DNA of 25,483 nt from Candidatus Hermodarchaeota archaeon (GCA_048885865.1 JBHLLF010000038.1:1-25483), one strand, 5' to 3'. Positions 1 to 25,483 are shown, counted from the stretch's first letter. Notes: generated by a model from the letters alone, not told the origin. Translations and numbers: made by a program.

Positions 1-112
1 ATCTGAACAAACAAGGTAACTGCCCAAATTGCAATGCAGATCTGAATATTCAGGGAGTGCAATGGATGGGCGAGGGCACTCCACGCCTGACCTTTTTCTA
101 GGAGCCTTCGCT

Positions 113-1006
113 ATGCAGGTGATGAATGTCCTCTGGCGTTCTACAGGTCGGAATACCTTCGAGCCTGGACTCAGGGTTTGGTCAGATGATGCAGACACAC
201 CACATTTTCTATCCCTTCCATCAGAGTACGAAGTGGCGTGGACCATCCTAGGTCCCAAACGTTGTATTGGCCACGCAGATTCACAAGGCATATCGGTGAG
301 ATGTCCTGAGAACAGTCTGGTTCGCAGAGGTATGCGTCGATGTGGTCCGTGTTCTGCAATGGACGAAATGGATCCTTGTATTCGTTGTGACGGCAGCTAC
401 TGCAACGCAAGTGACGAGCGAGAGGAGAGATGCTTTTCCGCTGAATATGCCGTCTATCTGGCTGTCTTCAATGATGGCACTCTGAAGATTGGTGTTTCTT
501 CAAGATCTAGGGTAGAAACTAGATGGGTTGAACAGGGTGCAGACTTCGGTGGAGTGATTGGAATCATTGAAGGAGGTCTGAAAGCACGGCAAATTGAGCA
601 GAAACTGGGTTCTAGATCTGAAGTTGCAAAGCAGGTTAGAGCTGAACGCAAGGCTTTGCATCTTTTGAAGCCTATTAGTCTGGAGATGGCTCAAGAAATC
701 GCACAAGGTTTTCTTGATACTGTCAACGAGAAAGAGATAGAATCAGAAATAACACTTCGGGACCTATCGAAATACTATCATATCGATTCGTTGAACGCAG
801 AACCTCAGAGGTGGAGGTCTGGAAGAACTCCGATTGAAGGCCTTCAGCTGGTTGGAAAAGTTGTAGGCATGAAAGGCTCACTGCTTGTGACCCGATTTGC
901 TTCAGCTTTCACCTTAGCAAACATGTCGGAGCTAATTGGCTACTCCATAGACGATACTTCTGAAGTGCAAATGACTGCTCAAACGGGCCTTCTTGATTTC
1001 TTATGA
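113..1006 (+). CDS. DUF2797-family Zn-binding protein (putative nuclease-like) with C-terminal PIP box
   Basis: Cys-rich region (RCIG..CP..RCGPC..CIRCDG..C..C) followed by YAVYLA..LKIGVS..RWVEQGA and G.V.GMKG, the pattern I recognise for DUF2797. ATG 113 preceded by AGGAG is preferred over ORF start 29. Ends QTGLLDFL. Confidence 0.75.
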   Translation: MQVMNVLWRSTGRNTFEPGLRVWSDDADTPHFLSLPSEYEVAWTILGPKRCIGHADSQGISVRCPENSLVRRGMRRCGPCSAMDEMDPCIRCDGSYCNASDEREERCFSAEYAVYLAVFNDGTLKIGVSSRSRVETRWVEQGADFGGVIGIIEGGLKARQIEQKLGSRSEVAKQVRAERKALHLLKPISLEMAQEIAQGFLDTVNEKEIESEITLRDLSKYYHIDSLNAEPQRWRSGRTPIEGLQLVGKVVGMKGSLLVTRFASAFTLANMSELIGYSIDDTSEVQMTAQTGLLDFL

Positions 1007-1052
1007 TGTTCAGATAAGTTATATCTGGTCTATTGTCCTGTCAGTACTTACG

Positions 1053-1910
1053 ATGAGTGAGCCAGAAGACCATGGTGCAAAGGTCCGCTACCTCTCCTTG
1101 GTGAGAAGAGAGGGGGGTGAGCCAATAATAGGCATTCCCTATCGTGAGATGTCTGTGGACCCGGATTTGGTCGCGAGTTTTGTTCTAGCTATCATCATTT
1201 TCGAGAACCGGCAGTTGAAGACATTCACAAAGGAGGGCTATGTTGTTGTCATCGAAGAAGGAAACTATGTGGTTGGGCTACTCATCATTGACAAGGTGGA
1301 GGATGATACAGAGTACCGACAGGCGCTGATCAAACTCATTGAGCAGTTCGAATCAGAATACGAAATACATCTACAAAACTGGAAGGGCGACATTCGGCCC
1401 TTCAGAGAGTATGCTCTCAATATTCTCGGGATTTTTCCATATCGAAAGCTCGATTGGGAATTGGTTCCTCGAATGGTCACAAAGTCCGAGGCAACTCCTG
1501 ATCTTCAAGCAACCATACCTTGGAGTGTAGGGGAGACTGATGCGAAATTGCAGCTAATCTCAGGCTACATCAATGGCAAACGGTCAATTGGTGAGATAAT
1601 TGATCAGTCTGAGATACCTGAGGCTGAAGCATTAGCGCTTTTCTCAATGCTTGATCGGTACAAATGGATTACCTTGAGCAGGCGTTTAGAGGAGAAGAGT
1701 ATACTAGTAAAGGTGATGGAGCCTCCACTTTTATTGCGAGGAGTATATGGGGATCAGCTGACAGCTCTTGTGGAACTCTGTGATGGTACTAAAACTCTTC
1801 TCGAAATCTGTGAATCATTACCATATAATATGGAAGCAGTCAAAACAGTGGCAAAGAACCTGATAGATGCGGGGGTGCTAGGTTACCATGATTTGGAAAT
1901 GGCAAAATAG
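1053..1910 (+). CDS. Longin domain + two winged-helix-like repeats (NPRL2/NPRL3-like), paralog A
   Basis: N-terminal Asgard-type longin (VDPDLVASFVLAI...FESEY..LQNWKGDIRPF), then repeats YINGKRSIGEI..L.RYKWI and LCDGTKTLLEI..LIDAGVL. ATG 1053 chosen because ORF start 993 overlaps the upstream gene and the paralog aligns from about here. Confidence 0.7.
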   Translation: MSEPEDHGAKVRYLSLVRREGGEPIIGIPYREMSVDPDLVASFVLAIIIFENRQLKTFTKEGYVVVIEEGNYVVGLLIIDKVEDDTEYRQALIKLIEQFESEYEIHLQNWKGDIRPFREYALNILGIFPYRKLDWELVPRMVTKSEATPDLQATIPWSVGETDAKLQLISGYINGKRSIGEIIDQSEIPEAEALALFSMLDRYKWITLSRRLEEKSILVKVMEPPLLLRGVYGDQLTALVELCDGTKTLLEICESLPYNMEAVKTVAKNLIDAGVLGYHDLEMAK

Positions 1911-1930
1911 CAGCCTGGCTCACTCACTAG

Positions 1931-1946
1931 CAAAGGCTATTAATGC
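1931..1946 (+). promoter_or_regulatory. Putative BRE/TATA promoter of paralog B
   Basis: CAAAGGCTATTAATGC: purine-rich stretch followed by TATTAA, about 60 nt upstream of GGAGG and TTG 2006. Confidence 0.4.
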
Positions 1947-2005
1947 AGCATCGCCGCTCCAAAACGACTCTACGAATGAATACTGGATAGGAGGCATGAC
2001 CTGGT

Positions 2006-2836
2006 TTGTCCATTGATACCACAAAGGTCAGATACATCTCTCTTATCCGAATGGAAGGTGGAGAGTCAGTACTCAATGTTCCTTACGCAGAGATGACCGT
2101 TGATCCGGACCTTATCGCAGGCTTTGTCACTGCGGTGATTATCTTTGCCAAGACTCCAATTCGAACAATAAGAAAAGCTGCATACGATATTCTAATTGAG
2201 GTTGGAGAAACCGTTTTAGTTCTTCTTGTAGTTGACCCAGTTCCTGATGAAGCCCCATATCGTGAGAAGCTCAATAAGATTCTACAAGATGTCGAGGCAA
2301 CCCATGGTAGGAAATTGAAGGATTTTGAGGGTGATGTCAGAATATTCAGGGATTTTGCTCTGAATATTATCAAGGAGTTTCCATACATGGAGATTGACCT
2401 TGATCTGGTGCCTATACGTCGGTCGGGTGGGTCTCGGATAGGTTTTCGTGTTGGTGATGTTGACAAGAAGCTAGAGCAGGTTGAGGCTTTCATAAACGGA
2501 AAACGCACAGTTGCTGAGATACTCGATTTAATTGGCTTGCCAGAAGATGAGGTCCTTGCAGCTATCTCTGCTCTTGCCAAGTACAAATGGATAGGCTTCA
2601 AACGAAGGCTCACAGAGAATGATGTTCTTGTACGTAATGATTGTCAAGACATAGATATCGATAAGCTTCGAATCCAATACGAAGCTAATGCAGTAGATGG
2701 ATTGATTTCTAGTTTTGATGGTGTGAAATCAATTACCGAGGTTTTCGAATCATTACAAAATGACCGCTACGATCGCAATGCGCTTTGGTTTTTGATCCAC
2801 AAGCTTGTAGAATATGGTTGCCTTACACCGGCCTAA
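2006..2836 (+). CDS. Longin domain + two winged-helix-like repeats (NPRL2/NPRL3-like), paralog B
   Basis: Co-linear with paralog A (KVRY.SL.R.EGGE, EM.VDPDL.A.FV.A.IIF, GD.R.FR..ALNI..FPY, LVP, INGKR...EI, YKWI..RRL). TTG start downstream of AGGAGG. Confidence 0.7.
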   Translation: MSIDTTKVRYISLIRMEGGESVLNVPYAEMTVDPDLIAGFVTAVIIFAKTPIRTIRKAAYDILIEVGETVLVLLVVDPVPDEAPYREKLNKILQDVEATHGRKLKDFEGDVRIFRDFALNIIKEFPYMEIDLDLVPIRRSGGSRIGFRVGDVDKKLEQVEAFINGKRTVAEILDLIGLPEDEVLAAISALAKYKWIGFKRRLTENDVLVRNDCQDIDIDKLRIQYEANAVDGLISSFDGVKSITEVFESLQNDRYDRNALWFLIHKLVEYGCLTPA

Positions 2837-2842
2837 TGTGTT

Positions 2843-3667
2843 TCAAAGCGGGGTATCATCACCAGGGATTCCAACAACGTCGCTTCTACACTGCTTGCAA
2901 TGATGAAACTGCTTAATATAATCTGAAGCGGTCTTTCTTGCCGTTGCCAATTCGCGCCCAGAAGGTGCTTTCATCCGTATCATTCTGTCGTTTGGAACCA
3001 GTGGCACTATGTTATGAAGAGTAGCTCCAGCTTTCGAGATATTTCTAGCCAAGGAGCCAATATCGCCTCCGTTTATGGATGGAATAAGAATGGTATTTAC
3101 TTTTACACGAATACCAACGCCACTGGCTCTGCGAATCCCTTCCAGTTGTTTCTCAATAATGCGTTTCCCCATCTTCTCTCCCCGCATAACTCTTCCATCA
3201 ATTATAGCCCATTCGTAGATTCTCGCGGCGGATTGAGGATTGACTGTGCTTATGGATATTGACACGGTTTCAACATTGATTCGCAGAAGGTTTGGTATCT
3301 GCGACGCAAGTAATATTCCATTTGTGCTCAAGCAGAAATGGATTCCCGGGAAGACCGTTTTGATTTGCTGAAGAGTGTGGAGCGTTGCATTATTTGCCAA
3401 TGGCTCTCCAGGGCCTGATACCGCCACGATTCTAAGATTGGGCCTTTTTTTAATTTCTTCAATAGCTCTATTCACAGCATCTTCAGAATTCATCAATATT
3501 CGAGAAGCACCAGGCACATGAGTGTGACAAGCAGAAGCACCCTTTCCATCACAGAATGCACATTTCACATTGCACACTCTTGCCACCGGTAGATGAATTC
3601 GCTCCCAGATGCTATGTCTGCAATCAGACCAACAAGGATGGAGTTTGGCTGGATACTCGAGTTGCAT
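2843..3667 (-). CDS. NifB-like radical SAM protein (stand-alone, no NifX domain)
   Basis: HPC, RIHLPVA, CxxxCxxC (CNVKCAFC), SGPGEPLAN, CLSTNG, KVNTILIP, NIVPLVP and C-terminal HCKQCRSDVVG all match NifB-family motifs. Confidence 0.8.
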   Translation of the reverse strand: MQLEYPAKLHPCWSDCRHSIWERIHLPVARVCNVKCAFCDGKGASACHTHVPGASRILMNSEDAVNRAIEEIKKRPNLRIVAVSGPGEPLANNATLHTLQQIKTVFPGIHFCLSTNGILLASQIPNLLRINVETVSISISTVNPQSAARIYEWAIIDGRVMRGEKMGKRIIEKQLEGIRRASGVGIRVKVNTILIPSINGGDIGSLARNISKAGATLHNIVPLVPNDRMIRMKAPSGRELATARKTASDYIKQFHHCKQCRSDVVGIPGDDTPL

Positions 3668-3678
3668 TGCTCAATCAC

Positions 3679-4071
3679 TTAGGATAGGTCTCGTAGAATT
3701 TTGGTTGCCTCTCTCGCCGCAAGCTTTGCATCGTTGAAGATTAAACCCAACCTTGCATTTTCTGGTGCAGTTACAGCAAGGAGGTACTCTGATGGCATTG
3801 TAACAACGAGTGTAGAGCCTCGGCTTCCCTGAATTATTATAGATTTGAGATTGCCTTGACGTAATTCTCGAACTGTTTGTTCTCCCGCAGAGTGAATGCC
3901 TGCTACCATTGCAGCTACAGCGACCTCTTCGGTTCTGCCATGAAAGTGGCTCACGAGTGGCAATCCTTCCACAGAAAGTATGGCGGCACCAAGAATCGGC
4001 GAATTATTGGAGAGTCTCTTCAGAACCTCTTTGAGTATGCTAGGCATATCTTCCGCGACAGGCTTTGCCAA
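3679..4071 (-). CDS. Roadblock/LC7 (MglB-like) domain protein
   Basis: ILGAAILSVEGLPLVS..VAAMVAGI..GE..V.EL.QG.L..III.G..G......NARLGLIF is the typical roadblock pattern. TTG 4071 after GAGGGA is likely; ATG 4047 is an alternative. Confidence 0.88.
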   Translation of the reverse strand: MAKPVAEDMPSILKEVLKRLSNNSPILGAAILSVEGLPLVSHFHGRTEEVAVAAMVAGIHSAGEQTVRELRQGNLKSIIIQGSRGSTLVVTMPSEYLLAVTAPENARLGLIFNDAKLAAREATKILRDLS

Positions 4072-4180
4072 CTTCCATCCCTCGAAATGAATTGGCCATC
4101 TCTCAAACAGCACTACTATCTGTTGGGAGGCTGGCAGCAAATAAAGCTTGGGAGCATATGTCCTACAACACAGTTTTTGC

Positions 4181-5182
4181 CTATCCTATGAGTCTGACTG
4201 ATGTCACTGTGTCACTGTATATCAAACGAGCGGGAGTCTTCATGATTCTTAGAACATTGTCTGCATGCTTCTCCATTCCTACACCGCGAAGCATATCGAC
4301 GAACTCTAGACCTGTCGTCACGGCTAATCCCCTCAGGGGCTTGCCTGCCTTGCAGGACTCCAAGAGGTCATCCGCGGTAACAACTTTGCAACGCAAGCCA
4401 TCACCAACGTGCTTCTGCAAATGAGAGATCCCTTTTCTTGCTATTCCCTTGTTCTCCTTTTGCTCAGACGTATAGACTCTCCTCTTGGCTATATTGCGGA
4501 GCCTTGCCAATCCCCTTTCAATGACTTCATCTGATGTTATCGTGCTTCCATAGAGATGGCTTACATCTTTGGTTGTCGAGGTCACAAGCCACGCAGTACC
4601 ATAAGCCGCTTGATAGCGCATTCCCTTTAGTATCTCTGACTCACTGAGAAGTGTAATGGAACGATAGCCCTTGTACTCAACTGAGATTGTCCAATCTGGG
4701 TCTTTGTGTTTCACCATGAGATCTGGAGTTAAGCCCTCTCCAGTCAATGGGACACTTGTTTCCACATTAGGAAAGAGATGGGTGATATAAGCCTGAAAAG
4801 CTTCGTGAAACAGATTGTGGCGGAGATTGCGCGCTTCCTGGGGATGGCGAAGACCGGCTTTTTGATAGAGGACCGGCATCTCCATCTTCTGACCAGTCTT
4901 AAGCCGAACTTCATTCTTTGTGGTCTGCTTTCCTCGAGCATGATTCTGTTGTACGAGGCGAATAGCTGCAGTTCTGCCAAGAAGATGAAACATGGCCTTC
5001 CCAAGTTCCATGCCCTGAGGTGATTTCATCCCATCCCGCTTTCTTTTCGCCTCTTTGTACGACCAGTCTACAACTTCCTGAGCATCCTTGTTGAGCAGAT
5101 AAAAGATTGAGCTAAGTTTTTCTCCCAGATTATACCTCCTCACATACTTCTTCAATTCTGGTGCATACTTTATTCTTCCCAA
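4181..5182 (-). CDS. PD-(D/E)XK nuclease-fold protein
   Basis: Helix with HE, then VETSVPL..EGLTPDLMV..WTISVEYKG (PD...ExK), followed by a helix and AWLVT strand. Confidence 0.6.
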   Translation of the reverse strand: MGRIKYAPELKKYVRRYNLGEKLSSIFYLLNKDAQEVVDWSYKEAKRKRDGMKSPQGMELGKAMFHLLGRTAAIRLVQQNHARGKQTTKNEVRLKTGQKMEMPVLYQKAGLRHPQEARNLRHNLFHEAFQAYITHLFPNVETSVPLTGEGLTPDLMVKHKDPDWTISVEYKGYRSITLLSESEILKGMRYQAAYGTAWLVTSTTKDVSHLYGSTITSDEVIERGLARLRNIAKRRVYTSEQKENKGIARKGISHLQKHVGDGLRCKVVTADDLLESCKAGKPLRGLAVTTGLEFVDMLRGVGMEKHADNVLRIMKTPARLIYSDTVTSVRLIG

Positions 5183-5225
5183 GGGTCTACACTCTCAAGG
5201 TCATTTCCTAGATGCTTCTCCTGAC

Positions 5226-5882
5226 CTACATTATCTCCTTTATCAGCTTGACCTCTTGTGTTTCATCATCGTAGGACACTAAATCAGCATTCCTTAGATC
5301 ATGGATCGCCTTCATGACCGCAGTAGCCATAATTCCAGTGCTAGCTTCAATATTCTTCCTTGTAATAGCTGACTTGGTGTTATGCAATGTATATAGCACC
5401 CTCGCGTGAGGCTTGCCTCCAAATATGTTCTCAATAAGAATAATGTAAATTGCTAGGAGATCACTCACATCTACTTTCTCTTGGAGTTTCTCTTTTTCTG
5501 CTGAAGTCTCGCGGTAGAGTTCAGATACTCTTTCCAGTTTCGCATTGATTTCATCCATCTCGGCCCTGAGTTCATCCCGCTCTTTTCGTAGCTCATCAAT
5601 CTCAGAATCCTTCGTTGTGTCCGACCTCAGCGCCTCTAATTCTTCGGTTGAACTGCTGAGGGCCTCTTTTGCTGACTCAAGTTCAGACTCCACCTTGTTA
5701 GCCCTCTCCTCTGCTGCCCATGTCTTCTCCTCAGCTTCCCTTTTGGCAGCGCGGAGTTCTTCTGCCTCACTTGTGTATCTGTCAATTTCGCCAGACAGCC
5801 TATCGTGCTCTTCCAACAGTCTGACGACCGTGTTCCTCAACTCATCGAATTCTTCGAGCATCTTCTCTTTATCCAAAGACAT
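5226..5882 (-). CDS. Coiled-coil protein with C-terminal winged helix-turn-helix
   Basis: About 135 aa of E/K/R/L heptads, then KPHARVLYTL..AITRKNIEASTGIMATAVMKAIHDLRNADLVSYD..TQEVKL (wHTH with wing). ATG 5882 after GGTGGAG. Confidence 0.75.
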   Translation of the reverse strand: MSLDKEKMLEEFDELRNTVVRLLEEHDRLSGEIDRYTSEAEELRAAKREAEEKTWAAEERANKVESELESAKEALSSSTEELEALRSDTTKDSEIDELRKERDELRAEMDEINAKLERVSELYRETSAEKEKLQEKVDVSDLLAIYIILIENIFGGKPHARVLYTLHNTKSAITRKNIEASTGIMATAVMKAIHDLRNADLVSYDDETQEVKLIKEIM

Positions 5883-5918
5883 AGTATCTCCACCAATCAT
5901 GCTTGACTATTCAGTGTC

Positions 5919-7070
5919 TTATATCAGTTTCACATCATAGTCTCGTGCTTTTGCCTGAATGTATTTCAGGTATGCCGTTTTCAATTGATTTAGTGGCAAT
6001 CCAAAGGCCTTAAACGACTCAAGCTCTCCTTTTCTCTTCCTTCTCAGCATGGTGTTATTTTCGCGAATGAGCATTTCATCCTGACTAATTGCTGGAATCG
6101 ATTGATTCTGACGTGCGCATTTGATATCTGAGTTGCTCATCACTTCTAGGGAGTGCTCTATGTCCTTGAGCATCCCCCTCTTATGCCAGAAATCGTCTAT
6201 GCTGAGTCCTATTAGGCGAGCCTCAGGTGTGCCAAGCCCTCGTATATTGGCGAGTTCAATTGAGTTGTTCTTTATAGTTGAGAAGATCCTCAGTGACCAT
6301 GGAGACATGTCAACAAGGACCAATATTGGCACCTCTGCATCTGCGAGCCTTCGAATCCATGCTCGCATATTCCTTCCAGGCTGACCAAATAGTGATCCAA
6401 TCCCTAGTTTCATGTCCTCTGGAATTCCCAGTTCAATGAGATTTCTCGCCATGGCTTCCTTTTCCACAAAGATAGCCGCATCAATGTTGATATCATGGAT
6501 TCTCACCTCAAATGGCCGTGAAGAAATGAACCAACCATACTCGCCCGCCCCAGTACAGCTAATTCTTTTTCCCGAAAGATCCGAGAGAGTTACGTCGCCA
6601 TAGAAAGTCCCCTTCGGGGAACTTACCACACCAAAATCCTCACGAGGGATGGAGGCTCCTTTCGCCCTCATAATTCGCTCGCAGAGATTTATCGCTCTAT
6701 TGGTTTCATTCTGTGAACCAATTCTGAGCAATTCTTGAACACGCTTTACTTTATGCATGTAGTAATAATCTCGTAGGCTCATTGACATGCCTTGCTCAAG
6801 ATGTTCTTTGAATCTAGTTAGCCCATAAACAAGTCCTACGATTGTCTTGGCACTCTCAACCTTTCTTCCATCCAGATAGGATGGAGCCGCATCAATGTGT
6901 GTGTAGCCTTCTGATTCGGAGTAGCTTATGTTCTTCTTTGAAGAACCAAAATATCCAATCTCAGGGAAAAGGCCGTCACTGATCGTATCAGCAAGAGTGT
7001 TTAGAATGCTATCAATAATCTCTAAGACATCGTGAGAGCCAGTTGCGCTCGGTCCGATGACTTCAGTCAT
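5919..7070 (-). CDS. top6A: DNA topoisomerase VI subunit A / Spo11 family (divergent)
   Basis: MSLRDYYY (catalytic Tyr region), REDFGV..KG.FYGD, Toprim FVEKEA, GQP..R.WIR.L, VDMSPW, LIGL and K.ELE. ATG 7070 overlaps the top6B stop, with GGAGG upstream. Confidence 0.85.
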   Translation of the reverse strand: MTEVIGPSATGSHDVLEIIDSILNTLADTISDGLFPEIGYFGSSKKNISYSESEGYTHIDAAPSYLDGRKVESAKTIVGLVYGLTRFKEHLEQGMSMSLRDYYYMHKVKRVQELLRIGSQNETNRAINLCERIMRAKGASIPREDFGVVSSPKGTFYGDVTLSDLSGKRISCTGAGEYGWFISSRPFEVRIHDINIDAAIFVEKEAMARNLIELGIPEDMKLGIGSLFGQPGRNMRAWIRRLADAEVPILVLVDMSPWSLRIFSTIKNNSIELANIRGLGTPEARLIGLSIDDFWHKRGMLKDIEHSLEVMSNSDIKCARQNQSIPAISQDEMLIRENNTMLRRKRKGELESFKAFGLPLNQLKTAYLKYIQAKARDYDVKLI

Positions 7071-8604
7071 GGCTGTTCGCCTCCTCAGGGAACAGATTAC
7101 TTGTAGTAATGTCAAGACCAGTAGCATCGGAAAGAACTTCAGTCATGAATTGATAATACTCTTTCAATCTACTCTGCCTTTTGCGAAGTTTTGACGCTCG
7201 TTGCTTTCTTCTTACACTCTCTCCAATTTGCCTCAAGCAATCTTTGAGCCCCAGTTCAATTTCTCTCCTCACGACATCCACATCAGCAATGTACTCTTTG
7301 CCCACAGTTTTGTATGGGACCTTGGTGGAACAGAGATGAACAAAGAAGGCAAGGGGATCATCCTGTTTTAGACCATAGTTCTTGAGATTCAATGCTCGTA
7401 TGACTCTGCTTGAAACTCCGGAACGTTCGTCATAGAGGAGTGGAATTCGGTTTGCAAATCTATAGAGGAGGACGCCTCTCTTAATTTCTCCTCCATAAGC
7501 TACAGCAACCTCAATAATGAATGGATGTCCCTCGTGGACGCTGGGACGTCTCTGCCTCACTACAGCAATCTCAGGATTTAGCCTTTTGATACCAGTTTCT
7601 AGAAGGTCAACTCCTGCAGGAGAGAGCGACTCCGAAGAAGGAGGCTGAAACTTCCCATAAGTAGATAGATTCCTCATGACAGCAACGAGGTCATCTTCGG
7701 TCATGTTCTTTGGATCTTTTTCCGCACTAATCCCTGTTCGTTCAGCGATATTCTGGGCTGTTGTGGTGCCAACCCTTTGGAACGACCTAGTCATGAAAGA
7801 GCTGAATGTTTTACTGCGCGTGTGGGAAATCATATTCTTCAGCATCTCAACATCCACACCATGAGGATGAGGCTTCATCTCTCTTGGAGTTCGAGGTAGT
7901 TTCTCAGTCAAGCGCTTGAGTTCGAGGGTATTACCGTCTGGATCATCAAATCGCATTGATGAATAGGGAACAATGACACTAGTTTGGGTGAAGTAATCAA
8001 TGACCTTTCGTTTGCTTCTAATCCAATCTCCTTCTAGATAGTATGTTATTTTCGTACCATGCTCCATAGGCATCTTGTAGTCGCATTCGTCAACCAAGAT
8101 GACCGGTGAGTTGGTTTCTATGTCAAGCCGCATCAGAAGTCTATGCCGTTCATTAGTTCCAACCTGGCTTGTGACAATCTCAATTGGTTTCTGTGTCGTA
8201 ACCTGACCGTATAGTAGAGCTAAGCTGCCTCCCAAGCCAAATGTTCCACGACTTTGTCGTAGCGTAAATTTGGTTCCAGTCAGCATTTTGCCTATTAGTT
8301 GGGGAACATCATCATGCGGCATCCCAGAACCGTTGTCTCTGATGGTCAGACGGAATATCTCTGGTCCCGACCCAATAAGAGCTGAATAATCATCTACGAT
8401 GGTATCTCGTTCTAGGTTGATGCAAATTTCAGGTAGCACTCCAGCTGATTCGCAAGCATCTAGACTATTCTCCACTAGTTCTCTGATGGAAACATAGAGT
8501 GAACGTGCAGGATTGTCGAATCCAGCTATGGTGCGGTTTCTATAGAACCATGCTGAAACTGATAGCTCAGTTATCTCTGAAGCTTCTGGACGAAATGTAA
8601 GCAA
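7063..8604 (-). CDS. top6B: DNA topoisomerase VI subunit B
   Basis: RNRTIAGFDNPARSL..IRELVENSLDACE, DNGSG, QSRGTFGLG and HGT (GHKL motifs), PHPHGVD, H2TH-like RVG, and RFANRIPLLY..STKVPYK (transducer). Confidence 0.96.
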   Translation of the reverse strand: MLTFRPEASEITELSVSAWFYRNRTIAGFDNPARSLYVSIRELVENSLDACESAGVLPEICINLERDTIVDDYSALIGSGPEIFRLTIRDNGSGMPHDDVPQLIGKMLTGTKFTLRQSRGTFGLGGSLALLYGQVTTQKPIEIVTSQVGTNERHRLLMRLDIETNSPVILVDECDYKMPMEHGTKITYYLEGDWIRSKRKVIDYFTQTSVIVPYSSMRFDDPDGNTLELKRLTEKLPRTPREMKPHPHGVDVEMLKNMISHTRSKTFSSFMTRSFQRVGTTTAQNIAERTGISAEKDPKNMTEDDLVAVMRNLSTYGKFQPPSSESLSPAGVDLLETGIKRLNPEIAVVRQRRPSVHEGHPFIIEVAVAYGGEIKRGVLLYRFANRIPLLYDERSGVSSRVIRALNLKNYGLKQDDPLAFFVHLCSTKVPYKTVGKEYIADVDVVRREIELGLKDCLRQIGESVRRKQRASKLRKRQSRLKEYYQFMTEVLSDATGLDITTSNLFPEEANSHD

Positions 8605-8691
8605 GATTGAGTTCCCTCTGTACAGGTTGGGAACCCAAGAATCCAGCGGTCCTTTGAACCTAGGTGTTACAGCTGAAACACACTGTTAATG

Positions 8692-9579
8692 CTATAAATA
8701 TGGAACCACGAAGTAACCTACAAGAAGTGTAGACAGCAGCGAGAGTGTCAACAGGACCCAAATTGGCTTGCTCCAACGAAATATCGTGCTTCCATCAAAC
8801 CCCGGAATTGGTATCATGTTGAATAGACCAAGGAATGAATTCAACAGCATCGCGTAGATGACTATGAAGTCAATTGGGAAAGCTAGGACCCCTGTTGTGA
8901 TTACGATTATCTCGGCAGTGATGAAGAGTAGACCTGCAACTATCAGATTGGAAAATGGGCCTGCCACGGTCGATTTGGCATAATCATCAACATCTCTTAC
9001 GCCCCCAACCGCCATAACTCCAGTACCGAAAATGGGTATCGCGAATAGAATTGCGACTGCAGAGAGATAGTATCCTTGCATCGTCATACGGAAGTGCGCG
9101 TACATTCCATACTTCTGAGCAACGAACTTGTGCGCAAACTCGTGAATCATGAATGACAACCAAAAAACAGAGATTAGAGCTAATGGAAACCACCATAGAC
9201 CAGCTTGGAAGTATCCAGGAAGTGCTAGTATGCCATTGAGGATGCCGATAGGTGGTCCTCCTATAATGGATATGCTAACAAGAATGGTTAGAACTGAGGC
9301 AATCCCGAGATCTTTGATCTCTGTTTCTGTGAATCTTTTCCTCCTTGGTTTCCTCACCTTCGCCGGTCGTGGCTGAGCAATGATGTCTTCATCGTAGTCT
9401 TCATCATCATATTGGCCTGTGAATGAATCAGCGATTCTCTTTCGCGCATCATCCTTGACCTTTTGCATCGCAGCGCATCCATGCATCTCTGGAAGTCTAT
9501 GGTTAGCGCAATAAATTCCTCTACAATATGGACAAACAAATGTCAGGTCTTCTTTGCCGCATAAGGAGCAGTTGGCCAT
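8692..9579 (-). CDS. AN1-type zinc finger fused to M50 (site-2) intramembrane metalloprotease
   Basis: CSLC..FVCPYC..YCANHRLPEMHGC (AN1), HEFAH in a TM helix, AGPFSN and FNMIPIPGFDG (M50). ATG 9579 preferred over ORF start 9681. Confidence 0.88.
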   Translation of the reverse strand: MANCSLCGKEDLTFVCPYCRGIYCANHRLPEMHGCAAMQKVKDDARKRIADSFTGQYDDEDYDEDIIAQPRPAKVRKPRRKRFTETEIKDLGIASVLTILVSISIIGGPPIGILNGILALPGYFQAGLWWFPLALISVFWLSFMIHEFAHKFVAQKYGMYAHFRMTMQGYYLSAVAILFAIPIFGTGVMAVGGVRDVDDYAKSTVAGPFSNLIVAGLLFITAEIIVITTGVLAFPIDFIVIYAMLLNSFLGLFNMIPIPGFDGSTIFRWSKPIWVLLTLSLLSTLLVGYFVVPYL

Positions 9580-9715
9580 AGTTGTTGCCTCTTTGAGTTC
9601 TCCACTTCTGCCCATATTGGCATTCTTAAGAGTATTCTTAGTGGAAGCCTGCCGGCTTTCTTGAGTGGGAATAATGGGCACTTCTAAAGTTATTAAGAAA
9701 TTCCTGCATCTTAGT

Positions 9716-9730
9716 AAAGGTTCATATACT
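9716..9730 (+). promoter_or_regulatory. Putative BRE/TATA promoter of hsp20-cdc48
   Basis: AAAGGTTCATATACT within the AT-rich divergent intergenic region. Confidence 0.4.
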
Positions 9731-9763
9731 TTCTAATGTAATTTTCCAACAAACGCTTGAATT

Positions 9764-9840
9764 CTAGGCTTGTCAGGAGAGACTGCGGCCTGTATTTGAA
9801 ACGGCCTCGCATGAAGCCTAGTGTCCTGGAAAGCGGGAGG
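9764..9840 (+). promoter_or_regulatory. Structured 5' leader of hsp20 (candidate RNA thermometer)
   Basis: Perfect 8-bp inverted repeat CTAGGCTT (9764-71)/AAGCCTAG (9814-21) enclosing a GGCC/GGCC stem. Hairpin TCCTG-GAAAG-CGGGA (9824-38) overlaps the SD GGGAGG. Confidence 0.4.
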
Positions 9841-9851
9841 AAACAAGTTTA

Positions 9852-10283
9852 ATGATTGACGATGACGAATTTCAGAAGATTTTCCGTAGAATGATAGAGC
9901 AGTTCTTCGGCACCTTTGGGATGCAGCCCGGAGGAAGCGGGATAGACGGATTGTGGGACAGTCCTTCGGAAGAATTGGATGAGGTACCAATAGATCTACC
10001 TCATGAAGGTGCCAGAGTTGAAAGGATAGACCTTGGAGACACAGTCATACTTGTCATGGACAACTGTGCTATTGAAGAGGGTCTCCAAGTGACAGTCAAA
10101 GGGAGAGTCGCTGCAGTTTCCTACAGCCCTGACAACCTACTCCAGACATTTGAAACTCCCTTTGCCATTGATGCCAATCGTTCTTTTGTTTCGTGCCGCA
10201 ATGGGGTTGCTGAGATCCGACTGGAGAAGGATGAGAGTAATAAGGAATCTGATGAACTAGAGAGATTGTTGAGATTTGAATAG
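9852..10283 (+). CDS. Hsp20/alpha-crystallin-like small heat shock protein (divergent)
   Basis: Archaeal sHSP-like N-terminus (DDEFQKIFRRMIEQFFG) and C-terminal V.CRNGVAEIRL.K, directly upstream of cdc48 as is common in archaea. Confidence 0.7.
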   Translation: MIDDDEFQKIFRRMIEQFFGTFGMQPGGSGIDGLWDSPSEELDEVPIDLPHEGARVERIDLGDTVILVMDNCAIEEGLQVTVKGRVAAVSYSPDNLLQTFETPFAIDANRSFVSCRNGVAEIRLEKDESNKESDELERLLRFE

Positions 10284-10296
10284 AGGGTGTGTTTGA

Positions 10297-12525
10297 ATGG
10301 CAGAAAGCGCAGATAATTCGATTAGATTGAAGGTAGCGGCAGCAATGCCAAAGGATCAAGGTCGTGGGATAGTACGGTTGAACACAGAAGTGCGTGACCT
10401 TCTTCAAGTCCGGTCTGGAGATTACGTCCTACTAAAGGGGACCAGGGAAACCGTTGCAGTATGTTGGCCAAGCCTCAAGGAGGATGAAGTGCTTGATATG
10501 GTCCGAATGGATGGTTTCATTCGTGCAAATGCTGGAGTTAAGCTTGGGGAAATGGTAGAAGTTGGGACAACCACCGTTCCTGACGCAACTAGGGTTGTTC
10601 TAGCGCCAAGTCAGCCCGTAAGATTTCAACCGGGCTTTGAGGACTACATACAGCAGCAAATAATGAACCGGCCTATGACAAGAGGAGATATCATACTGAT
10701 AGCATCGATAGGACAGGGTCTTCAGTTCACTGCAACATCTGTGGGTCCAAGCAAGCATGTTAGAGTAACTGCATCAACAAAGCTCGAGGTTCTCACTCGA
10801 CCTGCAAAACCTGAGGAGATTTCAATACCGCAGGTGACATATGAAGACATAGGTGGTCTAAGCAAGGAGATACAAAAGATCCGAGAAATGGTTGAGCTCC
10901 CCATAAAATCGCCCGAGCTCTTTAGACGTCTCGGAATATCACCTCCAAAAGGTGTCTTGCTACATGGTCCGCCTGGAACAGGCAAGACGCTCATTGCGAA
11001 GGCAGTGGCAAATGAATCGGGTGCAAACTTCAAGACGATTAATGGACCAGAGATAATGTCCAAATTCTACGGTGAGTCTGAACAGAAACTGAGGGAGGCC
11101 TTTGAGGAAGCTGAGAAGAATGCCCCAAGCATTATCTTCATCGACGAACTTGACAGTATTGCACCAAAGAGGGCGGAAGTAACGGGAGAAGTTGAGAGAA
11201 GGGTTGTTGCCCAACTACTTGCTCTGATGGATGGACTAGCGGGCAGAGGACAGGTCATAGTAATTGGAGCCACAAACCGGGTGGATGATGTTGATGAGGC
11301 TCTAAGAAGACCAGGCAGATTTGACCGCGAGATTGAGATTGGTGTGCCTGATCGACAGGGCCGTCTTGAGATACTTCAGATTCATACCAGATCCATGCCC
11401 CTCGAGGAAGATCTTGATCTTCAAAGGTTGGCTTCAGTCACTCATGGATTTGTTGGTGCGGACCTGGCGGCTCTAGCTAGAGAAGCCGCAATGGAAGCAC
11501 TCCGCAGAGCGCTGCCTCATGTAGATCCTGAAACTGGAGATATTCCTCCAGATGTACTTCGTGATCTCTTTGTGACACAAAATGATTTCGATATTGCACT
11601 CTCCGGTATCTCACCTTCTGCTCTAAGGGAGGTGCTTGTGGAAAAACCCAATGTGCAATGGGATGATATTGGTGGACTGGAAATTGCGAAAAAAGCGCTA
11701 TTGGAGTCCGTAGAAGGTCCTCTCAAGTATCCGGATGTTTTCACAGAAATGAAGATTAGGACCCCCAAAGGGATTCTTCTCTATGGCCCGCCAGGCACTG
11801 GAAAGACTCTACTCGCTAAGGCAGTCGCCACTACGAGTGAGGCCAACTTCATCTCAATCAAGGGACCTGAGATATTCAACAAATATGTGGGAGAATCAGA
11901 AAAAGCTGTGAGAGAGATATTCAAGAAAGCTAGACAGGTTGCTCCATGTGTAATCTTCTTTGATGAGATAGATGCGCTGCTTAGTCAGCGTGGGCAGCAA
12001 GATGAGACTGGAGTGACACAGAGGATTGTCAACCAGTTCCTAGCTGAGGTTGATGGGCTTCAGACTCTGCAGAATGTGCTTGTCATCGGCGCTACGAATC
12101 GCCCAGATATTATGGATCCAGCAATGCTTCGTCCTGGTCGATTCGACATCCTGTTGAATGTCGAAGCACCTGACAAGGATGCGAGATTGGAAATACTCAA
12201 GGTGCACACAGTTGCAAGGGGCATTCCGGGTTCGGAGAACCTCGATTTGGAGAAACTTGCAGAAAAGACAGCCAACTTCTCTGGAGCTGACATTGAAGGC
12301 CTAGTAAGAGTCGCAGTGATGATTGCTGTCACTGAGGGTTCAACACCAACAAATATCCAGATGAAGGCCAGGAAAATTGAAATGAAACATTTCGAAGAAG
12401 CTCTGAAGACAGTGCGGCCCACTTTGACACCGAAAGTGTTGGAATACTATGAGAAGATTTCTGCGGCTATAGAAGGCCGCCAAATTGAGCCAGAAAGACC
12501 GACCAGATCTGATTTGTACGTCTAG
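10297..12525 (+). CDS. cdc48: Cdc48/p97/VAT-family AAA+ ATPase
   Basis: N domain (D.GRGIVRL, VRMDG..R.NAG), two AAA modules with [19 protein letters not shown] and RPGRFD, and a C-terminal LYV (HbYX). Confidence 0.97.
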
Positions 12526-12534
12526 TTCATTGTT

Positions 12535-12568
12535 GTGGAGAGTCCCCTGGCCCGACTCTCCACCATTT
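12535..12568 (+). terminator. Perfect 10-bp hairpin after cdc48 (terminator or processing/stability element)
   Basis: GTGGAGAGTC (12535-44) / GACTCTCCAC (12554-63), 9-nt loop, followed by a short pyrimidine-rich tract. Confidence 0.55.
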
Positions 12569-12628
12569 CCTCAGGGTCGCAACACTTTTGGCATCCCTTT
12601 GACACATCACTCTAATGAGTGACCTACA

Positions 12629-15121
12629 ATGGGGCAACGCTGGATAGTTAATCTCTGCCCATTTCTGCATTTTGACAACTCAAGAGTGCAGACGTATGAA
12701 CATAATGTCAGCATTGTTTCTTGGAATGTCAAAAGCATTCTGGACTATCTTGAAGTGAATCCAAGTCACAAATTCTGTGTGGACCAAGTGACACTTCTTG
12801 AGGGATTCAAGCGACTATTTCCCAACTACTGGGACTCCCTTCATCAAAGGGTTTTGGAGGGGAGGATTGAGATTGTGGGTGGCATGTATGTGATGCCTGA
12901 CCTCATCATCCCTGATGGAGAATCCATAGTTCGCCAATTTATGTTTGGCACTCGCTTCGTCAGAGAGGAACTAGGAGTTGAAGTGAAGACGGGGTGGGCA
13001 ATAGATTCCTCGGGTCACTGCTCTCAAATGCCCCAAATTCTACGGCAATGTGGGATTGATTCGTATGTGTTTTGGAGGGGAATGCCATATGATTCGCCGA
13101 CTGAGTTTGTGTGGAAAGGACCTGATGGCAGTCGAGTGAATGCTGTGTGGCTTTCAAATGGTTACGACAGCTCCGCATGGCTATCGGAGAATCTTAGAGA
13201 AGCTTACAGTAATCTACTCAAAGTTGCAGAATTGGCTGGAGCAAAGGCGTCATCCCAGAATGTGCTTGTGCCTGTTGGCGGCGAGCTTGTGCCTCCGCTA
13301 CCACATTTAGCTGACATTGTTTCCCACTGGAATGAAACTTTTCCAGACATGCGAATGTCGATTGTAACTCCAAGGGAGTTCACTGAGAAAATCAAAGCAG
13401 TACAAGCTTCTCTGCCCATGATGTCTGGAGAATTGGCATCTGGCCGATTCTCATCTGCGAGATCTGGCGGTTTGAGTGCCAGAGTGAAGCTGAAGCAGAT
13501 GAATCGCCAGCTAGAATCTATGCTTTATCTCACCGAGCTGTATCTATCATATACCGGTGATTTGAACAATACAAGGGTGTTGGAGAACCTCTGGCTAATA
13601 CTTCTTTTCAATCAAGATCACAATATCATTAGAGGCACCATTGCCGATGAGCCCTATCAGTTCGCTGAGCGGAGATTCAAGCAAGCGCTAGACCAGGCTG
13701 GCGAGATTCTTGAAGATGCCATAAGTGGTGTTGCATCTCAAATCTCCATTGATCCCTCCAAGGCATCATTTGTAGTATTCAATCCTCTTCCTTGGCGCCG
13801 GAGTGATTTGACTCGGCTTTCCATAGATCTATCTAAGATTCACACGCCCTTCTTTCGAATTCATGATTCAAATGGAAACAGTGTTCCGTATCAAGTAATT
13901 GGGGACATCGCCAAGGGAAGCCCCGCAGATGTCCTTATTCTTGCATCAGATATGCCAAGTCTTGGATATAGAGTCTACACTATTGAGCCCTCAGAGAAGC
14001 CTCTCGAATTTGATTCTTCATTACGCACTGGGAACAATTGGGTAGAGTCGGATGATTTCATCGTCGAATTTGATGATTTCAGTGGTGCGATGACAAGAGT
14101 GTTTGACAAACGCAATCAGTTTGAAGCTCTGCGCGGCCCCGGTAATTATCTAACAATGGAAAGTGATGTTGGAGACCTCTACAGATACGCAAGATCCACG
14201 CTTTCAGATGAGAAATCTGATCTCACAACATTGCGGCATTCAGGCAAGCTTTCAGTCGTTGAGTCAGGTCCGCTTCGAGCTACAGTAATAGTTGAGGGAG
14301 ATTTCAAGGATTCCAAGAGAGTCCAACGGGTTGTTTTGTACGAGGGTCTCCGTAGAATCGACCTTGAAACAGAACTGAATTTCAATGGCCATGGCAAGCG
14401 TGTCAGAGTCAACTTCCCTCTTACAGTACTTGCAGACAATGTGGTAGTCGGCTCTCAATTTGGTGCAGAGTCCAAGACCGCCACTCCAAATGATCCTCAG
14501 GAATGGGCTGATGCCAACCAGGGACTCTTTTCTGGACTTGATTGGGTGGATTGCTCAGGACCAGAGTTTGGGATAGGGCTATCAGCATTTGGCCTTCATG
14601 AGTTTCACTTCCGAGATGGAATGCTCAGTGTAACTCTCCTGCGAAGTGTGGAACAGCTATCATATGGGCGAGATGATGATGTTCTTGAGTCAAAGACTGC
14701 AAATGAGAAAGGCGAACATTCATTTCGGATGTCTATTATTCCACACAAGGGCTCTTGGAAACAAGCTTCAGTGTGGAAAGCAGCTGCTGAGCACAGACTA
14801 CCGTTAATTGGCTATCCGCTAGAAGCACCCGGCGGAACGCTGCCTCTTGAGAATTCATTTCTGAAAATTGAGGGAATGGAACTTGGTCTTTCCTGTTTCA
14901 AGGTTGGTACTTCCGAAAAGGAGTTCATTATTCGACTCTATGAAATGGCAGGTGAGAACGGACGCGCAAATCTTGAGTTTCCCTTTGGAGTATCCAAGGT
15001 CAGCCTGGTGGATCTCCGTGAGAATGTCATTGGAGACCTGCCAACATCTGGTTCAACTGTAACAATTCCAGTTGATGCTCACACGATAATCACTCTCAAA
15101 GTTACCAAAGCATCTCGCTAG
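12629..15121 (+). CDS. Glycoside hydrolase family 38 (alpha-mannosidase-like) protein
   Basis: HxD, GRIEIVGGMYVMPD..IPDGES..RQ, WAIDSSGH..QMPQI, EFVWKGPDGS, NQDHNIIRGT, VFNPLPW.R, TLLRS and IIRLYE give the full GH38 N/middle/C architecture. Confidence 0.9.
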   Translation: MGQRWIVNLCPFLHFDNSRVQTYEHNVSIVSWNVKSILDYLEVNPSHKFCVDQVTLLEGFKRLFPNYWDSLHQRVLEGRIEIVGGMYVMPDLIIPDGESIVRQFMFGTRFVREELGVEVKTGWAIDSSGHCSQMPQILRQCGIDSYVFWRGMPYDSPTEFVWKGPDGSRVNAVWLSNGYDSSAWLSENLREAYSNLLKVAELAGAKASSQNVLVPVGGELVPPLPHLADIVSHWNETFPDMRMSIVTPREFTEKIKAVQASLPMMSGELASGRFSSARSGGLSARVKLKQMNRQLESMLYLTELYLSYTGDLNNTRVLENLWLILLFNQDHNIIRGTIADEPYQFAERRFKQALDQAGEILEDAISGVASQISIDPSKASFVVFNPLPWRRSDLTRLSIDLSKIHTPFFRIHDSNGNSVPYQVIGDIAKGSPADVLILASDMPSLGYRVYTIEPSEKPLEFDSSLRTGNNWVESDDFIVEFDDFSGAMTRVFDKRNQFEALRGPGNYLTMESDVGDLYRYARSTLSDEKSDLTTLRHSGKLSVVESGPLRATVIVEGDFKDSKRVQRVVLYEGLRRIDLETELNFNGHGKRVRVNFPLTVLADNVVVGSQFGAESKTATPNDPQEWADANQGLFSGLDWVDCSGPEFGIGLSAFGLHEFHFRDGMLSVTLLRSVEQLSYGRDDDVLESKTANEKGEHSFRMSIIPHKGSWKQASVWKAAAEHRLPLIGYPLEAPGGTLPLENSFLKIEGMELGLSCFKVGTSEKEFIIRLYEMAGENGRANLEFPFGVSKVSLVDLRENVIGDLPTSGSTVTIPVDAHTIITLKVTKASR

Positions 15122-15200
15122 ACTATCACGTACATTCAAGATAGCCTTTTGAAGCCATGAAAACAGGGTCATAGGACGAAGACACTGATGAGGTCTGACA

Positions 15201-16067
15201 TTGAGCGATTTCTATCCTATCTCGCCTTTGGTTGGCATCACCAATACAAGCTATGCGGCACAAGCAGGAGTTATGGACGAAAAGTGGGCATGCCGTGTGG
15301 TTAGAGGCAAGAAGATTCTAGTCGAGAAGACTATTCATGACTTAGATTTGGAATCCTATGTGGGAGTAATCTATGGTCACATAAGACTTGAAGGCCTCAG
15401 CAGACATGCGGTGGCTCAATGCGCCGGCCGACTAATGCAGTTTTCGAGGAAATATCAGACTGCAGGTGTGTGTCCCAACTATGAGATTCCTGACCTTGTA
15501 TATGATGATGGCAGTTCTCCCACAGCTCCTTCTGAGGGGGAATCTGAGATTCAAGCCGAGCCTTCTACAAGTATTGATGATATCTCTCTCACTGGCGTAG
15601 GTGCCATACCCAAGCTGGAGTCCCTGAACAGTACGGAGCTCTGGAAACACGCAATCCATTCCTACGGCGTGATGTTGTCAGAATTGGCAACATATGGCGG
15701 AACTCTTCCCTCGGGCCATCTTGAGGTTATGTTTGAGAATGTGGCAAACGAATTGGTTAGAATGTGGAGCGCGACTGGTGATGGAGTTGACATTCTTTCC
15801 GGTTTTGGAAATATGATCCTCAGTTGCTCAAAAGAAGCTCAGCTTCCTGCAGCTCCAGTACACCAAATGAAGATAGAAACGGGACGTTGCGAGCTTCTAG
15901 CAATGGCCAGACAAATCGATCCCGATGGGAGGAAACTTCCAGCGGGCTATCCGTGTGCATTCCATGAAAAGGTGGCAGAGAAGGTTAGCAAACTTATCGG
16001 AGCCAAAATTGAAATCAATACTTCTTCAACTGGGTGCATTGTTCAAATTGCTCTAGACCTAGGCTAG
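15201..16067 (+). CDS. Two-domain protein with C-terminal V4R/Bet3-superfamily-like, putative Zn-binding domain
   Basis: C-terminal IETGRC...YPCAFH...IEINTSSTGCIVQI resembles V4R/HNOB-fold Cys spacing. Acidic S/P linker and an unassigned N-terminal domain of about 95 aa. TTG start after GAGG. Confidence 0.45.
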   Translation: MSDFYPISPLVGITNTSYAAQAGVMDEKWACRVVRGKKILVEKTIHDLDLESYVGVIYGHIRLEGLSRHAVAQCAGRLMQFSRKYQTAGVCPNYEIPDLVYDDGSSPTAPSEGESEIQAEPSTSIDDISLTGVGAIPKLESLNSTELWKHAIHSYGVMLSELATYGGTLPSGHLEVMFENVANELVRMWSATGDGVDILSGFGNMILSCSKEAQLPAAPVHQMKIETGRCELLAMARQIDPDGRKLPAGYPCAFHEKVAEKVSKLIGAKIEINTSSTGCIVQIALDLG

Positions 16068-16158
16068 AATATCGCCGACAGGCTTAAATCGCTCCTCCCG
16101 CCTGAGGTAGAATTAGACGAGACCGCGTGGTAAGAGTCTCGATTAGGAGCTAACTCAA

Positions 16159-16440
16159 TTGGCTTATCTCACATGGCGTTCTTATGTCCGCTCAGGGCCG
16201 GTATGTCTTGGAGCACTCTTGGTAATAGCGGGTGCAATTATTGCACTACTGCCATCCATTGACGTTCAATACGCCTTCTTTGGCGAAATGACGGTTCTCA
16301 TTGGTGCAGGTGTTGCTGTGCTAGGGCTTATCTTTATCCTGGTCGGATTCTTCTTCACTAAGAAGAAGCGCGATTCAGTTTTGGCACCAGTGGATACGAA
16401 GGTCGACGACACACCACCTCCACCACCGCCGATGGATTGA
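16159..16440 (+). CDS. Small two-TM membrane protein with C-terminal polyproline
   Basis: Two hydrophobic helices, KKKR stop-transfer and a PPPPPPMD tail. AGGAG before TTG 16159, with a terminator-like element downstream. Confidence 0.75.
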   Translation: MAYLTWRSYVRSGPVCLGALLVIAGAIIALLPSIDVQYAFFGEMTVLIGAGVAVLGLIFILVGFFFTKKKRDSVLAPVDTKVDDTPPPPPPMD

Positions 16441-16469
16441 ATCGAATTCATCGAACCACTCTATAATCT

Positions 16470-16521
16470 GGGTCTGTGGACCGTGATTGGTCCATAGCCC
16501 CATTTTGTCTCTTTTTCATTT
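16470..16521 (+). terminator. Hairpin + T-rich terminator
   Basis: GGGTCTGTGGACC / GGTCCATAGCCC stem followed by TTTTGTCTCTTTTTCATTT. Confidence 0.6.
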
Positions 16522-16611
16522 CATCTTGAATTGCTAATTCACCTCCATCCAGCAAATCCCTATATGTAACCTGAGCCAGTTTGAGTTTAGAATTGACAAA
16601 GGTAGGGAACT

Positions 16612-16902
16612 ATGACATTCCTAGAATACAGAGACAACCAGTTTCATGAGTGTTCAGGCACGCCATCCTCGGAGATCACCTTGAAGGTTGACGATGCCCA
16701 GAGGAAATTGATACTCACCGTCCCTGGTGGAGTCGGAATGATTGCAAGGCGTTCAGCAGAACGTGGAGCGCGATCAATTCAGAAGTCAGGCTTTCAGACA
16801 GCCAGGAAGGGCCGTATTGGAGCTGGGTACGAGCTTGTCATTGAGGGTCATGGTGGCTCTCTACCTGATAGGCTGAAACACTCTCCACGAGAAGTATACT
16901 AG
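16612..16902 (+). CDS. Single-domain gelsolin/cofilin-like protein (ProGel-like)
   Basis: ITLKVDDAQRKLILTVPGGVGMIARRSAERGARSI parallels the gelsolin core of 20511..21428 (VVCVVDDETKSIYLWKGTQAGIRRKFIGARVATNL). 96 aa, with its own TATA-like element near 16560. Confidence 0.5.
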   Translation: MTFLEYRDNQFHECSGTPSSEITLKVDDAQRKLILTVPGGVGMIARRSAERGARSIQKSGFQTARKGRIGAGYELVIEGHGGSLPDRLKHSPREVY

Positions 16903-16973
16903 AGCATGACTAATGACTATGACCTACTTAGCAAAGAACCGATAGTCCAGAGGGAGCTGGAGGTCGAGGAACC

Positions 16974-18752
16974 GTGTCAGATGAAGATGTAAGGCGTATG
17001 ATTGAGGAAGCAACAAAGGAGTCTCTAAGACAGTCCTTTACTGAAGCTGGACGGAAATTCATTGAGGCCGCTGAAACCTCGGAGCGAAGAGGTGACTACG
17101 AGGGTGCAGATAAGCTATATCGTCAGGCCGCTGATGCATATGAGAAGGCTGCGGATAAATATAGGACTGGCAAAGGATTCAAGAATTCAGCCATGAATAT
17201 GTGTGCAGCTGGCGATGTCTATTCAGAGCTGGGAGAGTCGCAGAAGGCCGTTGAATCCTATGGCTATGCCGCAGAGGATCTATTTGCAGCAGCAGGAGAA
17301 CACCTACTCTGGGGCGAAGACGCAGAAACCGCCAAGGGTACTGCCCTTGCAATGGCTGCGTGCATGATACTCCTAATGATTGGGAGAGAGGCCGACTCCT
17401 TCTATCGAGCCCGTACCTTCTCAGCAGAGAATGCTTCGAAGCTTAGATTCCCTGCCATTGTGCGCCTAAGTCAAATCCCTCAGATGATTGAAACCTCGAT
17501 TCAAGCAATGGACCTCGAAGGCTTTGCCACTGCAGAAACCGCGGCAGTGACAGAGTTGAAAGCAGCCCTGGCTAATGCTAATGCTCAGGAGTTCACCAAA
17601 TATGTGGATAAAGGACTGGATATGGTCAGAGAGATTCTTAGAGGCAAGCTCAGGGTTCCTAGGCTTGTTCCCCAATTGGCTCTGCCAAACGACATGACTT
17701 TTTCAGAGGAATTCCCAATTCGCGTCCTAATTCAAAACGCAGGTGACGGCGAAGCTACAAACGTGAACCTCGAATGGCATATTGATGAAGACCTTGTAGT
17801 CATGTCAGGTGAGCGGAAGAAATCCATTCCGATGCTTCCGCCCGGTGAATCCCTTGACATAGCAGTTGTTGTAAAGGCGAAGGAGGGCATAATGGGCATA
17901 AAGGAATACAGCATTATGATGAAGGGGGTCTACAGTGATAAACTGAAGACTGAATACTCACTGCAAGCAGGGCCCGGAACACTTGTGCTGAAGGACTTCA
18001 AAGAAACCGAGAAACTTCAACAGGCTCTTGATGTTACAGATACTCGATTAGGACTTCTTACCTCCACCGTTGAGGACTCACCATTTGAAAAAGAAGTGTT
18101 ACATGGTGTCGTTTCATCCATTTCCAACTCAGTGAACCAGGCACGCACCTATCTCGATGAAGGAGATATCCCCTCTGCACGAGGCTGCGTTCATGTGGTC
18201 AACGAGATGGTTGACAAGATTGATGCAATCCTTGGCGATGAGGAGCTTATCGCAAGAGTGAACGAAGCCAAGGAGGCGAAGAAGCGATCCTATGCAAAAG
18301 TAATGCTTCAATCCGCCAAAGAAGAGATTGATTCTACACTGAAAGGTAAGCAAGCCAAGATTGAGGCAGCCTCTCTTGAAGCGAAAGTTGATTGGGGCAA
18401 CGAAGCTGAATCCAAGAAAGCGCTTGCTACTCTCATTTCTGGTGCACGTGATAAGACATCCAATCTAATCGGGGAATTGGAGGCTCTAAAGAGTGAACTG
18501 CCCTCCGCTGCCGATTCAGTAGATCCAACTGAAGGCGCCCTCAGAACCAAACATCGTACAATGGTAGAAACAGCAGTGAGTAAACTATCTGGGATACGTG
18601 CGGAGCTTGAACGAATGTCAAGCGATAGGGTACTTGCTGTAGGTGTAGCGCCAGAAACTCCGGATAAAGTGGCATTAGCACAGAAGCTTCTGGACGAGCT
18701 TATTTCAGATGTTAATGCAATTCTAGAATCAAAGAAGACAGAAACTGGGTAG
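16974..18752 (+). CDS. alpha-SNAP/TPR-like solenoid + Ig-like (CARDB-type) domain + helical/coiled-coil C-terminus
   Basis: A..F..AA, A..Y..AA..Y..AA..Y and A..Y..AA repeats, then F.IRV.IQNAGDGEATNV.L..LPPGES..I (Ig-like beta sandwich), then long amphipathic helices. GTG start with GGAGG upstream. No signal peptide or clear membrane anchor. Confidence 0.6.
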   Translation: MSDEDVRRMIEEATKESLRQSFTEAGRKFIEAAETSERRGDYEGADKLYRQAADAYEKAADKYRTGKGFKNSAMNMCAAGDVYSELGESQKAVESYGYAAEDLFAAAGEHLLWGEDAETAKGTALAMAACMILLMIGREADSFYRARTFSAENASKLRFPAIVRLSQIPQMIETSIQAMDLEGFATAETAAVTELKAALANANAQEFTKYVDKGLDMVREILRGKLRVPRLVPQLALPNDMTFSEEFPIRVLIQNAGDGEATNVNLEWHIDEDLVVMSGERKKSIPMLPPGESLDIAVVVKAKEGIMGIKEYSIMMKGVYSDKLKTEYSLQAGPGTLVLKDFKETEKLQQALDVTDTRLGLLTSTVEDSPFEKEVLHGVVSSISNSVNQARTYLDEGDIPSARGCVHVVNEMVDKIDAILGDEELIARVNEAKEAKKRSYAKVMLQSAKEEIDSTLKGKQAKIEAASLEAKVDWGNEAESKKALATLISGARDKTSNLIGELEALKSELPSAADSVDPTEGALRTKHRTMVETAVSKLSGIRAELERMSSDRVLAVGVAPETPDKVALAQKLLDELISDVNAILESKKTETG

Positions 18753-18762
18753 ATTTCTCTAC

Positions 18763-19968
18763 TCAATTTCTTCTCTTGTTCATGAATTGCTCTAGCCTGT
18801 TCATTGCGTCCTCTATCATCTCGGGTGGAGGAAGGAATACGCTTCTGAAATGTGCCGCGCCATATATTGGATCAAAGCCAGAGCCGGGGACAAACACGAC
18901 GCCTGTATTCTTGAGAACATCAAGCACAAACTCGGTGTCATTAGCCCACCTGTCCAACAGCTCAATCCTCGGCATGATGTAGAATGCGGCCTGAGGCAAT
19001 CTTGTTGAAATCGAATCAATCTCGTTCAGCCTCTTCCATATCAGGTCTCTTCTAACTCTCAATCTGGTCATTACGTCTATCAGATGACTTCCGTCACTTC
19101 TGAGTGCAGCTGCAGTGGCCAGTTGTGCCGGGGCATTGGAGCAGATTCTGATTCTAGCCTGTCTCACCATAGCATCGCGAAGCGGCTCAAGCTCTCCATC
19201 CTGGTCGTGATAGTATACATACCCCACTCTCCATCCGGGAGCTAGGTAGACTTTGCTAACACCATTAAAGCCCATGACCGGAATTTCTCCTGCCGCCTTG
19301 ACCATTGGAGTCTGGTCCTTGTCGAAAGTGAGTTGGTCATAGATCTCGTCAGTTATGAGTGGAAGTTCGTACTCACCTGCTATTCCTGCTATCTCTTTGA
19401 GTGTCTTCTCATCATAGACAGCACCTGTTGGATTATTTGGATTAATAGCGAGGATGCCCACGGTGTTTTCGTTGATCTTCTTTCTAAGATCTTCCGTATC
19501 CGGAGCCCAATCTTCCTCCTCGATTGTACGATATGTTCTAGGGACACCTCCAAAGAAGCTGACATAGCCGACATATGGAGGATATGAGGGTCCAGGAACA
19601 AGAAGCTCGGAACCATCGTTTACAAGTGCTCCCGCAAGGAATTGGATTGCCTCCGAAATCCCAGTTGTTGCAATGATTCGCCCAGGATCGACATCGATCC
19701 CATTGACTCGCTTTTCCTTTTCAGCTGCAGCCTGCTTAAGTTCATCAAGCCCTTCTGATGGAGAGTACCCATTCACACCATCGCGTGTGGCCTTGCACAT
19801 GGCTTCTATCATGAATTCGGGAGTTTCCCAGTCATACTGTATGGGATCACCAATATTGAGATAGAGTGGGGATTCGCCACTATCCTTCTCATACTGCTTG
19901 GCAGCTACTACCACATCTCTAATGGCATATTTCAGGTTTGCAGCTCTCGAGGTGATTCTCAGTTTCAA
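18763..19968 (-). CDS. PLP-dependent aminotransferase class I/II (alanine aminotransferase-like)
   Basis: YAIRD, LNIGDP, GYS.SEG, INPNNPTGAVY, DEIYD, SKVYLAPGWRVG (PLP lysine) and VPGSGF..HFR.VFLP. Confidence 0.92.
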   Translation of the reverse strand: MKLRITSRAANLKYAIRDVVVAAKQYEKDSGESPLYLNIGDPIQYDWETPEFMIEAMCKATRDGVNGYSPSEGLDELKQAAAEKEKRVNGIDVDPGRIIATTGISEAIQFLAGALVNDGSELLVPGPSYPPYVGYVSFFGGVPRTYRTIEEEDWAPDTEDLRKKINENTVGILAINPNNPTGAVYDEKTLKEIAGIAGEYELPLITDEIYDQLTFDKDQTPMVKAAGEIPVMGFNGVSKVYLAPGWRVGYVYYHDQDGELEPLRDAMVRQARIRICSNAPAQLATAAALRSDGSHLIDVMTRLRVRRDLIWKRLNEIDSISTRLPQAAFYIMPRIELLDRWANDTEFVLDVLKNTGVVFVPGSGFDPIYGAAHFRSVFLPPPEMIEDAMNRLEQFMNKRRN

Positions 19969-20055
19969 ATGAATCCACTCGTGTCTGTCGACTCGAGGCC
20001 TCCGTATATTGTTTGCTATCAGGGGCGCATCCTAACTAAATTAGCCCCAACCGTG

Positions 20056-20072
20056 GCAAAAAAAGCGGCTTT
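20056..20072 (-). terminator. Oligo-T terminator after the gelsolin-roadblock pair
   Basis: Minus strand reads AAAGCCGC followed by a run of 7 T, about 20 nt after the roadblock stop. Confidence 0.45.
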
Positions 20073-20086
20073 GAATTAGAGCGGCC

Positions 20087-20482
20087 TCATGTTGAGAGTA
20101 GATCGCCAACCTCTTTGGCATATTTCCTCATCTGAGTCGTTGCCAGACCCATAGATGTCAAGTCCTTCGCTGCACCCATGAGTAGGAATTCTCCAGCTTG
20201 TGAAAGCACTGCAAATCCTTTCGCTCCTCTGACCGTCACCTCGAAGAGGTCTCCCAAATCTAATTTCTCTGCAGACGCAGCCATCTCTCCCGTCATCAGC
20301 AATGCTGCACTTACAGCAGCCATGAGATCTGGATCTGCTTCCGAGTCTTCAGTGGCGAAGTACGCCAGCTTCACACCCTGCTTGCTGACCACCGCAATGG
20401 CGTCAAGGTCTGCATAGTTAGTCAATCCCATCAGGAGCTCTACGAGTTCCTTCTCTTTTTCTGGGTCCAGATGTTGCGACAT
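20087..20482 (-). CDS. Roadblock/LC7 domain protein
   Basis: LDAIAVVSKQG..DPDLMAAVSAALL..GE..L.LG.L.EV.VRG.KG.......MGL roadblock pattern. Confidence 0.88.
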   Translation of the reverse strand: MSQHLDPEKEKELVELLMGLTNYADLDAIAVVSKQGVKLAYFATEDSEADPDLMAAVSAALLMTGEMAASAEKLDLGDLFEVTVRGAKGFAVLSQAGEFLLMGAAKDLTSMGLATTQMRKYAKEVGDLLST

Positions 20483-20510
20483 TGTATTTTGCTCCCTATT
20501 GATTCATTGA

Positions 20511-21428
20511 TTATTTTGCGACAAGCTTCTTCTTCTTTTTAGCGGTCTTGGCCTTTTCATCGGCGGTTGGCATGACAGGCGCTTCGGTCTCAGAACGGAA
20601 GAATGTGATGAGGTCTCCCAGGCGCTCCTTCATTTCCTGTTTGATTGGACTCAGGATGGCTTCAGGTGTGCCCTTCAGTAGCTCGATACCTAGCACTTTT
20701 CCATCTTTGACAATAACGCGGGGAATGAATCCCTCCGCCATAAACGTACCTTCTGGGGGATCTTTGACCCTTTCGAACTTCCTTTCAACTTTCTCTTGTC
20801 CGAATACTGCTATCTTGTGCTCTGCAACGGTAAATAGTTCGTTATACACGATTAGCAATTCTCTCTGATAGCCTTCAGGCGGATCTGTAGTCTGCAGCTC
20901 TTCAATCATGGCCTTTATTTCACCTGAGATTGGACTTGCAGGCATAGATGTTGCCGCAGGAGCTGCTGATGGTCTTGAAGGTGACATGGCAGAAACAGGT
21001 GGTTTCGGAGGTGGTGCAGTTGCCTTCGGCTTTGGGGGAGGTGCAGCTTCGGTCTTCGATGCTGGCGCTTCTGCCTCAGGTGCCTTTGGTTTGGGCTTTG
21101 GCGGAGCTGGAGTAGGGGCCGTTTCCCCGGGCTTTAGCACTCGTGTTGCGGCGGTTGTCCCATCAAGAGCAGTGAAGAATGTGGGTGGCTCTTCTCCTTC
21201 GTCTACTGCCCTCACCTTGAAATGGAACCCATATTCAGTTCGAAGATTGGTCGCAACTCTTGCACCAATGAACTTTCTTCTGATTCCTGCTTGAGTGCCT
21301 TTCCACAGGTAGATTGACTTGGTTTCGTCATCAACTACACAGACTACCATTTGAGAATCCAAGTCCGCCTTGGAGATCTCAACTTCGTTGAGAGTCCCAT
21401 CCTCCATTACCTCATAACCTACGACCAT
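20511..21428 (-). CDS. Asgard gelsolin-domain protein (1DGelX-like): gelsolin domain, Pro-rich linker, domain X, polybasic tail
   Basis: LDSQMVVCVVDD..IYLWKG..R.KF.GAR.A..L....VDEGEEP..F (gelsolin domain), a P/A/K-rich linker, a PPEGYQRELLIV...GKVLGIELL domain, and a KKKKK tail. Confidence 0.82.
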   Translation of the reverse strand: MVVGYEVMEDGTLNEVEISKADLDSQMVVCVVDDETKSIYLWKGTQAGIRRKFIGARVATNLRTEYGFHFKVRAVDEGEEPPTFFTALDGTTAATRVLKPGETAPTPAPPKPKPKAPEAEAPASKTEAAPPPKPKATAPPPKPPVSAMSPSRPSAAPAATSMPASPISGEIKAMIEELQTTDPPEGYQRELLIVYNELFTVAEHKIAVFGQEKVERKFERVKDPPEGTFMAEGFIPRVIVKDGKVLGIELLKGTPEAILSPIKQEMKERLGDLITFFRSETEAPVMPTADEKAKTAKKKKKLVAK

Positions 21429-21649
21429 GATTATTCACTAACTTGCAGTTTTTGTCTTCTTGCTCCTGTGCCCCCAGAATTGGGCAGCTAATGACTAGTT
21501 GAGATATGGTCATCTCTATGGACAGCTGGATATCTCTGTTTGGGATATAAGATTGTTATTGTGGTGGATGTTTTGACTGTAAACGCTGAAACTGATAGTG
21601 GTCAACAAGCCTTATGTAGAAGGGGAGCTAATGGCCTTAGTCGGTGCCA

Positions 21650-22732
21650 ATGACTGAACAGTCAGCAGAAGCATTCTATGCTGAGCAATTTGGTAAAGGC
21701 AAGACTCTCACTTGGTTTCAATTTGCTTTGGGATTTATTATCTCCACCTTCATTATGATTGGATCCACTTGGGGTCTAATATACGTCTATGATGTCCTAA
21801 CGGAATTCTCAATTTCACCATCGAATCTGGGCATATACACGCTGGCGATGACAATAGGATCCCTTGTTGCCACGATACTTGGTGTCGTCATTTGCTACAT
21901 CATTCTAAAGGTCCCTCGTGCTGGGACATTGCTTCTAAGGGTTCATAGGTTCTTCAAAAGAGGCACTGGGGAGTATTTCGTCTGGCCCGAACCCAAAGAT
22001 CAGACCTTGCGACTTGTCTTTCGCAGGTCATTGTACGGTTCCGTTCTGGTTGTTGGCATTGGCATGACACTTGTAAGCTTTGAATTAATGGGTGTGGCGC
22101 AGACTGCAGATCTCGCTGCATTCGGCACTTGGGTTGTCATACTCTCTGCCGCTGTACTTCCACTAACGGTCCTGATACTATACTACGGTCCATGGCTCAT
22201 CAAGGATGCAGGCCTTTTCCACTTGGATCTCAAAGACCGATCACTCAGCAATGTAGGCGACGACCTAGAAGACATGCTCGAGTTCTTTGCTGGCGTTGAT
22301 TTAGTTCTAGTTTGGCTTGAATTGACATTGACAGCAGGCTTCGAACAACCCTGGTTCTCAGTTTTCGTCATAATGGTTGCATTGGGTCCTCTGCTTGCCA
22401 TTATCTTCAACTTCACTCTTGTGTTTATGTTTATCAAGAATAGAGCCACTTTGCAGATTATTGACCGTCTGGTGGCTAGGTATGACACACAAGACATGTA
22501 TAATGCATCAGACAAAATCAGAAACAAGGTCCTTGCTCTCATAGACAGAGATATTCTTGCATCTTTGGAGCAATCCGATGAGAGTGCAAGCACTCCTGCT
22601 GAAGATGAATACGAACCGGTTCCTGGCGATCCTGTTGGCCACATGGACTCCGAATCTGAAGAGCTCGGGGAACTGGATGCTATTCAGGAAGAAGAAGCTG
22701 AATCAACAGATGATGGCCAGAGATGGTCCTAG
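21650..22732 (+). CDS. Polytopic membrane protein of unknown function with acidic C-terminal tail
   Basis: About 6 hydrophobic segments and a D/E-rich final 50 aa. Divergent from the gelsolin gene. ATG 21650 (GTG 21644 alternative). Confidence 0.7.
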   Translation: MTEQSAEAFYAEQFGKGKTLTWFQFALGFIISTFIMIGSTWGLIYVYDVLTEFSISPSNLGIYTLAMTIGSLVATILGVVICYIILKVPRAGTLLLRVHRFFKRGTGEYFVWPEPKDQTLRLVFRRSLYGSVLVVGIGMTLVSFELMGVAQTADLAAFGTWVVILSAAVLPLTVLILYYGPWLIKDAGLFHLDLKDRSLSNVGDDLEDMLEFFAGVDLVLVWLELTLTAGFEQPWFSVFVIMVALGPLLAIIFNFTLVFMFIKNRATLQIIDRLVARYDTQDMYNASDKIRNKVLALIDRDILASLEQSDESASTPAEDEYEPVPGDPVGHMDSESEELGELDAIQEEEAESTDDGQRWS

Positions 22733-22742
22733 CACCTTCAGC

Positions 22743-23801
22743 CTAGTCCAGCAGCATCACCGATCCATCAGAGAATCCAAATCCAACTTCAGCATCTTTC
22801 ATGGATCTTAGTCTATGGGCTAGAGATTCATCTGGAACTGAGGCCACAATAGTCTGACCATGAAAATCAAGAGTGATTCTGAAAGTTCCGATCCTTGGAA
22901 CTACTGAGATGACTGATGCCACTGGAATGCCCTTGCTGACATCCAAAGTCAAGAAGATGTCTTCTGGTTTGACAGTATACTTGACTGTTTGGCCTTTGTC
23001 CGCAACGCCGTTTGCTGCAAATTGATAACCACTGGTATCAACAATCACGCGTTCTTGATGAAGCTCTACTACTTGACCAGTCAAAATGTTACCACTCCCC
23101 AAGAAGCTGGCAACAAACTCGTTAGCGGGTTTATCGTAGAGTTCTTCAGGATGGCCCACTTGATCGACCACTCCCTCATTTAGAATAGCCACTCGGTCAG
23201 AGATGGCAAATGCCTCATCCTGGCTGTGGGTCACGTAAATAGTGGTGATATTGAGTTCGTCCTGTATTCTCCGAATCTCGGTTTGGAGTCTCTCTCTTAA
23301 TTGAGGATCTAGTGCTGAGAGTGGTTCATCTAGGAGAAGAAGATTCGGCTCTTTTGCAAGTGCTCGAGCAAGGGCTATCCTCTGTCCCTCTCCTCCGCTT
23401 ACTTCGTTGCTACGTCTCATCAGCAAGCCCCGAATACCCAGAAGGTCCGCCAGAAATTCAACCCGCTCAATAGTTGCCTCTCGACTCCATCCAGCCATCT
23501 CAAGTGCGAATGCAATATTCTGATAGACATTCATGTTTGGAAAGAGCGCCACAGACTGAAACACCATCCCTATGTTCCGATCTCTTGGAGGAGCCGCCGT
23601 GACATCCTGGCCATCGAACAGAAGCTTGCCTGCTTGTGGCCTGAAAAAGCCCGCTATCATTCGAAGTGTTGTTGTCTTTCCTGAACCGCTTGGTCCCAGT
23701 AAGGTCATGAGCTCACCATCTCCTACTTTGAGGTCAATAGGGCCAATACTTGTCCCATCTCTGAATCTTCGCATGAGTCCAAGCAGTTCAACACTAACCA
23801 C
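22743..23801 (-). CDS. ABC transporter ATP-binding protein (Fe3+/thiamine/polyamine type)
   Basis: GPSGSGKTT, VFQ, VSGGEGQR, LLLDEP, VTH and a C-terminal TOBE-like region. Confidence 0.93.
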   Translation of the reverse strand: MVSVELLGLMRRFRDGTSIGPIDLKVGDGELMTLLGPSGSGKTTTLRMIAGFFRPQAGKLLFDGQDVTAAPPRDRNIGMVFQSVALFPNMNVYQNIAFALEMAGWSREATIERVEFLADLLGIRGLLMRRSNEVSGGEGQRIALARALAKEPNLLLLDEPLSALDPQLRERLQTEIRRIQDELNITTIYVTHSQDEAFAISDRVAILNEGVVDQVGHPEELYDKPANEFVASFLGSGNILTGQVVELHQERVIVDTSGYQFAANGVADKGQTVKYTVKPEDIFLTLDVSKGIPVASVISVVPRIGTFRITLDFHGQTIVASVPDESLAHRLRSMKDAEVGFGFSDGSVMLLD

Positions 23802-25444
23802 TAAAACGCGCCTCCTGAAGTTTCGTCTGAAAGCTTTCCAATCACAAGAAAGGCGATAAAGCAGATTGCTACCAAGACAAAGGCAGCTGCTCCCGCTTCA
23901 ACCATTCTCCTTACACCCAGATATTGATAGATTACAACTGCCAATGTTGTATTCTCCTGAAGTGCAATGAATAATGTCGCTGACATTTCGCCAATGGCCA
24001 TGGCAAATGCGAAAACTCCTCCTGCAAGGATTCCAGGCGCGAGAAGAGGTAGCTCAACATAGAACAATCTCTGCAGACGCGAAGCTCCTAATGATTCTGC
24101 TTGCTCAATGACTTCACTGTCAATACTCCTAAGAGATAGCTCGATTGCTCTGGCGCTGAAGGGCAGGCCGATGAGTGTTTGAGCTATAACAATCAGAACC
24201 CATGGATTTGTTGTTAGCTGCAACGGAACCGCAATAATCCGCATGAGTCCATAAGCCACTGTGATTGCAGAAATTCCTAGGGGCAGAAGTGTCATCGCTG
24301 ATGCTAGAGTCGGTAGCCCCCTTTGTCTAGAACGATGCAAATATGCCAAAGGTATACCAAGCACGACTGCTAGGATAGTTGCTAGCACCGCATACAGAAG
24401 AGAGTTAGCAAGTGGAATTAGCCCGCCTCCATCACCCGAGTCTAGTAGGTTAGCAAATCCATCCAATGTGTATTGGCCGCTGAAGGGATTATAGACAGCT
24501 GCTTGTGCGATTGCCAGGATCGGCCCTGCAACTAGAACCGCGATTAACACAAGATAGGCAACAGCACAGACCTTCCAGGTCAAGCTGATCTCATCAAACG
24601 ACATTGTCTTTATTGTGCCACTCCTTCCCCCATTTTCCTCAATTCTGCCAAGTCTGACATAGGAAAATGCGAGGGCTAGGGTGATGAGGATTTGAATTAG
24701 GCCCAGAGAGCTGGCTTCGCCAAAGTCAGAGGTCCTAAAAGCATACCATATCCGAACTTCGAGTGTCATGTATCTGCCCTCTCCTAGGGCCAGTACAATG
24801 GGAAAAGACATGAAGCAGAATAGAAATGTAAGAACTGCCGCAGCTAGGAGTGAAGCACGAATGTGAGGCAGGATGATATGCCTGAATTTCTGAAGAGTCG
24901 ACGCTCCAAGAATCTCTGCGGTTTCCTCAAGCTCTGGATTCAATCTCTCAAGTGCAGATGAAACCATCACAATGACTAGAGGTATATTGTAGAATGCGTG
25001 AGCCAAGATTATTCCAACGAATCCATTTGCCAAGTTCAAAATGCTATCAGATGTTCCAGCTATTGCCATTAGGAACGAGTCTAGGATTCCATATTCTCCA
25101 AAAACGCGAAGGAAGCCTACCACTACGACAATGGGCGGCAATACAAAGGGAACAATGAGCGATGCTCTCAGCAGAGATTTACCCCTCATTCTCAATCTGG
25201 CTAGAAGGAATGCACCAGGCAACCCGATAATCACAACCAGTATCGTGCTAATGAGGGCTTGAACTATAGTGAAATTGAAGACAGACTGTGTCACTATGGA
25301 GGAAATGACTTCGAAGAATGATGTGCCAGGTCCATGGATAAGACCCTCGACTAGGACTGAAACGACAGGGAAGATCAGGAATGCCCCGAGAAGCACCAAC
25401 GGGGAAGCGATGGCGGCCCATCTAATCGATGTTCTCCAATCCAT
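23801..25444 (-). CDS. ABC transporter permease, duplicated TM domain (ThiP/FbpB-like)
   Basis: Two EAA-type loops (EETAEILGAS, EQAESLGAS), PFVLP and LAHAFYNIP, about 12 TM segments. Abuts the ATPase gene. Confidence 0.9.
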   Translation of the reverse strand: MDWRTSIRWAAIASPLVLLGAFLIFPVVSVLVEGLIHGPGTSFFEVISSIVTQSVFNFTIVQALISTILVVIIGLPGAFLLARLRMRGKSLLRASLIVPFVLPPIVVVVGFLRVFGEYGILDSFLMAIAGTSDSILNLANGFVGIILAHAFYNIPLVIVMVSSALERLNPELEETAEILGASTLQKFRHIILPHIRASLLAAAVLTFLFCFMSFPIVLALGEGRYMTLEVRIWYAFRTSDFGEASSLGLIQILITLALAFSYVRLGRIEENGGRSGTIKTMSFDEISLTWKVCAVAYLVLIAVLVAGPILAIAQAAVYNPFSGQYTLDGFANLLDSGDGGGLIPLANSLLYAVLATILAVVLGIPLAYLHRSRQRGLPTLASAMTLLPLGISAITVAYGLMRIIAVPLQLTTNPWVLIVIAQTLIGLPFSARAIELSLRSIDSEVIEQAESLGASRLQRLFYVELPLLAPGILAGGVFAFAMAIGEMSATLFIALQENTTLAVVIYQYLGVRRMVEAGAAAFVLVAICFIAFLVIGKLSDETSGGAF

Positions 25445-25483
25445 GAATTTGCACCTGAACTAGGCTATTCTAATCTCATCGAA

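Follow-up and report, generated by a model that had tools for sequence, protein, structure and literature searches.

A Thorarchaeial locus encoding an AN1-finger site-2-type protease, a small heat-shock protein-Cdc48 pair and a GH38 protein: probably three units, not a single pathway

The region described here lies in a window of 25,483 nucleotides (the whole stretch of DNA that was analysed), which is a Thorarchaeial contig (Thorarchaeota, Asgard). It is read here as three separate units and not as a single pathway, with a probability of about 0.55: a small heat-shock protein (sHSP) gene paired with cdc48, a gene for an AN1 zinc finger fused to a site-2-type (M50) intramembrane metalloprotease (AN1-M50), and a gene for a GH38 protein. 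The original prediction had joined these genes into one ERAD-like cluster for membrane-glycoprotein quality control. Its gene order was recovered as read, with all four ORFs in place (Table 1; the first extends mechanically over 8692-9681 on the minus strand), AN1-M50 divergent from hsp20-cdc48 and cdc48 followed by GH38. Of the proposed cluster, the comparative analysis retained a tight, class-wide sHSP-Cdc48 pair and an AN1-M50 gene adjoining Cdc48 in three Asgard families, but not GH38. Judged from the sequence, only sHSP-Cdc48 among these genes looks like an operon.

Table 1. Features of the locus, with positions counted from the first letter of the window.
Feature	Position	Strand	Basis
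AN1 zinc finger fused to six-helix site-2-type (M50) intramembrane metalloprotease	8692..9579	-	Pfam, motifs, AF2
Near-invariant intergenic block	9687..9760	.	Alignment of seven same-genus intergenic regions
Structured sHSP leader, nested GC-rich hairpin then GGGAGG ribosome-binding site	9764..9851	+	Sequence
Divergent sHSP (alpha-crystallin domain)	9852..10283	+	Profile match, AF2 and Foldseek, alignment
Cdc48/VAT-type double-ring AAA+ unfoldase	10297..12525	+	TIGR01243, Pfam domains
10-bp perfect inverted repeat GTGGAGAGTC / GACTCTCCAC, 9-nt loop	12535..12563	+	Direct sequence reading
Cytosolic GH38 alpha-mannosidase-family protein	12629..15121	+	Four GH38 Pfam domains

As a single sequence the sHSP gave no Pfam HSP20 match above threshold. 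A profile of 20 orthologues matched the alpha-crystallin domain of S. solfataricus Hsp20.1 (4rzk, E = 6.7e-9) and M. jannaschii Hsp16.5 (E = 8e-4), and the AF2 model, a seven-strand beta-sandwich over residues 56-126 (strand pLDDT 82-95), came closest to small heat-shock proteins in Foldseek (4rzk, E = 2e-4; TM-score by target 0.66-0.69), both of which point to the identity first proposed as Hsp20. In the alignment the N-terminal helix is strongly conserved (MIDDDxFxxxFRRMIEQFF), and the orthologues end in LLRFE, YLKIE or YLRSL, an L-x-[IFL]-like pattern that is conserved and non-canonical relative to I/V-x-I/V. The Cdc48 protein was assigned by TIGR01243 (1033 bits, cut-off 802.65) and comprises CDC48_N, CDC48_2 and two AAA domains plus lid domains. 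The HbYX tail noted earlier was found at its C-terminus (...DLYV); the orthologues mostly end in G-Y-[IVM], with the penultimate Tyr conserved and the hydrophobic position not. The second Cdc48 of the genome is also Tyr-X-tailed (GYI), and the tail thus does not mark out the copy in the window. Genes for the 20S proteasome are encoded in the same genome.

The sHSP and cdc48 genes are adjacent and co-oriented, as in the hsp20-cdc48 heat-shock unit, with a spacer of 13 nt in the window; the 19 other Thor loci that yielded both genes have 12-39 nt between the end of the sHSP ORF and the point at which the Cdc48 tblastn match begins, which supports a tight pair throughout the class. HSP20 and CDC48 are known to be linked under the heat-shock regulators Phr of Pyrococcus furiosus and HSR1 of Archaeoglobus fulgidus (PMC5852551, PMC10653856). 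The Thorarchaeial pair resembles these units in the pairing of an sHSP gene with a Cdc48-family ATPase gene, presumably co-expressed, and in a Cdc48 whose N domain and two AAA rings are followed by a Tyr-X tail at the C-terminus; it differs from them in the divergence of the sHSP, which stays below threshold for Pfam HSP20, in the unusually high conservation of the N-terminal helix of that protein, and in upstream operator-like repeats and a leader hairpin that are Thor-specific.

Within the genus of the window, AN1-M50 and sHSP-cdc48 share a 272-nt intergenic region, which would permit their co-regulation. Its near-invariant 74-nt block is better conserved across the seven regions aligned than the flanking positions 9580-9681 and holds a TATA-like TTCATATAC (9721-9729) surrounded by an imperfect inverted repeat (TTAGTAAAG at 9711-9719 and CTTTCTAA at 9729-9736), making it a candidate shared promoter/operator region. 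A nested hairpin equivalent to that of the sHSP leader was found upstream of the sHSP start across Thorarchaeial loci; RNAalifold recovered its inner stem, in which three of six pairs are maintained through two-sided changes. Divergent genes, a shared conserved block and a palindrome around a TATA-like box, all observed in this genus, would suit regulatory intramembrane proteolysis, in which AN1-M50, like RseP or S2P/ATF6, would free a regulator from its membrane tether and thereby activate the sHSP-cdc48 operon, and signalling is the classical role of site-2 proteases (PMC9263693). We nevertheless hold this scenario to be highly improbable: the locus shows no obvious transcription factor with a membrane tether, the shared promoter region is gone both in the convergent and tandem arrangements found elsewhere and in 13 of 27 Thor loci, where a FAD-oxidoreductase gene or larger inserts part AN1-M50 from the sHSP gene, and the operator-like repeat that precedes the sHSP gene in more distant Thor lineages is another one.

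The start of AN1-M50 is probably the ATG at 9579 (Met35 of the mechanical ORF), since database homologues are about 295 aa long and positions 9580-9681 are poorly conserved among same-genus genomes. The protein matched Pfam zf-AN1 (37 bits, cut-off 27.9) and, barely above the cut-off, Peptidase_M50 (27.3 bits, cut-off 27.2), the latter match spanning the NxxPxxxxDG motif that supplies the third zinc ligand in site-2 proteases. HEFAH (HExxH) closes the second membrane helix, with H146, E147 and H150 invariant in 30 sequences, and the second motif, FNMIPIPGFDG, has N254, P257, D262 and G263 invariant in the alignment; HEFAH and NMIPxxxFDG as such showed no variation among the aligned sequences. 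The finger holds eight Cys/His ligands in AN1 spacing, of which six (C16, C19, C24, H27, H33, C35) do not vary and the other two, the Cys pair C4 and C7 at the start, hardly do. In the AF2 model (pLDDT 83) the N-terminus matched the AN1 finger of Cuz1 (5ij4; rmsd 1.2 over 40 residues). RseP, SpoIVFB, MjS2P and RasP ranked among the top structural matches of the model, with Z scores of 8.0-9.7 (8.5-9.7 for the first three) over 129-150 aligned residues at 14-25% identity, but unrelated helical bundles reach similar scores, and the Foldseek match to 3b4r had E = 0.015. The positive-inside rule predicts that the AN1 finger and the basic linker are cytosolic.

Homologues of AN1-M50 number in the hundreds and were found in Bathyarchaeia as well as in Thorarchaeota and further Asgard lineages; the copy in the window has the architecture and motifs of this archaeal fusion family and is set apart solely by its neighbours. 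At NCBI the members are labelled either 'AN1-type zinc finger domain-containing protein' or 'site-2 protease family protein'. We know of no member whose substrate has been determined experimentally. The AN1 finger occurs N- or C-terminally on archaeal M50 proteases and is also fused to the haloarchaeal rhomboid RhoII (PMC4343526). The RhoII protein of Haloferax volcanii is similar in carrying a cytosolic AN1 finger on an archaeal intramembrane protease (PMC4343526), but is a serine rhomboid and not a zinc M50 enzyme, and no link to Cdc48 has been reported for it.

The proposed connection of the AN1 finger to both Cdc48 and the proteasome drew on eukaryotic cofactors, and that premise was overstated: the AN1 finger of Cuz1 is required for binding the 26S proteasome, whereas Cdc48 is contacted through the UBL domain (PMC5035049). 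Since Cuz1 binds Cdc48 through the UBL and not through AN1, the eukaryotic analogy is weaker than first stated. The Cuz1/AIRAP subfamily is defined by an exposed LDFLP between Cys pairs (PMC5035049), together with a UBL or VIM that binds Cdc48. In AN1-M50 this motif is absent, the corresponding stretch being GKEDLTFV, and no UBL or VIM was found in the protein, the remainder of which is linker and membrane domain; its sequence would thus place it outside the Cuz1/AIRAP/ZFAND1 subfamily of AN1 proteins.

A block of about 20 kb, from DUF2797 to a TPR-Ig gene, is syntenic throughout Thorarchaeaceae. Because it is conserved as a whole, synteny within this family says little on the four genes and its genomes are non-independent observations. 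Synteny across Asgard genomes, which the earlier reading had proposed as a check, was seen for AN1-M50, which adjoins Cdc48 in three families (divergent in Thor, convergent in family f15, tandem in Baldrarchaeum), but not for GH38, whose orthologue was confined to Thorarchaeaceae. The Cdc48 beside AN1-M50 in Baldrarchaeum is a different paralogue; the AU test rejected a tree in which the adjacent Cdc48s form a single clade (p = 0.0002; this grouping was chosen once the tree had been seen), which suggests that AN1-M50 and Cdc48 were juxtaposed repeatedly. AN1-M50 as a general neighbour of Cdc48 is not supported: in 13 further Asgard families and at 42 loci of the Bathyarchaeia type, about 10 kb around AN1-M50 yielded no Cdc48. 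The common flanking genes of AN1-M50 at the Bathyarchaeia-type loci are mre11/rad50 on one side (about 20 of 42) and that for rpS10 on the other (27 of 42). In f15 the roadblock pair g19-g20, left over from the wider synteny, is likewise retained near AN1-M50 and Cdc48, and inertia therefore contributes to the adjacency. The adjacency is nonetheless more persistent than plain inertia predicts, which counts against the reading as three separate units.

A three-gene system for membrane-protein quality control that omits GH38 has to be weighed at this point. Close to the cytosolic face, AN1-M50 would clip membrane proteins that are damaged or orphaned; Cdc48 (or Cdc48-20S), recruited through the AN1 finger or the linker, would extract and unfold the products, and the sHSP would keep the fragments soluble. 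The three orientations and two Cdc48 paralogue groups in which the neighbours recur, the predicted cytosolic finger and linker, the repeated fusion of AN1 fingers to archaeal intramembrane proteases (M50 and RhoII, PMC4343526) and the proteasome contact of eukaryotic AN1 fingers (PMC5035049) argue for it. Yet the AN1-M50/Cdc48 pair was never a fixed operon, the 13 families and 42 loci named above have no Cdc48 within about 10 kb of AN1-M50, the g19-g20 remnants accompany it in f15, and the Cuz1-Cdc48 contact is made by a UBL domain (PMC5035049) while the Thor finger is without LDFLP, so we consider this system rather unlikely.

The GH38 gene starts 103 nt after cdc48. The inverted repeat in this gap begins 10 nt past the cdc48 stop codon and is followed about 22 nt later by a T4 run; it is possibly a terminator or attenuator between the two genes. 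Read-through from cdc48 into GH38 is conceivable, because no clear TATA box was seen in the 103-nt gap. The protein was predicted to have no signal peptide and indeed begins straight with the catalytic domain, which is usual in prokaryotic GH38 (PMC2815779). Its N, middle, C and C2 Pfam domains are all present. H14/D16 (HFD), D126 (WAID) and H330 align with motifs of solved enzymes, so that the protein keeps its metal ligands and nucleophile Asp, and in alignments to 7ufr and 5kbp/3lvt two conserved positions deviate, HD to HN and GD (acid/base) to GE. The best solved relative by sequence was Ams1 of S. pombe (6lz1, E = 4e-34), followed by bacterial cytosolic GH38s that are about equally close; the NCBIfam mannosylglycerate-hydrolase model scored only 234 bits (cut-off 1138). 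With S. pyogenes SpGH38, E. faecalis 3lvt, T. maritima TM1851 and E. coli MngB it shares the four-domain layout, the lack of a signal peptide and the retained metal ligands and nucleophile, and it differs from these prokaryotic cytosolic enzymes in reading HN for HD and GE for GD. No sugar-catabolic genes neighbour it, while the second GH38 gene of the genome adjoins galT and galK.

GH38 lies outside the conserved core: only particular lineages carry it in the slot that separates cdc48 from the next conserved gene. An orthologue (at least 47% identity) was found in 23 of the 44 Thorarchaeaceae genomes searched and not found in the other 21, always in the same slot where contigs allow, with one copy (G170) split into two ORFs; among distinct Thor loci showing both cdc48 and the next conserved gene, 14 of 24 carried it. 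Families f8 and f15, the other two lineages with AN1-M50 beside Cdc48, gave no match. Its place in a conserved module, as first proposed, is thereby not supported.

The four-gene ERAD-like pathway, in which the protease would clip membrane glycoproteins, Cdc48 extract them, the proteasome degrade them and GH38 trim the released N-glycans, is not supported, and we give it very little credence. All four genes lie side by side in this locus and in the 14 counted above, cytosolic Ams1 is the nearest solved relative of GH38 by sequence, and deletion of the AN1-rhomboid RhoII changes the S-layer N-glycans of H. volcanii (PMC9263693); the families shared with eukaryotic ERAD and its AN1 cofactors (Cuz1/ZFAND1, AIRAPL; RHBDL4-p97; Ams1/MAN2C1) comprise the AN1 finger, an intramembrane protease, Cdc48/p97 and a cytosolic GH38. 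Against this stand the patchy occurrence of GH38 and the unchanged gene order of the remaining locus in lineages without it, the equal closeness of bacterial enzymes, the two deviating positions and the hairpin behind cdc48. In this genome (87% complete) no GH85 ENGase was found and no PNGase was identified, two generic transglutaminase-core proteins being present. Compared with eukaryotic ERAD, the locus has no ubiquitin ligase, UBL, VIM/VBM or SHP motif or retrotranslocon, its AN1 finger lacks LDFLP and its GH38 linkage is unconserved.

Under the reading as three units, sHSP-Cdc48 would be an operon of two genes for stress and proteostasis, corresponding in Thorarchaeota to the hsp20 and cdc48 heat-shock pairing of Euryarchaeota: the sHSP would hold unfolding proteins, and the Cdc48 hexamer would unfold them and pass them to the 20S proteasome via its C-terminal Tyr-X tail. 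GH38, in a variable slot downstream of cdc48 that is filled in some Thorarchaeaceae only, would most likely act in sugar, mannoside or compatible-solute catabolism, independently of its neighbours. AN1-M50, a widespread archaeal site-2-type intramembrane zinc protease, would be transcribed alone, and its finger and basic linker would point into the cytosol. Its position next to Cdc48 would be an old Asgard neighbourhood, which may, at odds well short of even, reflect cooperation in membrane-protein clearing. The phenotype of the RhoII knockout ties AN1-bearing intramembrane proteases to glycoprotein biology (PMC9263693).

The contig came from an 87%-complete genome of the Thorarchaeaceae (Asgard), and the four open reading frames of the original prediction, encoding an AN1 zinc finger fused to a site-2-type intramembrane metalloprotease (AN1-M50), a small heat-shock protein (sHSP), Cdc48 and a GH38 glycosidase, were all present as described.

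Positions of the features considered and the evidence for each
Feature	Position	Strand	Evidence or remark
AN1-M50 ORF	8692-9681	-	zf-AN1, 37 bits; C-terminal motif region of Peptidase_M50, 27.3 bits, barely above the Pfam cut-off
Block upstream of sHSP	9687-9760		74 nt, near-invariant in same-genus genomes
sHSP	9852-10283	+	143 aa; profile and AF2 fold
Cdc48	10297-12525	+	unambiguous match to TIGR01243, 1033 bits; starts 13 nt past the sHSP stop codon
Inverted repeat	12535-12563		perfect 10-bp repeat, 9-nt loop; starts 10 nt past the cdc48 stop codon; T4 run about 22 nt later
GH38	12629-15121	+	all four family domains present
Four-gene string	15201-18752		288 aa, 93 aa, 96 aa and TPR-Ig protein

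In an alignment of 30 AN1-M50 homologues the HExxH and NxxPxxxxDG motifs were invariant, as were most of the Cys/His ligands of the AN1 finger. The AF2 model (pLDDT 83) consisted of a small finger, a disordered acidic/basic linker and a helical membrane core. When the model was compared with solved structures, RseP, SpoIVFB, MjS2P and RasP were near the top (Z 8.0-9.7); since unrelated helical bundles obtained similar scores, this match to the site-2 protease fold is supportive, not decisive. The finger superposed on the AN1 domain of Cuz1. Database homologues were about 295 aa long and positions 9580-9681 were poorly conserved among same-genus genomes, and translation therefore probably starts at the ATG at 9579, not at 9681. 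The positive-inside rule predicts a cytosolic location for the finger and for the RKPRRKR linker. AN1-M50 fusions were common: numerous Asgard families had them, and so did Bathyarchaeia; a literature search on AN1 and site-2 proteases in archaea returned nothing relevant.

As a single sequence the sHSP matched no Pfam or NCBIfam model, HSP20 included, a miss that is superseded because profile and fold identify the family. A profile built from 20 orthologues matched the alpha-crystallin domain of Hsp20.1 from S. solfataricus (E = 6.7e-9) and Hsp16.5 from M. jannaschii (8e-4), and the AF2 model was a seven-stranded sandwich with small heat-shock proteins as top Foldseek matches; the protein is therefore a genuine though divergent sHSP. 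Its most conserved part was the N-terminal helix MIDDDxFxxxFRRMIEQFF. Rohlin et al. are said to have described an hsr1-cdc48-hsp20 operon in A. fulgidus in 2005. In Euryarchaeota, pairing of an sHSP with Cdc48 is known as the core of the Phr and HSR1 heat-shock regulons (PMC5852551, PMC10653856), and the sHSP-Cdc48 pair of the window appears to be an ordinary archaeal stress operon. The HbYX tail was rejected as a mark of this Cdc48 copy: it ends in LYV and its orthologues mostly in G-Y-[IVM], and the second Cdc48 of the same genome ends in GYI, so the tail is a trait of the family. Genes for the 20S proteasome were found in the genome.

The conserved block upstream of the sHSP gene contained a TATA-like box within an imperfect palindrome. 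More distant Thorarchaeia (loci L048-L077) had at this place a TATA box and tandem ACCAnnTGGT-type repeats, together with a nested GC-rich hairpin, GAAGCCCC...GGGCGG...CCGCCC...GGGGCTTC, just 5' of the sHSP ribosome-binding site. The equivalent place in the genus of the window (9687-9851) carried a differing sequence, CTAGGCTT...AAGCCTAG around GCGGCC...GGCC. Only the inner stem of the leader hairpin was recovered by RNAalifold (compensatory pairs 3/6). These elements are candidates for an operator and a structured leader, or for an RNA thermometer, and would be consistent with a specifically regulated stress operon.

The gene order AN1-M50, sHSP-Cdc48-(GH38) was almost universal in the Thorarchaeaceae, and equally so was the entire block of about 20 kb that runs from DUF2797 via Topo VI to the TPR-Ig gene. 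Since the whole block is syntenic, the genomes of this family amount to one observation, not many. The AN1-M50 and sHSP genes were parted by the gene for an FAD-dependent oxidoreductase of about 470 aa or by larger inserts in 13/27 loci, and the common intergenic region seen in the window is therefore not general. The oxidoreductase (Pyr_redox_2 and FAD-depend_C) occurred in about half of the thorarchaeial loci (e.g. L048:8427-9881, minus strand), and at one locus (L047) a 2076-aa ORF was inserted between the two genes.

GH38 lacked a signal peptide, as had been stated, and prokaryotic GH38s usually do (PMC2815779). Among solved structures, those nearest to it in sequence were Ams1, which is cytosolic, and cytosolic GH38s of bacteria. 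The enzyme retained its zinc ligands and its nucleophile Asp; the conserved HD motif was changed to HN (NQDHNII), and GD at the acid/base position to GE (PVGGEL). The gene was present in 14 of the 24 distinct thorarchaeial loci in which cdc48 could be seen together with g14, the next conserved gene, and a whole-genome search found an orthologue in 23/44 Thorarchaeaceae genomes sampled, always in the slot downstream of cdc48 where contigs allowed. The four-gene string after Cdc48 (g14-g17) was kept in every thorarchaeial locus where the contig allowed, with or without GH38 between, and GH38 thus looks inserted into, or lost from, a more constant sHSP-cdc48-g14-g17 string. The orthologue of one genome (G170, C4:261858-264333) was split into two adjacent ORFs covering query residues 2-404 and 408-826, likely a frameshift or a decaying gene. 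No clear TATA box was seen in the 103-nt gap between cdc48 and GH38, where the inverted repeat lies. A second GH38 of the genome that holds the window (974 aa, L145:4245-9340, on contig C6) was located downstream of genes for galactose-1-phosphate uridylyltransferase and galactokinase, a sugar-catabolic context unlike that of the window copy, and an ENGase (GH85) was not found in the genome. No GH38 match was obtained in the family of Ca. Baldrarchaeum yapensis or in a further Asgard family (f15). GH38 is a facultative, Thorarchaeaceae-only occupant of its slot that nothing connects to its neighbours, and the proposal that it belongs to a membrane-glycoprotein quality-control pathway is not upheld. 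ERAD-like readings of gene order within this single family overcount, because synteny extends over the entire block and the glycosidase is present in some genomes and absent from others.

Cdc48 was absent within about 10 kb of AN1-M50 in 42 loci, most of which carried a Bathyarchaeia label. The bathyarchaeial gene commonly lay between mre11/rad50 (about 20/42 loci) and the rpS10 gene (27/42), recurrent neighbours that were set aside as uninformative about its partners. Across 16 Asgard families, in which about 10 kb either side of AN1-M50 was surveyed, 13 had no Cdc48 nearby; the adjacency extended beyond the Thorarchaeaceae to Ca. Baldrarchaeum yapensis, with Cdc48 downstream on the same strand, and to f15 (three genomes), with the two genes convergent. 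In a tree of the Cdc48 N-D1 region, which had three paralogue groups, the adjacent Cdc48s of Thorarchaeaceae (on a long branch) and f15 fell into one group (support 84/88) and that of Baldrarchaeum into a different one. Forcing all AN1-M50-adjacent Cdc48s into one clade cost 154 log-likelihood units (AU p = 0.0002), for a grouping that was named after the tree had been seen. The different paralogue groups imply at least two juxtapositions, or replacement of one paralogue by another in place. A second adjacency by chance over about 16 families has, by rough estimate, a probability near 5%, which is suggestive, not conclusive. The roadblock pair g19-g20, a trace of the wider synteny, was still near the AN1-M50/Cdc48 pair in f15, and inheritance therefore accounts for part of the pattern.

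An ORF of about 90 aa was located directly 5' of the Thorarchaeaceae-group (group-A) Cdc48 in f15 and Baldrarchaeum (L121:12674-12940, minus strand; L153:1209-1484, plus strand; 44% identity between the two). Pfam gave it no significant match (best E 0.013), and it was not found in the genome of the window and was rejected as a relative of the thorarchaeial sHSP (hhalign probability 0.1%); it is possibly a Cdc48 partner. Directly 5' of AN1-M50 on the same strand, f15 and Baldrarchaeum also had a cytosolic CE4 polysaccharide deacetylase (PF01522; L121:8721-9518 and L038:6059-6805, both plus strand). A glycan link through this enzyme was rejected as not general, the Thorarchaeaceae orthologue being on another contig (C16:7114-7920).

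In Cuz1 the C-terminal UBL domain binds Cdc48, the AN1 finger is necessary, not sufficient, for 26S proteasome binding, and the LDFLP motif defines the Cuz1/AIRAP/ZFAND1 subfamily (PMC5035049). The thorarchaeial finger, by contrast, has GKEDLTFV at the place of LDFLP, and its protein is without UBL or VIM; the analogy that made AN1 a Cdc48 cofactor thus fails, and at most the finger hints at proteasome contact. A nearer precedent comes from the archaea themselves: RhoII of H. volcanii joins an AN1 finger to a rhomboid, and its loss changes the N-glycans of the S-layer (PMC4343526, PMC9263693). The finger of one Asgard genome (G033, L040:1397-2455, minus strand) is C-terminal to the M50 domain instead of N-terminal, which suggests that the two were fused independently or that the domains were swapped. 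From this case and RhoII, AN1 appears to be an accessory that recurs on the cytosolic side of intramembrane proteases in archaea. A co-fold of AN1 and linker (1-92) with the Cdc48 N domain (1-190) and two Zn scored 0.00, which speaks neither for nor against binding.

The ERAD-like interpretation is partly supported: it keeps the sHSP-Cdc48 pair and an old, recurrent AN1-M50/Cdc48 neighbourhood, and loses GH38. We give a chance of roughly one in five to the reading that the AN1-finger site-2 protease and Cdc48 form an ancient Asgard module for membrane-protein extraction and degradation, a prokaryotic forerunner of ERAD-type dislocation. In such a module, Cdc48-20S, or alternatively the sHSP, would be docked by the cytosolic finger where the protease cuts within the membrane, and selection for cooperation would bring or keep AN1-M50 beside differing Cdc48 paralogues across Asgard classes. 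Its age and recurrence make the neighbourhood worth a binding test. The classical archaeal sHSP-Cdc48 stress pair is retained in Thorarchaeia; if the link to the AN1-protease is true, it would provide a testable prokaryotic model for a pre-eukaryote origin of Cdc48-driven membrane-protein extraction and the first function of an AN1 finger outside eukaryotes.
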